A DNA stretch of 64,000 bases, taken from an uncultured Nitrospinaceae bacterium. GTDB taxonomy: Bacteria; UBA8248. Below the pieces are notes generated by a model. That model was not told where the DNA came from and did no database searches. It saw nothing but the letters and a program-made list of their open reading frames with translations. The position numbers were made by a program, and so were the translations under genes. Location: positions 1-64,000 of the forward strand of contig CAXFSR010000017.1 of assembly GCA_964005815.1 (NCBI GenBank), read 5' to 3'. Positions 1 to 64,000 of this stretch are shown here, piece after piece (within the stretch, counting starts at the first letter, position 1; each line of letters starts with the position of its first letter).

Positions 1-255
1 ACCAGGAAGGAAAATCAACAAGTCTATCCATTCTCTTAGCGAAGAAATAATAAATTTTGATGCAGGCAGACAAAAAAAAGCTAATAACGTTTATGATAAC
101 GGAAGACTTTTACTAGTAATATTAAAAGGGTGCGCAAAGTTTCATGTCAAACACGGATGTCTTCGTTGGGGCAATTTCATGAGAATTGAGTACCATAATG
201 ACCAAATGGCCAAAAATATCATGCTTTATTTGAAAAAAAGTAAAAAAGCTTCCTT

Positions 256-1445
256 TTAATTCCTTTGTTTTTCCCCTTCTCTCTCCAATACTTCCTGTAC
301 GCTGTAGTAGGCTTTTCTCGGAGTGTAATCTTTCTTCCAAAGACCTATATTGATCAAACCAGGTACCCTGTGGTGCGGTTTATCCGTAAGATCCCATAAA
401 TTCCACGCCACTACCCCTGTTTTTCTTTTTTGAAGAAGGGTCCTTACAATATTGGCATATACCGACGCAATCGTATCCTCATCCAGTTCAACGTCGTTCA
501 TAATCTGAATATTATGCTCCGTAATATGAAACTCCAGTTTATTCTTATGTGCCCAGTCTATAAGGCTAGAAAATTTTTTTAGATACTCCCCGTCTTTGTC
601 GGCCCACTTCCACCAACTGGATTTTTCCTTTAAATGCGCCTGCCAACCTATTCCGTCTACTCTCAGTCCTCTGCTACGAAGATAATGCACCATCTCTTTC
701 AGTTTCTCCAAAGACGCTTCTTCCAGGTTTCCGTGCTGATTGATCAGAAGTTTCTTCTTCGTTGCGTAACGATTGGCTATTTGAAAAGCCTGAATAATAT
801 ATAGAGGCACACCATCTCTAGATAAGATTTGAAATCTGGAAGGAATATTCTTTTCATAACCAATCTTAGTCCAGGGGTTCTCCCACTTCAGGACCCCTTC
901 TTTAGGGCCAAACCAGCCTCCCTGCTTGTCGATCGCCTCGTTGACCACGTCAAACCACCTTACTGTTTTTTCATCGTTATATTTCTTGCATACATCGATC
1001 ATAAATGCAGAGAGATTCTTCTCTAGTTCTCTAGAAGTGCGAAAATCTTTTTTTGCCCATCTAGAAGCCTGGGGACTAATAGAAACACTGGCCCGAATCA
1101 CCTGACCATTTTCTTTAGCATAAGAAACCCACTTGTCTGTTCTTCCATAACGCCAGATACGGGGACGCGGATGAATACGGCCTTGCTTAAAATCCCAACC
1201 AGGGGAAATATAACCAAACTCTTTTCGAAGAAGAAAATCTTCTCCTTTTCCCCAAAACTGATATTTCATATGAGCGCCGATATACACATTCTCTGGATAT
1301 TTTTCTTTCACGATATCCCGGAATCTGCGGCCATGAGGCAAAGAAACTTTAGCAGAAGTAAGTTCTTTGATATAGGATTTTTTGCAGCATCACAAATAGA
1401 AAACTGGGAAATAAAAAAAACGATGATCAAGAGAGTTTTAGTCAT
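256..1445 (-). CDS. Glycoside hydrolase family 10-like protein; the signal peptide (ATG 1445) is out of frame with the catalytic ORF (256..1341)
   Basis: WFDVVNEA (acid/base Glu), DGIGWQAHL and HITEH (nucleophile) motifs; upstream MTKTLLIIVFFISQFSICDAA joins the ORF by a -1 shift at the A6 run (1378-1383). Confidence 0.75.
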
Positions 1446-1482
1446 TTTTATCGCCTTTCTGTATCCTACCTACAACTCGAAA

Positions 1483-1668
1483 CTAACCGAATACTCTTTT
1501 GAGATAAGGAGCAAACACAAAAAGAGCAACACCTCCCCAAACTACAATGCGAAGAGACAACAATTTCAATTCTATCTTTTTTATTCTTACCTCCTGTTTC
1601 TCAATCACTCCCTTAAGAATCTCAATTTTATGCTCAGTACTTGGCTCTTCTACATGTTCTTCTTCCAT
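1483..1668 (-). CDS. Small hypothetical membrane protein
   Basis: 61 aa, GGAGG Shine-Dalgarno (SD) upstream, coiled-coil-like N-terminus and one C-terminal hydrophobic helix. Confidence 0.5.
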   Translation of the reverse strand: MEEEHVEEPSTEHKIEILKGVIEKQEVRIKKIELKLLSLRIVVWGGVALFVFAPYLKRVFG

Positions 1669-1700
1669 AATTCCTCCAAAAGTTGAATCAAATAACAGTT

Positions 1701-2276
1701 TTATTTAAAAGGCATCACAGGACCGGTTCTATTCTGCGGCTCTTCAAAACGCCACATCTGGCGGTGAAATATTTCTTCAGAACAATTTTCAAGAGAAAGG
1801 GATCGGGCCATATGTTTGGAAGGTAGTCTTCTTCCTCCCCGGGTGAGACGAGATGCCTCTGGACCAATCGTTATACATTTTTCAGGATGCTGTTTTAAAA
1901 CAAGGCGGTAGTTCTTGTGTTCCCATAGTTGCAAATCAGTTTTCTTGCATTCTTTTAACACAAGTTTTGCGCCCTCTTGATTACTTTCCGCTTGCACACA
2001 TAAGTCATATTCAGGCATACGCAATTGATTTTTCTCTATCGCTCGAGAATCAAACAATTCGTCTTTATGCCAAATACCCTCTTTACAAGTATGCACTACC
2101 AAAGGCCTTTCGGTTTTTACTCTCGTTTTATGTCCTGGAATATCGATACAATGAAATCTAGGTTCATCTAAAGGGTAGAACGCTTTAAGGAAAGTTTGTT
2201 TTTCCTGAGCGTGTATCATTGGAAGTGAGACAAAAAGAAGAAAAGGAAAAATGAATAAAAAGAAATATTTCTTCAA
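1701..2276 (-). CDS. Secreted ricin-B/beta-trefoil lectin-like protein
   Basis: Signal peptide ending IHA-Q; three repeats of C-(I/V)...C...QxW/ELF type; AGGAG SD 6 nt before TTG 2276. The track start at 2327 lies inside the tRNA. Confidence 0.65.
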   Translation of the reverse strand: MKKYFFLFIFPFLLFVSLPMIHAQEKQTFLKAFYPLDEPRFHCIDIPGHKTRVKTERPLVVHTCKEGIWHKDELFDSRAIEKNQLRMPEYDLCVQAESNQEGAKLVLKECKKTDLQLWEHKNYRLVLKQHPEKCITIGPEASRLTRGGRRLPSKHMARSLSLENCSEEIFHRQMWRFEEPQNRTGPVMPFK

Positions 2277-2297
2277 CAAACTCTCCTTGAAAATTTC

Positions 2298-2385
2298 TGG
2301 TGCCGAGGGGGGGACTCGAACCCCCATGAGGGTTAACCTCGCTGGATTTTGAATCCAGTGCGTCTACCAATTCCGCCACCCCGGC
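2298..2385 (-). tRNA. tRNA-Leu(CAA)
   Basis: GCCGGGG acceptor stem, anticodon arm CTGGA-TTCAAAA-TCCAG, long variable arm, GGTTCGAGTCC T-arm, encoded CCA. Confidence 0.97.
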
Positions 2386-2527
2386 AAATTAAAACTCAGT
2401 CAATCTATCATATTTGTGACGAATTGGCATTCTACAGACAAAGTGATTTGAAAGTTGAAAGACTCTTTGATTATGCGTTGATATCATACAAAATAGAAAA
2501 ATTGAAACTTCTTTAAAATGGAACATA

Positions 2528-3709
2528 ATGAACTGGACAAAAAACATTTGTATTGTTCTTTTGGCAACGATTATTCCTATTCTATTGCTAGAGTTTGGCC
2601 TGCGCATCATTTTTCCAAACAAAGCTTCAAAAAACAAAAATATCAGAGACCATAGCGACCCTTATCTGCCAAAACATCTAACCGGATACACTCTCCAAAT
2701 CCTTTCTACATTTGACAAAAAAGGATTTCGATTAAACGAAAATAACTGTACAAAAGAAGGGGTACAAAAGAAAAAAATTCTCATAGTTGGAGATTCAAAT
2801 ATTGCCGGACGTTTTGTTTCTGACAAAGAACATATCGGTTCACTTCTGGCAGAATCACTCAATAAAGATGGAAAAGATTGCGTTCAAATAGACACCTTCG
2901 GGGTTTCTGGTTTTGGGCCAGATCAAACATTATTCGCAATAGAGAAATTCGCAAAAAAAAACATTTACTCTTCGGTTATATTTCATGTCTTTGCAGATAA
3001 CGATTTAGGAGATTTAATCAGAAATAATTATCCATGGAAAAATGGAGAACTGCAAAATAATGGTTATTGCTATATCATTCCCGGAATAATTGGAAAATCT
3101 CTGCTATTCAAAGCAGTACGAAAGGCATTGTTTATTACTACAGGATACTGGAAAAGTGTTTCTCTGAAACATTCCTTAGGAAAACATGAATTATGTGTCG
3201 AAGAACCGTACATCATAAAAAATAGTTTTTTTGAAAGTTTAAGGGATGGAGCGCATAAAGAATGGAATGCGTTTAAGAAGGGACTTGTCCATATCTACAT
3301 GCAAGATAGATATGATATCGAGTTCTCCTGCTCTACAAACACAACTGCAATAAAAGAAACAAAAAAGCGTTTGAATTATATATTTTCAAGATTTTTGAAA
3401 ATATCAAGAGAACGCAATTTCCGAGGGAAACTCCTCATACAACCATCCGAAGTGGATGTCACAACAAATGATTCTAAATTCAGCAATGATCTAAAAAACT
3501 TATGCCCTAAATATAAGAAAAATAATCTTACAGAATTAATTTCTGGCACAGTCTCAAAGAGTATTCCAACCTTAAATCTTTATGATATTTTCAGAAACTG
3601 TAATGAATGCTATTTTTCTGATAAACAATGGAAAAATAACAACCATTGGAATAAAAAAGGAATACGATTGGCAGTCCAAGAAATTATAAAAGAATTTAAG
3701 TTCAAATAG
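2528..3709 (+). CDS. Membrane-anchored SGNH/GDSL-like hydrolase or polysaccharide O-acyltransferase
   Basis: N-terminal TM helix, IVGDS block I, GVSGFGPDQ block II, DND block III, NHWN block V. Confidence 0.65.
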   Translation: MNWTKNICIVLLATIIPILLLEFGLRIIFPNKASKNKNIRDHSDPYLPKHLTGYTLQILSTFDKKGFRLNENNCTKEGVQKKKILIVGDSNIAGRFVSDKEHIGSLLAESLNKDGKDCVQIDTFGVSGFGPDQTLFAIEKFAKKNIYSSVIFHVFADNDLGDLIRNNYPWKNGELQNNGYCYIIPGIIGKSLLFKAVRKALFITTGYWKSVSLKHSLGKHELCVEEPYIIKNSFFESLRDGAHKEWNAFKKGLVHIYMQDRYDIEFSCSTNTTAIKETKKRLNYIFSRFLKISRERNFRGKLLIQPSEVDVTTNDSKFSNDLKNLCPKYKKNNLTELISGTVSKSIPTLNLYDIFRNCNECYFSDKQWKNNNHWNKKGIRLAVQEIIKEFKFK

Positions 3710-3744
3710 GTCCTATAATTCAACAATTCTTACTTGAGGAAATA

Positions 3745-4851
3745 ATGAAAATTGAAAATACAAATATTTGGACTATCAAAAGTAAGGTAGAACAAAAATC
3801 CCGTAACCGATATGGAGCGGTGAATTTTTTAGAGAGGACCCTTCTTCGACTAGAAGACGAAAATGGCAATGAGGGGTGGGGAGAAATGATGCCTATTATT
3901 TTCACTACCGAGAAAGCAGAAAATGCCACAAAGGTTATTCAAAACATCACAGAATCACTTAAAGAAATGCCAGAAATTGAACCTATTTCAAACTCAAACG
4001 TGATAGATAGTCTTCAGGATTTTTCTGAACTCAAGGCAGCCCGTTCCTCGATCGAATGTGCGTTGCTAGATATTGAATCTAAAAGAGAACAAAAATCCTT
4101 CGTGGAGAAACTGGAAGGTAGTCATACTAGTGTAAGTTTAGATGGACCCATTGGCCTGGAATCTCCTGAAGATGCAATACGTAAAACAAAAATGTATCTA
4201 ACTGAAGGTATTTCGACTGTAAAAGTAAAAGTGGGAGTGAACGTAAGGGATGATGCAAACCGCCTTCTCGCATTAAGAGAAGAATTCGGAGATGAAATCG
4301 AAATAAGAATGGATGCCAATGGTGGTTATACCGACGAAGAAGTCTTTGAATTTTGTAATTTGATCTTGCCAGTTGCAGTTCAACATTTTGAACAGCCAGT
4401 TCTTCCATCTAATGAACGTTGCTTTGAAATTTGCAGAGAAATAAGAGAAATGGGAATTCCGGTCGCGGCAGATGAATCTTTATTCTCACTTCAAGATGCA
4501 GAAACTTTAGTCCAAGAAGACGCATTAGATGTAGGAGTTATTAAAATTTCTAAATTCGGCGGAATACTAATAGCGAAAAAAATTGCTACCCTGCTCGAAA
4601 GTGCAGGGAAAAAATGCGTAATCAGTGCATCTTATGAATCATTAGTAGGAAAATCTATGGCCTTGGCTCTCGCCTTATCTTTAAACAACACCGACCTTGC
4701 TCATGAGGTTGGACACTTTGCAAAAGAACCTACCATCACCGAATGGAAACATAATAATTCAAATGGAATCATGTCGTATGGGCATTGCATTGGACTTGGA
4801 GCAAAAGGAGATGTAGAAAAAATCAATTCTATCGCAACAAGTTCTATTTGA
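3745..4851 (+). CDS. Enolase superfamily, muconate lactonizing enzyme / dipeptide epimerase subgroup
   Basis: GWGE, KVKVG, DANG, EQP, ADES and IKISKFGG motifs. Confidence 0.85.
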   Translation: MKIENTNIWTIKSKVEQKSRNRYGAVNFLERTLLRLEDENGNEGWGEMMPIIFTTEKAENATKVIQNITESLKEMPEIEPISNSNVIDSLQDFSELKAARSSIECALLDIESKREQKSFVEKLEGSHTSVSLDGPIGLESPEDAIRKTKMYLTEGISTVKVKVGVNVRDDANRLLALREEFGDEIEIRMDANGGYTDEEVFEFCNLILPVAVQHFEQPVLPSNERCFEICREIREMGIPVAADESLFSLQDAETLVQEDALDVGVIKISKFGGILIAKKIATLLESAGKKCVISASYESLVGKSMALALALSLNNTDLAHEVGHFAKEPTITEWKHNNSNGIMSYGHCIGLGAKGDVEKINSIATSSI

Positions 4852-4873
4852 TTTTTTGAATTTTAGTTTACTA

Positions 4874-5527
4874 TCAAGCTATTTCTTCAGGAAATTCTTC
4901 CGGCCACTCATCTATAACCGCTTGAAGATAAGCTTTCAATTCCGCAGGATCTTTCTTTCGATTAAGAGAACGTTCAATATAATTTTTCTCCTCAATCGGC
5001 ACTTTCATTGCATCGTTAAACTTGTTTCTCATATCTAGATAGCAAATCGTCATCGTAAGTTCGACTAAGGCGACATCTGATAAATGATTGGAGACATTTT
5101 CGTAAATATCATCACGTTCACTAGCTGTTCCCATAGTAACATGTTCGGACCATTCAATAATTGCACGATCCTTTTCAGAAAATTCAGGAGAATTCTTATA
5201 TTCCCCTGAGCGCATCATTTTTTGCAATTCGTCAGAAATACCAACCGATCGCCCGACCGGTTCATTATGGGCAAGTCAATACGCACATTCATTCACCTGA
5301 CTCGTTCTGATTATGGCTAATTCTTTTGTTCTGGTTTCTAAAACAGAACCAATTCCTTGTCTCATTAATGTAGAGGTAAGAGGCAACATAAATTTTGTAG
5401 CAAACGGCTGATTTGCCATAACCATCCATGAATTCGGTGTTCTACTGAGGAGTATATCCGCATGTTTGTATAAGCGAGCGACCTCTCCTTTTGCTTCATC
5501 TCTGATAATCCCTGGTACTCGGTCCAA
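4874..5527 (-). CDS. AhpD/CMD-family selenoprotein (CxxU), 217 aa by read-through of UGA 5278-5276
   Basis: ORFs 5276..5527 and 4874..5227 are in frame and joined by an open linker: KELAIIRTSQVNECAY-U-LAHNEPVGRSVGISDELQ; GGAGG SD before TTG 5527; hairpin downstream of the UGA. Confidence 0.88.
5243..5262 (-). promoter_or_regulatory. Putative bacterial SECIS element of the AhpD-like gene
   Basis: AACCGGUC-GGGC-GAUCGGUU, 8-bp stem starting 13 nt after the UGA, loop beginning with G. Confidence 0.75.
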
Positions 5528-5653
5528 TTGAAACCTCCATATTATAAATTAATTTATTTAAATCATTATAAACGGGAATAGATGAAAATGAAATTTGTCT
5601 TTTTTAAGTAATGAACTACAATGGATATTATTTTCAAAATTAGGAGAAAAACG

Positions 5654-6199
5654 TTGAACGAACAACCATTAGATCCTCGTAAAGATAGTTCAGTTCCTGG
5701 AGAGAGAACCATTGACAAACCTGAACTACCAAAGCAAGGCTACGCTTTTACCATGTCTGCAAGCACAGAAACTGTAGAAGGAAAAGGGCAACTCAAAATT
5801 GGTTATCACAGAGATTTTGAAGTCCTATGCGATGAACCAGCAAGGATAGGAGGGGAAGATTCACACCCACAACCTCTTTGTTATATTGCTATGGGAATTG
5901 GTTTCTGACTGCTCACACAACTTGCGCGGTACGCGCACATGATGAAACTCTCTGTTGGAAAAGCAACCGTAAATGTAGATCTGGATTATTTTTTAAAGGG
6001 TTCAGTACTAAAAAATACCGTCGAATCAGGATGCTCTGCTGCTAGAACACATTTTATCGTAAATTCGGACGAGCCCAAAGAGAAGATTGAACAACTTATC
6101 AGAAATGCAAAACAGGGTTGTTTTGCTGAAAAAATGTTACAAGCAGCCGTTCCACTAACTAGCACAATCGAATTGAACGGTGAAAATTTTTCTATTTAG
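5654..6199 (+). CDS. OsmC-like selenoprotein (UxxT), about 181 aa by read-through of UGA 5906-5908
   Basis: ORFs 5621..5908 and 5939..6199 are in frame: DEPARIGGEDSHPQPLCYIAMGIGF-U-LLTQLARYAHMMK...GCFAE; AGGAG SD before TTG 5654 (alternative ATG 5621). Confidence 0.88.
5923..5937 (+). promoter_or_regulatory. Putative bacterial SECIS element of the OsmC-like gene
   Basis: UGCGC-GGUAC-GCGCA hairpin starting 14 nt after the UGA; GC-rich patch in an AT-rich gene; GGU loop. Confidence 0.75.
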
Positions 6200-6217
6200 G
6201 AATATCGGAGCATTCAT

Positions 6218-7846
6218 ATGGACATTGATAAATCTGTAAATTTTGCCCCGCTCAGTCCTTTAAGTTTTCTAGAAAGAAATCAATGGGTCTATAAAAACAA
6301 AGAAGCGATAATGTATGGTCTCCAAAAATATACTTATGGAGAATTTTCAGATCGAGTTCAGCGATGTGCCTCCGCTTTAAAAAATGCAGGAATACAATCA
6401 GGGGATAGAGTTGCTTACCTGTGTCCAAATATTCCGCCTATGCTAGAAGCACATTTTGCCGTACCACTACTAGGTGCCATCTTGGTAGCAATGAATACAC
6501 GTCTTTCTCCAGATGAAATTGCCTATATTTGTGACCATTCTGGAGCAAAGGTTCTCGTAGCGGATACTGAACTCGCAATTCCTTTAGATTCTCATAAAGA
6601 AAAGTTTTCTAAAATTGAAACTTTTATCAATGTCATTGACGAACAAGCTGGTTTTCGTGAGAAAGATGCCATATTTCAGGGACCAGAATACGAAAGCTTT
6701 ATAAATTCATCAGAAAATAATCAATTGCCATGGAAAATAGAAGATGAACTCACCCCAATCTCTATTAATTATACTAGCGGAACGACAGGAAAACCAAAAG
6801 GAGTAATGTACACACATCGAGGTGCCTATTTAAATGCCCTCTCCGGGATTCTTGAAGCTAAAGGTTCTGTGTACATGAATTATTTATGGACACTCCCGAT
6901 GTTTCACTGTAATGGTTGGTGTTATCCATGGGGAGTCACGTCTGTTGGAGGAAGACATATATGTCTTAGGACAAACGAACCTACAGAAATTTTTAGATTA
7001 ATAAGAGAAGAAAAGGTGTCACATTTTTGCGCAGCCCCAACTGTACTAACAGGATTAAGTAATGATCCTGCAGCAAAAGACGGTCCTTTTCCTCAACCCG
7101 TAACGGTGATGACTGGGGGGGCTCCACCTTCTCCAACTATCATATCAACAATAGAAGAAGAACTAGGTGGAACAATAGTACATGTATATGGATTAACAGA
7201 AACCTATGGCCCACATACTGTTTGCACATGGAATCCCGATTGGGACACTCTCAATAATGAAGATCGTGCACATTTAAAATCAAGACAAGGTGTACCATTT
7301 GTCATTACGGGAGAGTGTGATGTTAAAGACGACGAAATGAAAAGTGTTCCGTGGGACAAGAAGACACAAGGTGAAGTAATGATGAGAGGAAATACGGTTA
7401 TGGCCGGGTATTATGAAAATCCCGAAGCAACCGAAGAAGCATTTAGGGGTGGCTGGTTTCATAGTGGAGATATTGCGATAACATATGAAGATGGATACAT
7501 CGATCTACAAGATAGAGCAAAAGATATAATTATTTCCGGCGGTGAAAACATATCTACGATTGAAATAGAGAAAGCTATTTCATCTCATCAGTCTGTTCTG
7601 GAAGTAGCGGTAGTTGCAGTTCCAGATGACAAATGGGGAGAAGTACCAAAAGCATTTATTGTCAAAAAAAACAATGCAAAAGTTACAAGCGAAGAAATTA
7701 TAGAACATGTAAAATCAAAAATCGCCAGATTCAAAGCTCCTAAATATGTCGAATTTGGAGAACTGCCAAAAACTTCAACTGGGAAGATACAAAAATATAA
7801 ACTCCGTGACCAAGAATGGGCCGGCAGAGAAAAAAGAGTAAACTAA
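6218..7846 (+). CDS. Acyl-CoA synthetase (AMP-forming), short/medium-chain or DmdB-like
   Basis: YTSGTTGKPKG, YGLTET, FHSGD, IISGGENI and PKTSTGKIQK motifs. Confidence 0.92.
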   Translation: MDIDKSVNFAPLSPLSFLERNQWVYKNKEAIMYGLQKYTYGEFSDRVQRCASALKNAGIQSGDRVAYLCPNIPPMLEAHFAVPLLGAILVAMNTRLSPDEIAYICDHSGAKVLVADTELAIPLDSHKEKFSKIETFINVIDEQAGFREKDAIFQGPEYESFINSSENNQLPWKIEDELTPISINYTSGTTGKPKGVMYTHRGAYLNALSGILEAKGSVYMNYLWTLPMFHCNGWCYPWGVTSVGGRHICLRTNEPTEIFRLIREEKVSHFCAAPTVLTGLSNDPAAKDGPFPQPVTVMTGGAPPSPTIISTIEEELGGTIVHVYGLTETYGPHTVCTWNPDWDTLNNEDRAHLKSRQGVPFVITGECDVKDDEMKSVPWDKKTQGEVMMRGNTVMAGYYENPEATEEAFRGGWFHSGDIAITYEDGYIDLQDRAKDIIISGGENISTIEIEKAISSHQSVLEVAVVAVPDDKWGEVPKAFIVKKNNAKVTSEEIIEHVKSKIARFKAPKYVEFGELPKTSTGKIQKYKLRDQEWAGREKRVN

Positions 7847-7869
7847 ACCACGACTACCACTTTGAGTCA

Positions 7870-8244
7870 TTATGTCTCAATCGCTTTTTTTGCAGCTCGA
7901 AGAGCATGATTTGTTTTTGGAAATCCTATATAAGGGCACAAAGAGACAATTGCTTCTATAACTTCTCCAGACGGAACACCTTGATTCATCAAACCACGTG
8001 TATGTGTTTCAACTTCTTCGGGTAGATCTTGTGCCGCGGCAGCAGCTACAACCAACATTTCTCTAGTTTTATTGTCAAGAAGTCCTTGATTCCAACAAGT
8101 ACCAAAACAATATTCCACAATAGATTTCGAATGATCTGGAGCTATATCTTCAAATTCTGTGTATGAACCAGAGAGCCCATCTTCACCATATACTCCAAGA
8201 GACTTTCGAATCTCAATTCCTTTTTCATATCGATTATTTTCCAT
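7870..8244 (-). CDS. Carboxymuconolactone decarboxylase (PcaC-like) family protein
   Basis: RYEKG..IRK, FGTCW...LDNKTREM, H...GL.NQG and PYIGFP pattern; GGAGG SD. Confidence 0.8.
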   Translation of the reverse strand: MENNRYEKGIEIRKSLGVYGEDGLSGSYTEFEDIAPDHSKSIVEYCFGTCWNQGLLDNKTREMLVVAAAAAQDLPEEVETHTRGLMNQGVPSGEVIEAIVSLCPYIGFPKTNHALRAAKKAIET

Positions 8245-8275
8245 TTTTACCTCCTAAGATAAAATATATTTATAT

Positions 8276-8307
8276 AAAAAAAAGACAGAGAAAACTCTGT
8301 CTTTTTT
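8276..8307. terminator. Intrinsic terminator downstream of rpsD (bidirectional form)
   Basis: A8-GACAGAG-AAAA-CTCTGTC-T6 perfect inverted repeat. Confidence 0.85.
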
Positions 8308-8342
8308 ACAATATAACACTTAGAAGAATTTCAAAAACAGAA

Positions 8343-8963
8343 CTAACGCGAATAAAACTCTACAACTTTCGATTCATCTATATCTAGATTTAACTCTGTT
8401 CTTTGGGGATATCTAGTAAAAGTTCCCTTCATTTCCTCTTGTAGAACTTCTACCCATTCACAAATTCCTTTTGAAAAATTCATATTTAATGAATCAACAA
8501 TCCTTTCTTGCTTTTTTGCCTTCTCACGAATCTGTATATTATCACCTTCTTTCACCATATATGAAGGCACATTCACTACAACATTATTCACCATTATAGC
8601 TTTATGAGAAACAAGTTGTCTTGCCTCTGCTCTTGTAGAAGCAAAACCCATCCTAAAAACTACATTGTCTAAACGGGATTCTAAAATAAGAAACAGATTT
8701 TCTCCCGTCACACCTTTAGCTGCAGATGCTTTCTTGTAGTAGCTTCTAAATTGCTTTTCTTGAATTCCATACATATATCTTAATCTTTGTTTCTCGCGGA
8801 GTTGCTCCCCATATTCAGTAAGCTTTCCTCTTTGATTGGGATGTTGCCCAGGCCTTTGTTCTATTTTACATTTGTCCGCTATAGGTCGTGACCCACTCTT
8901 TAACGATAGGTCCATTCCCACACGCCTCATCCTTTTACATTTTGGGCCTACATACCTACTCAT
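8343..8963 (-). CDS. rpsD: 30S ribosomal protein S4
   Basis: QLREKQ, LESRLDNVVFRMGFASTRAEARQLVSH and VVEFYSR. Confidence 0.98.
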   Translation of the reverse strand: MSRYVGPKCKRMRRVGMDLSLKSGSRPIADKCKIEQRPGQHPNQRGKLTEYGEQLREKQRLRYMYGIQEKQFRSYYKKASAAKGVTGENLFLILESRLDNVVFRMGFASTRAEARQLVSHKAIMVNNVVVNVPSYMVKEGDNIQIREKAKKQERIVDSLNMNFSKGICEWVEVLQEEMKGTFTRYPQRTELNLDIDESKVVEFYSR

Positions 8964-9004
8964 TCATCATCCTCTTTTTTGATAAATTGCAAAATTAAAC
9001 AGCG

Positions 9005-9033
9005 AGAATATACTTGTTTCAAATTTTGGTCAA
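9005..9033 (-). promoter_or_regulatory. Sigma70-like promoter for rpsD
   Basis: TTGACC-17 nt-TATTCT. Confidence 0.55.
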
Positions 9034-9072
9034 CTACTAAATACACATAAATTACAACGAGTTAAAAGAGAA

Positions 9073-9399
9073 TTATGTACCTGATTTTACTTTATCAGGC
9101 TTCTTACTCTTAATTTTTTCTTTGGTAGAACTCTTTGATTCTTTTGACTTAGCAGTATCCTTAGTTTTTGAATCTGTTTCAGCTTTACCTGATTCTTTTG
9201 ATTCTTCTTTCTTTCCACCATTGGCATAATCAGTAACATACCAACCATCCCCTTTTAAGTGAAAAGCAGAACGAGAAATTTTCCTTCGTAATTTCAAAGC
9301 ATTACAAGAAGGACATTTGCGTAATGCTCCTGCTGTGATCTTCTGCACCACTTCAAGTTCATGATCGCACTGGAGACATACATACTCATATATGGGCAA
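9073..9399 (-). CDS. FmdB-family zinc-ribbon protein with Lys/Ser-rich tail
   Basis: MPIYEYxCxxC...CPxC...FHLKGDGWYVTDY. Confidence 0.9.
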   Translation of the reverse strand: MPIYEYVCLQCDHELEVVQKITAGALRKCPSCNALKLRRKISRSAFHLKGDGWYVTDYANGGKKEESKESGKAETDSKTKDTAKSKESKSSTKEKIKSKKPDKVKSGT

Positions 9400-9418
9400 A
9401 ACTTTTCTCCTATAACCT

Positions 9419-10336
9419 TTATTTCAAAAATGTAAGCCAGGTGTGTCTAGATTCATCTTCTGCATTCACAATGGAAAAAAAGGAAGATTGTATTTTTTTA
9501 GTAATCTCTCCTGGTTGACCAGTACCAATCAAACTTCCATCAACCTCTCTAATAGGAGTTACCTCTGCTGCAGTACCTGTAAAAAAGGCTTCATCTGCAA
9601 TATATATTTCGTCCCGAGCAAAAGAACTAACCTCAACTGGAATCCCTAAATCTTCAGCAATCTTAAGAACAGTTTCTCGGGTAATTCCAGCTAAAACACC
9701 ATGCAAAGGAGGAGTTCGTAAAACGCCATCCCTAACCAAAAACAAATTCTCACCAGACCCTTGAGTAACAAATCCCTCTGGATCTAACATAAGCGCCTCA
9801 TCATAACCAGCTCTCACAGCTTCCATTTTAGATAATTGACTGACGACATAGTTCCCCGTAGTCTTTGCCTTTGTCATATAACTATTTGGATGATGACTCG
9901 TATAAGAGGATATTTTTACACGTATTCCCTTTTGCAATCCTTCCTCTCCAAGATAAGCGCCCCATTTCCACACTGCAATCATAGAATGTACTGGAGCACC
10001 AGCAGGATTTACACCCATGGAACCGTAGCCCAACCAAATCAAAGGACGTATATAACACGCATTTAATTCATTACGTAGAACTGTTTCTTGAATTGCATCT
10101 GAAATTGTTTCTTGACTATGAGACATTTCTAAACCTACTATCTTAGCAGAATCAAACAATCTCCTAACATGTTCATTCAACCTAAATATCCCAGGTCCTT
10201 TTACTGTTTCATAACATCTAATGCCTTCAAAAACACCTAGTCCATAATGTAAAGAATGGGTAAGAACGTGCACTTTAGCCTCATCCCATGGGATGAATTC
10301 ACCATCCATCCATATATGATCAGTTGCACCTTCCAA
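9419..10336 (-). CDS. ilvE: Branched-chain amino acid aminotransferase
   Basis: LHYGLGVFEGIR, KAKTTGNY and FFTGTAAEVTP. Confidence 0.95.
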   Translation of the reverse strand: MEGATDHIWMDGEFIPWDEAKVHVLTHSLHYGLGVFEGIRCYETVKGPGIFRLNEHVRRLFDSAKIVGLEMSHSQETISDAIQETVLRNELNACYIRPLIWLGYGSMGVNPAGAPVHSMIAVWKWGAYLGEEGLQKGIRVKISSYTSHHPNSYMTKAKTTGNYVVSQLSKMEAVRAGYDEALMLDPEGFVTQGSGENLFLVRDGVLRTPPLHGVLAGITRETVLKIAEDLGIPVEVSSFARDEIYIADEAFFTGTAAEVTPIREVDGSLIGTGQPGEITKKIQSSFFSIVNAEDESRHTWLTFLK

Positions 10337-10414
10337 TTTTATCTCCTTCTAAAAACAATCTAAAAAACTAAGGGATTAAATTACATAAAAACTCGATGGA
10401 TTTCAAACACAGTA

Positions 10415-11392
10415 TTAATATACCTCAGGATTTAACAAGGTGTATTCCATAACTTGCTCACCTCTTATAACTAATTCAATATTCTGAAAAACTATATCAT
10501 TAATTTTTTCACGAGCCTCATTCGTAGCACCCGCAAGATGAGGAGTTGCTACTACATTAGGCAGAGTGAAGATTGGATTCAAGACATCTGGAGGTTCTGA
10601 CTCAAAAACATCAAGCCCAGCTCCCGCAATCTGATTAGTTCTCAAAGCATCTAACAGAGCCTTTTCATCTATTACCGGGCCTCTAGCACAATTTACTATT
10701 ATAGCACTGGACTTCATTTGCCCAAAAGTAGATTTATCAAATAGATATTTAGTTTCATCCGTAAGGCTACAGTGGATAGAAATAAAATCAGATAATTTCA
10801 AAAGATCCGCGAAACTAGATGACTCAACTTCAAGTAAATCAAATTTCTCCGAAGACACATATGGGTCATATGCTAAAATTCTTCCGCCAAATCCAGACAG
10901 CATTTTTGCCAACTTACTTCCTATATTGCCTAAACCTACAATTCCAAAAGTTGCACCTGTCATCTCATTACCAATATGAATACTGTTTCTCCATTCACCA
11001 TTGATTAGCTTCTGAACTCCTTCTGGAATACGTCTACTAGACGCAAGCATAAGTCCAACAGCAGTTTCAGCAACAGCTATTGCATTTGCTCCAGGACAAT
11101 TTGCAACTGGAATTTTTCTTTCTGTTGCAGCACCTATGTCTATATTTTCAACTCCAACACCGATTTTAAGTATTGCCTTAAGTTTGGTAGCAGCATTAAT
11201 GACTTTTGAGGTGATTTGTTCTCTCGACGTAACTATAATGAAGTCCCAATCATGAGCAGCATTTACCAATTTCTCTTCAGTCCATTTTTCACCACCACCT
11301 TCTCGAAACTCTCCATAAACTTCGAGTTTATTTTTCAAATTCGCTATAGGCTTTCTTGCCTCAGGAGCAAAAAAGACTAGTTCAGCATTCAA
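10415..11392 (-). CDS. D-isomer-specific 2-hydroxyacid dehydrogenase (SerA-like, no ACT domain)
   Basis: GIVGLGNIG, NCARG, GLDVFESEP and TPHLAG. Confidence 0.9.
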   Translation of the reverse strand: MNAELVFFAPEARKPIANLKNKLEVYGEFREGGGEKWTEEKLVNAAHDWDFIIVTSREQITSKVINAATKLKAILKIGVGVENIDIGAATERKIPVANCPGANAIAVAETAVGLMLASSRRIPEGVQKLINGEWRNSIHIGNEMTGATFGIVGLGNIGSKLAKMLSGFGGRILAYDPYVSSEKFDLLEVESSSFADLLKLSDFISIHCSLTDETKYLFDKSTFGQMKSSAIIVNCARGPVIDEKALLDALRTNQIAGAGLDVFESEPPDVLNPIFTLPNVVATPHLAGATNEAREKINDIVFQNIELVIRGEQVMEYTLLNPEVY

Positions 11393-11456
11393 TTTATAAT
11401 CTCCTTATGAGAAAAAGAAATCACAAAAGAAAGGAAAATCGCTCAAGAATCTAAAA

Positions 11457-12530
<1,074 letters not shown>

Positions 12531-12547
12531 AAGATTCTCCTTTAGAT

Positions 12548-13096
12548 TTAATTACAATCGTTATTCTGCACCAAATTCAATATTTTCCTAGTTAAATCTA
12601 GAATTAATTTTTCAAATTCCACAGAATTCGGATTTTCTATTACTATATCAGCAAGCTTCTCAAAAACAGGTTCACGAAGCACGAACAAATTTCTAATATC
12701 CTCTTCTGGATTATCAGAATCATCAAGATAAGATGGATATCCTATTTTTCGTATTCGGCTTAGAATATCTTCTATAGGTACACGAACATAAACTACACAA
12801 AATTCCTCAAGTAATTCTCTATTTTTTTTATCATCTAGTGTTCCTCCTCCAAGGGAAATTAAACAAGAATCAACAGAAATATGCTCTTGCAGCAAAGAAT
12901 TCTCTAACTCTCTAAAATTATCCCTTCCGATCTTACGAAAAATTTCTCGAAAAGAAACTGCCTGCCCCTTTTCTTCAGAAAATCTTTTTTCTATAAGTTG
13001 ATCAAGATCAAAGAAATCAAGGTTTAGTCTCTCAGACAAAACTCTTCCGATCGTGGATTTTCCTGAACTTTTAAAACCTATCAAAATAATTTTCAA
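12548..13096 (-). CDS. aroK: Shikimate kinase
   Basis: GFKSSGKST P-loop, FRELE, SLGGG; adjacent to aroC. Confidence 0.9.
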   Translation of the reverse strand: MKIILIGFKSSGKSTIGRVLSERLNLDFFDLDQLIEKRFSEEKGQAVSFREIFRKIGRDNFRELENSLLQEHISVDSCLISLGGGTLDDKKNRELLEEFCVVYVRVPIEDILSRIRKIGYPSYLDDSDNPEEDIRNLFVLREPVFEKLADIVIENPNSVEFEKLILDLTRKILNLVQNNDCN

Positions 13097-13098
13097 AT

Positions 13099-14079
13099 TT
13101 ATTCCTTACAATTATTTTTTTTATCAAGATATCCAAGAATTAATGAAGAAAGATTCTCAACAAGAACACTTTCTTCAGAATTGCTAATATCAAACCAATG
13201 AATTAATGGATTCTTATCAAACCAAGTTCTTTGCCTCTTTGCATATTGTCTATGTAAAACACAAATCTTTTCTACTGCAGTCTCAAAATCTATTTCTTTT
13301 CTGCTTAACATAAAAGCTTCGTTAAAACCTAACCCTTCGAAAATTCGAGAATGTTGCAAAGACTCCTCAACTAAAAATTCTGACTCTTTCACCATACCTG
13401 AACTGAGCATTTTTCTGACCCTTGTTTCTATCTTAAAATTCAAGTCCTTTTTAGGCAAACTAAGTCCAATATACAGTGGGTTCTTAAATCTTGGGTCACT
13501 GTCTTCATTTTGAAATGTACTCAGAGGTTTCCCCGATATTTCAAAAACTTCCAAAGCTCTGATTAAACGTCTTTTATCATTAGGATGAATTCGCTTTGCT
13601 GAATCCGGATCTATATTATTGAGTTTTTCGTGCAAATAATTAGGTCCACTCTTTTCATAATCTTCCATTAAATTATTTCTTATGGATGAATCGGAAGAAG
13701 GACCATCAAAGATTCCTTCTACTAAAGATTGAATATACAATCCGCTACCGCCAACCAAGACTGGGAAAACTTTTCTGTTATAAATATCATTAAGGACATC
13801 CAAACAGTGTTTTGCATAAAGAGAAACATTATACTCGTCATGTGGGCTTAAAAAATCAACCATATGATGCTTGACCTGATTTCTTTCACGCAAGGAAGGT
13901 TTCGCTGTTCCTATAGAAACTTCTTTGTATATCTGCCTTGCATCTGCTCCTACAATTTCTAAATTAAAACCTTTCTCTTTCAAATACCTAGAAACTTTAA
14001 TTGAAAATTCGGTTTTCCCAGTACCAGTACACCCTAAAATTATAATTAAAGGCTTATTGGAAAAATTACCCATATTCAC
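13099..14079 (-). CDS. miaA: tRNA dimethylallyltransferase
   Basis: GCTGTGKT, DARQIY, IGTAKP, VGGSGLY and YAKRQRTW. Confidence 0.95.
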   Translation of the reverse strand: MNMGNFSNKPLIIILGCTGTGKTEFSIKVSRYLKEKGFNLEIVGADARQIYKEVSIGTAKPSLRERNQVKHHMVDFLSPHDEYNVSLYAKHCLDVLNDIYNRKVFPVLVGGSGLYIQSLVEGIFDGPSSDSSIRNNLMEDYEKSGPNYLHEKLNNIDPDSAKRIHPNDKRRLIRALEVFEISGKPLSTFQNEDSDPRFKNPLYIGLSLPKKDLNFKIETRVRKMLSSGMVKESEFLVEESLQHSRIFEGLGFNEAFMLSRKEIDFETAVEKICVLHRQYAKRQRTWFDKNPLIHWFDISNSEESVLVENLSSLILGYLDKKNNCKE

Positions 14080-14175
14080 TCAACCTAATTTTACAATATT
14101 TAAAAAACTTTCAAGAAAAAGACTAGGAATTACTAATGAAGATATTCTAGCTAAGAGAATTTGAAAATTAAAACA

Positions 14176-14508
14176 TCACAAGTTCTTTAATTCTTCTTCA
14201 AAATCTGTAGAACTACTGTCATCTGGGAAAAAACCATCATCAACTATTTTTCTTAAGTCTTTTCCAGCTTTAAAGAAGGGAATATTTTTAGTCGGCACAG
14301 AAACTGACTCACCCGTCCTTGGATTCCTTCCATCTCGACTATTTCTCTTTCTAGAACGGAAACTTCCGAAACCTCTTAATTCTACCTTGTCACCTTCAGC
14401 AAGAGAATTGACAATACTTCCTAAGACAATATTTACAATACGTTCTGAATCTTTCTTCGTGAGATTAATCTTCGCAGACAAGATATCAACAAGTTCTGCT
14501 TTTGTCAT
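14176..14508 (-). CDS. ihfB: Integration host factor beta / HU-family DNA-binding protein
   Basis: MTKAEL...VELRGFGSF...GRNPRTGE...FKAGKDLR; follows rpsA-sppA; start moved to ATG 14508. Confidence 0.85.
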   Translation of the reverse strand: MTKAELVDILSAKINLTKKDSERIVNIVLGSIVNSLAEGDKVELRGFGSFRSRKRNSRDGRNPRTGESVSVPTKNIPFFKAGKDLRKIVDDGFFPDDSSSTDFEEELKNL

Positions 14509-14546
14509 ATAAACTCCAAATAAACAATGCATTACGATAAAGAAAT

Positions 14547-15452
14547 CTAATTCCATACATAATGTAAGATATGGTTATTGTTTATCAAAAGATCACCTCT
14601 AAGCCAAGAGGGAAATGTATTTATTATACTTGAAAAAGAAGGAATTAAACTTTTTTTTATCTTCAACTCTATTACCCTTGGTTCCCCGTTAATACCTGAA
14701 AGTCTAGCTGCCTCCATTATTGCATCATTCCTTGTACCCATAAAATCAACAAGACCAAGTGTCTTTCCCCTCTTTCCACTAAATACCCTACCATCTGCAA
14801 TTTTCAGAACATCTTGTTTCTTTAATTTTCTTCCAATACTAACTTCTTCTACAAATTGTGTATAGATATCATCAACAAGCAATCTCAGTATTTCTCTATC
14901 TTTTTTTGTCATTGTTCTAAACGGTGAAGTCATATCCTTGTGTTCGGAACTTCTGATTATAGTCATTTTCACACCTACTTTCTTCAAAAGTTCCTCTGCA
15001 TTTGGTAACATCATCAAAACTCCTATACTTCCTATGATTGAACCAGGATACGCGTATATCTTATCTGTTGCACTAGCAAGATAATATCCACCTGAAGTAG
15101 CTACCGAACCTAGAGAAGCAATAATTTGTTTTCCTGACTTCTTGAAACGTTTAATTGCGCTAACTATTTCTTGAGTAGGGCCAACTCCTCCCCCTCTACT
15201 TTGAATAAAAATTACCAAAACCCTAATTTTTGGATTTTTTCTAAAAACATCAATTTTTGAGGTGATTTCATCAGCTTTATTTATGATACCTTCTACTTTA
15301 ATCAGACCTACAGAATTGTTCCCAATGGGAAGATTTGGGTAAAAATATTTTTTGTTTTCTTGAGGGGACAAAAGCAAGGAAAGACAAACAGCTACAAAAA
15401 AAAGTAACAATAAATACTTGCTAACCCGATTTCTAAATATTTTTTTAAGCAA
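14547..15452 (-). CDS. sppA: Signal peptide peptidase SppA (S49, 36K type)
   Basis: SRGG, ATSGGYY, GSIGV and ADGRVFSG. Confidence 0.9.
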   Translation of the reverse strand: MLKKIFRNRVSKYLLLLFFVAVCLSLLLSPQENKKYFYPNLPIGNNSVGLIKVEGIINKADEITSKIDVFRKNPKIRVLVIFIQSRGGGVGPTQEIVSAIKRFKKSGKQIIASLGSVATSGGYYLASATDKIYAYPGSIIGSIGVLMMLPNAEELLKKVGVKMTIIRSSEHKDMTSPFRTMTKKDREILRLLVDDIYTQFVEEVSIGRKLKKQDVLKIADGRVFSGKRGKTLGLVDFMGTRNDAIMEAARLSGINGEPRVIELKIKKSLIPSFSSIINTFPSWLRGDLLINNNHILHYVWN

Positions 15453-15464
15453 TCTTTTTAATCG

Positions 15465-17315
15465 TTATTTCTGTTCTTTATCATCAGAAGCCGAATCTTC
15501 TTCAGTCACATCTGAGGATTCTTCGGGTTCTGATTCTGAAATCTCACTCTTTGCTTCTTCAACTACTGATTCAGAGACTTCATTCTTTGATTCTTCAACT
15601 ACTTCTTCAGGGATAGGAGCCTGACTAATCAGAGCATCTTCACCTGTTGCTTCAATATATTCTTTAATGCTTAGACCAAGTCTTCTTTGGTCAGCTTCAA
15701 TTTTCACAACTCTCATATTAAAAATGTCACCAACCCTAACAACCTCTTCTGGTTTATTAACTTTATCCTCGCTAAGTTCTGAAATATGCACAAGACCTTC
15801 TAGTTCCGGTTCCGGTGTAGCAAAAACTCCAAAATTAGTTATCTTCGTTATTTCTGCCTTTATGTTCTCTCCTACAGAGTATTTTTCTTCTATATTTACC
15901 CAAGGATCGGAAGAAAGTTGTTTCATCCCTAAGGAAAGTCTTTCTTTCTCCGTATCAATACTAAGAACTATAGCTTCCACTTCTTGTCCTTTGTCCAAAA
16001 TTTCTGATGGATGTTTAAATCTTTGCGTCCAGGAAATATCAGAAATATGAATCAAACCATCTATTCCATCATCTAAGGAAAGAAATGCCCCAAATTCAGT
16101 AAGATTTCTAACTTGTCCTTTAACTTGTGTTCCGACTGAAAATCTTTCATGAACGTTGTCCCAAGGATTCTTCTCAATTTGTTTCATCCCAAGCGAAATC
16201 CTTCGAGTGTCGACTTGCACATCTAATACCACAGCATCAATAATATCATTCATAGAAACAATTTTAGAAGGATGCCTTACTCTTCGAGTCCAAGACATTT
16301 CGGAAACATGAACAAGACCTTCAATCCCATGTTCAAGCTCAAGGAAAACACCATAATCTGTAATAGAAACAACCCTTCCCCTAACTCTTCCATTATTTGG
16401 ATATTTTATTTTGACACTATCCCAAGGATCAGGGGTTATTTGTTTATGTCCAAGAGAAACTCTTTCTTTTTCTTTGTCATAATTGAGGATCAGGACTTTA
16501 ATTGTATCTCCTAAACTTACAACCTCCGAAGGATGATTAACCCTTCCCCAAGACATATCTGTAATATGCAGCAAACCGTCAATTCCACCTAAATCTATAA
16601 ATGCACCATAATCCGTAATATTTTTAACAACACCGACAGCTTGTTGACCCTCTTCTATAGTCTTGAGCGTCTCACGTTTCATTTCTGCTCTTTCACCTTC
16701 AAGCAAAACTCTTCGCGATAAAACTATATTCCCTCTTTTTCTACTTAACTTGATTATTTTCAGTTCAAGTTGTTTGCCAATAAACTGATCTAGATCTCTA
16801 ACCGGTCTTAAATCAACCTGAGAACCAGGCAAAAATGCTTTCAGTCCAACATCTACAGTCAGACCACCTTTAATCCTTGCAGTTACCCTACCCATGATAT
16901 TTTCTTCTTTTTCATAAGCAATGGTAAGTTCATCCCAAATTTTTATGCGATTTGCTTTTTCTTTTGATAAAACTAGGACACCTTCTTCATCCTCGCAATT
17001 CTCGACAAATACCTCTACGGGATCGCCTATTTTCAGGTCACCACCCCTAGATGGAAATTCTATTCTCGGAACCAAACCTTCTGATTTATATCCTACATCT
17101 ACAAGAATAAAATCGCTCTCAAAACCAACTATTGTTCCATTGACAATTTCTCCGTCCTTAATCTGAAATGTAGAAGCGTAAACATCTTCCATACTCTCAG
17201 GACTTAAAGATTCAAAATCATCGATACCATCCATAAGTTCTGCAAAAGTCTTAACTGTACTTACCTTTTCTCCGGTAGAACTATTCTGGGTTGTATCATC
17301 CATAAATTTAGACAA
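15465..17315 (-). CDS. rpsA: 30S ribosomal protein S1
   Basis: Six S1 repeats (DGLLHITDMSW etc.) and an acidic tail; the start may be ATG 17303. Confidence 0.98.
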   Translation of the reverse strand: MSKFMDDTTQNSSTGEKVSTVKTFAELMDGIDDFESLSPESMEDVYASTFQIKDGEIVNGTIVGFESDFILVDVGYKSEGLVPRIEFPSRGGDLKIGDPVEVFVENCEDEEGVLVLSKEKANRIKIWDELTIAYEKEENIMGRVTARIKGGLTVDVGLKAFLPGSQVDLRPVRDLDQFIGKQLELKIIKLSRKRGNIVLSRRVLLEGERAEMKRETLKTIEEGQQAVGVVKNITDYGAFIDLGGIDGLLHITDMSWGRVNHPSEVVSLGDTIKVLILNYDKEKERVSLGHKQITPDPWDSVKIKYPNNGRVRGRVVSITDYGVFLELEHGIEGLVHVSEMSWTRRVRHPSKIVSMNDIIDAVVLDVQVDTRRISLGMKQIEKNPWDNVHERFSVGTQVKGQVRNLTEFGAFLSLDDGIDGLIHISDISWTQRFKHPSEILDKGQEVEAIVLSIDTEKERLSLGMKQLSSDPWVNIEEKYSVGENIKAEITKITNFGVFATPEPELEGLVHISELSEDKVNKPEEVVRVGDIFNMRVVKIEADQRRLGLSIKEYIEATGEDALISQAPIPEEVVEESKNEVSESVVEEAKSEISESEPEESSDVTEEDSASDDKEQK

Positions 17316-17366
17316 ACCTCTATTAATTTATAAAAAAGACTTAAACGTAATTGCAACAGGTGACGA

Positions 17367-17395
17367 ATGCTACTTTAAGGAAAAGAAATCGTCAA
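17367..17395 (-). promoter_or_regulatory. Sigma70-like internal promoter for rpsA
   Basis: TTGACG-17 nt-TAGCAT in the cmk-rpsA spacer. Confidence 0.55.
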
Positions 17396-17409
17396 CACGT
17401 CTAGGATTG

Positions 17410-18111
17410 TTATCCTGAAAATAGGTGTTTTTCTACTTTATCAAAAACAAACTGAAATACTTGGTCAAGTGATTTGTCAGTTGTATCAACTAAAATAGAG
17501 TTTTCAGCTCTTTTTAATGGAGAATCAGTTCTAGTTCTATCTCGATCATCTCTATTTTTTAATTGTACAGATACATTTTCAAGATTGCTCCCAAGATTGT
17601 TATCCTGCAATTCTTTTAATCTTCTCTTAATCCGGACTTCTTCATCAGCATCAAAGTAGAATTTAAGTTGTGCATTTGGAAAAACAACAGTGCCTATATC
17701 TCTTCCTTCAAGTACCGCACCCTTTTTTCTTCCGAATTTTCTTTGATAACGTAAAAGAACTGAACGTACACACTTATCTGCTGAGATAAATGAGGCAAGT
17801 TCTGAAATTTTCTCTTGCCTAAGAAGAGTTGTAACATCCTGACCATTAATAAAGTTTTTCCATCCTACACTTGTGTGTTTACTATCAAAATTCATTTCCT
17901 TAGCAAAAAATGAAGCTAAATCAATATCACTAGCATCTTTACCTTCTTTCTCCATCAGAAAGGCAACTCCTCTATATAGCGCACCTGTTTCAAGGTAATC
18001 CCAATCTAATGAAGTTGCGAGTTTTTTTGCGACACTACTCTTTCCCGTTCCAGCAGCACCATCAATAGCAACAACTATTCCTACCCCTTCATTAACAGGC
18101 TTACCTGTCAT
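17410..18111 (-). CDS. cmk: Cytidylate kinase
   Basis: AIDGAAGTGKS, TGALYR and EGRDIGTVVFP; ATG 18111 overlaps the tyrA stop (ATGA). Confidence 0.95.
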   Translation of the reverse strand: MTGKPVNEGVGIVVAIDGAAGTGKSSVAKKLATSLDWDYLETGALYRGVAFLMEKEGKDASDIDLASFFAKEMNFDSKHTSVGWKNFINGQDVTTLLRQEKISELASFISADKCVRSVLLRYQRKFGRKKGAVLEGRDIGTVVFPNAQLKFYFDADEEVRIKRRLKELQDNNLGSNLENVSVQLKNRDDRDRTRTDSPLKRAENSILVDTTDKSLDQVFQFVFDKVEKHLFSG

Positions 18112-18974
18112 TTCTCTTCCTTTGCATTTAGCCAAGAATCTCTTCCATTTTTAGCACTCCGAAACATTTCATAAAGAGAATTCTCATCTGAATTTTCAAT
18201 TAAATCACTGATAGAATTCAAATTGTCACGGAAAGTCTTAATCGAATCCAAAATTGCTTCCTTGTTTTGAATGCATATTTCACTCCACATTTCCGGATTA
18301 CTAGAAGCAATTCGAGTGAAATCTTTAAATCCACCTGCAGCATAAGAGATACCATTTCCCTCTAACACTGCATTCACTAGAGCATATGCAACAACATGAG
18401 GTAAGTGACTAATATCTGAAAGAATTCGATCATGTTTTTCTGGGTCTAAGAGTTCAACTCTCGAACCTAGACCAATCCAAAAGTTTTTCAATCGTTCAAT
18501 AGCAATTTTTGAGTTTTTTTCAATTGGAGTAAGAATCGTCACATGATTCTCAAACAAACTAGCATAACTCGCCTCAACACCAGAAGATTCTGTTCCTGCT
18601 ATAGGATGACCACCAATAAATTCGGCATTCGCATTTACGCTTTCCTTGAAAACATCTACCACCTTAGCTTTAACACTCCCTACATCAGTTATGATAGTTT
18701 GAGAATCGAGTTTTGACAGAAGAGTAGAAATAATATCTATCGATTTTTCTACGGGAGTGGCAATCACTACCAAATCAGAGCCTTGGACAGCATCCAGAAG
18801 AACTGACTCATAACTATCTATGACTCCAAGAGAAACTGCACTATCTAAATTTTTTTTTGTTCTACCAAATCCAACAATTTCCTTAACTAAACCTTCCTCT
18901 CTAGCTTTTCTTGCCATGGAACCACCTATAAGTCCAACTCCGACAATTGTCATTTTTTCAAAAAGTTGTGTCAT
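18108..18974 (-). CDS. tyrA: Prephenate/cyclohexadienyl dehydrogenase
   Basis: GVGLIGGS, TDVGSVK, GHPIAGTE, SHLPH and DFTRIA. Confidence 0.95.
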   Translation of the reverse strand: MTQLFEKMTIVGVGLIGGSMARKAREEGLVKEIVGFGRTKKNLDSAVSLGVIDSYESVLLDAVQGSDLVVIATPVEKSIDIISTLLSKLDSQTIITDVGSVKAKVVDVFKESVNANAEFIGGHPIAGTESSGVEASYASLFENHVTILTPIEKNSKIAIERLKNFWIGLGSRVELLDPEKHDRILSDISHLPHVVAYALVNAVLEGNGISYAAGGFKDFTRIASSNPEMWSEICIQNKEAILDSIKTFRDNLNSISDLIENSDENSLYEMFRSAKNGRDSWLNAKEEK

Positions 18975-20080
18975 TAGAGTACTTCCTTTAAATCCTTCAT
19001 AAATCTACGATTTTCATCCATTGTACCAATCGAAACTCTTATATGTGAAGGGAATCCATACCCAGTTATAGGTCTCACTATAACACCCCGTTTCAAAAGG
19101 GAATCATAAACACGATCCCCATTAGAAACATCAATCATCAGAAAATTAGCTTGTGTGGATACAAAAGGGATTCCAAGTGAAGTTAGTTCTTTCTCTAAAA
19201 ATTCACGTCCTTCTAAGTTAGAGGAAATAGTTTCTTTCACATGCTTCTCATCTCCCAAAGCGTTCTCTGCAGCTAACAATGCTAAAGAGTTTACATTAAA
19301 CGGCTCCCGAACTTTGCTAAGTATAGAAATTATTTCAGGTTGTGCAATTCCATATCCTATTCTTAAGCCTGCCAAACCATAAACTTTAGAAAATGTCCTA
19401 AGAATAACTAAATTATGATATTTATTCATTAATTCTAAGGTATTTGGGTAATTTTCATCCGTGACGAATTGACAATATGCTTCATCAACTACTACTACAA
19501 TATTTCCTGAAATCTCCTCCAACAACTTTACAAGATCGGATTCGCTAAAAGAAGTCCCAGTAGGGTTATTAGGATTTGCCAAGAATATTATTTTTGTCTT
19601 GTCATCAACTCTTTTCGAAATACCATCTAGATCGTGAGTAAAATCTTTCATAGGAGAGATTTTCATTTTGCAACAACTTAGCTGAGAAACAATTTGATAC
19701 ACTATAAAAGCACCTTCAGAGAACACAACAGAATCATTAGGATTTAAAAAAGCATGAGCTATAATCTCTAACACTTCATTGGTTCCATTGCCTAGAATGA
19801 AACATTCCTCATTTAAAGCATGAAAATGAGAGAGTGCTTTTTTTAAATAAAAACCACTACCATCTGGATAACGATTCAGATCAGAAAATCCTTTCTTCAT
19901 AGCCGCAACAGCCAGAGGAGAAGGACCTAAAGGATTTTCATTTGAAGCAAGCTTTATTGATTTTTCTAATCCTAGCTCTCTTTCTAATTCCTCAACAGGT
20001 TTGCCTGGAAGATATACTATAATATCTTCAATACAATCTGATGTTCTCGACGTGAATTCCACATCTGCCTCCATTTTCAA
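18974..20080 (-). CDS. hisC: Histidinol-phosphate/aromatic aminotransferase
   Basis: KLASNENP, NPNNPTG, DEAY and RTFSKVYGLAGLRIG. Confidence 0.95.
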   Translation of the reverse strand: MKMEADVEFTSRTSDCIEDIIVYLPGKPVEELERELGLEKSIKLASNENPLGPSPLAVAAMKKGFSDLNRYPDGSGFYLKKALSHFHALNEECFILGNGTNEVLEIIAHAFLNPNDSVVFSEGAFIVYQIVSQLSCCKMKISPMKDFTHDLDGISKRVDDKTKIIFLANPNNPTGTSFSESDLVKLLEEISGNIVVVVDEAYCQFVTDENYPNTLELMNKYHNLVILRTFSKVYGLAGLRIGYGIAQPEIISILSKVREPFNVNSLALLAAENALGDEKHVKETISSNLEGREFLEKELTSLGIPFVSTQANFLMIDVSNGDRVYDSLLKRGVIVRPITGYGFPSHIRVSIGTMDENRRFMKDLKEVL

Positions 20081-20938
20081 TTAAGACGAAACAATATGCT
20101 TAGGATATGAGCCTAAAATTCGAAAAAAACTCACTTCATTTTTCAATTCACTAATTGTTTCTCCAAAAATTTCATCTTCAGCATGACCTTCAACATCAAC
20201 AAAAAAAACGTAATCCCATGCTTGTCTTTTTGATGGTCTAGATTCAATTTTAGTCAAATTCAAATTCCTTTCAGCAATAGGCTTAAGGAATCTATACAAA
20301 GCTCCCGGTTGGTTTTTCAAAACAAACAACAAACTAGTCTTAGACTCACTCTCTTTTTCATTTTCTTTTTTCCCAATAACAAAAAAACGAGTTGAATTGC
20401 TTTCTGAAGTATCTAATTTTTCAACAATTATATTTAAACCATAAACATCTGCTGCAATAGGACTACTAAGTGCAGCAAGACTCGAATCCTCAGAACAATA
20501 TTTTGCAGCAAGAGAGGTGCTACTTACTTCTTCAAAGTCTATTTCAGGTGCGTTTTCATGAAACCAATCCCTACACTGTGCAATAGCATGAGGATGACTC
20601 AAAACCTTTTTGATATTTTCCAGACTATTTGCCTTAGACAATAAATGAATATCGATTGGAAGATAAATTTCACCCGTAACTAGAACTGAAGATTCAATAA
20701 GCAAATCTAAAGTTATATTAACAGTACCTTCTAGGGCATTCTCAATTGGAACAATACCATATAAAGATTCTTCATTTTCTACACTCTTGAAAACAGATAA
20801 AATATCGTCCTCTGGTTTAAATACAGCAGCTTTGTCAATAGAGAAAAAACGCAAGGCAGCCTCATGAGTAAAAGTTGCCTCAGGACCTAGATAACTCACA
20901 TTAAATGAATCCTCATAGTCTTCAATTGTATTTTTCAA
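20081..20938 (-). CDS. pheA: Prephenate dehydratase (PDT + ACT, no chorismate mutase domain)
   Basis: YLGPEATFT, VPIEN, SHPHAIAQC, TRF and KIESRP. Confidence 0.93.
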   Translation of the reverse strand: MKNTIEDYEDSFNVSYLGPEATFTHEAALRFFSIDKAAVFKPEDDILSVFKSVENEESLYGIVPIENALEGTVNITLDLLIESSVLVTGEIYLPIDIHLLSKANSLENIKKVLSHPHAIAQCRDWFHENAPEIDFEEVSSTSLAAKYCSEDSSLAALSSPIAADVYGLNIIVEKLDTSESNSTRFFVIGKKENEKESESKTSLLFVLKNQPGALYRFLKPIAERNLNLTKIESRPSKRQAWDYVFFVDVEGHAEDEIFGETISELKNEVSFFRILGSYPKHIVSS

Positions 20939-20959
20939 AACAAATCCTTTTTTGAAAAA

Positions 20960-21790
20960 TTACTCTCCACGTAGTTCCTTAATAAGATTCTTTGGAGAAG
21001 ACGATTTCATAAGAGATTCTCCAACGAGAATTGCATCAATTCCTGCTTCTACAAGAGGCTCTACATCTAACCAACTGTTAATACCACTCTCAGAAACGAG
21101 AACAAGATTTTTCTTTTCAGACGCGGAAAGATTAGAAAAAATATTCAAAGTATTTCTTGTATCAACTTTGAAAGTTTTTAAGTCCCTATTGTTAACACCT
21201 ATTATCTTTGAGTCAGCTTCTAAAGCCCTTTCTAAATCTTTCTCCGTATAAACTTCAACAAGAGCATCCATACCATATTCTGTTGCTAATAACCGCAAGT
21301 CAGCAAGAAGATTAGTTTCTAAAATTGTTGCAATCAATAAAATAGCATCTGCACCCGATGCACGAGCCTCAAAAATCTGATAGGGATCGAAAATAAATTC
21401 CTTCCTCATTACTGGAATTTTCACACTTGCAGCAACCTCAGAAAGATCAGAAAGACTGCCTAGAAATTTTCTCTTTTCTGTAAGAACTGAAACTGCAGAG
21501 GCTCCTGATTCTTCATATGTAGTGGCTATGTTAGATGGTGAAAATTCATTTACGAGAAGTCCCTTAGAAGGTGATGCCTTCTTCACCTCTGCTATTACAT
21601 TTATGCAACTACTTTTGCGAGCTATTCTTGTTGAATTTAATTTTAATGCATCAATCATACTAACAGTAGGTGGAATATCGTTTAATGATTTACGAAGATC
21701 ACTTTCATTTATTTCAGATTTACTTAAAGACAGATCATCTTTAACGCCATCTACAAGTTCATCGAGAATTGTTTTTGTCGAAAGTATCAC
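20960..21790 (-). CDS. trpC: Indole-3-glycerol phosphate synthase
   Basis: IAEVKKASPSKG, SVLTE, GVNNRDL and VSESGI. Confidence 0.97.
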   Translation of the reverse strand: MILSTKTILDELVDGVKDDLSLSKSEINESDLRKSLNDIPPTVSMIDALKLNSTRIARKSSCINVIAEVKKASPSKGLLVNEFSPSNIATTYEESGASAVSVLTEKRKFLGSLSDLSEVAASVKIPVMRKEFIFDPYQIFEARASGADAILLIATILETNLLADLRLLATEYGMDALVEVYTEKDLERALEADSKIIGVNNRDLKTFKVDTRNTLNIFSNLSASEKKNLVLVSESGINSWLDVEPLVEAGIDAILVGESLMKSSSPKNLIKELRGE

Positions 21791-22797
21791 GAATTAGTTA
21801 CCTCAATCAGTTGATCTAATTTCTCAATCGCTTTTCCATTATCTATCACTTCGGCCGCAAGTTTAACTCCGTCTAAAAGATTGTCAACCTGGCCAGAAAC
21901 CAAGAGAGCCGCAGAAACATTCATTAGCACAACGTTCCTCTTCGCCCCTTTTTCTCCGTTTAGAATCTTTCTGGTTATTTCTGCATTTTCCTTCGGTTCA
22001 CCGCCCAGCAATTCTTTACTTTCTACTTTTTGGAATCCAAAATCCTCAGGACTTATATTGTAAGTTTTCACTTCCTCTCCATTCCATTCTGAAACCTTTG
22101 TTGAAGAACAAAGAGTAATCTCATCCATTCCATCCAAACCGTGTACGACGAAAGCTCTCTTACAACCCAGCTTTGACAAAACATTAGCTATTAATTCAGT
22201 TAGCATTTCAGAATAAACACCGACAAGAAGCGTATTTGCATTTGCGGGATTTGTAAGAGGACCCATAACATTAAAAATACTTCTCATTGAAAGTTCTCTT
22301 CTAGGCCCAATTGCATGTTTCATTGCACCATGCAAAAGTGGAGCGAAAAGAAATGCTACTCCAACTTCATCTAGACATGCTCCTACTTTATCAGGAGTAA
22401 TCTCAATATTTACTCCAAGTTCTTTCAGTACATCTGCAGCTCCAGAACTACTAGAAACAGAACGATTCCCGTGTTTTGCGACTGGCTGCCCTGTGGCAGA
22501 TACAACTAAAGCAGATGTTGTACTAATATTAAAAGTATGAGAACCATCACCACCAGTACCAACAACATCGACTATATTCGAATGTCTGCTCTTTATTTTA
22601 GTAGACTTACTTCTCATTGAACGAACACTACCAGTTATTTCATCTGGAGATTCTCCAAGCATTCTCAATGCCACAAGATATCCACCAATTTGTGCCTCAG
22701 TAGCGTCACCATTCATAATTTGATCCATTACTTTTTCAGCTTCATCAGAAGTCAAATGTATATTTTCCACTAGTTTTCCAATCGCTTTTTCAATCAT
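21787..22797 (-). CDS. trpD: Anthranilate phosphoribosyltransferase
   Basis: GTGGDG, NISTT and KHGNRSVSS. Confidence 0.97.
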   Translation of the reverse strand: MIEKAIGKLVENIHLTSDEAEKVMDQIMNGDATEAQIGGYLVALRMLGESPDEITGSVRSMRSKSTKIKSRHSNIVDVVGTGGDGSHTFNISTTSALVVSATGQPVAKHGNRSVSSSSGAADVLKELGVNIEITPDKVGACLDEVGVAFLFAPLLHGAMKHAIGPRRELSMRSIFNVMGPLTNPANANTLLVGVYSEMLTELIANVLSKLGCKRAFVVHGLDGMDEITLCSSTKVSEWNGEEVKTYNISPEDFGFQKVESKELLGGEPKENAEITRKILNGEKGAKRNVVLMNVSAALLVSGQVDNLLDGVKLAAEVIDNGKAIEKLDQLIEVTNS

Positions 22798-22837
22798 AAG
22801 AACTTCCCTTCAAAAAATATGGTTGACAAGAAAACTC

Positions 22838-23416
22838 TCAATCACTACTCAATTCTATTGCATTTTTAAGGAGAAGTTTTCCATCCACAGACAAAATAGA
22901 TTCTGGATGAAATTGTACTCCAAAGACTAAAGTATCTTTAACATGAATCCCCATAATTTCATCTCTATCTGTCTTTGCACATACAGAAATTTTTTCAGGC
23001 AAACTTTTATTCTCAATTATAAGACTGTGATAACGGGTTGCAGTTACAGGATTCGAAACTCCCTTGAATAGATCTTTGTCATTATGAAAAACTTCAGATG
23101 TTTTTCCGTGCATTATTCGTTCTGCACGAACCACTCTAGCACCAAACACTGCGCCTATAACCTGATGTCCAAGACAAACCCCAAGAATAGGGAACTTCTC
23201 ACAAAAGGTTTCCACTACTTTCATAGAGAGACCTGCTTTCTCAGGCCTGCTTGGCCCAGGAGAAATTACAATCAAGTCAGGATTAAAATCTTCTATATCA
23301 TTGAGTTCGAAAGAGTCATTTCTCCAAACATCCACAGTCGAACCTAGCTCAGAAAAATACTGAAAGAGATTATAAGTAAATGAGTCATAGTTATCTATCA
23401 TTAAAATTTTTGACAC
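22838..23416 (-). CDS. trpG: Anthranilate synthase component II
   Basis: IDNYDSFTYNL, SPGP, GVCLGHQ and QFHPES. Confidence 0.95.
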   Translation of the reverse strand: MSKILMIDNYDSFTYNLFQYFSELGSTVDVWRNDSFELNDIEDFNPDLIVISPGPSRPEKAGLSMKVVETFCEKFPILGVCLGHQVIGAVFGARVVRAERIMHGKTSEVFHNDKDLFKGVSNPVTATRYHSLIIENKSLPEKISVCAKTDRDEIMGIHVKDTLVFGVQFHPESILSVDGKLLLKNAIELSSD

Positions 23417-24943
23417 TTATTTTCCCTCATTCCTTTCTACTACTATAACATCTCTAGCTACTTGTATTGCTCGCAACATTCCTTTTGCTTTATTAATAGT
23501 CTCCTCAAATTCAAAACTTGGTTTAGAGTCTGAAACTATACCTGCACCTACTTGCAAATATATTTTACCATCCTTTATATAAACAGTTCTTATTGCAATA
23601 CAAGTATCCATATTTCCATCAAAACCAAAGTACCCCACAGCACCTGCATACGGACCTCTCCTAACAGGCTCTATCTCTTCAATAATTTCCATTGCTCTTA
23701 CTTTTGGAGCTCCAGAAACTGTACCTGCAGGAAATGTCGCTCGGATGACGTCAAATGCGTCCTTATCACTAATAAGTTTTCCAGAGACGTTACTAACAAT
23801 ATGCATTACATGACTATAACGTTCGACAATCATCTTTTCCGTAACATTAACAGTTCCAGGAACACAGATTCTTCCAATGTCATTTCTTCCCAGATCAAGT
23901 AACATAATATGTTCAGCAATTTCCTTTTCATCTGCAAGCAGTTCTTTTTCTAATTCAAGATCTTCTCTTTCATTCCTTCCTCTTTTCCTAGTACCCGCAA
24001 TCGGACGCACCTCTACAGTATCGTCCTCGAGTCTAACTAACACCTCAGGAGAAGCTCCAACTAGAATGATCTCATCAAGCGTTAGAAAAAACATATATGG
24101 AGAAGGGTTCACTTTACGTAGTGAACAGTAAAGTGAAAATGGATCAACATGTAATTCCCTCTCAAGTCTTTGTGAAAGAACTACCTGAATAGCCTCACCT
24201 TCATTAATTAACTCAACAATCTTACTAACAGAATTCTCAAAGTGAGTTGAAGTAAAAGAAGATGAAAATTTATCCTCCATTAAGCATTTATCATCTTCTG
24301 ATGAATTACTATCTTCTTTGAAATTAACAACAAATGATCTCTCTTGTGTAAGACGATCAACTAGGCCATCAATGGAATCTGTTGCCTCTTGATAAGGATC
24401 TACACTTCCATGATTCAGGAATGCATTGGAAACAACTTTAAGAGACTTATTCAAATTGTCAAAAATCACCATAGAACGAGTAAGCATAAAGAAAAGATCA
24501 GGTAAATCTAAGTCATCATCTGACAAGTCTGGGAGTGTTTCCACAAAACGTATTGCATCATAAGAAATATATCCTACTGCACCGCCACAAAAACGTGGGA
24601 GGCCTTCCACTCTAACAGGATTGTAATTCGACATGAAGTTTTGCATGAATTCAAATGGATCTGAAACTTCTAAAATCTCTCTCTGATCGCCACGAATTAC
24701 TTGCATCTCAGTATTTTTACTTCTTAGGATAATAAAAGGATCATTGCCAAAAAAAGAATATCTAGCCCACTTTTCTCCTCCCTCAACACTTTCAAATAAA
24801 AAGGAATATTTTTTTTCTCTAATTTTCAAATAGGCTGACACAGGATCCCCAGAAAGCGCAGGAATCTCTTTAAATATAGGCACAACATCTCCCATTTCTG
24901 ACAATTTGCCAAAATCATCTAGACTAGGAAAATATTCTTGCAT
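23417..24943 (-). CDS. trpE: Anthranilate synthase component I
   Basis: [19 protein letters not shown] and GTVSGAPK; start moved to ATG 24943. Confidence 0.96.
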
Positions 24944-25053
24944 TTGGAGAAACTCCGAGTTAAAAAGCAAAACAAAGAACATAGAGTCAAGAAACGAAGA
25001 TAACTAATTGGAACAGAGACAGTCAACTCATTTCAATTCCAATTTTGTGTTCA

Positions 25054-25815
25054 TTACTCGAAAATATCCTTGCCGTAATCGACATCAACCAAAAAGAGTC
25101 CATGGGATGGTGCGGTTGGTCCTGCTAATCTTCTATCTCTTGATTCAATTAAAACGGGCAAGTTATCAGGGCAGCGTTCGCCTCTTCCAACTTCAACTAA
25201 TGTCCCTACAATATTCCTAACCATATGTCTCAAAAATCCGTCTGCAGTAATACGTAAAATTATTTCATCAAAATTTTCTTCAATATTCAAAGAAACTAAC
25301 GTCCTTACGTTACATGGGGTGAGACTTTTCTTTCGACAAAAGCTCGTAAAATCATTTTTTCCAACAAGATAAGAAGAAGCTTCTCTCATTAATTTAATAT
25401 TCAGATTACTTCTAATATGCCAAGCGCGTAATTGACGCAGAGCACTTTCTGAACAACGATTTAGAATCCTATATTCATATGTTTTGCTTTTTGTGTCATG
25501 TTGGGCGTGAAAATCATCTTTGACTTCAACACATTTTATTACGACAATATCTCTATCTATTAAAGAATTAAGAGCTAAACGCATCTTATTGGGTGAAAGA
25601 TCTATTTCGGTATCAAAATGGGCAACTTGTGCTATAGCATGAACTCCTGAATCGGTTCTTCCTGAACCAACAATCCTTGTTAATTTCCCTGAAATTTTCT
25701 CAAGAGCAGTTTCTATCTCAGACTGAACGGTTCTTTGATTTGGTTGAGCCTGCCAACCCATAAAATTAGTGCCATCATATTCAATTTTTATAGCAAATCT
25801 TTTTTTAGTAGACAT
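25054..25815 (-). CDS. truA: tRNA pseudouridine(38-40) synthase
   Basis: YDGTNFMGWQ, GRTDSGVHA and FLRHMVR; start moved to ATG 25815 to avoid overlap with uvrA. Confidence 0.96.
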   Translation of the reverse strand: MSTKKRFAIKIEYDGTNFMGWQAQPNQRTVQSEIETALEKISGKLTRIVGSGRTDSGVHAIAQVAHFDTEIDLSPNKMRLALNSLIDRDIVVIKCVEVKDDFHAQHDTKSKTYEYRILNRCSESALRQLRAWHIRSNLNIKLMREASSYLVGKNDFTSFCRKKSLTPCNVRTLVSLNIEENFDEIILRITADGFLRHMVRNIVGTLVEVGRGERCPDNLPVLIESRDRRLAGPTAPSHGLFLVDVDYGKDIFE

Positions 25816-25837
25816 ATTCAAATTATAATGTTCTGCA

Positions 25838-28648
25838 TTAAAGTTTAGCGCGTAACAAAATACCTGTAGATGAATTATCAATAAGAGAAATATCCTGAGG
25901 TGAACCTTCTCCAACTATATAACCACCTTCTTCACCACCCTCAGGACCTAGATCAATAACATAATCTGAAAATCGTATTACATCCATATTATGTTCAATA
26001 ATTACAACTGTGTTACCTTGATCAACTAATAATCGCAAGACTCCTAAGAGTTTTTCAACATCAGAAAAATGAAGCCCTGTCGTAGGTTCATCTAAAATGT
26101 AAAGAGTTTTGCCTGTACCCTTCTTAGACAACTCTTTTGCCAGCTTAATTCTTTGTGCCTCCCCACCACTAAGTGTAGTAGCTGATTGACCAAGTCTAAT
26201 ATACCCCAAACCCACATCTAGCAAAGTAGACAATTTATCCCTAATTAATCTTATATTTTCAAAAACATCATGTGCTTCTCGAACGGTCATATTAAGAACA
26301 TCAGAAATCGAGACCCCTTTATAACGAATTTGTAAAGTTTCCTGATTAAATCTTCTACCCAAACAATCAGTACACTTAATATATACATCAGGAAGAAAAT
26401 GCATCTCAACTTTCAAAAAACCTCCTCCTTCACATGCTTCGCATCTTCCACCTTTAACGTTGAAACTAAATCTACCACTCTGATATCCACGACTTTGAGA
26501 ATCTATAGTCCTTGAAAATATTTCTCTTATTGGAGTAAAAATTCCTGTATAAGTAGCAGGATTACTTCTCGGAGTTCTACCAATTGCAGATTGATCTATA
26601 TTTACGACTTTATCAATATTTTCAATACCTTCTATTCTTTCGAATTTACCAGGCACCATGCTTGAGTTGTAAAATTCCTTAGACAAGGATCGAAAAAGAA
26701 TATTGTCAACCAGTGTGCTTTTACCACTACCACTAACCCCAGTAACACAATTCAGGAAGCCCAAAGGGAAAGAAACGTCTATTTTTTTAAGATTGTTCTC
26801 AGCCGCACCTATAATCTTTAAACAACGTTCTATTTTAGGATTTTTAGATTCAGAAATCGGAATGCTTAATCTTCCAGAAAGATACTTTCCTGTAACAGTA
26901 TTAGAATTTGCTATTTCCTTAGGATTCCCTTCGGAAACTACATAGCCTCCTTTTTCTCCTGCACCTGGTCCCATATCTACTATATAATCTGCATTCTCTA
27001 TCGTATCTCTATCATGTTCCACAACTATAATAGAATTCCCCATATCTCTTAATTTAAAGAGAGTAGACAAAAGACGATGATTATCTCTTGGATGTAATCC
27101 AATACTGGGTTCATCCAAAACATAAAGAACCCCAGACAAATTCACCCCAACCTGACTTGCTAGTCTAATCCTTTGACCTTCCCCTCCAGATAGTGTTCTT
27201 GTAGAACGATCTAAAGTAAGATACCCAAGTCCTACAGAATCAATGAATCCTAATCTGCCCTCAATTTCTTTGATTATACGACCTGTTACAAAATCGTCCT
27301 TTACCTTCTTTGGGAGTGATTTAAAAAAACCCTTTAGTTTCGAAATAGGAAGTTTAACCATATCTTGTATAGTTTGCCCTTCAAAAGTTACAGCTAAACT
27401 TTCTCTTTTCAATCTACCTCCAGAACATGATTCGCATAAAAAAACACTCATATACTTCTCTAAGCCAGAACGAGTTTTTTCACTATTAGTCTTTTCATAG
27501 GAAAGTAATAGTTCCTCAAAAATTCCAAGAAATCTTCTTTGCCTTCGAATAGTTCTTGTAGGAGTTTTATGAGTAACTTTAAATTTTTCTCCTTTAATTC
27601 CATAAAATAAGAGATTTTTTTTCTTCTGAGTAAGATTGTTAAATGGAATATCTCTTTCTATCGATTGTTTTTCTATAAAAGCGTCTAAGGAGGAAGAAAG
27701 TAGATTATTTCTCTCAGCGAAAGGAAAAATAGCTCCATCATTTATTGTCTTACTTAAATCCGGAACAATTTTTTGAGGATCCATTTTAAATTCTGTTCCT
27801 AATCCCTTACAATTTTTACATGCTCCTTGTGGACTATTAAACGAAAACATACGAGGTTCCATTTCTGGAATAGTGATTCCGCATTCAGAACAGCCAAAAA
27901 ATTCACTTAGCAAAAACTCCTTATCCATATCGACTAAAAACAAAATCAGACCTTTGGAAAGCGAACATGCCGTCTCAATAGAAGAAAACAATCTCGATTC
28001 TGAACCTTTTCTAATTACGATTCTATCCACCACAACTTCAATATCGTGATTCTGATTTCTGTTTAGTCGGATCTCATCAGAAAGTTCATAAAAATCGCCA
28101 TCTACTCTTACTTGTGTAAAACCTTTTTTCTCTAATTCATCAAATTCTTTTTGATAAATTCCCTTTCTCCCTCTAACAATAGGAGATAGTATTAAAAGAC
28201 TTGACCCTGACTTAAAGTCCATAGCTCTTTCAACCATTTTCTCTATGCTCATAGCATTTAATGATCGATCACAACTTGGACAATGAGGAACTCCTGTTTT
28301 CGCGTAAAGTAATCTTAAATGATCATAAATACCTGTAACGGTTCCTACAGTGGAACGAGGATTCTTACTAACTGTTTTTTGATCTATAGAAATAGTTGGA
28401 GATAAACCCTCTATTAAATCTACGTCTGGTCTATCTAATTGATCAATAAATTGTCTGGCGTAAGCAGAAAGGGATTCAATATAACGACGTTGTCCTTCAG
28501 CATAAATTGTATCAAAAGCCAAACTGCTCTTTCCTGAACCGCTTAACCCTGTAAAAACAACAAGTTTATCTCTGGGTATCTCAACGTCAAGATCTTTGAG
28601 ATTATGTTCTCTAGCACCTCGAACAAGAATCTTCTTTTCAAACAACAT
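25838..28648 (-). CDS. uvrA: Excinuclease ABC subunit A
   Basis: Two ABC ATPase modules ([23 protein letters not shown]) and zinc fingers. Confidence 0.99.
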
Positions 28649-28716
28649 TAGAAACTCTCAGAAAAACCAGGAAAAACAAATTGAAGCAGGAGTTGATACT
28701 ATAGAGAATATTCAAA

Positions 28717-29505
28717 TCAATACCAAATCAAACCACCCGTAAGATTAATATCCTGTCCTGTCATACGAACCGCATCTTCAGAGGCCAGAAAAACACAAAG
28801 TGCTGCATGATCTTCTGGAGTCACTAAAGTCTTCAGCGCTGAAGGATCAGTAAATGTCTTTTTTGCTTCATCAAATGTTATCTGGAAACTTTCAGACATA
28901 TTTTGAATAACACTATCAATGCGAGGCCCAGCAGTAGCACCCGGACATATAGAATTAACTGTTATTCCATACTCCCCTAGCTCGAATGCAAGGGTTCTTG
29001 TAAATCCTATAACGGCAGTTTTTGAAGAAGTATATGGAGTCCTGTTAGGAAGTGGGCGTTTTCCACTCATAGAACTAACATTAATTATACGACCGTAGCG
29101 TTTTTGTTTCATAAGAGGAATGACATACTTTGACACTAAAAACATTCCAGTCATATTTACAGAAAAACACTCTTCCCATTCCTCTAGTGTAATATCTTCG
29201 CAAGGTTTTGTAGGACCAGCAACCCCTGAATTATTAACAAGAATATCGACAGAACCCATCTCTTTTTTAACAGTTTCTACTAAATTTTTTACTGAATCTT
29301 CATCACTAACATCGGTTTGCACAATTAATGAATCAGAATTAAGTTCGGAAGCTGTAATTTTAAGATTTTCTAAATTTCTAGAGGCTAAAACAACCCTTGC
29401 CCCATTTTTACATAAAGCACTTGCTATAGATTTTCCAATACCTTGTCCAGCACCAGTAACAATAGCAGTATTTCCATCTAATTTTTTCAAAAACAATCCT
29501 CTCAA
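28717..29505 (-). CDS. Short-chain dehydrogenase/reductase
   Basis: [12 protein letters not shown] and YTSSK. Confidence 0.92.
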
Positions 29506-29517
29506 ATTTTTAGCAAA

Positions 29518-29928
29518 CTAAATCTCAAAACCAGAGAACCAAAATGATATTTCCTCTGAAGCAGTTTCAACTGCATCTGAACCATGTGTAGAATTGCGCT
29601 CTATACTTTCCCCAAATTCCTTTCTTATCGTTCCTGCGTCAGCTTCTTCAGGGTTAGTAGCACCCATTACAGTACGCCAGTGAGAAATTGCATTTTTCCT
29701 TTCAAGAACCATTACTACCGTTTTTCCTGAAGACATGTATGTTGTGAGATCATCATAAAAAGGTCGATCAGAATGGACAGAATAAAATCCCTGTGCCTGT
29801 TTTTTACTCATTTCCACCAATTTCAATCCTGAAATTTTAAATCCTTCCTCTTCAATTCTAGAAAGGATTTTGCCAATTAAATTCCTCTCTACAGCATCTG
29901 GTTTTATCATTGCAAATGTTTTCTGCAT
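29518..29928 (-). CDS. ndk: Nucleoside diphosphate kinase
   Basis: IKPDAV, MGATNP and NSTHGSD. Confidence 0.98.
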
Positions 29929-29952
29929 TTCGAATCTCCAAAATCTTAAAAA

Positions 29953-30846
29953 TTAAACACCTAAAACTTTAGCCATTGTAAGCCCCATTTCTGCGGGACT
30001 CTCAGTTACATGTATTCCAGATTCAGACATAATTTTCATTTTCTCTTGTGCCGTCCCTTCTCCCCCAGAAATAATTGCACCTGCATGACCCATTCTTCTT
30101 CCAGGAGGAGCAGTCTGTCCAGCTATAAAACCTACCATAGGTTTTGAGATATTTTCTTTGGCCCATAGAGCAGCATCTGGTTCAGCGGTACCTCCTATTT
30201 CTCCGATCATTATTATAGCTTCAGTATCATCATCTTTCTCAAAAAGTTTAAGAAGTTCAATATACATCGTGCCTATTATAGGATCTCCACCTATCCCAAC
30301 ACATGTACTTTGCCCTAACCCTTGTTCAGTAAGTTGAGACACAACTTCGTATGTCAGTGTTCCACTCTTTGAAATAACACCAATAGAACCCTGTTTGTGA
30401 ATATGACCAGGCATAATCCCCATTTTACAACCTCCTGGAGTAATAACACCAGGACAATTAGGTCCAATTAAAATAGTATCTTTGCCATGTAGGTATCTTT
30501 TTACATACATCATATCCTTGACTGGAATTCCTTCAGTAATACAAATAACCAATGGGAGACCAGCGTCAACTGCTTCTAATATTGCATCTGCGGCAAAAGC
30601 TGGTGGCACAAAAATCAAAGATGCATTAGCTCCTGTCTCAGAAACCGCATCACTCACTGTATTAAAAACCGGTGTTTCTTCAAAAATCTCTCCACCTTTA
30701 CCAGGAGTAACTCCGGATACAACATTACCCCCACCTGCAGCAAATTCTTTACTGTAATTCATACACTGTTTTGCGTGGTAACCACCTTCTCGCCCTGTAA
30801 TTCCCTGAACTACGACACGAGTTTCTTTATCAATTAAAATACTCAC
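29953..30846 (-). CDS. sucD: Succinyl-CoA synthetase alpha subunit
   Basis: QGITG, GPNCPG and MGHAGAII. Confidence 0.97.
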
Positions 30847-30857
30847 TATTAAACCCC

Positions 30858-32021
30858 TTAATTTTTAAGAGCTTCGACCACTTTTTGAGCAGCATCTGCC
30901 ATTCCATTTCCTACTTTAAAATCAAGTCCTGAAGATTCAAGTATATTTCTACCTTCTTCCACATTAGTACCTTCCATTCTTATAATAACAGGCACATCGA
31001 CATTTACACTTTTAACAGCGTCTACGACGCCTTGCGCAAGTATATCGCAACGCAAAATACCACCAAAAACGTTTATAAAAACTGCTCTAACAGACTCATC
31101 ATCCATAAGAATTCTAAAAGCATTTTCGACCATTTCTCTGCTAGCACCACCACCTACATCCAAGAAATTCGCAGGAGATGATCCAGCTAACTTAATTATA
31201 TCCATCGTAGCCATAGCTAGTCCTGCTCCATTGACCATACAACCTACCTCGCCATCTAATTTGATATAGTTCAAATTAAAAGAAGAAGCTTTAACTTCCA
31301 AAGGATCCTCTTCATCTGTATCTCTCATTTGTTTTACATCTTCATGTCTTGTAAGTGCATTGTCATCAAAATTGACCTTGGCATCTAGAGCCAAAAGACG
31401 ACCATCTTTTGTCTGAACTAACGGATTGATCTCCACCAAAGATGCATCCATTTCTTCATAAAATTTATAGAGATTTGTAATAAAACGTACGCCATCTCTA
31501 ACTAAATCGTCAGGTATATCTAGGCTATATACAATTTTCCTAGCTACGGAAGACCAAATCCCTAATAAAGGGTCTACAGGAATTTTCAAAAGTTTTTCCG
31601 GAAATTTTTCAGCTACTTCCTCTATATCCATTCCACCTTCAGTACTCGCCATTATAGTTGGAAGACCCGAAGATCTATCTAAAACGATTCCAAGATATAA
31701 CTCTCTGGAAATATCACTTGCTTCCTCTACCCAAACCTTTTTAACAAGTCTTCCCTCGGGTCCTGTTTGATGAGTTACAAGATTCATGCCCAAAATTTGG
31801 GAGGCAATTTCTTTTGCCTCAGCGACATTTTCAGCTAACTTCACCCCTCCACCTTTACCGCGACCTCCAGCGTGTATTTGAGCTTTTACAACAACTCTGC
31901 CAGCAAGATCTTTTGCTATCTCGGCTGCTTCATCGGGAGTACTTGCCACTCCACCTTTTGGAACAGAAACACCAAATTTCGCAAGAAGTTCCTTGCCCTG
32001 ATATTCATGTATATTCATCAA
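30858..32021 (-). CDS. sucC: Succinyl-CoA synthetase beta subunit
   Basis: [19 protein letters not shown] and [11 protein letters not shown]. Confidence 0.97.
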
Positions 32022-32053
32022 TCTTCTCCCTTATCAGGGTTAAAAAATAATAA

Positions 32054-32986
32054 CTAGAGCGATGAGGTTAACTCTCGAACATGATCCGCAGATTTTTTAA
32101 ATTGCTCCATCTCATGAGGTTCTAAGTCCAGTTCAATAATTTCTTCTACTCCTCCTGCACCCAACTTTATAGGCACACCCATGAAAATATTTTCCTCACC
32201 GTATTCCCCTTGAAGCAATGCTGCACAAGGAAGAATTCTCTTTTTGTCCTTCAATATTGCTTCTACCATCTCAACAATTGATGCTCCAGGTGCGTAAAAT
32301 GCACTTCCTGTCTTTAAAAATTCGACTATTTCTGCACCTCCATCCCTTGTCCTTTGAACTAGCTCATCAATCCTATTCTGATCCATCAACTTCGTGATTG
32401 GGACACCTGCCACTGTACTATATCTAGGCAGCGGAACCATACTATCTCCATGACCACCTAAAACAAGCGCGTGTACATCTTCAACAGAGACATTTAGCTC
32501 CATAGCTATAAAAGAACGAAAACGCGCACTATCCAAAATGCCAGCCATACCCATTATTCTTTCTCTTGGAAATTTACAGTGCCTATGTGCAACCGTAACC
32601 ATCACATCCAAAGGATTTGAAACTATAATTAAGAAACAATTTGGAGAATGTTCTATAATTGAATCTGTTACCGAACCAACAATATTCGCATTAGTAGAAA
32701 TCAAATCATCTCTACTCATTCCGGGCTTTCTAGCAATACCAGCAGTAACTACGACAACATCAGAATCTTTAGTATCAGCATAATCATTAGTTCCAACTAT
32801 AGCTGAATCAAATCCTTCAACTGGAGAACTTTCAAATAAATCTAGGGCTTTACCTTGAGGAATACCATCTACGATATCTACTAATACAATATCACCCAAT
32901 TCATGGGAAGCAGCCCAATGAGCAGCTGTAGCTCCAACATTTCCAGCACCTACAATTGTTATTTTAGGTCTACCTATTGACATCAC
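32054..32986 (-). CDS. mdh: Malate dehydrogenase (LDH-like)
   Basis: [16 protein letters not shown] and GGHGD. Confidence 0.97.
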
Positions 32987-33003
32987 ATCTCCTTAAAATC
33001 TTT

Positions 33004-34254
33004 TTACATATTTTTTATGATTGCCTTACCAAAATCAGAGCAAGACACTTTTTTAGCACCTTTCATTTGTCTATGAAGATCGTAAGTTACTGTTTTTTTC
33101 CCTATAGCTTTAGTTGTTCCAGAAACGATTAAATCAGCAGCTTTTTGCCAACCCATATATCCTAACATCATTACAGCAGACAGAATCAAACTAGAAGGAT
33201 TAACCATATCTTTACCAGCGTATTTTGGTGCTGTTCCATGAGTTGGTTCAAAAAAGTGAATTTTATCTCCTATGTTAGCCCCGGGAGCCATTCCAAGTCC
33301 ACCAACCTGAGCTGCCACAGCATCTGACAAATAGTCACCATTAAGATTCGTACAACAAAGAACCTCATACTCTCTAGGTCTAGTTAGTACTTGCTGGAAG
33401 ATATTATCCGCAATCCTATCATTGACAAGAATTTTCCCTTTTGGAAGTTTCCCGTTATATTTTTTACTCCACAACTCTTCTTCCGTGACAATGTACTTTC
33501 TATATTTCTTTTTTAAAAAGGCATAACCCCAATCCTTAAAAGAACCTTCTGTATATTTTTGCACATTACCTTTGTGTACTAAGCAGAAATATTTTTTCTT
33601 ATTAAGGATTGCATACTCTATAGCCTTTTTCACAATCCTCTCACTTCCAAAAACAGAAATAGGTTTCACTCCTATTCCACTATCTTTACGAACAGAACAT
33701 CCCATCTCTTTATTTAAGAAATTAATAACTTTTTTTGCACCCCTAGAATTAAGTTCCCACTCAAGACCAGCATATACATCTTCTGTATTTTCTCTAAAAA
33801 TACACATATTCACATGGCTTGGGTTAACTACGGGAGAAGGGACACCAGGATACCATAGAACAGGTCTCACACATGCGTATAAGTCATTCAGTTGACGAAA
33901 AGCTACATTCAAACTTCTAAAACCACCACCGATAGGGGTATAGAGTGGACCTTTAATTGCAAAATAGTAATGTCGGATTGCCTGCATAGTTTCTTCGGGC
34001 ATCAATTCTCCATACAATTCTTCTGCATCTTCTCCTGCGTAAACTCTGAACCATTCAATACGTTTTTTGCCTCTGAAAGCTTTCTCAACGGCAGCATCAA
34101 CAACATCCTTCATAACTGGGGTTATATCAACTCCTATTCCATCGCCACGAACATAACAAACAATCGGATCATCAGGCATCTGTAATTTATTACCTTTATA
34201 AGTTATGCGCGTTCCTTCTTTTGGTGCAGTAAGCTTGTCAAATTTTATAGCCAT
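33004..34254 (-). CDS. icd: Isocitrate dehydrogenase
   Basis: GDGIG, GGGFRSLN, NLNGDYLSD and HGTAPKYAG. Confidence 0.97.
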   Translation of the reverse strand: MAIKFDKLTAPKEGTRITYKGNKLQMPDDPIVCYVRGDGIGVDITPVMKDVVDAAVEKAFRGKKRIEWFRVYAGEDAEELYGELMPEETMQAIRHYYFAIKGPLYTPIGGGFRSLNVAFRQLNDLYACVRPVLWYPGVPSPVVNPSHVNMCIFRENTEDVYAGLEWELNSRGAKKVINFLNKEMGCSVRKDSGIGVKPISVFGSERIVKKAIEYAILNKKKYFCLVHKGNVQKYTEGSFKDWGYAFLKKKYRKYIVTEEELWSKKYNGKLPKGKILVNDRIADNIFQQVLTRPREYEVLCCTNLNGDYLSDAVAAQVGGLGMAPGANIGDKIHFFEPTHGTAPKYAGKDMVNPSSLILSAVMMLGYMGWQKAADLIVSGTTKAIGKKTVTYDLHRQMKGAKKVSCSDFGKAIIKNM

Positions 34255-34435
34255 TTATAACTCCTCTTCACATTATCCATACAGACTGGAAACTAATATT
34301 TAAAAAATTATTTACATCGAAAATAATAATCAAAACTGATACTAAAAAGCAGGGACACAAAAATCAACAGATTAAACCAAAATTGACATAAAAATGTACT
34401 TGATTTTATAGAAGTAAAACTGCAATCTGCAACTC

Positions 34436-35242
34436 ATGTATAAAAAAACAACCAAAAAACTTGGCCAGCATTTTCTAAATGACGAAAATCTTCTACAAGA
34501 AATATGTTCATTCGGTGAGATTAAGAAAGATGACCGAATTCTCGAAATTGGAGCTGGACAGGGAGCACTTACAAAAAAACTCGTGGAATCCGCCGCAAAA
34601 GTTACAGCGGTTGAAATAGACAATAAATTAATTCCAAATCTCAGAAAATTAGAAAGAAAATACCTTAACTTGGAAATTATTCATGGAGATGCGACAAAAT
34701 TAAATTTTCAGGAATTTTTTACACCAACTAAAGTGATATCAAATTTGCCATATCAGATTGGCACAAAAATTATATCTGAAATATGTAATTACCCTAAGAT
34801 CTTCACACTAATAGTAGTAATGCTACAACTTGAAGTAGCAAATCGAATAATTGCAAATCCAGGAGGCAAAGAATATGGAAGTCTTACACTTTGGACACAA
34901 CATCGATTCGAAAACAAACTACTCAAAATTGTTCCTCCAGAGATGTTTTCACCCCCTCCAAAAGTAGAATCTGCTATTATTAGACTAACACCCAGAAAAT
35001 CTCCTATAGTGAATCTATATGGAGATGAAGAAGACTACTTCAAACTTATCAAGACATCCTTTATACACAGAAGAAAAACACTGCTGAATAATTTAAAAAA
35101 TTCTAATTTATCATTCCTGAATAATATGAACATAGAAGGATTATTAAAGAATGTCGGTATCTCAAAAAACTTAAGAGCAGAGGCGTTGGACGCAAAAAAT
35201 TTCGCTCTTCTTCTTAAAGAAATCAAAAAAAATGAAATCTAG
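34436..35242 (+). CDS. rsmA: 16S rRNA adenine dimethyltransferase
   Basis: LGQHFL, LEIGAGQG, SNLPY and FSPPPKVES. Confidence 0.96.
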   Translation: MYKKTTKKLGQHFLNDENLLQEICSFGEIKKDDRILEIGAGQGALTKKLVESAAKVTAVEIDNKLIPNLRKLERKYLNLEIIHGDATKLNFQEFFTPTKVISNLPYQIGTKIISEICNYPKIFTLIVVMLQLEVANRIIANPGGKEYGSLTLWTQHRFENKLLKIVPPEMFSPPPKVESAIIRLTPRKSPIVNLYGDEEDYFKLIKTSFIHRRKTLLNNLKNSNLSFLNNMNIEGLLKNVGISKNLRAEALDAKNFALLLKEIKKNEI

Positions 35243-36170
35243 ACATGCAATCTATTTACATAGAGTTGGTGCAATTGGCGATACACTTTTAACTAGCAAT
35301 CTTCTTCTAATGCTAAAAAATTGTTACAAGAAATCAAAAATAAGTATGGGTGCATCACCTAATTACGCATTGCCACTCCTTGATTCAGGATTAATATCAG
35401 AAATAATAGACGCTACTAGTGTACCATTTCATCTTTTTGAATCCTCATATTCCTCAGAAGACGAATTGACAATGAAGTTAAAAAAATATGACACAGTGAT
35501 TATTTTTAAAGAAGACAAGAATGACATGATAAAGAGACGTTTGAAAAATATTGGCATCAAAGATTTTGCAATAGAATCACCCTTTCCACCAGAAAAGAGC
35601 AACGTACATGTATCAAAATGGATAGAAAGAGTTTTCATGCAACTCAAACATATCCCTAACAAAAACAACCAACACATCAAATTGTCTATCTCAAAAGACA
35701 CAGAACTCTTGTCTGACAATGAAATAAAAAAATTAAATTTAGAATCATCTTTTCTTGCCTTACATCCTGGCAGTAGTTCTCAAAAGAAATGTGTCCCAAT
35801 AGAGAAAATGATAAAAATCGCGAAAGAGATTACCTATTCATATGATTTACGACTCGCTCTAATAGAGGGAATTGCAGACGAAAAAATCTGTAATGAATTC
35901 AGAAGAAATTGGGGACCGGATATAATTAATATCAAAGTAAATTCTCTTGAAATCCTTGCAGGAATTCTTGTTAAAGCTAAAGGATTTGTTGGGTGCGATT
36001 CTGGAATAAGTCATCTCTCTTCACTTTACGGTGTCCCAACACTTGTCTTATTTGGTCACTATTCAAACCCAAAACATTGGGGTCCAATAGGTTTAAATAG
36101 TAATTGGGCTTACTGGAACAATATCAATGATTGTAGGAAGATTTTTGATCAATTAGTTGAAAAAAACTAA
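35232..36170 (+). CDS. Glycosyltransferase family 9 (heptosyltransferase-like)
   Basis: GAIGD, HPGSS..K, GCDSGISHL and HWGP. Confidence 0.85.
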   Translation: MKSRHAIYLHRVGAIGDTLLTSNLLLMLKNCYKKSKISMGASPNYALPLLDSGLISEIIDATSVPFHLFESSYSSEDELTMKLKKYDTVIIFKEDKNDMIKRRLKNIGIKDFAIESPFPPEKSNVHVSKWIERVFMQLKHIPNKNNQHIKLSISKDTELLSDNEIKKLNLESSFLALHPGSSSQKKCVPIEKMIKIAKEITYSYDLRLALIEGIADEKICNEFRRNWGPDIINIKVNSLEILAGILVKAKGFVGCDSGISHLSSLYGVPTLVLFGHYSNPKHWGPIGLNSNWAYWNNINDCRKIFDQLVEKN

Positions 36171-36871
36171 TTAAGAACTTTTCCAATACGATTCCATCTA
36201 GGAGACCCTGCTTTCCCATCCCATGACCAATAAACTAGGAAAGCTACTCCCCTAATTTTATAATCCCAACATGGAGCATTCCATATAGAACATGGGAATG
36301 GGACACTAAATTTCAAAGTCCCCAACCTAACTGGCATATAATTTGTGAATTCACCAATCTTAAGAAGTCCCCAGTACCTTCCATCTTGGCTATTATTTCT
36401 ATTATCTCCTAGCACGAAAAGGTGATCATCTGGAATTGTAACTGGCCCCCAAGATTTCCCATGAGATTCCGGATAACCATGTGGCTTAAAAACTACATAA
36501 GGCTCTTCAAGAGGCGAACAATCTGTTTTATAAGACAAACTGTTACAGTTCACGTACACCTTCCCATCACGAATCATAATTTTTTCCCCAGGCATACCAA
36601 CAACTCTTTTTATAAAATCTCTTTTTTCATCCAAGGGAAATCGAAAAACTAGCATATCTCCCCTTTCAGGGCTCCGAAACCAGTAAGATATTTTACTAAC
36701 TAAAATATGATCACCAATCAACAAAGAATTTTCCATAGAACCAGATGGAATCTTAAATGCCTGTACGATAAAAGCTCTCACAAAAAAAGCAAGCAAAAGA
36801 GCAACAACTATTGCTTCTGTATATTCTCTAAACGTAGACTTCTTTTTGTTTTTTTTTCTCTTCTTGAACAC
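36167..36871 (-). CDS. lepB: Signal peptidase I
   Basis: IPSGSM, FIKRVVG and GDNRNNS; follows lepA. Confidence 0.96.
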   Translation of the reverse strand: MFKKRKKNKKKSTFREYTEAIVVALLLAFFVRAFIVQAFKIPSGSMENSLLIGDHILVSKISYWFRSPERGDMLVFRFPLDEKRDFIKRVVGMPGEKIMIRDGKVYVNCNSLSYKTDCSPLEEPYVVFKPHGYPESHGKSWGPVTIPDDHLFVLGDNRNNSQDGRYWGLLKIGEFTNYMPVRLGTLKFSVPFPCSIWNAPCWDYKIRGVAFLVYWSWDGKAGSPRWNRIGKVLN

Positions 36872-36876
36872 TGAAT

Positions 36877-38679
36877 CTATTCCTTGTCCAAATTCAAAAC
36901 TGCCATAAAAGCTTCTTGCGGCACTTCAACGGTTCCAATATTCCTCATTCTTTTCTTTCCTTCCTTTTGCTTTTCTAATAATTTTCTCTTTCTTGTTATA
37001 TCTCCGCCATAACACTTTGCAATAACATCCTTACGTAATGCCCTTATGGTCTCTCTTGCAATAATTCTACTTCCAAGAGAAGCCTGAATTACAATCTCAA
37101 ACATTTGTTTTGGAATGAGAGCCTTCATTTTTGCAACTATAGCACGACCATAATAATAAGCTTTTTCTTTATGTATGATAGTAGAAAATGGATCAATCAA
37201 TTGTCCATTTAGCAAAATGTCTAACCTAGACACATCAGACTCTTTATAACTTAGATGCTCATAATCAAAACTTGCAAACCCCTTAGTCAAGGATTTTAAT
37301 TTGTCAAAAAAATCATAAAGAATTTCACTGAAAGGAAGTTCATAAATAATCTGAACAGTTGCAGTATCAATATACTGTAGCGACCTCTGCAAACCTCTTT
37401 TTTCTTGTGCAAGTTTCAAGGTTGCTCCCACAAACTCAGAAGGAACAATTATTGTTCCTAAAATAAACGGCTCTTCAATTCGATCTATACCTGCCATATT
37501 AATAAGTCTAGAAGGACTATCTATATGTTCTATACTGCCATCAGTCCTGACGACTCTATATATAACATTTGGAGCAGTAATTATGAGTGTAAGATCGTAT
37601 TCTCTTTCGAGTCTCTCTCTTATTACATCCATATGCAACAAACCAAGAAAACCACATCTAAAACCAAAACCCAATGCAACTGATGATTCAGGCTCATATG
37701 AAAATGCGGAATCATTTAGTCTTAGTTTTTCAAGAGCAGTTCTCAATTCCTCATAATCTCCATTATCAGCAGGGTACAATCCACTAAAAACCATGGATTT
37801 AGGTTCTTCAAAACCAGGAATTGGACTTGAACAGGGCGACTTAGAAAGAGTTATCGTATCTCCTACTCTAGCATGACTTATTTCTCTTATAGCAGCAGTG
37901 AGTGTTCCAACTTCTCCAGGTCCGAGTTCATTTACGATTCTTGGTTGAGGTGTGTAAACACTAAGAGTCTCTACTTTATATTTATTCTTATTAGAGAAAA
38001 ACTCTATTTCATCGCCTTTTCTAACAACGCCGTTAAACACTCTGAAAAGTGGAATAGCACCTTGATAAGAATCAAACCAGGAATCAATAATCAATGATTC
38101 AAAAGGGACATCATGTTTTACATCGGGTGCTGGAATTCTCTCAACAATATTTTCTAAAAGTTCAGGAACCCCTGTTCCATTTTTCGCACTAACCAGAAGA
38201 CATTCAGAAGAATCAATACCAATCGTATCTTCAATTTGATTTATTACACGTTCGGGATCAGAAGCAGGCAAATCTATTTTATTTATTACTGGTATAATTG
38301 TTAAATCTTGCTCTAATGCTAGATAAGCATTTGCTATTGTTTGAGCTTGTACACCTTGAGTTGCATCTACTAAAAGCAACGCACCTTCGCAAGCTTGCAA
38401 ACTTCTTGAGACCTCATAAGAAAAATCAACATGACCAGGAGTATCAATTAAATTGAACAAAAAATCCTGTCCATTTAAAGATTTATATGTCAATCTAACT
38501 GTAGCTGCCTTGATAGTTATTCCACGTTCACGCTCCAAGTCCATAGAGTCCAAAACCTGTGATGACATTTCTCTTTCTGTCAAAGCACCTGTAACTTCAA
38601 GAATGCGATCCGCCAAGGTAGATTTACCATGATCAATGTGAGCAATTATCGAAAAATTTCGTACATTTTCAAACGACAA
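36877..38679 (-). CDS. lepA: Elongation factor 4
   Basis: [24 protein letters not shown] and [10 protein letters not shown]. Confidence 0.99.
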
Positions 38680-38765
38680 AAAAATCTCCTAAATTTTAAA
38701 AAAACTTGCACATAATTTGCTCAAAAAAAGCGGAAAATTTTTCCATTTTTTTCAAACCCAACAAA

Positions 38766-39923
38766 TCAAGAAAAAACTGATTCATCTGGGAAAAGACTTC
38801 TAAACTTTTGAAGTGCATACCTATCTGTCATGCCAGAAAGGTAGTCACATATCAAACGAAATTTTCCATCAGTCTTTTCTTTTTGCAAATAACGTTCAGG
38901 AAGTTCTTTGGGCTTAGAAACATAATAGTTAAATAAGTTTGTAAGAACTTTTTCTACGCTATCCTCTAATTCAGCTATTTTTATATTTTTGTACATTCTT
39001 TCCATTAAAAACTTCTTTAATTCCTGATTTTTTAATTTCATTGAATCACTAAATGAACAAATATTATGTCCCCTATTTCTTACATCTGAAATAGTTTCTA
39101 TTTTTTGCAACGCAATACGATTTTTTGTAGATTCCACAAGATCCATTACCTGACCGTTAATCATCCTTCGTATTGTTTCATATTTCAAAATCCTCTCATT
39201 TGCTTTTGGAAACCTATCCTTAGTAACAGATAAATATTCAGTCCAGATTTCTAATTCATCTAGTTCTAGAAAACTGAACAAAGAAGAAGATAGCCCATCA
39301 TCCAAATCGTGATTGTTATATGCAATTTCATCAGCCATATCAACTAATTGAGCTTCGATGGTAGGTGATATTTTGTTAGTAAAACCTTTAGGCATCTCAC
39401 CATTATATTTTTCCAGATACTTAATTATCCCTTCTCTAGTTTCCCAAGTAAGATTTAATCCTAAAAAATTTGGATATCTCTCTTCTATTGATTCAACAAT
39501 ACGTAGTGATTGCAAATTATGTTCAAATCCACCGTGATTAGACATCAAACTATTTAAAACTGCTTCTCCTGCATGTCCAAATGGAGGATGACCAAGATCA
39601 TGAGCAAGAGCAATAGCTTCAGATAATTCTTCATTTAATCTTAGAACTCTAGCAATCGAACGAGCAATCTGACTTACTTCAATGGTATGTGTAAGACGAG
39701 TTCTATAATGGTCTCCTGCATGATTCACAAAAACTTGAGTCTTATACTCTAATCTTCTAAACGCAGTAGTATGAATAATTCTATCTCGATCTCTTTGAAA
39801 AGCAGACCTCATAGGGTGTTCTTCTTCTAGATATGACCGACCTAGACTCCGAGAACTAAATGAAGCATAGGGAACTAGCAATTCAGATTCTCTTGTCTTT
39901 AAATTGAAAGGGGCTGGCAACAT
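38766..39923 (-). CDS. dgt: dGTP triphosphohydrolase-like HD protein
   Basis: FRRLEYKTQV, RTRLTH and HDLGHPPFGH. Confidence 0.93.
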   Translation of the reverse strand: MLPAPFNLKTRESELLVPYASFSSRSLGRSYLEEEHPMRSAFQRDRDRIIHTTAFRRLEYKTQVFVNHAGDHYRTRLTHTIEVSQIARSIARVLRLNEELSEAIALAHDLGHPPFGHAGEAVLNSLMSNHGGFEHNLQSLRIVESIEERYPNFLGLNLTWETREGIIKYLEKYNGEMPKGFTNKISPTIEAQLVDMADEIAYNNHDLDDGLSSSLFSFLELDELEIWTEYLSVTKDRFPKANERILKYETIRRMINGQVMDLVESTKNRIALQKIETISDVRNRGHNICSFSDSMKLKNQELKKFLMERMYKNIKIAELEDSVEKVLTNLFNYYVSKPKELPERYLQKEKTDGKFRLICDYLSGMTDRYALQKFRSLFPDESVFS

Positions 39924-39989
39924 CGGAGTTTCCTGATGAAACTAAATTAAAAATAACTCATGAAGGAAAAATAAAACAATTAATTAGGA

Positions 39990-40223
39990 CTAGCAGCAAG
40001 CACAACCTCCACCGCATGAATGGCCTGAACTATACGAAGGAAAATTTGAGCTTTCAGTAGACATAGAATTCGATGCCATACTAGAAAAAACAGACAATTT
40101 TCTCTTTACCTTTTTACTAGAATCACATACAGGACATTGTATAAGACCTTCCAGATCAGAATTCTTTAATATCTTCTCAAAATCCGTATCACATCCAGAA
40201 CAAAAGAACTCATATATTGGCAT
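39990..40223 (-). CDS. FmdB-family zinc-ribbon protein with Cys-rich tail
   Basis: MPIYEFxCxxC...CPxC...SCGGGCACC. Confidence 0.88.
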   Translation of the reverse strand: MPIYEFFCSGCDTDFEKILKNSDLEGLIQCPVCDSSKKVKRKLSVFSSMASNSMSTESSNFPSYSSGHSCGGGCACC

Positions 40224-40253
40224 TAGTAACTCCTAAACAATTTAAAATGTAAT

Positions 40254-40898
40254 TTATTTTTGTGCTGCATTCCAATCAGAAAGAAATTTTTCCAGTCCGA
40301 TATCAGTTAACGGATGTTTCAAGAGTTGCTTGATCAAACTAAATGGAATTGTCACTACATCTGCAGACATTTGAGCAGCTCTTATAAAATGCATAGGATG
40401 TCTAACACTAGCTACTAATACTTGTGTAGGAAGATCATATGCATGAAAAATTTCAACTATAGATTCAGTCATTTCAAGACCAGATTGAGAAATGTCATCA
40501 AGTCTCCCAACAAAAGGACTAACAAAAGAAGCTCCAGCTTTTGCAGCAAGTAGCGCTTGAGATGCATTAAAAATTAGAGTGACATTAGTATCAATGTCTT
40601 TATCCCTCAACTTTTTAACTGCTTTTATTCCATCATATCCAATAGGGATTTTCACAACTACATTTTTATGTAAAGATTTTAGTTCACAACCCTCATCAAC
40701 CATCTCTTCCCATTTAGTAGAAACTACTTCCGCACTTACAGGTCCATCTATGATTTCACATATCTCTTTTATACGAGTCTTAATATCAACCTTTTCCTTG
40801 GCTATTAAAGAGGGATTGGTTGTAACCCCATCTATAACACCAGATGATGCTGCTTCTTGTATCTCTTCTAAATTAGCGGTATCAACAAAAATTTTCAT
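40254..40898 (-). CDS. tal: Transaldolase (short TalC/Fsa type)
   Basis: [14 protein letters not shown] and SPFVGRLDD. Confidence 0.93.
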
Positions 40899-40995
40899 GT
40901 TTAAACCAATCTGAAAGTAATAAAATTTAAAGGACTATTTCATGCTCAATCAATGCAAGAAAAATGTCAACTTGTCCTAGTAATTCACAAAGAAT

Positions 40996-41244
40996 CTACC
41001 TAACACCAGCATCAAAAGATTCCATACACTCTTTTGAACAAAATTTTTTTTCTTTAGAAAAAAAATTAAATGTAAATGCAGTTTTTGAAGGAAAATAAGT
41101 TTGGCAATTTGCACAAGAAATCATTTCATCTTCAAGCAAATTTTCTCGAGATCCATCGTAACTTTTTTTCTTACTTTTAAAAAAAGATGAAAACAAAGAA
41201 AAAATCACCCAAAACAAAAGTGTATATAAGATAAAGCGCAACAT
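40996..41244 (-). CDS. Small membrane-anchored protein with a TRASH/YHS-like Cys motif
   Basis: N-terminal TM helix, CANC...FCSKEC. Confidence 0.7.
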   Translation of the reverse strand: MLRFILYTLLFWVIFSLFSSFFKSKKKSYDGSRENLLEDEMISCANCQTYFPSKTAFTFNFFSKEKKFCSKECMESFDAGVR

Positions 41245-41287
41245 AAGGAAAACCTTTTTCGTTTCTTCTATTATCTAAATTTCTAGA

Positions 41288-44200
41288 CTAATGAAAATTC
41301 CCTGAATGGTAAAGCTGTATTGGACATACAGTAATTTCATTTTTCTCTAAATCTCTCAGAGATCCAACCGCTGCTCTTGCCGCAGACAATGTTGTGCAGT
41401 AAAAAATATTCCTCAAAAGTGATGTCCTCCTGATTGACCTACTATCTTTAATTGACTGTCCGTCAGATGTAGTATTCAAAACAAAATGGATTTGATCCTC
41501 TTCCATAAGATCAACTACATGGGGTCTTTTTCCATCTTTCACTTTAAATACAAGCTCAGCATCCATTCCATTATTTAGAAGTGACTTATGAGAACCTTCT
41601 GTGGCTACTAATTTAAAACCTAACTCAAGTAGCGATTGTGCTACAGGAACCATTGCCGCCTTATCTTCATCTCTGACAGAAATAAAAGCTTTTCCTTTTC
41701 TAGGTATTTTAGAACCTGCCCCTTCTTGAGCTTTTAGAAATGCAGGACCAAATTTAGAAGCTATTCCCATAACTTCTCCAGTTGACTTCATTTCAGGCCC
41801 TAAAATGACATCTACACCAGGAAATTTCTTGAAGGGGAACACAGCTTCTTTTACTCCAAAATACTTAGGCACTGGATCAACATCAAATCCAAGTTCTTTC
41901 AAACTTTTTCCCGCAATAACTTTTGTAGCAATTTTTGCAAAAGGTGTTCCTACTACTTTACTAACGAATGGAACTGTCCTGCTTGCTCTAGGATTTACTT
42001 CTATAACAAAAACTTGTCTTTTATGGACAGCAAATTGAACATTATTAAAACCAACGACACCCAAAGATTTAGAAAGAATTCGAGTCTGTCTTTTCAACTC
42101 CTCTATTATCTCTGGACCAAGGGAATAAGGAGGTAGGGAACATGCGGAATCTCCGCTATGAATACCCGCTTCCTCTATGTGTTCCATTACACCCGCTATT
42201 AAGACATCATTTCCATCTGAAATAGAGTCCACATCTACTTCTATAGAGTCTTCAAGAAAACGGTCTATTAAAACTGGACGATCGGAAGAAGCTTTTACTG
42301 CCTCATTCATATACTTCGACAGTTCTTGGCTATTATGAACCAAAACCATCGCTCTTCCACCAAGAACATAACTAGGTCTTACAAGAACAGGATATCCAAC
42401 AGAATCTGCAATATCCCTTGCACTCTCAAAATTAGTTGCAGTCCCAGATGGGGGTTGAGTGAGATGCAAGTCTTTTAAAAGTTTACTGAATCTTTCACGA
42501 TCCTCCGTAAGATCAATACTATCTGGTATCGTCCCTATTATAGGAACCTTGGACTCTACTAAACTATTTGATAATTTTAACGGAGTCTGTCCTCCAAATT
42601 GAACGATTACTCCTTTTGGATTCTCTCTGTGCACTATTTCAAGAACATCTTCTAAAGTTAATGGTTCAAAATATAACCGATCGCTTATATCATAATCGGT
42701 ACTAACTGTTTCAGGATTACAATTTACCATCACAGAATCAAATCCTGCTTCAGAAACAGCTTGTACTCCGTGGACACAACAATAATCAAACTCAATACCT
42801 TGACCAATCCTATTAGGCCCACCACCAAGAATAATTATTGACTTACTTTCTTCTATATCTCCTAGTTCATCTTCATAGTCATAAGTAGAATATAGATATG
42901 GTGTATAAGCCTCAAATTCAGCCGCACAGGTATCAACCTTTTTAAAAACAGGTCTAAGCCCCAATTTATATCTTGAACTTCTTACTATTGATTCTTCCAC
43001 TCCACGTATATCCGCAATCTCACGATCACAAAAACCGTTCTCTTTTAGCAATTTAAGAGAGTCATAATCGTTTAAAAGATCAGGGATTTTACAATTTTGT
43101 TCTAACTCAACGAGATAAGAGATATGGTTTAAGAACCAAGGATCAACTGTAGATTTTTTCCATATATCTTCAAAGTCAAAACCAAGTCGAAAAGCTCTAG
43201 CAATTGACCATAAACGATCCGGATTTGGAGTTGAAATAGATTCAAATATTTTATTTTCTAATTTGTTTCCATTTAAATTATTAAATTCTTCCTCATAAGG
43301 ATCCGATAATCCATACCTATCTATTTCAAGAGATCTAATAGCTTTCATCAAGGCTTCTCTGAATGTTCTTCCTATAGACATGGCCTCACCGACTGAACGC
43401 ATTTGAGTATCAAGAATCGGCTCAACCTCAGGAAATTTTTCGAAATTAAATCTAGGAAACTTAACAACACAGTAATCTATAGATGGTTCAAACGAAGCAG
43501 GTGTCTCTTTTGTAATATCATTCGGTATTTCATCTAAAGTTAGACCTACAGCAAGTTTTGCTGCAATTTTTGCTATAGGAAAACCTGTAGCTTTACTCGC
43601 CAATGCCGAAGATCTTGATACTCTTGGATTCATTTCAATAATAACCATTCTCCCGTCAAAAGGAGAAACCCCAAATTGAATATTAGAGCCTCCACATTCG
43701 ACTCCTACTTTTCTTATACAGTCAATAGCTGCATTTCTCATTATTTGATATTCACGATCTGAAAGAGTTTGAGCTGGAGCAACCGTAATAGAGTCTCCTG
43801 TATGCACCCCCATAGGATCAAGATTTTCAATTGAACAAATTATCGAAACATTGTCTTCTAGATCCCTCATTACTTCTAATTCAAACTCTTTCCAACCTAA
43901 AATACTTTCTTCAATTAAGACCTGTTTGACTGGACTCTCCGACAGGGCCCAAGATAATTTCTCTTTGAAATCATTTAGATCATAAGCCACAGCTCCACCA
44001 CTACCACCTAGAGTAAAAGCAGGACGTAAAATTATTGGAAATCCTATATCTTTTGATAATTCACATCCTTTTTCTAACGATTCGACTACTTCACTTCTTG
44101 GAAGATCTAGGCCAATCTCCTCCATAGCTTCTTTAAACAGCAATCGGTCTTCAGCACACTGAATTGCAGGTAATTGAGCTCCAATCAACTCAACTTTGTA

Positions 44201-44530
44201 CTTTTCAAGAACCCCTGACTCAGCTAGTGAAACAGCTACATTTAAAGCAGTTTGCCCACCCATAGTAGGCAACAACGCATCAGGTAACTCTTTTTGAATT
44301 ATTTTCTCAACAATTTCGGGAGTGATCGGTTCTATATAAGTAAAATCTGCAACCTCTGGATCAGTCATAATTGTTGCAGGATTTGAATTTACCAAAACTA
44401 TCTCGAAACCTTCCTCCTTTAATGATTTACAAGCTTGTGCTCCTGAATAATCAAATTCGCAAGCCTGACCTATGACTATAGGACCAGAACCTATTATCAT
44501 AATTTTCTTTATATCAGTTCTTCTTGGCAT
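41288..44530 (-). CDS. carB: Carbamoyl-phosphate synthase large subunit
   Basis: [10 protein letters not shown], two ATP-grasp halves and an MGS domain. Confidence 0.99.
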
Positions 44531-44555
44531 TTCAGTTTTTCCAATAAATGTTCAT

Positions 44556-45662
44556 TTAAAGAATGTTTTTACTAGACACACAAAAATCGTAAAAGAAATC
44601 AAATAATTTTCTTGCATCATGAGGACCAGGAGATGCTTCGGGATGATACTGAACACTACATACTCTCAACTCTTGAGCAAGTAGACCCTCACAAGTCATA
44701 TCATTTAAATTTAAATGCGTTACTTCTACACCCTTAGGAAGAGTATCAAGAGCAACAGAAAAAGAATGATTTTGAGAAGTAATATCAATCTGACTACCTG
44801 AGGTTTTTCTTACAGGATGATTTACCCCATGGTGCCCAAATTTCAACTTGTAAGTTTTTCCACCCAAAACCTGCGCTAAAATTTGGTGCCCTAGACAAAT
44901 ACCAACAATTGGAATTTTCCCAAGTATTTTTTTTACATTAGAAATTATATAGTCTAATGCTGATGGATCTCCCGGTCCATTTGACAAAAATACAAGAGCT
45001 GGTTTCTTTTCCAAAACTGATTCTGCAGGTTCAGTACAAGGTACTACCTCAAGATCAAATCTTTCAGACAATTGATTGAAAATTGCACGTTTTCCACCTA
45101 AATCATATGCTATGCATAGAGGTCTATTCTTTTTTTCACCGAAGAAAAATGAATTCTCGCAAGAAACTCCTTTGACCAAATCCCTACCTTCTAATCCTAG
45201 TGATTCTTTTGCACGATCTACAAGAATATCCTTATTTTTTTCAGTACTTGATAAAACAGCTTTCAAAGAACCGTTTTCTCTAATATGTCTAGTTAAAAAA
45301 CGCGTATCTATCCCTTCTATGCCAGCGATTTTATATTCCTTTAAGTATGTATCTAGGTCTTTTTCAGAATTATACTTATAAAACTTCCTGCAGAGTTCTT
45401 TAACTATAAAAGCTTCAACCCATATATTGCTTGACTCTTCATCTCCTTGTACAACACCATAATTTCCAATATGAGGATAAGTCATCACCACCATCTGTCC
45501 TCTGTATGACGGATCTGTTAAAACTTCTTGATATCCTGTCATGGCAGTATTAAAAACAAGTTCCCCTTCTGCATCAACGTCATATCCAAAGGATCTTCCT
45601 TGAAGGACAAGACCATCCTCTAAGGCTAGAATAGCAGTTTTATCTTGCTTATTAGTTCCCAT
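44556..45662 (-). CDS. carA: Carbamoyl-phosphate synthase small subunit
   Basis: FNTAMTGYQE, SNGPGDP, GICLGHQ and QYHPE. Confidence 0.98.
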   Translation of the reverse strand: MGTNKQDKTAILALEDGLVLQGRSFGYDVDAEGELVFNTAMTGYQEVLTDPSYRGQMVVMTYPHIGNYGVVQGDEESSNIWVEAFIVKELCRKFYKYNSEKDLDTYLKEYKIAGIEGIDTRFLTRHIRENGSLKAVLSSTEKNKDILVDRAKESLGLEGRDLVKGVSCENSFFFGEKKNRPLCIAYDLGGKRAIFNQLSERFDLEVVPCTEPAESVLEKKPALVFLSNGPGDPSALDYIISNVKKILGKIPIVGICLGHQILAQVLGGKTYKLKFGHHGVNHPVRKTSGSQIDITSQNHSFSVALDTLPKGVEVTHLNLNDMTCEGLLAQELRVCSVQYHPEASPGPHDARKLFDFFYDFCVSSKNIL

Positions 45663-45679
45663 AAATTAAAACTCCTAAT

Positions 45680-46963
45680 CTATTCAATATTTTTCATTGC
45701 GAATTTTCCATTAACGATAGTTGCAACTGGACATCCTGTTAATTCCCAACCTGAAAATGGAGTATTTTTAGACCTGCTTTTAAATTTTTCTGGAATAACT
45801 GTATATTTTTTTTCTAAATCAATGATTGTCAGATCAGCCAATGATCCTTCTTCTATCTTATTACATGGAATTCCAATTGCCTTAGAAGGTCCTAAAGTAA
45901 ACTTTGCAATCATTTCATTTATAGTCAAAATACCTTCATGTACTAAACGATCAAGAGCTAGAGGAACCGCCGTTTCAAGCCCAACTACTCCGAATGGAAC
46001 TCTATCAAACTCAACTTCCAAATCTGCTTGATCATGTGGAGCATGATCAGAAGCAATGACATCAATAGTTCCGTCTTTCAACCCTTCAATAAGTGCAATA
46101 CGATGTTTTTCATCTCTAAGCGGAGGTGCCATTTTACATGAAGAATTAAAACCTCTAATTTCCTCATCAGTAAGCGAAAAGTGATGGGGTGTAACCTCAC
46201 ATGTTACGTTTACACCTTTCTTTTTAGCATTCCTTATCAAGTCGACAGCACCTTCAGAAGAAACGTGTAAGATATGCAACTTACCTCCTGTCAACTCAGC
46301 TAACCTCAAGTCTCGATAAACACAAATATCTTCGCTAGCATCTGGATTGGCTGAGAGCCCTAAACTAGTAGAAACAACACCTTCATGCATTACTCTATCC
46401 TTAGATAAGCTTATGTCTTCAGCATGATCAAGAATTGTCGTCCCTAGCATTTTAGAATATTCAAGTGCAGACCTCATCATAAAAGCATCCTTAATGGGAA
46501 AACCATCATCACTAAATGCTATGGCTCCAGCAGAATTTTGATCAGATAACTCGGAAAGTTTCTCTCCTTTCAATCCAATAGAAACAGCACCAATCGGATA
46601 AACTTTACATGCTCCTACTTCACGAGATTTCTTCAATATTCTCTCAGTAATTGAACTAGAATCATTTACAGGATCTGTATTTGCCATACATGCAACAGCA
46701 GTAAAACCTCCTGCGACTGCAGAACTTGTTCCACTTTCAATATCTTCTTTGTATTCTTGACCGGGCTCTCTGAAGTGAACATGCATATCTATAAACCCAG
46801 GACACACAATTAAGTTTGATGCATCCAGTATTTCGGTACCAGAGGTTCTCTTAATGTTTTTAGATTTTTTTATTATTTTCCCATCTTCTAAAAGCAGATC
46901 AAGAATCTCGTCAGTCTTTGTAATAGGGTCAACTATACGACCATTTTTGATTAACAATGACAC
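45680..46963 (-). CDS. pyrC: Dihydroorotase (type I)
   Basis: DMHVHFREPG, EVTPHH and SDHAPH. Confidence 0.96.
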   Translation of the reverse strand: MSLLIKNGRIVDPITKTDEILDLLLEDGKIIKKSKNIKRTSGTEILDASNLIVCPGFIDMHVHFREPGQEYKEDIESGTSSAVAGGFTAVACMANTDPVNDSSSITERILKKSREVGACKVYPIGAVSIGLKGEKLSELSDQNSAGAIAFSDDGFPIKDAFMMRSALEYSKMLGTTILDHAEDISLSKDRVMHEGVVSTSLGLSANPDASEDICVYRDLRLAELTGGKLHILHVSSEGAVDLIRNAKKKGVNVTCEVTPHHFSLTDEEIRGFNSSCKMAPPLRDEKHRIALIEGLKDGTIDVIASDHAPHDQADLEVEFDRVPFGVVGLETAVPLALDRLVHEGILTINEMIAKFTLGPSKAIGIPCNKIEEGSLADLTIIDLEKKYTVIPEKFKSRSKNTPFSGWELTGCPVATIVNGKFAMKNIE

Positions 46964-47010
46964 CAGTCAAACTCTCCTTTTACAAAAAACTACAAATATC
47001 AAAATAAGCC

Positions 47011-47934
47011 TTAGCCCGATAATAAGTAAAGAATAGACATTCTGCATGCAACGCCATATTCAACTTGTTCTAGAATGACTGAAAAAGGGCCATCTGCAAC
47101 ATTAGGAGACATTTCTATCCCTCTATTTATCGGACCTGGGTGCATAATCAACAAATCATCCTTAGCATTATCAAGTCTTGCCTCATTTATACCAAAAGTA
47201 TTGGCATATTCTCTTGCACTTGGAAATGCAGACCCTCCACCTCGTTCTAGCTGAATTCTAAGAGTGATCAATACATCCGCATCACGAATCGCATCGTCTA
47301 AGTTTGTTGTTACTCTAGCACCTAAACATTCTGCTCTTGCAGGTATCATTGTTGAAGGACCGCAAATTGTCACATTTGCACCAAGTTTCAACAAACCCGA
47401 AATGTCAGAACGTGCAACCCTACTATGAGCAATATCTCCAACAATCGAAACATTGAGATCTTTGAATGATTTTTTATGTTGTCTTATCGTATACAAATCT
47501 AACAACGCTTGGGTCGGATGTTCGTGACAACCATCTCCCGCATTTATAACTGCACAGCTAAGTTCGCGTCCAAGATATTCAGGAGCTCCAGACGATGGAT
47601 GGCGAACAACCAATACATCTGTTGCCATAGCCTCTATATTTCTAGCTGTATCTCTGAGTGTTTCTCCTTTCTGAGATGAGCTTGTCGTGGAAGAAAGATT
47701 AATAACATCTGCTGAAAGTCTTTTTCCTGCTATTTCAAATGATGCGCGAGTTCTCGTACTAGCCTCAAAAAACAAATTAACAACAGTTTTCCCTCGCAAT
47801 GTAGGGACTTTTTTTATATCCCTTTCATTTACTTCTCGAAATGAGTCAGTTTGATCAAGAAGAAATGTTATTTCTTCAGGAGTCAAATCACTCACAGAAA
47901 GGAGATCTTTTTTGCTATAGTTTTTAGTAACCAA
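47011..47934 (-). CDS. pyrB: Aspartate carbamoyltransferase catalytic subunit
   Basis: [15 protein letters not shown] and MHPGP. Confidence 0.98.
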
Positions 47935-47953
47935 AAAAAAACCTTTTCATTAT

Positions 47954-48484
47954 TTAATTAACTGAGAACACTCCATCAGTGTCATCTATCTCCTTCATCA
48001 TCACTTTAATTAACTTTTTTTTCCCTATTAATAGATTTTTCCCTACAAAATCAGCCTTGACTGGAAATTCCCTCATTCCTCTATCAACCATCACCGCAAG
48101 ACGTAAATATTTAGGACGTCCAAAACTAATTAAAGTAGATAAAGCAGCTCTAATTGTCCTCCCAGTGTGAAGAACATCATCAACCAAGATCAACTGCTTA
48201 TCTTTACAAGAAAACGGTATTGAAGTTTTTCCTACAATTTTACTTCTCTTAATTTCACTTGAAAGGTCATCTCTGTAAAAAGTTACATCTAAATCTCCAA
48301 CTGATAAATTTATACCTGAAATATTTTTTATGTTTGAGGCAATTCTTCGTGCCAAAAAAATTCCTCTTGTTTTTACGCCTATAATTGCTAAGGGAAATTT
48401 TGAATCGGTATTTTCTATAATTTCATGAGATAGTCTCTTAATTGTGCTTTCAAATTTCTGCTGAGATAAAATTTCTTTCCTCAA
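47954..48484 (-). CDS. pyrR: Pyrimidine operon attenuation protein / UPRTase
   Basis: TRG, FYRDD and LVDDVLHTGRTIRAA; GGAG SD before TTG 48484. Confidence 0.93.
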   Translation of the reverse strand: MRKEILSQQKFESTIKRLSHEIIENTDSKFPLAIIGVKTRGIFLARRIASNIKNISGINLSVGDLDVTFYRDDLSSEIKRSKIVGKTSIPFSCKDKQLILVDDVLHTGRTIRAALSTLISFGRPKYLRLAVMVDRGMREFPVKADFVGKNLLIGKKKLIKVMMKEIDDTDGVFSVN

Positions 48485-48493
48485 AATATCTCC

Positions 48494-48524
48494 AAAAAAA
48501 ACCCCCAATCAAATGACTGGAGGC
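48494..48524 (-). terminator. Attenuator terminator in the pyrR leader
   Basis: GCCUCCAGUC-AUUU-GAUUGGGGGU stem followed by a U-run, immediately before the pyrR SD. Confidence 0.75.
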
Positions 48525-48570
48525 AAAATAAACTCTATGTACACACTGTAAAAAATCATAATTTTAATCA

Positions 48571-48602
48571 CCTTTTGCGCCTCTCGGGACGACAATTAAA
48601 GG
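48571..48602 (-). promoter_or_regulatory. PyrR-binding RNA loop
   Basis: CCUUUAA...CGUC-CCGAGA-GGCG...AAAGG matches the CUUUAA / GUCCNGNGAGG consensus. Confidence 0.85.
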
Positions 48603-48648
48603 AACACTGGTCGAAAGATAACACAATTGATACAAAAATCAAGTTTAA

Positions 48649-48963
48649 TTATTCTCTTCGCAAAAAGTTGACAACCCTAGGCAATTCATCCTCTAAAAAA
48701 TACCCATCATCTTTGTTTTCAATTTTCAAAGAAAATATCTGGTCTGGAAATTCGAAATCTTTTTTTGATTCAGGCAATTTAAGTACCTTTATTTCAAAAA
48801 TACTTTTATTTTGAATGACCTTAAGTGAATCCTTAAGCTTTATTTTATATGAAGATTTTATGAATTTTCCATTTACTTGGATTGAACGACTTTCTATAAA
48901 TTTTTTTATTTTTGAACGTCTTTTAACTACACGTGTATACAGAAGAAAATGATCTATTCTCAT
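48649..48963 (-). CDS. S4-domain RNA-binding protein (Hsp15/RqcP-like)
   Basis: MRIDHFL...VKRRS...VNGK..KSS. Confidence 0.8.
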   Translation of the reverse strand: MRIDHFLLYTRVVKRRSKIKKFIESRSIQVNGKFIKSSYKIKLKDSLKVIQNKSIFEIKVLKLPESKKDFEFPDQIFSLKIENKDDGYFLEDELPRVVNFLRRE

Positions 48964-48975
48964 CTTAATTCTTTT

Positions 48976-50445
48976 TTATTGTACATTTTGATTCCCAGAT
49001 TTGAGGCTGTGAGCATTCATAAAGTTAACATCAAAAACTATTTTTATTTTTTTTCCGTCAGTTACAAAAGTAAATTTTCTTCTATTTCTATTCAATGAAA
49101 CTTTCTTAATCATGTCCGCAAAACTTAGACTCCCAAGAAACTCATTTGGAACTAACATCCTTGTTCGATACCAGAATATCTTAAGCGCAGGATCTGGATT
49201 AACAAATACAGAATAGTTTTGAGGTATTCCACGGAGAATTTCAGGATCAAGAATGTTTTGCTTAGTCAATTTGAAAGAATTTGTAGACCAACGAGATTTT
49301 CCCTTCTTCACACCTAATTCCCAAGAGATTTTCTCTCTTCCCAAAAAAGGAGAGGAAGAAAGAAGTTTGATATCTGTAATTTTAAAAATAACGTGTTCTT
49401 TAATATTTTTAAAAAGCAAATCTAGTGTTCGATTTCCTGAATTCGTACCGGAATTATAAGTGATTTCCAAAAAAGCTGATTTTCTCAATTCACTAATCCA
49501 TTTTTTTCTTATAAGAACTGATTTTTCACTAAAAATTGTCTTCCTGATTTTCTCATGGGCTTCTTTCAATGGAATCATCTTCCCAGGAATGATTTTGTAT
49601 ACCAAAACAATATGCAACCCTGCTCTTGACTGGACTATTCCACTAACTTGATTCTCTTCAATTGAAAAGATAGCCTTTTCAAGTTCAGGAAGTATCTCAC
49701 CTTTTTTAACAACCCCGAGATCTCCACCAAGATTTCTAGAAGGACCTTTAGAATATTGCTTTGCCAGATCTGGAAAATTGTCCGGATTATTTTTCGCCTT
49801 CTTCAAAACTGTTTTAGAAAGAACTTTTATTTTCGAAATATCATTATTTGACATTTCTTCGTTTAAAGGAAAAAAAATCTGCCTGACTTTTCTAGAACTA
49901 CCAAGAGTCATCTTATCTGAATTGTCTTTATAGTAATTCTCAATCTCTTTTTTTGTCACCGTAACAATAGTATTTACGAAAATATTCTCAACTTTTTTTA
50001 TTAGCAACTTATCTCGAGTTCGTTTTTTGAATTTTTCCAGACTTGAGCCAGTGGAAATTAGATATTTACTCAATTGGTCTAAAGTAATCTTTGCTCTCTT
50101 CAGGACAGATGAAATAGCAAGATTTAATTCTCTATCTGTGACAGAAAGTCGAATCTTTTTTGCTTTTTGGATCAATAATTTTTTTTCTACAAGATTATCT
50201 AAAGCTTTTTGTTCTAGATCCTGTAATTTTCTATCTAAATCTTTCCCTTTATACTTTCTTTTAAGTTCAAGTTTCGCCATTATTACAAATTCTTGAAGTT
50301 CACTAAGAGTTATAATTTCTTCGTTTATTTTCGCAACTATTCTTTCTATTACAATTGGTTTTGCATATAAAAAATGCACAAAACATAGACTAATGACGAT
50401 TAAAGAAAAAAATATACACTTTTTCATTGTTCTTTTGTTCTCCAT
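48976..50445 (-). CDS. SurA-like parvulin PPIase chaperone with a C-terminal extension
   Basis: Signal peptide, IVAKINEEIITLSEL, FPDLAKQYS..GGDLG; ATG 50445 overlaps the upstream TAA. Confidence 0.85.
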   Translation of the reverse strand: MENKRTMKKCIFFSLIVISLCFVHFLYAKPIVIERIVAKINEEIITLSELQEFVIMAKLELKRKYKGKDLDRKLQDLEQKALDNLVEKKLLIQKAKKIRLSVTDRELNLAISSVLKRAKITLDQLSKYLISTGSSLEKFKKRTRDKLLIKKVENIFVNTIVTVTKKEIENYYKDNSDKMTLGSSRKVRQIFFPLNEEMSNNDISKIKVLSKTVLKKAKNNPDNFPDLAKQYSKGPSRNLGGDLGVVKKGEILPELEKAIFSIEENQVSGIVQSRAGLHIVLVYKIIPGKMIPLKEAHEKIRKTIFSEKSVLIRKKWISELRKSAFLEITYNSGTNSGNRTLDLLFKNIKEHVIFKITDIKLLSSSPFLGREKISWELGVKKGKSRWSTNSFKLTKQNILDPEILRGIPQNYSVFVNPDPALKIFWYRTRMLVPNEFLGSLSFADMIKKVSLNRNRRKFTFVTDGKKIKIVFDVNFMNAHSLKSGNQNVQ

Positions 50446-51386
50446 TACTTCAAATATATTACCTTTGCATTTTTCCTCAAATTCAAAATCCACTTATTCA
50501 ATAATTTACGGCCTTTTTTTCGGATAATCTCTTCTCTTATCATATTCTCAACAGAGCGAAAAGGTTTAACGTAAGCAGATCTTATTTCTGTAACCTGAAA
50601 AACATGAAATCCAGAAGGTGATGATATAACTTTACTAATTTCTCCAACCTTCAAATTTTCAAGTGCCTTACGTAATGACGAAGGTAAGTCCTTCAATTCG
50701 AGATACCCTAGGACACCTCCTAAAAAAGAATTAGGACCTATTGATTTTTCTTTTGCAAGAGCAGAAAAAACAGACCCTTTTAGTAATTGAGAATGAATTT
50801 CTAAAGCCAACTGTTTGTCTTCAACAACAATCTGCCTAACCTTCAATCGACGTGAAGTGGTATATTTTTTTATATTATTTTTATAAAAAAATCTCTTTTC
50901 ATCTTCTGATACCTGAATTTTTGAATAAATTTTATACTGAATGATTTTATTTACTCTTAAAATTTCTCTAATTGTTTTTAACCACTCATTTAATTTTTCT
51001 TCCTTTTTAAAGAATTTCTTTTTTATATCTTTCTGGTTTAGTGGGAAAAAAAGACTTTCAAGGTAACTATTCACTTCTAAATCTTCTACTTTCACATTCA
51101 TAGTTTTAGATGATTGGAGAATTAATTTTCTTTCAATCAATTGATCTATAAAAATACGAGTACTTGGGTCTTTACCCCCAATTTTACTTTCTGATTTCCA
51201 AACAATCGAAAAATTAGATTCTAAATCTTTTGCATTAATAAACTCATCATTCACTTGAACTAAGTTTGATTTTAAATCTTGAACCTGTTTCTTCTGAACA
51301 TCACTTTCACAACCAACAAGATGAAGATTAATAAAGAAAAGCAGCAGGATCGTCAGAGAATGATTTTTTTTTAGGAAAAAAATAAT
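50445..51386 (-). CDS. PrsA/SurA-like parvulin PPIase, probable lipoprotein; start uncertain
   Basis: FSALAKEKS..GGVLG..GFHVF; the frame stays open upstream of 51254 through a hydrophobic LVG-C lipobox up to ATT 51386. Confidence 0.75.
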   Translation of the reverse strand: MIFFLKKNHSLTILLLFFINLHLVGCESDVQKKQVQDLKSNLVQVNDEFINAKDLESNFSIVWKSESKIGGKDPSTRIFIDQLIERKLILQSSKTMNVKVEDLEVNSYLESLFFPLNQKDIKKKFFKKEEKLNEWLKTIREILRVNKIIQYKIYSKIQVSEDEKRFFYKNNIKKYTTSRRLKVRQIVVEDKQLALEIHSQLLKGSVFSALAKEKSIGPNSFLGGVLGYLELKDLPSSLRKALENLKVGEISKVISSPSGFHVFQVTEIRSAYVKPFRSVENMIREEIIRKKGRKLLNKWILNLRKNAKVIYLK

Positions 51387-51401
51387 TTAAACACCTTCCT
51401 C

Positions 51402-54400
51402 TCAAGTAAGATCTTTATCCAAAAAAGAAGTTTCTAAGCAACTTAAAATTTGTTCAATGTACTTTGAACTTTCTTCCCATGAAACGGATACTTCCACACT
51501 GAAATCATAATTGTCATTAAAAATAATTGTTGGAATAGCAAGTAGTTTTTCTGGAAATTTATACTCTCCGGGAATTAATCTTATCCAAAGTTTTTTCCCA
51601 CTAACCCGCAAAAGTGCAATTTTCAATTGTCTAGCACGTATACGAATCCGAGTTACTTCAAAAAGACGCGAAACTTCATCCGGAAATTTTCCAAAACGTT
51701 CAAATAATTCGTCATGGATTTCATCTAGTTCAAGAATCGATTTCAAATTAGATATCCGGTGATATATTTCAAGTCTTACATCTCTTTCCTCAATCCATGA
51801 AGAAGGCATAGAACCATTAATCGGCAAAATAATTTCTGGTTCATGGAACCTAGAAGTTATTCCTTTGGCGTCATTTACTATTTCTTCTAAAATCCTACAA
51901 TACATTTCGAAACCTACGGAAGCAATATGCCCTGATTGTTTATGCCCTAGCAAATTACCTGAACCTCGTATTTCAAGATCTCTCATAGCAATTTTAAAAC
52001 CTTGTCCAACAGATCTTACATCTTGAATTGCCTGAAGTCGTTCCTTTTCCTGACCTTTTAATTTCTTAATAGAAGGAACCATTAAATATACATGAGCTTG
52101 GTGTCGGTCTCTACCTACCCTGCCACGCAGTTGATATAGTTGAGCCAAACCAAATCTATCAGCTCGATTGATTATTATGGTATTAACTGATGGAATGTCT
52201 AGTCCACTTTCTACTATCGACGTACTTAACAAAACATCTACTTCTCTAGAAACAAACTTATGCATAATCTCTTCTAATTTTTTTTCTGACATTTGACCAT
52301 GTGCTACTAAAATTTTAGATTCGGGTAAGCATTTAACTAAAAGTTCATTTATAGCATCCAAAGAACTAATTCTATTATGAACGAAAAAAACTTGTCCCCC
52401 TCTTAAAAGTTCTCTTTTTATAGCCCTAGAAATTACTTCCTCATCAAAATCACATATATACGTCCGCGGAGGAAGCCTATCTCTAGGTGGAGTCTCAATT
52501 ACACTTAAATCTCTAGTTCCTGAGAGTGCTAATTGCAGGGTTCTTGGAATAGGGGTAGCCGTAAGAGTCAAAACATCTACTCCAATACTAATTTTCTTAA
52601 ATTTTTCTTTATGACTCACTCCAAATTTATGTTCTTCATCAACTATCAACAAACCCAGATTGTGAAATGAAACATCATTTTGAAGAATCCTATGAGTTCC
52701 AATTAAAATATCAATTTTTGAATCTGAAAGTTCACCTAGAATCCTTAATTGTTCTTTCTTTGTTCTAAAACGAGACAACATTTCAACTTTTACCGGCAAA
52801 TTTTTAAATCTTTCCTTAAAAACTTCAAAATGCTGATGTGCTAAAAGTGTCGTTGGAACAACAAGTCCAACTTGTTTTCCAGAAGAAATAGATCGTGTTG
52901 CAGCACGAATTGCAACTTCTGTTTTTCCAAAACCCACATCACCACACACAAGTCGATCCATTGGGGAACCACTTTCCATATCAGAAAGTACGTCATTAAT
53001 AGCCTGAAGTTGGCCAGGTGTTTCTTCGAATTCAAAATGAGAGTTCACTTCATTTTCAAAATTCACATCAGCTTTAAATTGGAATCCTTGTGATTGATTT
53101 CTTTCTGCATAAAGACTAACAAGATCTTTCACCATCTCATTAATAGACTTCCTTACTTTATTTTTTGTCTGAGACCACCTAATACCATCTAGCTTGTCGA
53201 GTTTTGGAGAATCTGGACCACGATATTCATTAACTTTTTTAAGATCATGCATTGGGATGTAAAGCCTATCTCCTCCAAAATATTCTAGTGCCATAAATTC
53301 ATCTTTATCTTCCGAATCTTCAAAAAAGACTTCTCCAAGAAATCTACCTATTCCATATTCATCATGAACAACACAATCTCCTTTTTTTAATTCTTTGATC
53401 CACTCTGAAGAAATCTGCAAAACATTATTTTCTGTCTGCCTTTTCTTAATATTCCCAAACAAATCTTCAACTTTAAAAAACAAAATATTTTCAGAAGGAA
53501 TTCTAAGTCCAGCAGACAAAGATCCTTCTAATAAAATAAGTTGAGAAAATTTGAGTTCAGAACTATTTTCGACAGAAAAGATTGGAACTTTTATATCCCT
53601 TGCTTCCAATAAATTTTTGATTCTATATAATTCTGTTCGATCGCTAGCAACTAAAACTACTAGACACTTAGACAAAATCCATTTCTCTATCTGTTCAAAA
53701 AAATAATCGAATCTTCCTCTGAAATAATCGGTTGATTCGGTATAAAAAGGACTATTTTTTTCGATTTGTTCTGCTTTCAAACCGATATCAGAAGAAAGAG
53801 TTTCAAGCTCTAAAGTGGGCCAAAGTTCAACCAATTCAAAAAAATCATCGGGAGCAATCCATTTAAGCTTAGGGTCAAAACCTATGAGACCTCTCTCTGA
53901 GGAAAGCGAAAACTCCTCTTCTATCGAAGACCAAAACTGTTCTGATTCAGATAATAAATTTGACTTATCAGCAAAAATCCATTGAGCATTTGATGGCACA
54001 AAATCAAAAAAAGTAGAAATATCTTCTGAGAATAAGGGTGACATATTTTCAATGCCTGGAAAATATTCTTCTGATTGAAACAATTCATACATTGTTTGTA
54101 TCTTAAAATTACTATCTGAATCATCTTTCAAGAAAGATTCGAGTTTATTCGAACAAAGAACTATCTCCTCCTTACTCATCAAGATTTCTCTTGGAGGATA
54201 AAGCTCAGCTTTTTTAAAAGATCTGTTATTTCTTTGCGTGTCAGGATGAAACTTTTTTATTGAATCTATTTCATCTCCTTTTAATTCAATTCTTGTTGGC
54301 ATCTTAGAATGAGGTGAAAAAAAATCAATAATTCCACCGCGTACAGCAAATTCTCCTTTTGACTGAACTACTGAACGTTTTTCATATTTCATTTCATTTA

Positions 54401-54875
54401 GAATCATCAATAAATCTTCATGCTTAAAATGTTCCCCTTCTTTAAGTGAAGTAACTTGTCCCAGAGATTTTTTGAGATTGAATATTTTTTCTGAAATAGC
54501 TTTAAAAGTAGTTAAAAAGATTCCTCTAGCCTCACTTCTGAGGAAATTTATAGATCTAGAACGTTCACCTAAGATATCAGACGATGGGGATAAAAATGAA
54601 TAAGGGAATACATCTCTTGAAGGAAAAACATGCACACAATCATTTTCAAAAGGTGATTCATTCTGAAAATTAATAAAAATAAGCAAATTCTTTTGAATTC
54701 TTCTAATTTCTTTTTCATCTTTCCCAAGATAAATAATGGAACTAGAATTTTTTATATATAGGGAACTTAAGCACCAAGCTACCGAAGCTTCATTGAAATT
54801 TGAAACTGGAACTTTTATTTCTTTATTTTTACTATAAGGTGTTGAGGAATGACTTATTTCCATTAGACATTTCAA
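51402..54875 (-). CDS. mfd: Transcription-repair coupling factor
   Basis: RGGIIDFF, CarD-like domain, GDVGFGKTEVA, DEEH and QLRGRVGR. Confidence 0.98.
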   Translation of the reverse strand: MKCLMEISHSSTPYSKNKEIKVPVSNFNEASVAWCLSSLYIKNSSSIIYLGKDEKEIRRIQKNLLIFINFQNESPFENDCVHVFPSRDVFPYSFLSPSSDILGERSRSINFLRSEARGIFLTTFKAISEKIFNLKKSLGQVTSLKEGEHFKHEDLLMILNEMKYEKRSVVQSKGEFAVRGGIIDFFSPHSKMPTRIELKGDEIDSIKKFHPDTQRNNRSFKKAELYPPREILMSKEEIVLCSNKLESFLKDDSDSNFKIQTMYELFQSEEYFPGIENMSPLFSEDISTFFDFVPSNAQWIFADKSNLLSESEQFWSSIEEEFSLSSERGLIGFDPKLKWIAPDDFFELVELWPTLELETLSSDIGLKAEQIEKNSPFYTESTDYFRGRFDYFFEQIEKWILSKCLVVLVASDRTELYRIKNLLEARDIKVPIFSVENSSELKFSQLILLEGSLSAGLRIPSENILFFKVEDLFGNIKKRQTENNVLQISSEWIKELKKGDCVVHDEYGIGRFLGEVFFEDSEDKDEFMALEYFGGDRLYIPMHDLKKVNEYRGPDSPKLDKLDGIRWSQTKNKVRKSINEMVKDLVSLYAERNQSQGFQFKADVNFENEVNSHFEFEETPGQLQAINDVLSDMESGSPMDRLVCGDVGFGKTEVAIRAATRSISSGKQVGLVVPTTLLAHQHFEVFKERFKNLPVKVEMLSRFRTKKEQLRILGELSDSKIDILIGTHRILQNDVSFHNLGLLIVDEEHKFGVSHKEKFKKISIGVDVLTLTATPIPRTLQLALSGTRDLSVIETPPRDRLPPRTYICDFDEEVISRAIKRELLRGGQVFFVHNRISSLDAINELLVKCLPESKILVAHGQMSEKKLEEIMHKFVSREVDVLLSTSIVESGLDIPSVNTIIINRADRFGLAQLYQLRGRVGRDRHQAHVYLMVPSIKKLKGQEKERLQAIQDVRSVGQGFKIAMRDLEIRGSGNLLGHKQSGHIASVGFEMYCRILEEIVNDAKGITSRFHEPEIILPINGSMPSSWIEERDVRLEIYHRISNLKSILELDEIHDELFERFGKFPDEVSRLFEVTRIRIRARQLKIALLRVSGKKLWIRLIPGEYKFPEKLLAIPTIIFNDNYDFSVEVSVSWEESSKYIEQILSCLETSFLDKDLT

Positions 54876-54882
54876 AAAAGAA

Positions 54883-55287
54883 TCAAGACATAAAAATGTA
54901 AATTACAACCAAAAGTAATAAAAGAAAAATTGTTATATAAAAACCATTAAGGAAACTTCTTCTCTCATTTTTCAAAGTTGGTCTAAAAGATGAATCGCCC
55001 ATTACCTCATCTAATTGAAAAATTCCTTTTTCCTGATCAAATTTGGTTAAAACATGCTCGGGGTCAAGTTTAAGTGATATCGCAACTGCCTTTAAGAAAC
55101 CACGCGAAATAACATCTGCAGGCAGTGGGGAAAGATCATTTTCCTCAAAACATTCCAAATAAAATTTACGGATTTTTGTTTCGTTAGAAATTTCCTCTAG
55201 GCTCATCTTAAGACCTTCTCTAGCAGACTTAAGATAACTACCTAAACGCTCTTCATTTTCCTGAGGGCTTACTTCAATTTCATTCAT
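54883..55287 (-). CDS. RodZ-like HTH protein with C-terminal TM helix (no periplasmic domain)
   Basis: LGSYLKSARE...SLEEIS.ETKIR...RGFLK and a hydrophobic C-terminus. Confidence 0.8.
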   Translation of the reverse strand: MNEIEVSPQENEERLGSYLKSAREGLKMSLEEISNETKIRKFYLECFEENDLSPLPADVISRGFLKAVAISLKLDPEHVLTKFDQEKGIFQLDEVMGDSSFRPTLKNERRSFLNGFYITIFLLLLLVVIYIFMS

Positions 55288-55322
55288 ATTTGAACACCAA
55301 ATTTTTCAATGAAGTAAGAAAA

Positions 55323-56342
55323 TTAGAATTCACGCTGAACCGCATTAGCAAAAACTTCAAGATCTCCCATCAACTGCTTGAACATTTCGGGCTTCAAAGA
55401 CTGAGCCCCATCAGACATTGCTTGAGAAGGATCCGGATGTACTTCAATCATAAGACCATCAGCGCCACAAGCAATTGCAGCTTTAGCAAGTGGAGCAACA
55501 AATCTCCAAGCACCAGCAGCATGACTTGGATCAACGACAACTGGTAGGTGAGTAAGTTCCTTAAGAACAGGAACCGCAGTTATATCTAAAGTATTGCGAG
55601 TTGAATTTTCGAAAGTTCTAATTCCTCTTTCACATAAAACAACATTCGGATTTCCTTGACTCAAAATATATTCTGCAGACATCAGAAATTCTTCAATCGT
55701 TGTAGACATACCTCTTTTCAAGAAAACTGTCTTCTTTGTTGTACCCACTCTTTTCAACAAAGAAAAATTTTGGATATTTCTAGCACCAATCTGCAAAACA
55801 TCAGCATATTCACATACCAAATCAACATCTACAGTATCCATAACTTCTGTTTGAATTGGCAACCCTGTCTTTTCTCTAGCTTCTGCAAGAAGTTTAAGTC
55901 CTTCTTCGGCCATTCCTTGGAAACTATATGGGGATGTTCTAGGTTTATAAGCACCTCCTCTAAGAACGTGACCACCACCGTCTTTTACAGCATCAGCAGA
56001 AGATAATATTTGTTCTCTGCTTTCAACAGAACATGGTCCACCCACAACAACAATCTTTTCTCCTCCGATTGTCACACCTTCTCCCATTGGCACAATACTT
56101 CTCTCAGGCATGCCTTCAGAACTTGCAAGTTTATAAGGTTTTAAAATTGGCACTACACTTTCAACACCTGGAAGAGTAACAAGAGATTCCAGCATATTCT
56201 TTCCTCTTTCATCTCCTACAGCACCAATAACAGTTCGTAAAACACCTTGAATAAGATGCTCTTCTAGGCCTAGTTCTCTAATTCTTTCGACAATCCTTTC
56301 AATCTCATCGGGGGTAGCATTCTGCTTCATAACAACTATCAT
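55323..56342 (-). CDS. aroF: DAHP synthase, type I-beta with N-terminal regulatory domain
   Basis: [28 protein letters not shown] and DPSHA. Confidence 0.96.
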
Positions 56343-56620
56343 CTCTATCTCCTTAGAGAGAGAAAAATAAATAAAAGTTAAAATTCAATAAAAAAACAAA
56401 GGGATACTAACCCTGTAGTAAAAAAACAACAAGTCCAAAAAAAGTAGTAAAGCGATTTAATAAAGATTACTTATAACAAAATAAAATTATACTGAACAAC
56501 TCCAATAAAAAGAAACTTAAAAAAAAACCGTTTTCTTTAATTTAGTTTGACAAAAAAATATTTCAGAAAGATTATAAAAAACTATAGAATTTTTAAAATC
56601 TTGAAAGAGGACTTTAGATT

Positions 56621-57769
56621 ATGTTGTTTGATTTGGATGAATCTCAAAAGATGCTGAAAGAAACTGTTAGAGAACTATCTGAAAGACACATTAAACCTAG
56701 AGCATCTGAAATTGATGAAAAAGAAGAATATCCTGAGGATATTTTTCAACTCCTTAAAGAACATGAACTATTGGGTATTTTCTTACCTGAAGAATATCAT
56801 GGGGCAGGAATGGGTTTTCTTGGAGGTTGTATAGTTATAGAAGAAATAGCAAGATTTTGCTCAAACAGTCCTCTTTTTATAGTTTTGAATATGCTTTCTA
56901 GTAGAATAATTCAACTAAGTGGAAATCAAGAACAAAAGGATCAATATCTAAAAGGTTTGGCTAAAGGAGAGTTAAGAGGCTCTTATGCCTTGACTGAACC
57001 ACATGCTGGTTCGGACGCAGGAAATATAAGGACTAGAGCATCCTTAGAAGGGGGAGAATGGGTACTGAATGGAACAAAATGTTATTGTAGCGGACCTGAC
57101 AAAGCTGATTTTATTACTGTTGCTGCAAAAACAGATTTTAACGCTGGGACTAAAGGTATCACTTACTTTATTGTACCAACTAATACAGATGGCTTCAGTA
57201 TTGGTCGTCATGAAAAAAAAATGGGAATGAAGGGCATATCTACATGTATTCTAAATTTTGAAAACGTTGCAATTCCTAAAGAAAACCAAATTGGAGAACT
57301 TAATAAAGGATTTAAATCTGCAATGATCGGATTTAATCAAATGCGTCCTGCAATAGGCGCGCGAGCTGTTGGTCTTGCTCAAGGGTGTTTCGATTATGCA
57401 AAAAACTACTCTAAGGAAAGAGAAGCTTTTGGTACTTCAATTTCTAATTTTCAGGCAATCCAATTTATGCTTGCAGATATGTTTATGCAAATTGAAGCAT
57501 CTCGACTTTTGGTGCATAAAGCAGCGAGTCTAGTGGACACAGGTCAAATAGGAAAAGAAAATGCTCGTTACTTTTCTACTGCAAAAACATTTGCTGCAGA
57601 TATGGCAATGAAAGTAGCTATAGATAGCATACAAATATTAGGAGGAGCTGGATATATGAAAGACCATCCACTAGAAAGATTCATGAGGGATGCAAAGCAA
57701 ATACAAATAGTAGAAGGAACAAGCCAAATACAGCGACTGATCATCGCAAGAAACCTTTTAGATTCATAA
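56621..57769 (+). CDS. Acyl-CoA dehydrogenase
   Basis: ALTEPHAGSD, REAFG, QILGGAGY and IVEGTSQIQR. Confidence 0.95.
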   Translation: MLFDLDESQKMLKETVRELSERHIKPRASEIDEKEEYPEDIFQLLKEHELLGIFLPEEYHGAGMGFLGGCIVIEEIARFCSNSPLFIVLNMLSSRIIQLSGNQEQKDQYLKGLAKGELRGSYALTEPHAGSDAGNIRTRASLEGGEWVLNGTKCYCSGPDKADFITVAAKTDFNAGTKGITYFIVPTNTDGFSIGRHEKKMGMKGISTCILNFENVAIPKENQIGELNKGFKSAMIGFNQMRPAIGARAVGLAQGCFDYAKNYSKEREAFGTSISNFQAIQFMLADMFMQIEASRLLVHKAASLVDTGQIGKENARYFSTAKTFAADMAMKVAIDSIQILGGAGYMKDHPLERFMRDAKQIQIVEGTSQIQRLIIARNLLDS

Positions 57770-57810
57770 AAATAAATTATCAAACTTTTCAGAAAACAAC
57801 TGGGAAAAGA

Positions 57811-58680
57811 GTGAAAAAAACATTTTCTAAGAATATAATTGAAAGTTCACTTGTTGTTATAAGAGGTGGTGGTGATATCGCTTCTGGTATAGTTCAAAAA
57901 ATATTTCGTTCTGGTTTCCCAATAATTATTACAGAAACAGAAAATCCAACTATGGTCAGAAGAACTGTCTCCTTTGCTGAGTGTATATATTCTGGCCGAA
58001 CTGAAATTGAAGGGCTATTTTCAGAAATGGTTCAGGGAGATTCATTGACTGAAAAATTTAATTCTGCTCTTAGTTTATTAGAAAAGAATATAATCCCTGT
58101 TCTAGTCGACCCAGAGTGTAAAATAGTTAAACTCGCAAAACCCCAAATCTTAATAGATGCAATTCTTGCAAAAAAAAATCTTGGCACACACAAAAATAGT
58201 GCAAAGATTGTAATTGGAGTAGGACCAGGCTTTAATGCTGGTTCAGATTGTCATGCAGTGATAGAAACTGCAAGAGGACACGATATTGGTCGGATAATTT
58301 TCAGCGGGTTCGCCTCTGAGAATACTGGAGTACCCGGACCTATTGGAGGATATACAACCGAAAGACTTCTTCGTTCTCCTGCGAAAGGCAAATTTAAATC
58401 CATTAAAAAAATAGGGGACAAAGTATCTAAAGGAGACCTTGTAGCAAAAGTAGACGAACTGGAGATTTTTTCAGAGATACCTGGTGTTATTAGAGGATTA
58501 GTTAGGGACGATCTTTCAATTCCAAAAGGGTTTAAAGTTGGAGACATTGATCCCAGAGCAAAACCTGAACACTGTATGACTATTTCAGACAAATCAAGAA
58601 GTATTGCAGGAGGCGTTCTTGAAGCAATACTCATTTTACTCAACGAGAAAACAATCAAAAAGAACGGAGTCCAAAATTGA
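57811..58680 (+). CDS. yqeB: Selenium-dependent molybdenum hydroxylase system protein YqeB
   Basis: RGGGDIASG, VRRTVSF, DAILAKKNLGT, GVGPGF, IETARGH, NTGVPG, KVGDIDPR and ISDKSRSIAGGVLEA. Confidence 0.92.
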   Translation: MKKTFSKNIIESSLVVIRGGGDIASGIVQKIFRSGFPIIITETENPTMVRRTVSFAECIYSGRTEIEGLFSEMVQGDSLTEKFNSALSLLEKNIIPVLVDPECKIVKLAKPQILIDAILAKKNLGTHKNSAKIVIGVGPGFNAGSDCHAVIETARGHDIGRIIFSGFASENTGVPGPIGGYTTERLLRSPAKGKFKSIKKIGDKVSKGDLVAKVDELEIFSEIPGVIRGLVRDDLSIPKGFKVGDIDPRAKPEHCMTISDKSRSIAGGVLEAILILLNEKTIKKNGVQN

Positions 58681-59561
58681 CTATCGAAATCCGAGAGGAA
58701 ATCACAAAAAACGGGGTATATAAAATTGGCAGAAGTGAGATAAAAATCAATGAAAATATTGACAACCCTTACGTGCCTGATTCTCAGTTTTATCTACCCG
58801 TTGGAGATGATCTAGAAAAAACTGCTTGGGCCGTAAGCAAAGGACTTCCAGTAATTCTGATTGGAGAAACAGGAGTCGGGAAAACTCTTTTAGTCCGTCA
58901 CTTGGCTCAAATGACAAACAATGGATTTCGAAGAGTAAATTTGAATGGAATGACAACAGTAGATGAATTTGTAGGTAAACTGATGATTAACGAAAAAGGC
59001 ACTTATTGGGTCAATGGAATTCTTATAGATGCAATGGAATCAGGAGATTGGCTACTTATAGACGAAATAAACGCATGCCTTCCTGAAATTGCTTTTTGTC
59101 TTCATAGTCTCCTTGACGATGACAAAATGATAGTTTTAACAGAATACGATGGAAGAATAATTAAACCACATCCAAATTTTAGAGTTTTTGCAAGCATGAA
59201 TCCTAACGAAGATAGACGCTATGCAGGAACAAAAGCTCTCAATGAAGCTTTGTTAGACCGATTTCCAGTATCTATAAGAATGGGTTATCTTCCTTACGAA
59301 ATTGAAGTCGATGTTGTAATGAATCAAAGTGGAAATATGGACAAACAATTAGTTGGGAAAATGGTAAATGTTGCAAATGACGTCAGAGAGGCCATTGAAA
59401 ATGAAAAAATCTTTTGCACTTTTAGCACAAGAAGATTAATAGATTGGGCACGTATGTCCGAATCTTTTAGCGCTTCTGAATCAGCGATTTCTACAATTTA
59501 CGGCAAAATAAATGAATTCGATGCAAAAGTTATCGAAGACATAATTGACAATTACTTTTAA
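58677..59561 (+). CDS. MoxR-class AAA+ ATPase, CbbQ/NirQ/NorQ-like
   Basis: Walker A GETGVGKT, Walker B LLIDEIN, HPNFRVFASMNP, ALLDRF and C-terminal STRRL; TTGA overlap with yqeB. Confidence 0.9.
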   Translation: MTIEIREEITKNGVYKIGRSEIKINENIDNPYVPDSQFYLPVGDDLEKTAWAVSKGLPVILIGETGVGKTLLVRHLAQMTNNGFRRVNLNGMTTVDEFVGKLMINEKGTYWVNGILIDAMESGDWLLIDEINACLPEIAFCLHSLLDDDKMIVLTEYDGRIIKPHPNFRVFASMNPNEDRRYAGTKALNEALLDRFPVSIRMGYLPYEIEVDVVMNQSGNMDKQLVGKMVNVANDVREAIENEKIFCTFSTRRLIDWARMSESFSASESAISTIYGKINEFDAKVIEDIIDNYF

Positions 59562-59572
59562 AAAATAAACCT

Positions 59573-61327
59573 ATGGAAAAAAGAAGATTACGTTTAGAAA
59601 CCTTAGCACAGATAGTTTCTAAAAATTACGACCTCAACCTTGAATACGCGAACTCTGATTCACAAAATCTATCGAATTCAAAACAACAAGACATCCAAAT
59701 TGAAAAACCTGAAACATCCCTTAAGATCCTAAGTGGAAAAACAAATGAAAATCATTTCTTGAAATACCAAAAAGGTATGACCTTAATTCAAGCTGCTCAC
59801 TTAAGATTCAAAGAAAAGAAATGGCTAACTCAGATTTTATCTGACAACAAAGAAAAACCTGGGATTTTTCGTTTGTGGCATACATTGGATGATACTAGAT
59901 GCGAGAATCTTCTAACGTCCTTTCTTCCTGGAACAAAAAAGAATCTAATAGAGTTTATTAAACCTTCTATTGAATCTGCGAACTATTCTATAAAAACAGG
60001 AGAATTACCTCTTATTCAACAAATTCAACTAGGGATTTATCTAACAGGAGCAGTTTACATACGAGAAACAACTGAAAAAGATTTAGATCTTCAAACAATG
60101 AAATTACTTGACCCAAAGATCTTAAAAACTCTAAAAAATTTAAAAAACAAAATTAAAGACGCTTGTGAAACTACAGACGGAGAAATTACTTATAAGTGTT
60201 CACACGAAATATATGATTTTCTAAACCAGCAGTTTCACGAAAAGGATAAAGAAAATTTCTCAGAGGACACACTCCTAGATTCTGAAATAGAAGGAATTGA
60301 CGAAGAAAAAAATGACTCAAATGACACCGAAGAAAATCAAACTCAAGAGGCTATAATAAACAATGAAGATCAAGAAGAATTAATCTCTTTCACTGAAGAA
60401 GAAGCAACTACATTAGGCCACTGGTCTACCCCTTGGTTTCAATTAGAAAACAAAAAGAAAGAAATCCATCCTTCTGCAGTTGTTCAAGACGAACAAACTA
60501 TTATGACACCTCCCGAGGGGAAATCATCCGAATATTCAGAAATTTTAGAAAATATTTCAAGCGAAATTAAAGTCTTAACTGCAAAACTTTTACAGATTAT
60601 TCAAGAGAGAACTTACACACGATATGTAGGAAACTACAGATCAGGAAAACTGAACGGCCATAAACTTTGGAAACAGAGACTAGAAAAATTTAACCTCTTT
60701 CAAAGAAGAGAAGAACCCGAAAAATTAGATATATGTTTCAGTTTGCTGGTTGATGAAAGTGGTAGTATGAACAGAGAATCTAAATATCTCGCAGCAAGAG
60801 AAGCTACTGTTGTATTCGCTGAAGTATTAGATCGTATTCGTGTACCTTTTGAAGTTATAGGATATTCAACCGAAAATTCAGAGGCAGCAATGGCAGCTTC
60901 ACTTGGCCATATCCCGGCTTTCAAATTTAGGCATATACGTCATTCCAAATTACAGCATAGAATATACAAATCATTTGACGATACATTTTCACATACAAAA
61001 AATAGGCTGGTAAATATTTACCCTCGCTTTAACAACTGGGATGAAGAACATCTTCTTTTTGCATTTAAAAGAATTACACAAAGAAATGAAAAGGAGAAAA
61101 TTATTATTATCACTTCAGATGGTCAGCCTAATGGTGATGCTTCACACCTTATCTCAACTGCTACTCAAATCTCAAAAAACGGTGTTAGACTCATAGGCGT
61201 AGGGGTTGTAGACTCTTTTGTCGAACAAATTTATGAAAATCATATAGTAGTTAAAGAATTGTCACAGTTGACTCAAGAGATTGTACAAATCCTAAGAAAA
61301 GAATTACTGGAAAACAAATCGATATGA
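59573..61327 (+). CDS. VWA-domain protein (CbbO/NorD/CobT-like AAA+ adaptor)
   Basis: Acidic linker, SGKL, MIDAS LLVDESGSM and ITSDGQPN; follows the AAA+ gene. Confidence 0.87.
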   Translation: MEKRRLRLETLAQIVSKNYDLNLEYANSDSQNLSNSKQQDIQIEKPETSLKILSGKTNENHFLKYQKGMTLIQAAHLRFKEKKWLTQILSDNKEKPGIFRLWHTLDDTRCENLLTSFLPGTKKNLIEFIKPSIESANYSIKTGELPLIQQIQLGIYLTGAVYIRETTEKDLDLQTMKLLDPKILKTLKNLKNKIKDACETTDGEITYKCSHEIYDFLNQQFHEKDKENFSEDTLLDSEIEGIDEEKNDSNDTEENQTQEAIINNEDQEELISFTEEEATTLGHWSTPWFQLENKKKEIHPSAVVQDEQTIMTPPEGKSSEYSEILENISSEIKVLTAKLLQIIQERTYTRYVGNYRSGKLNGHKLWKQRLEKFNLFQRREEPEKLDICFSLLVDESGSMNRESKYLAAREATVVFAEVLDRIRVPFEVIGYSTENSEAAMAASLGHIPAFKFRHIRHSKLQHRIYKSFDDTFSHTKNRLVNIYPRFNNWDEEHLLFAFKRITQRNEKEKIIIITSDGQPNGDASHLISTATQISKNGVRLIGVGVVDSFVEQIYENHIVVKELSQLTQEIVQILRKELLENKSI

Positions 61328-62172
61328 AAAACACTTTTTTCAAATCAAATTTATTAAAAGCACTCGGCATACAAAAGGGGAACACTATTTCTGTGGTTGG
61401 AGGAGGAGGCAAAACTAGTATTATCAACAAACTTGCCAAAGAAGCCTCTGAATTTCATTCATGTCCTATTTTGATTACGACTACAACAAATATCTTTTCT
61501 CCCGACAAAGAACTAAAATTTACTACTATCCTGGGCAAAGATGACACAATCGATACAATGATAAAAAAAGAAACCAGTAATAAAAAAAAAATTTTCACAC
61601 TCGCCAGGAAAAGAATCGGAGAAGAAAAAATCCCAAATCAACCTAACAAAAATCTAAAAAAAATGAAGTTGAAAGGATTCGAAAATGAAAAAATCAAACG
61701 ATTTATGTCTAAAGAGAGAATTCTTTTTGTTGAAGCTGATGGTTCTAAAGGTCTACCAATTAAAGCTCCAAATAAGAATGAACCAGTAATTCCAATGGAA
61801 TCAGACTATATTTTGGGAGTTATTGGCTTAGATGCAATCGGCTTATCTGTTTCAAAAGAAAATGTTTTTAGGTTGAAACATTTTTGTAAGATAACTGGTC
61901 TAAAAGAAAGGATGAAAATTAGCCCAGAAAGTTTAGGTCTTTTAATTAAACATCCTAATGGAATTTTTCAAAATTCTCCTAAAAATGCTAAAAAAGCTAT
62001 TATTTTGAATAAGGCTGATTATATTGAAAATCTAGACGAAATCGAAAAAATCGCATATATTATCAATGAAAAGGGAGACTTCCCTATGACACTGACAGAT
62101 AGACTTATAGTAACGAGTTGTTCTTGGAATACTAGTTTGATATATATGCATGACCAAAATCGAAATCAATAA
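61324..62172 (+). CDS. yqeC: Selenium-dependent hydroxylase accessory protein YqeC
   Basis: VVGGGGKTS, ITTTT, VEADGSKGLPIKAP..EPVIP and NKAD; ATGA overlap with the VWA gene. Confidence 0.9.
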   Translation: MKNTFFKSNLLKALGIQKGNTISVVGGGGKTSIINKLAKEASEFHSCPILITTTTNIFSPDKELKFTTILGKDDTIDTMIKKETSNKKKIFTLARKRIGEEKIPNQPNKNLKKMKLKGFENEKIKRFMSKERILFVEADGSKGLPIKAPNKNEPVIPMESDYILGVIGLDAIGLSVSKENVFRLKHFCKITGLKERMKISPESLGLLIKHPNGIFQNSPKNAKKAIILNKADYIENLDEIEKIAYIINEKGDFPMTLTDRLIVTSCSWNTSLIYMHDQNRNQ

Positions 62173-62195
62173 CTATTTGATACAGGAATTTTCAA

Positions 62196-63329
62196 ATGTC
62201 AAAGAGTATTTTCAATACCATGGAAGATTTAATACAAAAGGGTGAATCCGCTTCTATTGCAACAATAGTGAATCGTAAAGGCTCCGCGCCTATGAGCAGT
62301 GATGCAAAAATGTTAGTGCATAAAGATGGAACTATCGAGGGTACAGTCGGCGGAGGCTGTCTTGAAGCCGAGGTATGGCAAACTGCCATGGACGTTTTGG
62401 AGAACAAGAAATCAGAAAAACTCCGTTTTGACTTAACAGAGCAAGATGCAGCGGACAGCGGACATATTTGCGGAGGAATTGTCGAGATTTTCGTAGAGCC
62501 CTTAGAAAGTTACAGTATCGAACTACTTTCAGCCGTCAATAAAATTAGACGAACAGGTGGGAGTGCTGCAATGGCTACACAGATATCACCTTCTGAGAAA
62601 GAAAATAATAAACTTTTAATTTTAAAAGATGGAAGCACAGTTGGGAGTTTATCCAAATATGAAGCCGAAATTTGGAGAGAAAGTTCACGAATCATGAGAG
62701 AAGGTCAACCCATAACTTTAGAATTTGACAAACAAAAAACAGACAATAACAACTCAAAAAAAACACGTGCGACAACAGAGATCTTCGTTGAACCTATAAC
62801 TACTCAACCTAAAATTTTTCTGTTTGGAGGAGGCCACGTTTCATTTTGCGTAGCTCAAACTGCTCACATGGCAGGATTTCGCACATCTATTGTAGAAGAT
62901 AGACCTAGCTTCGCAAATAAAGAAAGATTTCCAATGGCTGAGGACTTCTACGTAGGTGAATTTCCAGAAATATTTAATTCCCTTGAAATAGACGAGTCTA
63001 GCTATCTAGCAATTATTACACGTGGACATGCAAATGATGAAATAGTTTTGGAATGGGCACTTTCTACTCCTGCTCGCTACATTGGAATGATAGGGTCTAA
63101 AAGTAAGGTGCTTCTCACATATAGACATTTGCAGGAAAAAGGCTTTAGAAGAAAAGAACTTATAGAAAAAGTACATGCTCCTATCGGCCTAGATATAGGC
63201 GCAGATAGCCCAGGAGAAATTGCTGTTTCGATCGTTGCAGAATTAATTAAAGATAGAAGACTAGGTCAAGAATTAGCTCTAAAATCAATTCAATCTAAAC
63301 GAGTACCTTTCCCAAAAGAAAAGAAATAG
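62196..63329 (+). CDS. xdhC: XdhC/CoxF-family molybdenum cofactor chaperone
   Basis: GSAP, GTVGGGCLE, CGG, FGGGHV, YIGMIGS and APIGLDIGADSPGEIA. Confidence 0.92.
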   Translation: MSKSIFNTMEDLIQKGESASIATIVNRKGSAPMSSDAKMLVHKDGTIEGTVGGGCLEAEVWQTAMDVLENKKSEKLRFDLTEQDAADSGHICGGIVEIFVEPLESYSIELLSAVNKIRRTGGSAAMATQISPSEKENNKLLILKDGSTVGSLSKYEAEIWRESSRIMREGQPITLEFDKQKTDNNNSKKTRATTEIFVEPITTQPKIFLFGGGHVSFCVAQTAHMAGFRTSIVEDRPSFANKERFPMAEDFYVGEFPEIFNSLEIDESSYLAIITRGHANDEIVLEWALSTPARYIGMIGSKSKVLLTYRHLQEKGFRRKELIEKVHAPIGLDIGADSPGEIAVSIVAELIKDRRLGQELALKSIQSKRVPFPKEKK

Positions 63330-63411
63330 AAGGTAATCCTGTAAAAAAATTAACGAAGTATAGATTCATGCTTTATGTCAGATAAAACCATCACTCAAAA
63401 AGGAGGATGCT

Positions 63412-63942
63412 ATGACACAAAGAGATTTCCACATGGAAGATATGAAAAAGAGATATGCAAAATTCAGTGAAATGAAACTATCCAAACAAGCTTTTGTCGA
63501 CACACGTCTTCCCGAACACGAAAGAGATTTGTACAATGTGATTGGCAATGGAGTATCTGAAGATCCTGAACTAAAACCATCGATCGATACAGTTGAAGGG
63601 TTTAATATCCACTACGTTGGTGCCGAACCAGGAAAAGGAGCAGCGTTACACACACACACTACAGTCGAAGTATTTTTTGCTATGTCTGGAAAATGGTCGG
63701 TATACTGGGGAGAAAATGGAGAAAACAATATAGAACTTGATACCTTTGATATTATTTCAGTCCCTGAAGGAGTTATGCGAGGATTCAAAAATATCGGCGA
63801 CTCATATGCAAATTTGATGGCAATTCTAGGAGGAAACGACCCTGGAAAAATAGGTTGGGCAAAATCTGTTCTTGACCTTGCCGAGAAATCTGGATTGCGC
63901 CTTGATAGTTCCGGGAAAATCGTAGAACTAAATTCTACATAA
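63412..63942 (+). CDS. Cupin-domain protein
   Basis: PGKGAALHTH...EVF...G and DIISVPEG.MRGF.N; AGGAGG SD. Confidence 0.85.
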   Translation: MTQRDFHMEDMKKRYAKFSEMKLSKQAFVDTRLPEHERDLYNVIGNGVSEDPELKPSIDTVEGFNIHYVGAEPGKGAALHTHTTVEVFFAMSGKWSVYWGENGENNIELDTFDIISVPEGVMRGFKNIGDSYANLMAILGGNDPGKIGWAKSVLDLAEKSGLRLDSSGKIVELNST

Positions 63943-64000
63943 AAATAGTCAAAGAAACTCTAATTAGCAGAGATAGAGGAAAAGATTTTTCGTGATTTTA

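Follow-up and report, generated by a model that had tools for sequence, protein, structure and literature searches.

Proteins of the AhpD-like type that carry selenocysteine (Sec, U) in a C-x-x-U motif entered the literature as a new family of selenoproteins through 27 Sargasso Sea sequences, in the same study that presented OsmC-like selenoproteins with a UxxT motif (PMC1088965). The GOS dataset contributed 299 members of the group AhpD-like 1 (COG2128) (PMC2398784). Table 1 of a 2026 review lists an AhpD-like selenoprotein together with TIGR01926 (PMC13188914), and BSepDB lists AhpD-like selenoproteins and counts Nitrospinota-labelled MAGs among its ten most selenoprotein-rich bacteria (PMC13326102). 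For the cysteine forms PA0269 and M. tuberculosis AhpD, weak activity as peroxidases and a function as adaptors for AhpC have been described, along with a relay that comprises Glu36, Cys48, Tyr50, Cys51, His55 and a water in PA0269, and the equivalent Glu118, Cys130, His132, Cys133 and His137 in M. tuberculosis AhpD (PMC3141380).

Here, we describe a locus of this kind from an uncultured marine Nitrospinaceae bacterium, found in a stretch of 64,000 nucleotides (the window). In the reading that we favor, with a probability of roughly 0.87, it is one gene for a 217-residue thiol-selenol oxidoreductase of the AhpD/CMD fold, in which a UGA codon is read as Sec. Selenoproteins of the AhpD-like CxxU family have been known from marine bacteria since 2005, and this protein is an ordinary representative of them; a preliminary description of this DNA had noted the marine occurrence of such proteins in agreement with the published surveys (PMC1088965; PMC2398784). 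It is mildly new in three respects: it reaches no NCBIfam cut-off, it has a histidine at position +3 from Sec as in the debrominase Bmp8, and it belongs to a large expansion in the Nitrospinaceae.

With the Sargasso Sea and GOS family, the protein shares the CMD/AhpD domain, a C-x-x-U motif that ends in Sec, the marine bacterial origin, a length of about 200 residues and a SECIS-type hairpin just downstream of the UGA with a G in its apical loop. It differs in a C-terminal tail of about 40 residues ending in W-P-x-E-F-P, which it has in common with some Cys homologues, and in falling below the cut-off of TIGR01926 (44.9 bits against 81.8, residues 9-178). None of the other NCBIfam models reached its cut-off either, be it TIGR00778 (26.9 against 27.8) or two curated families of AhpD type, which also cover Sec proteins and match parts of the catalytic core, NF053654 (YciW-related (seleno)protein; 65.9 against 310) and NF041238 (alkylhydroperoxidase-related (seleno)protein, CFYUT; 24.5 against 175). 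Going by these profile scores, the protein is related to TIGR01926 without being a member by the NCBI criterion, and its clade, since no model reached its cut-off, is a branch apart for which the NCBIfam library searched contains no dedicated curated model.

A single frame across an in-frame TGA

The coordinates of the gene, its functional sites, its neighbors and its paralogues are given in Table 1. Conventional translation (table 11) yields two open reading frames on the minus strand, 5276..5527 (83 aa) and 4874..5227 (117 aa), which lie in the same frame and are separated solely by the TGA at 5278..5276. The frame runs from the TTG at 5527 through this codon to the TGA at 4876..4874, and with this codon read through, the product has 217 residues and contains ...RTSQVNECAY-U-LAHNEPVGR... 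(C81-A-Y-U84-L-A-H87). Orthologues of other genera start at the matching aligned position with a GTG codon. As to the end of the gene, the triple stop TGA TAG TAA recurs in one same-genus orthologue and is replaced by TGA CCG GAA in the other.

Table 1. Features of the AhpD-like selenoprotein gene, its neighbors in the window and its paralogues; positions prefixed with C refer to other contigs of the same genome.
Feature	Position	Strand	Remarks
AhpD-like selenoprotein CDS (predicted)	4877..5527	-	217 codons from a TTG start; a single internal UGA as Sec
Shine-Dalgarno-like GGAGG	5534..5538	-	6 nt before the TTG start (5527..5525); read from sequence
Cys81 codon, first residue of C-x-x-U	5285..5287	-	invariant in 21-sequence alignment; aligns with Cys48 of PA0269
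UGA as selenocysteine (U84, predicted)	5276..5278	-	TGA/Cys column in homologues
His87 codon, likely proton-relay histidine	5267..5269	-	3 residues after Sec
Candidate bacterial SECIS hairpin	5243..5262	-	arms 5262..5255 and 5250..5243; loop GGGC 5254..5251, starting 21 nt after UGA
True stop TGA	4874..4876	-	followed in frame by TAG (4873..4871) and TAA (4870..4868)
MR/MLE enolase-superfamily gene	3745..4851		convergent with the AhpD-like gene
OsmC-like selenoprotein gene	5621..6199	+	divergent neighbor; in-frame TGA 5906..5908, GIGF-U-LLT (UxxT motif)
Further AhpD-like TGA gene	C37:2553-3167		TGA at C-x-x-U
Further AhpD-like TGA gene	C62:5745-6362		TGA at C-x-x-U
Further AhpD-like TGA gene	C45:8259-8864		TGA at C-x-x-U
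Further AhpD-like TGA gene	C45:6628-7227		TGA at C-x-x-U
Further AhpD-like TGA gene	C36:103218-103730		TGA at C-x-x-U
Further AhpD-like TGA gene	C9:17936-18487		TGA at C-x-x-U
Further AhpD-like TGA gene	C3:55494-56000		TGA at C-x-x-U

Were the TGA a real stop, the product would end after 83 residues, the hairpin behind it would, together with a T-rich tail, act as a terminator, and the downstream frame would be a remnant or a separate gene. The substitution pattern argues against this. Two same-genus orthologues, with 94% and 93% identity, differ from the gene mostly in third codon positions on both sides of the TGA, and the codon itself is unchanged across the three genomes. In the comparison with one same-genus genome (G002), the differences at codon positions 1, 2 and 3 number 1, 3 and 20 upstream of the TGA and 6, 1 and 34 downstream, so that the downstream part shows the same third-position bias as the upstream part; both sides are thus under purifying selection in the same frame. 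Another genome of the genus (G001, 91% complete) yielded no orthologue with this query, its best match being a paralogue of 37% identity.

The frame is also conserved over larger distances. The read-through query has homologues in 46 of 61 related genomes, including all 36 genomes of the same family. Among the 150 matches listed, besides which a further 227 exist, the half downstream of the TGA is conserved at 30-57% identity, which again speaks against a real stop, and the TGA falls into the same column in nearly all; 145 of these matches contain one TGA, two contain two, two contain none and one has a TAG instead (147 of 150 with TGA). A cultured Nitrospina has an orthologue of 55-57% identity. 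Five relatives at the order or class level gave 25 matches, of which 22 have one TGA. On the domain level, the CMD family of Pfam (PF02627) is recognized in the read-through product only, with 27.7 bits against a cut-off of 23 and a match (residues 60-100) that spans the TGA; the N-terminal half by itself stays at 20.1 bits and the C-terminal half has no match at all. This need of the CMD domain for both halves, like the confident fold model of the joined product described below, is difficult to reconcile with termination at the TGA. In line with the preliminary description, which had joined the upstream frame to the 4874..5227 frame and assigned the resulting 217 residues to the CMD/AhpD fold, the reading frames, the read-through translation, the Pfam match and the structural comparisons all point to a single protein.

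The traces of this gene in public protein sets fit the same picture. They contain two 125-aa proteins starting with VGIT..., which align with 56-57% of the query at 70-73% identity, and a representative library holds further C-terminal pieces as well as one N-terminal piece that ends with ...ACNY, just before the U. Full-length Cys forms were recovered in the search of that library. The expectation that gene callers would cut this gene in two is thus borne out by the public matches to this gene, which are halves only; a search for proteins of near length gave just the two 125-aa C-terminal fragments.

Probable selenocysteine column, decoding machinery and hairpin

If UGA encodes Sec, the homologues should have Cys or Sec at this column, as the preliminary description had pointed out when it placed the TGA at the second Cys of the AhpD CxxC motif. 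This is what the alignments show. A search of the representative library (E <= 0.001) gave 1388 matches, and from the best 44 of these we aligned 19 full-length, single-domain metagenome homologues of 189-257 residues; 18 have Cys at the U column, and the remaining one has Ala and Ser instead of the two Cys. A Cys paralogue on contig 16 of the same genome reads NGCEFC at the C-x-x-U columns, and the solved structure of PA0269, in which RTSQINGCAYC aligns with RTSQVNECAYU, has its Cys51 at the U column.

The genome itself (97.18% complete, 2.2 Mb) encodes the complete set of decoding components that were sought, as its preliminary description had proposed to verify: profile searches detected selA (497 bits), selB (402 bits) and selD (338 bits), and a tRNA-Sec scores 76 bits against Rfam and is classified by ARAGORN as tRNA-SeC with the anticodon TCA. 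The selD gene (contig C49:38431-39390) has one in-frame TGA itself, which makes selenophosphate synthetase a further selenoprotein of this genome.

An assembly or sequencing error for TGT or TGC, or a genetic code in which TGA is generally a sense codon (code 4 or 25 type), would create the same interrupted frame. We found nothing in favor of either, apart from the fact that the window stems from a metagenome-type assembly of 64 contigs, and we consider them exceedingly improbable. Two DNA runs, each from a different study, have contigs that extend across 4600..6400 and are free of variants at 5276-5278, and a third, more divergent DNA contig with 21 differences in 250 nt keeps the TGA as well; a TGT or TGC, which would have spoken for an error, was thus sought in vain. 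The same column has TGA in both same-genus orthologues and in 17 orthologues of other genera. A general sense meaning is contradicted by the terminal stop, which is TGA in this gene and in most orthologues of other genera, and by the presence of selB and a dedicated tRNA-SeC. In the sequence read, no SECIS-type hairpin follows this terminal TGA (4876..4874).

The internal TGA, by contrast with the terminal one, is followed after 13 nt by the hairpin AACCGGUC-GGGC-GAUCGGUU (5262..5243, minus strand), whose eight pairs, one of them G-U, can be read directly in the sequence just as they had been described before. A stem-loop immediately 3' of the UGA with a G in the apical loop is the SECIS arrangement, guanosines in the apical loop being named in the legend to Figure 3 of the Sargasso Sea study (PMC1088965), and this hairpin with its GGGC loop has that form. 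A 33-nt piece, chosen after the hairpin had been seen, folds with -12.6 kcal/mol and a z value of -3.54, which 2 of 200 shuffles equalled; of six other paralogue hairpins folded alongside, three have z values near -2.1 and three between -0.9 and -1.5. Over the 63 nt from the UGA onward, the energy alone is unremarkable (z -0.52; 54 of 200 shuffles as good). As the energy over 63 nt does not single out the hairpin, we rely on the local fold of 33 nt and on covariation.

For the latter, 57 nt around the TGA were aligned without gaps for 27 genes (23 distinct), namely 21 orthologue loci and six paralogues from the same genome. In this alignment, 87.5% of the cells of the eight-pair helix are paired, compared to 20.7-52.2% in controls in which the 3' arm was slid by 1-3 columns. 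Five of the eight pairs have changed on both sides (e.g. G-U to C-G or U-A to C-G), such double-sided changes amount to 16 cells against 2-6 in the slid controls, and the covariation score was reached by none of 500 shuffles; these values come from kindred sequences and a coding region, and for a helix that was read from one sequence. The first two loop positions (G31, G32) are G in all 27 sequences and coincide with a conserved Gly codon. The closest strains no longer form the outermost pair, which leaves about seven conserved pairs. A search of 4600..6400 against Rfam, with E values up to 1, matched no family. Both the UGA and the hairpin are hence retained in close and distant relatives, the absence of which from close relatives had been named as grounds for giving up the proposal.

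It is this hairpin for which the interpretation as a terminator has the most to offer, as a simple terminator scan selects exactly 5262..5243 with the tail GGTATTTCTG, and as the folding energy in the 63-nt context is inconspicuous. Yet GC-richer orthologues keep the stem without the T-rich tail, and a contig from a metatranscriptomic library continues through the hairpin: its 168 nt (5150..5317) bridge the UGA and the hairpin with 0 differences, where such RNA-library contigs do not prove transcription and uncovered parts of the stretch are uninformative either way. Together with the conserved downstream frame, this makes a genuine stop at the TGA very improbable.

We therefore return to the favored reading, in which the in-frame TGA almost certainly encodes selenocysteine, judging from comparative sequence data. 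The ribosome would read the UGA at 5278..5276 as Sec, and the hairpin 13 nt downstream, with its approximately seven conserved pairs and GGNC loop, would recruit SelB with Sec-tRNA(Sec), which the genome's own selA, selD and tRNA-Sec would supply. We infer the insertion of Sec and the binding of SelB from this combination of features.

Fold, relay residues and possible chemistry

An AlphaFold model of the joined product, based on a 21-sequence alignment, is all-helical with 12 helices and has a mean pLDDT of 92.2 and a pTM of 0.88. In a Foldseek search against the PDB, its best matches are Atu0492 (2gmy), D. radiodurans AhpD (6k40, TM 0.71/0.81), 2oyo, 2prr, PA0269 (2o4d, 2ijc, 7xw1) and Bmp8, with a probability of 1.00 and TMt values of 0.76-0.86 for 2gmy, 6k40, 2oyo, 2prr and 2o4d.

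The protein has the helix-turn-helix catalytic motif in common with PA0269 and M. tuberculosis AhpD. The agreement with PA0269 (same fold, TMt 0.83-0.84) extends to the active site, where E-x11-C-x-Y-C matches E69...C81-A-Y-U84 residue for residue, such that E69, C81, Y83 and U84 align with Glu36, Cys48, Tyr50 and Cys51. In M. tuberculosis AhpD, the second Cys is the attacking nucleophile. The differences from these proteins lie in Sec for the second Cys, in the position of the histidine (+3 instead of +4) and in the absence of ahpC alongside; compared to PA0269, the protein is moreover about 70 residues longer, owing to an N-terminal extension and the C-terminal tail.

The histidine in question, H87, is located three residues after Sec, and an Asn occupies position +4, where PA0269 has its His. 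In the four solved relatives compared, His is found at +4 in PA0269, Atu0492 and 2ouw and at +3 in Bmp8 (C-M-Y-C-K-S-H). In an alignment of 20 sequences, 19 of them Cys-form homologues, H87 is invariant, and the 21-sequence alignment, which consists mostly of Sec forms, shows hardly any variation at H87 or N88. The clade can be recognized by the signature C-x-Y-U/C-x-x-H-N, with His three residues past the second redox residue.

In the mechanism that we propose, Sec84 would replace the second Cys of the AhpD C-x-x-C center at the start of the catalytic helix, and Glu69, Cys81, Tyr83 and His87 would form a proton relay around it. The protein would most likely alternate between a selenol/thiol and a selenenyl-sulfide form, and it may either reduce peroxides directly or re-reduce an oxidized peroxidase partner, as AhpD does for AhpC. 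We infer the substrate and the reductant or electron donor of this cycle.

The same Sec-containing center could instead support a different chemistry, not that of an AhpD in peroxide defense but that of a selenol-dependent reductase of another substrate, for instance a reductive dehalogenase that removes a halide as the C-x-x-C pair is oxidized. The model for this is Bmp8, a tetrabromopyrrole debrominase (PDB 6ohi, 6ohj), which according to a review removes bromine via oxidation of its cysteines (PMC5577590). Bmp8 is of marine bacterial origin as well, shares the full-length CMD-fold architecture of about 190 residues and the C-x-Y-C-x-x-H spacing, and is covered almost from end to end by the family profile (residues 11-183 against 18-185, E 8e-21), in addition to its place among the top fold matches; a range of substrates would also suit the many diverged paralogues per genome. 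However, the two proteins are only 18% identical, Bmp8 has Cys where this protein has Sec, short AhpD-like proteins score better than Bmp8 (E about 1e-28), and the shared His spacing was compared in just four solved relatives. Bmp8 is furthermore encoded in a bromopyrrole biosynthesis cluster, whereas this locus has nothing alike and no halogenase or natural-product genes nearby. We therefore regard a Bmp8-like activity as quite unlikely, and an AhpD-type selenol/thiol cycle as the better description.

Neighbors, paralogues and the Nitrospinaceae expansion

The AhpD-like gene has no ahpC next to it; its neighbors are an OsmC-like selenoprotein gene, an MR/MLE gene and a gene for an AMP-binding enzyme. 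Measured by NF041052, the model for OsmC-related (seleno)protein with a cut-off of 95 bits, the OsmC-like protein reaches 171.4 bits, and its gene has a GC-rich hairpin, GCGCG-GUA-CGCGC, about 15 nt after the UGA. Four OsmC-like paralogues are found in this genome, each with one in-frame stop. Within the genus, all three genomes in which the orthologue occurs keep the AhpD-like and OsmC-like genes paired. As a conserved module, the pair had to be rejected, since none of the 17 orthologue loci from other genera has it in the approximately 1.5 kb to either side. One of these loci, from another Nitrospinaceae genus, is flanked by an amidohydrolase gene after and a GFO/IDH/MocA oxidoreductase gene before, neither of which it has in common with the window. 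Because the neighborhood is not conserved beyond the genus, it allows no partner to be named.

A tblastn search of this genome gave ten matches: eight with TGA at C-x-x-U, the Cys form on contig 16 (L050) and one without the motif. The eight motifs are VNECAYU, VNGCDYU, VNSCTYU, INTCDYU, LNECQYU, MNQCLIU, LTECNNU and LNGCPHU, and two of the seven further TGA genes are divergent neighbors on contig 45. In related Nitrospinaceae genomes, as many as 20 matches per genome occur, and almost all of them contain one TGA. Apart from the BSepDB listing, the literature that we searched on selenoproteins and selenocysteine in Nitrospina contains no dedicated description and no report of an expansion. In the representative library, a 362-aa protein (P0005) consists of the part after U of one AhpD-like copy, followed by a full second copy with the Cys-free motif A-A-Y-S; its sequence points to AhpD-like genes in tandem, or to a fusion, with the redox center lost from the second copy.

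Conceivably, although we hold it to be unlikely, these paralogues constitute a lineage-wide expanded clade with the Bmp8-like signature C-x-Y-U-x-x-H-N, perhaps of selenol-dependent reductases that act on varied substrates, such as organohalogens in a deiodinase-like manner, or on oxidized partners. If true, the main nitrite oxidizers of the ocean would possess a redox network based on selenium that is made up of these proteins.

Two points thus reach beyond this locus, the great abundance of AhpD-like paralogues with Sec in single Nitrospinaceae genomes and the Bmp8-like His spacing, neither of which alters what is known about selenocysteine decoding. For the organisms themselves, the consequence is of a more practical kind: with genes like this one split or truncated in public protein sets, the redox repertoire of the Nitrospinaceae, the main marine nitrite oxidizers, is under-counted.

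Follow-up and report, generated by a model that had tools for sequence, protein, structure and literature searches.

In an uncultured Nitrospinaceae bacterium, an AAA+ ATPase and a VWA protein are encoded between yqeB and yqeC, and the family to which they belong is linked to, and co-occurs with, molybdenum hydroxylases in two phyla. We put the probability at about two in three that the pair is an ATP-driven remodeller in the maturation of xanthine-oxidase-family hydroxylases, an analogue of CoxD/CoxE with a chelatase-type motor. The DNA analyzed, here called the window, is a 64,000-nucleotide (nt) stretch of one contig (CAXFSR010000017.1), and all positions refer to it.

A conserved five-gene operon

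The ORF list of the window contains five head-to-tail ORFs on the forward strand between positions 57811 and 63329. They are yqeB (57811..58680; 289 aa), a gene for a MoxR-class, CobS-like AAA+ ATPase with a TTG start (58677..59561; 294 aa), a gene for a CobT-like VWA adaptor protein (59573..61327; 584 aa), yqeC (61324..62172; 282 aa), and a gene for an xdhC-family molybdenum cofactor insertion chaperone (62196..63329; 377 aa). The ORF list and the curated models agree with the gene order given in an earlier note on this DNA, and reading the junctions revealed the spacing it described: yqeB and the ATPase gene overlap in TTGA, the VWA gene and yqeC overlap in ATGA, and gaps of 11 nt (ATPase/VWA) and 23 nt (yqeC/xdhC) separate the others. 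The HMM check that the note had suggested identified both flanking genes, yqeB and yqeC, which are markers of selenium-dependent molybdenum hydroxylases. YqeB scored 365.8 bits against TIGR03309 (cutoff, 220), and YqeC scored 167.2 bits against TIGR03172 (cutoff, 73.05) and 132.1 bits against PF19842. The fifth protein exceeded the cutoffs of PF02625 (86.5 bits) and PF13478 (131.2 bits) and fell just under that of NF045664 (XdhC_rel_AOR; 339.2 versus 350) and under that of TIGR02964 (120.2 versus 161.6); by its domain content it is a member of the XdhC family.

Close homologues of the AAA+/VWA pair are linked to yqeB, yqeC, and xdhC elsewhere as well. Among 38 Nitrospinota-type loci, collected by means of the VWA protein, 30 have the full five-gene order. 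Contig ends truncate the remaining 8, and what is present of them matches the expected order. The arrangement is not due to chance, and the five genes form one conserved unit, as expected of the single operon previously proposed. In five loci of a deeper family the order yqeB-AAA-VWA is kept.

The transcription unit may exceed these five genes because close neighbors lie on the same strand. An acyl-CoA dehydrogenase gene (acd; 56621..57769, +; Pfam Acyl-CoA_dh_N/M/1) ends 41 nt upstream of yqeB, and a cupin-domain gene (63412..63942, +; PF07883, 29.6 bits) begins 82 nt downstream of xdhC. In 26 of the 38 Nitrospinota-type loci, an acd homologue precedes the operon on the same strand; transcription may begin with this gene, although it is not part of the maturation set. 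A cupin gene also follows xdhC in a close relative (locus L015). Metatranscriptome contigs from one sample span the acd/yqeB, yqeB/AAA, and VWA/yqeC junctions, which is weak evidence because such libraries can contain DNA. A scan for promoters and terminators gave counts at or below those in shuffled sequence (17 versus 23.1 and 4 versus 4.1).

Intact motifs in the ATPase and the adaptor

The ATPase matches PF07728 (AAA_5) at 98.1 bits (cutoff, 22) and PF08406 (CbbQ_C) at 39 bits (cutoff, 20.6). Invariant in 60 sequences of its family are G63-E-T-G-V-G-K-T70, D129-E130, N175, R195, and R252/R253. We take G63 to T70 to be Walker A, D129 and E130 to be Walker B, and N175, R195, and R252/R253 to be sensor 1, the arginine finger, and sensor 2. 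Judging from these residues, the protein should be a ring ATPase that is competent in catalysis. The VWA protein matches PF11775 (CobT_C; 64.3 bits) and PF00092 (VWA; 24.5 bits), and the DxSxS motif of its metal ion-dependent adhesion site (MIDAS), D394-S396-S398, is invariant in 20 sequences; T433 and D516, also invariant, are probably the other MIDAS Thr and Asp. With the motifs of both partners intact, the earlier assignment of the pair to the MoxR-class AAA+/VWA systems is borne out.

The structural model of the VWA protein predicts a helical N-domain, an acidic disordered linker, a long helix, a conserved basic stretch, and a C-terminal VWA/MIDAS domain. In Foldseek comparisons, which aligned over the VWA part only, the nearest folds were the MIDAS domains of NorD and MDN1, and the best match was NorD in NorQD complexes (9qhd_G; E = 5e-8).

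In a tree of ATPases, the AAA+ family formed one group (SH-aLRT, 98), apart from CbbQ plus NorQ, a phage CobS-like protein, haloarchaeal MoxR, and the CoxD-like ATPase of the same genome. The CobS reference was a cyanophage "CobS" only, as the plasmid collection yielded no true CobS, and the reference branches are very long, so the tree speaks to separateness and not to the sister group. The family thus does not group with CbbQ or NorQ. The AAA+/VWA pair constitutes a separate family with sharp limits.

Linkage to xanthine-oxidase-family hydroxylases in two phyla

Among 51 Nitrospinota genomes, 48 have the VWA family and 49 have yqeB; in 45 of the 48, a single gene separates yqeB from the VWA gene on the same contig. 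Two genomes (G010 and G011; 95% complete) have neither the pair nor yqeB and gave no match to the hydroxylase large-subunit model PF02738. The genome of the window has 6 such matches, an answer to the earlier question of whether hydroxylase subunits are encoded in it, and the counts for three further genomes were 10, 14, and 73. In this phylum, the AAA+/VWA pair therefore tracks yqeB and the large subunits in presence and absence; this co-occurrence is largely shared ancestry, and its only independent contrast consists of one genus with two genomes.

The second phylum supplies direct adjacency. In 22 of 27 Chloroflexota loci, AAA-VWA directly follows, on the same strand, genes for a FAD subunit, a 2Fe-2S subunit, and a large subunit that is split; in the remaining 5 loci, the upstream sequence is ≤1.15 kb long. 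The best match of the split subunit was chain A of 3hrd, nicotinate dehydrogenase of Eubacterium barkeri, with 221 bits (the next match scored 162). That enzyme is cited as a Mo-Se enzyme in the reference list of PMC11448449. In all, each of the 70 family loci either adjoins genes for hydroxylase maturation or hydroxylase structural genes or is too short for a judgment. The suggestion that the client is a xanthine-oxidase-family enzyme is supported by both the Chloroflexota adjacency and the Nitrospinota co-occurrence.

In the Nitrospinaceae bacterium, there was no hydroxylase structural gene within ∼20 kb downstream of the operon or among the upstream genes examined. When the six large subunits of this genome were placed in one tree with the split enzyme of Chloroflexota and the yqeB-linked enzyme, the branching was star-like, and none of the six was a clear orthologue of the split enzyme; the client is thus not assignable by orthology. 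In the PDB, the subunit on contig C38 scored 288.7 bits with 3hrd_A plus 238.1 bits with 3hrd_B, compared with 351.1 bits for 4-hydroxybenzoyl-CoA reductase, which is suggestive of a nicotinate-dehydrogenase-like protein, with no confirmation from the tree. A prediction of the complex between the Chloroflexota split-subunit halves and the adaptor N-domain, residues 15 to 235 (score, 0.02; mark, 0.32) speaks neither for nor against binding.

Is the pair dedicated to selenium?

SelD, YqeB, YqeC, and a hydroxylase are all encoded in the genome, which thus has the gene set of the selenium-dependent molybdenum hydroxylase trait. SelD, which the earlier note had proposed to look for, has an in-frame TGA, and it is found in 47 of the 51 Nitrospinota genomes. 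The pair could be a selenium-dedicated machine that inserts the labile selenium ligand, which would be the point at which the YqeB/YqeC pathway consumes energy. Its two genes lie between yqeB and yqeC, each with a start/stop overlap with its outer neighbor, and no part of the arrangement is better conserved in the phylum than yqeB-AAA-VWA (the 45 of 48 genomes and the five deeper-family loci above). In addition, the Chloroflexota neighbor enzyme resembles a Mo-Se nicotinate dehydrogenase, and of the Chloroflexota genomes tested, 5 of 5 have SelD and 4 of 5 have YqeB above the cutoff, the fifth YqeB being a contig-end fragment.

However, yqeB is present in 116 of 201 sampled Anaerolineae genomes and the pair in 1 of 201; most organisms with yqeB lack the pair, so the motor is no general requirement of the trait. 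Because 115 of the 200 other Anaerolineae have YqeB without the pair, the 5 of 5 co-occurrence in Chloroflexota is close to the background rate. Furthermore, yqeB and yqeC of Chloroflexota follow a different, unsplit hydroxylase and not the one adjoining the pair. SelD itself does not discriminate, since G010 and G011 have it but lack yqeB and the pair. Purine use by Clostridioides difficile depends on YqeB, and PMC11448449 mentions no such ATPase. We consider a selenium-dedicated machine unlikely. Of the earlier proposal, that the pair serves to insert a selenated molybdenum cofactor, the link to xanthine-oxidase-family enzymes stands, whereas the selenium specificity is called into question by the Anaerolineae that have yqeB without the pair and by the different hydroxylase next to it.

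A bolder form of the idea is that a motor descended from the class I chelatase/MoxR lineage is the missing energy step that places labile selenium on molybdenum, one copy serving the whole hydroxylase fleet of a Nitrospinota genome (6 to 73 large subunits in those genomes with matches, among those checked). We offer it tentatively and regard it as rather improbable. If it were true, inserting the selenium cofactor would require a motor to remodel an enzyme that has already folded and would not be a simple chemical exchange.

A model for the pair

Under the reading that we prefer, a remodeller for hydroxylase maturation, the five genes would together serve as an accessory operon for molybdenum hydroxylases of the xanthine-oxidase family, the structural genes for which are located elsewhere in the genome. 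The 584-residue VWA protein would be the adaptor of the ATPase. By analogy to NorQ/NorD and CobS/CobT, its VWA domain and C-terminal half may bind to the ring of the ATPase, and the target, presumably the hydroxylase large subunit, may be held by its helical N-domain. ATP hydrolysis, relayed via the linker, would open up the folded apo-hydroxylase where the molybdenum site is buried, the step for which a motor would be needed. XdhC then could deliver the cofactor, and YqeB plus YqeC could install a labile terminal selenium (or sulfur) ligand.

To our knowledge, no mechanism is known for YqeB or YqeC. According to PMC11448449, of the ways in which selenium is used, the delivery of labile selenium (or sulfur) to the buried molybdenum site is understood least. 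A conserved ATPase with intact motifs and its adaptor, encoded between yqeB and yqeC, make a testable candidate for an energy-dependent step in this route. Beside CoxD/CoxE, the pair would be a second, independent recruitment of AAA+/VWA proteins to xanthine-oxidase-family maturation, this one from the chelatase branch. Proteins of this family are annotated as hypothetical or "cobaltochelatase CobT-related," labels of which the latter would wrongly imply B12 synthesis. Coexpressing the operon may be needed to obtain active hydroxylases from these uncultured marine lineages.

Comparison with known systems

The operon shares with the published selenium-dependent molybdenum hydroxylase trait YqeB and YqeC above their cutoffs and the presence of SelD. 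Neither an ATPase nor a VWA protein, however, figures in the trait as described: AAA, VWA, von Willebrand, CoxD, and ATPase appear nowhere in PMC2276186 and PMC11448449, chaperone is absent from the former and MoxR from the latter, and PMC5322559 contains none of AAA, VWA, von Willebrand, CoxD, and MoxR. In the literature searched, we found no description of the arrangement yqeB-AAA-VWA-yqeC.

With CoxD/CoxE/CoxF of the Oligotropha carboxidovorans CO dehydrogenase, the operon has in common the grouping of AAA+, VWA, and XdhC-like genes for maturation of a Mo site. According to PMC4240915, folded apo-CO dehydrogenase acquires the sulfur ligand of its Mo site in a MgATP-dependent reaction that requires the AAA+ protein CoxD. 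In contrast to CoxE, the VWA protein of the window has no match to PF05762 (VWA_CoxE; E ≤ 0.001), and the ATPase has no tblastn match to the CoxD-like ATPase of its own genome (E ≤ 1e-4). A few distant members of the VWA family have a precomputed PF05762 match. The same genome encodes a separate, canonical CoxD/CoxE-type pair on contig C63 (PF05762, 205.2 bits), and the earlier description of the operon as a selenium counterpart of coxDEF is not supported. Unlike the Cox system, the window pair is partnered by yqeB and yqeC, and nothing implies a copper step.

Among solved structures, the nearest in sequence are CobS (9ujv; 87.5 bits) and CobT (9uka; 42.3 bits, aligned with the VWA domain only), with CbbQ and NorQ close behind, which goes against the earlier view of an ATPase of CbbQ/NorQ type. 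The architecture is also similar, an ATPase of ∼300 aa with an adaptor of ∼600 aa (N-domain, acidic linker, and C-terminal VWA). In CobNST, the motor is reported to pass energy to the substrate-binding unit CobN. By the same logic, and in line with the conserved tight coupling of yqeB and the ATPase gene, the pair could be part of a chelatase-like three-part system in which the motor acts on a cofactor-holding YqeB or XdhC and not on the hydroxylase. This we think decidedly improbable, since the Chloroflexota pair adjoins structural genes, with yqeB elsewhere and an xdhC-like gene ∼6 kb off in only 10 of 27 loci.

NorQ/NorD and CbbQ/CbbO likewise combine a MoxR-class AAA_5 ATPase carrying a CbbQ_C domain with a VWA adaptor; their CbbQ and NorQ references are 28 to 29% identical to the window ATPase and form a separate group in the tree. 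The Pfam names CobT_C and CbbQ_C, and the NCBI label "cobaltochelatase CobT-related protein" on one homologue, could mean that the pair is a true CobS/CobT, NorQ/NorD, or CbbQ/CbbO that merely lies beside maturation genes. That explanation is largely refuted. The ATPase scored 85.3 bits against the CobS model TIGR01650 (cutoff, 558.55), and the VWA protein scored 49.8 bits against the CobT model TIGR01651 (cutoff, 759.05). No CobN (PF02514) was matched in the 97.18%-complete genome, and the neighbors, unlike those expected for CobNST, are molybdenum-enzyme genes and not cobalamin genes. Searching the genome with tblastn gave no match to RbcL (one form I query), CbbO, NorB, or NorD; the Rubisco or NorB client that would have accounted for the pair was not found. 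Every family locus long enough to tell adjoins hydroxylase genes, and the separation from CbbQ plus NorQ in the tree points the same way. What the remodeller proposed here and NorQD likely have in common, by analogy to the linker-pulling model put forward for NorQD (PMC13036017), is the principle of pulling on the adaptor linker.

Operon structure and conservation

The source genome is 2.24 Mb, 35% G+C and 97% complete. Five consecutive ORFs on its plus strand, at 57811 to 63329 of the window, encode YqeB (57811 to 58680; TIGR03309, 365.8 bits, cut-off 220), an AAA+ ATPase (58677 to 59561; AAA_5, 98.1 bits, and CbbQ_C, 39 bits), a VWA protein (59573 to 61327; CobT_C, 64.3 bits), YqeC (61324 to 62172; TIGR03172, 167.2 bits, cut-off 73), and an XdhC-family protein (62196 to 63329), which has both Pfam domains and falls short of the NF045664 cut-off (339.2 bits; cut-off 350). 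The junctions are, in order, a TTGA overlap, 11 nt, an ATGA overlap, and 23 nt. Thus, the ORF list and junction sequences agree with the order and spacing given in the earlier note, and the HMM scores confirm its YqeB and YqeC assignments.

An acyl-CoA dehydrogenase gene (acd) stops 41 nt 5′ of the operon and a cupin gene begins 82 nt 3′ of it; no hydroxylase structural genes were found in the 20 kb downstream. Contigs from two RNA libraries of one sample partially cover all the operon genes and span the acd/yqeB, yqeB/AAA, and VWA/yqeC junctions at ≥95% identity, although a single transcript is unproven and the libraries may contain DNA. Further upstream, the minus strand (51402 to 56342) carries ordinary genes: mfd (TIGR00580, 986.7 bits) and genes for a RodZ-like HTH protein and DAHP synthase. 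The strand switches at about 56.4 kb, and a 278-nt divergent intergenic region precedes acd.

Homologues of the VWA protein form a compact family of about 560 to 600 amino acids. An alignment of these homologues retrieved 75 loci, of which 70 were family members and five (L084 to L088) were remote partial matches. The order yqeB-AAA-VWA-yqeC-xdhC was present in 30 of 38 Nitrospinota-type loci, and the remaining eight end at contig edges. A deeper group of five loci retained yqeB-AAA-VWA alone; yqeC was elsewhere in all five of the genomes tested. The gene arrangement is real and conserved.

The 27 Chloroflexota loci lack yqeB. In 22 of these, the AAA+/VWA pair is immediately preceded, on the same strand, by genes for an FAD subunit, a 2Fe-2S subunit, and the two parts of a split large subunit (about 435 and 336 amino acids); the other five had ≤1.15 kb of upstream sequence. 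The N-terminal half of the split subunit aligns end to end with chain A of nicotinate dehydrogenase (3hrd) at 221 bits, the next best match scoring 162. The 3hrd enzyme is cited as the Mo-Se enzyme in PMC11448449.

The pair tracks hydroxylases

Within the phylum of the source genome, the VWA family was found in 48 of 51 genomes and yqeB in 49. In 45 of the 48, a single gene stood between the two on a shared contig; in the other three, which are fragmented assemblies, they were on separate contigs. Two genomes of one genus, G010 and G011 (95% complete), had neither the VWA family nor yqeB, and neither gave a match to PF02738, the profile of the hydroxylase large subunit. This absence is one independent contrast, not 48. 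Elsewhere, PF02738 matched 10 times in G028, 14 in G013, and six in the source genome; the 73 matches in G009 (5.2 Mb) indicate a very large expansion of the enzyme family. The pair is tied to hydroxylases, in the Chloroflexota to one nicotinate-dehydrogenase-like enzyme.

The six large-subunit genes of the source genome are "orphans" in differing catabolic neighborhoods, on contigs C38, C42, C9 (two), C37, and C22. The FAD/FeS pair, in contrast, is single and lies outside the window. In the region 90926 to 94619 of contig C63 (6927 to 10623 of locus L093), this sole set of FAD and 2Fe-2S subunit genes is followed by genes for a CoxD-like ATPase and for a protein with the VWA_CoxE domain (PF05762, 205.2 bits). 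The CoxE-like protein was present in all 51 phylum genomes, including the two without a large subunit. Its distribution thus does not follow that of the hydroxylases, unlike the distribution of the window's CobST-like pair, and it may serve some purpose other than their maturation.

Selenium

The earlier note had proposed a machine dedicated to the selenated cofactor. The source genome does have selD, with one in-frame TGA (G000:C49:38431-39390), so that its SelD is, judging from the sequence, probably itself a selenoprotein. SelD was found in 47 of the 51 phylum genomes, and its gene had an in-frame TGA in 46, the 47th being a fragment without the TGA. SelD is, however, non-discriminating, because it is also present in G010 and G011. 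All five Chloroflexota genomes examined that have the pair had SelD; YqeB was above cut-off in four, and the fifth genome had a YqeB fragment at a contig end.

Exclusivity for selenium is not supported. Among 201 sampled genomes of the Anaerolineae, yqeB was above cut-off in 116 but the pair was present in one, and the Chloroflexota yqeB and yqeC stand after another, unsplit hydroxylase. Thus, the pair is linked to hydroxylases but is not a general component of the YqeB trait.

Two other genes of the source genome are recorded here. Contig C24 has a second YqeC-family gene (L094, 5422 to 6240; PF19842, 112.4 bits), whose product is 28% identical to the window's YqeC and which is flanked by iron alcohol dehydrogenase and M20 peptidase genes. 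Contig C9 has a homologue of glycine/sarcosine/betaine reductase selenoprotein B (L090, 126 to 1175; PF07355, 418.4 bits), 5.6 kb 5′ of one hydroxylase large-subunit gene.

Relatives of the ATPase and the adaptor

By sequence, the nearest solved single-domain relatives of the ATPase were CobS (87.5 bits), CbbQ (80.5), and NorQ (76.4); that of the adaptor was CobT (42.3 bits, VWA domain only). Nevertheless, the equivalog scores, 85.3 against a cut-off of 558.55 for CobS and 49.8 against 759 for CobT, are so low that the proteins are not chelatase subunits. No CobN was found in the genome.

In the ATPase tree, 60 family members formed one group (SH-aLRT, 98), apart from Rubisco-linked CbbQ, cNOR-linked NorQ, a cyanophage CobS-like protein, haloarchaeal MoxR, and the CoxD-like ATPase of the same genome. 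With very long reference branches and no true CobS among the references, the tree supports separateness only. In tblastn searches of the source genome, RbcL, CbbO, NorB, and NorD gave no match, and the sole match to CbbQ and NorQ was the window's ATPase (28 to 29% identity). The CbbQ/NorQ ancestry suggested earlier is thus not supported, CobS being the nearest solved relative and the family lying apart from CbbQ and NorQ.

The nearest ATPase relatives outside the family are 400-amino-acid AAA proteins on Burkholderia, Caballeronia, and Paraburkholderia megaplasmids (37 to 39% identity). On a plasmid of Burkholderia sp. FXe9 (L096, 5539 to 6741) the AAA gene lies amid ATP-grasp genes, and a 2-kb unannotated gap 3′ of it may contain a VWA gene.

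The source genome has a single copy of this family. In the ATPase, the Walker A, Walker B, sensor 1, arginine, and sensor 2 positions were invariant across 60 family sequences; in the VWA protein, the MIDAS DxSxS (D394, S396, and S398) was invariant in 20. The structure model of the VWA protein (mean pLDDT, 74.1) has a helical N-domain (residues about 55 to 235), a disordered acidic linker (243 to 294), a long helix (318 to 353), a strongly conserved basic stretch modeled at low confidence (350 to 382; window 60620 to 60718), and a C-terminal VWA domain. In a fold search, the VWA part was nearest to NorD in NorQD complexes and to MDN1/Rea1 MIDAS domains.

The many invariant residues of the basic stretch include R350, G353, R356, S357, G358, W366, K367, Q368, R369, L375, and F376. 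Such conservation at pLDDT <50 typifies segments that become folded only when bound to a partner, here perhaps the ring or pore of the ATPase. The N-domain has a conserved motif around W102, D107, R109, E111, P119, and G120 (consensus LWHALEDARxEN...PG; residues 102 to 122, window 59876 to 59938), a possible binding or metal site.

Proposed function

In the openly accessible literature searched, we found no AAA+ protein linked to the selenium-dependent molybdenum trait and no von Willebrand protein linked to YqeB; the YqeB/YqeC papers examined mention no AAA or VWA component of the trait. The earlier interpretation was right in kind, in that the pair is probably a motor serving the maturation of xanthine-oxidase-family enzymes; an exclusive tie to selenium and descent from CbbQ/NorQ are not supported. 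Acting with XdhC, YqeB, and YqeC, the pair would be an ATP-driven remodeler of the folded apo-hydroxylase, with domain roles for ATPase and adaptor that we infer by analogy. This reading draws on three precedents. Folded CO dehydrogenase is sulfurated at its Mo site in a reaction that depends on CoxD and MgATP (PMC4240915); NorQ twists the NorD linker, allowing metal insertion (PMC13036017); and the VWA domain of CobT docks on the CobS pore when induced by ATP (CobST study).
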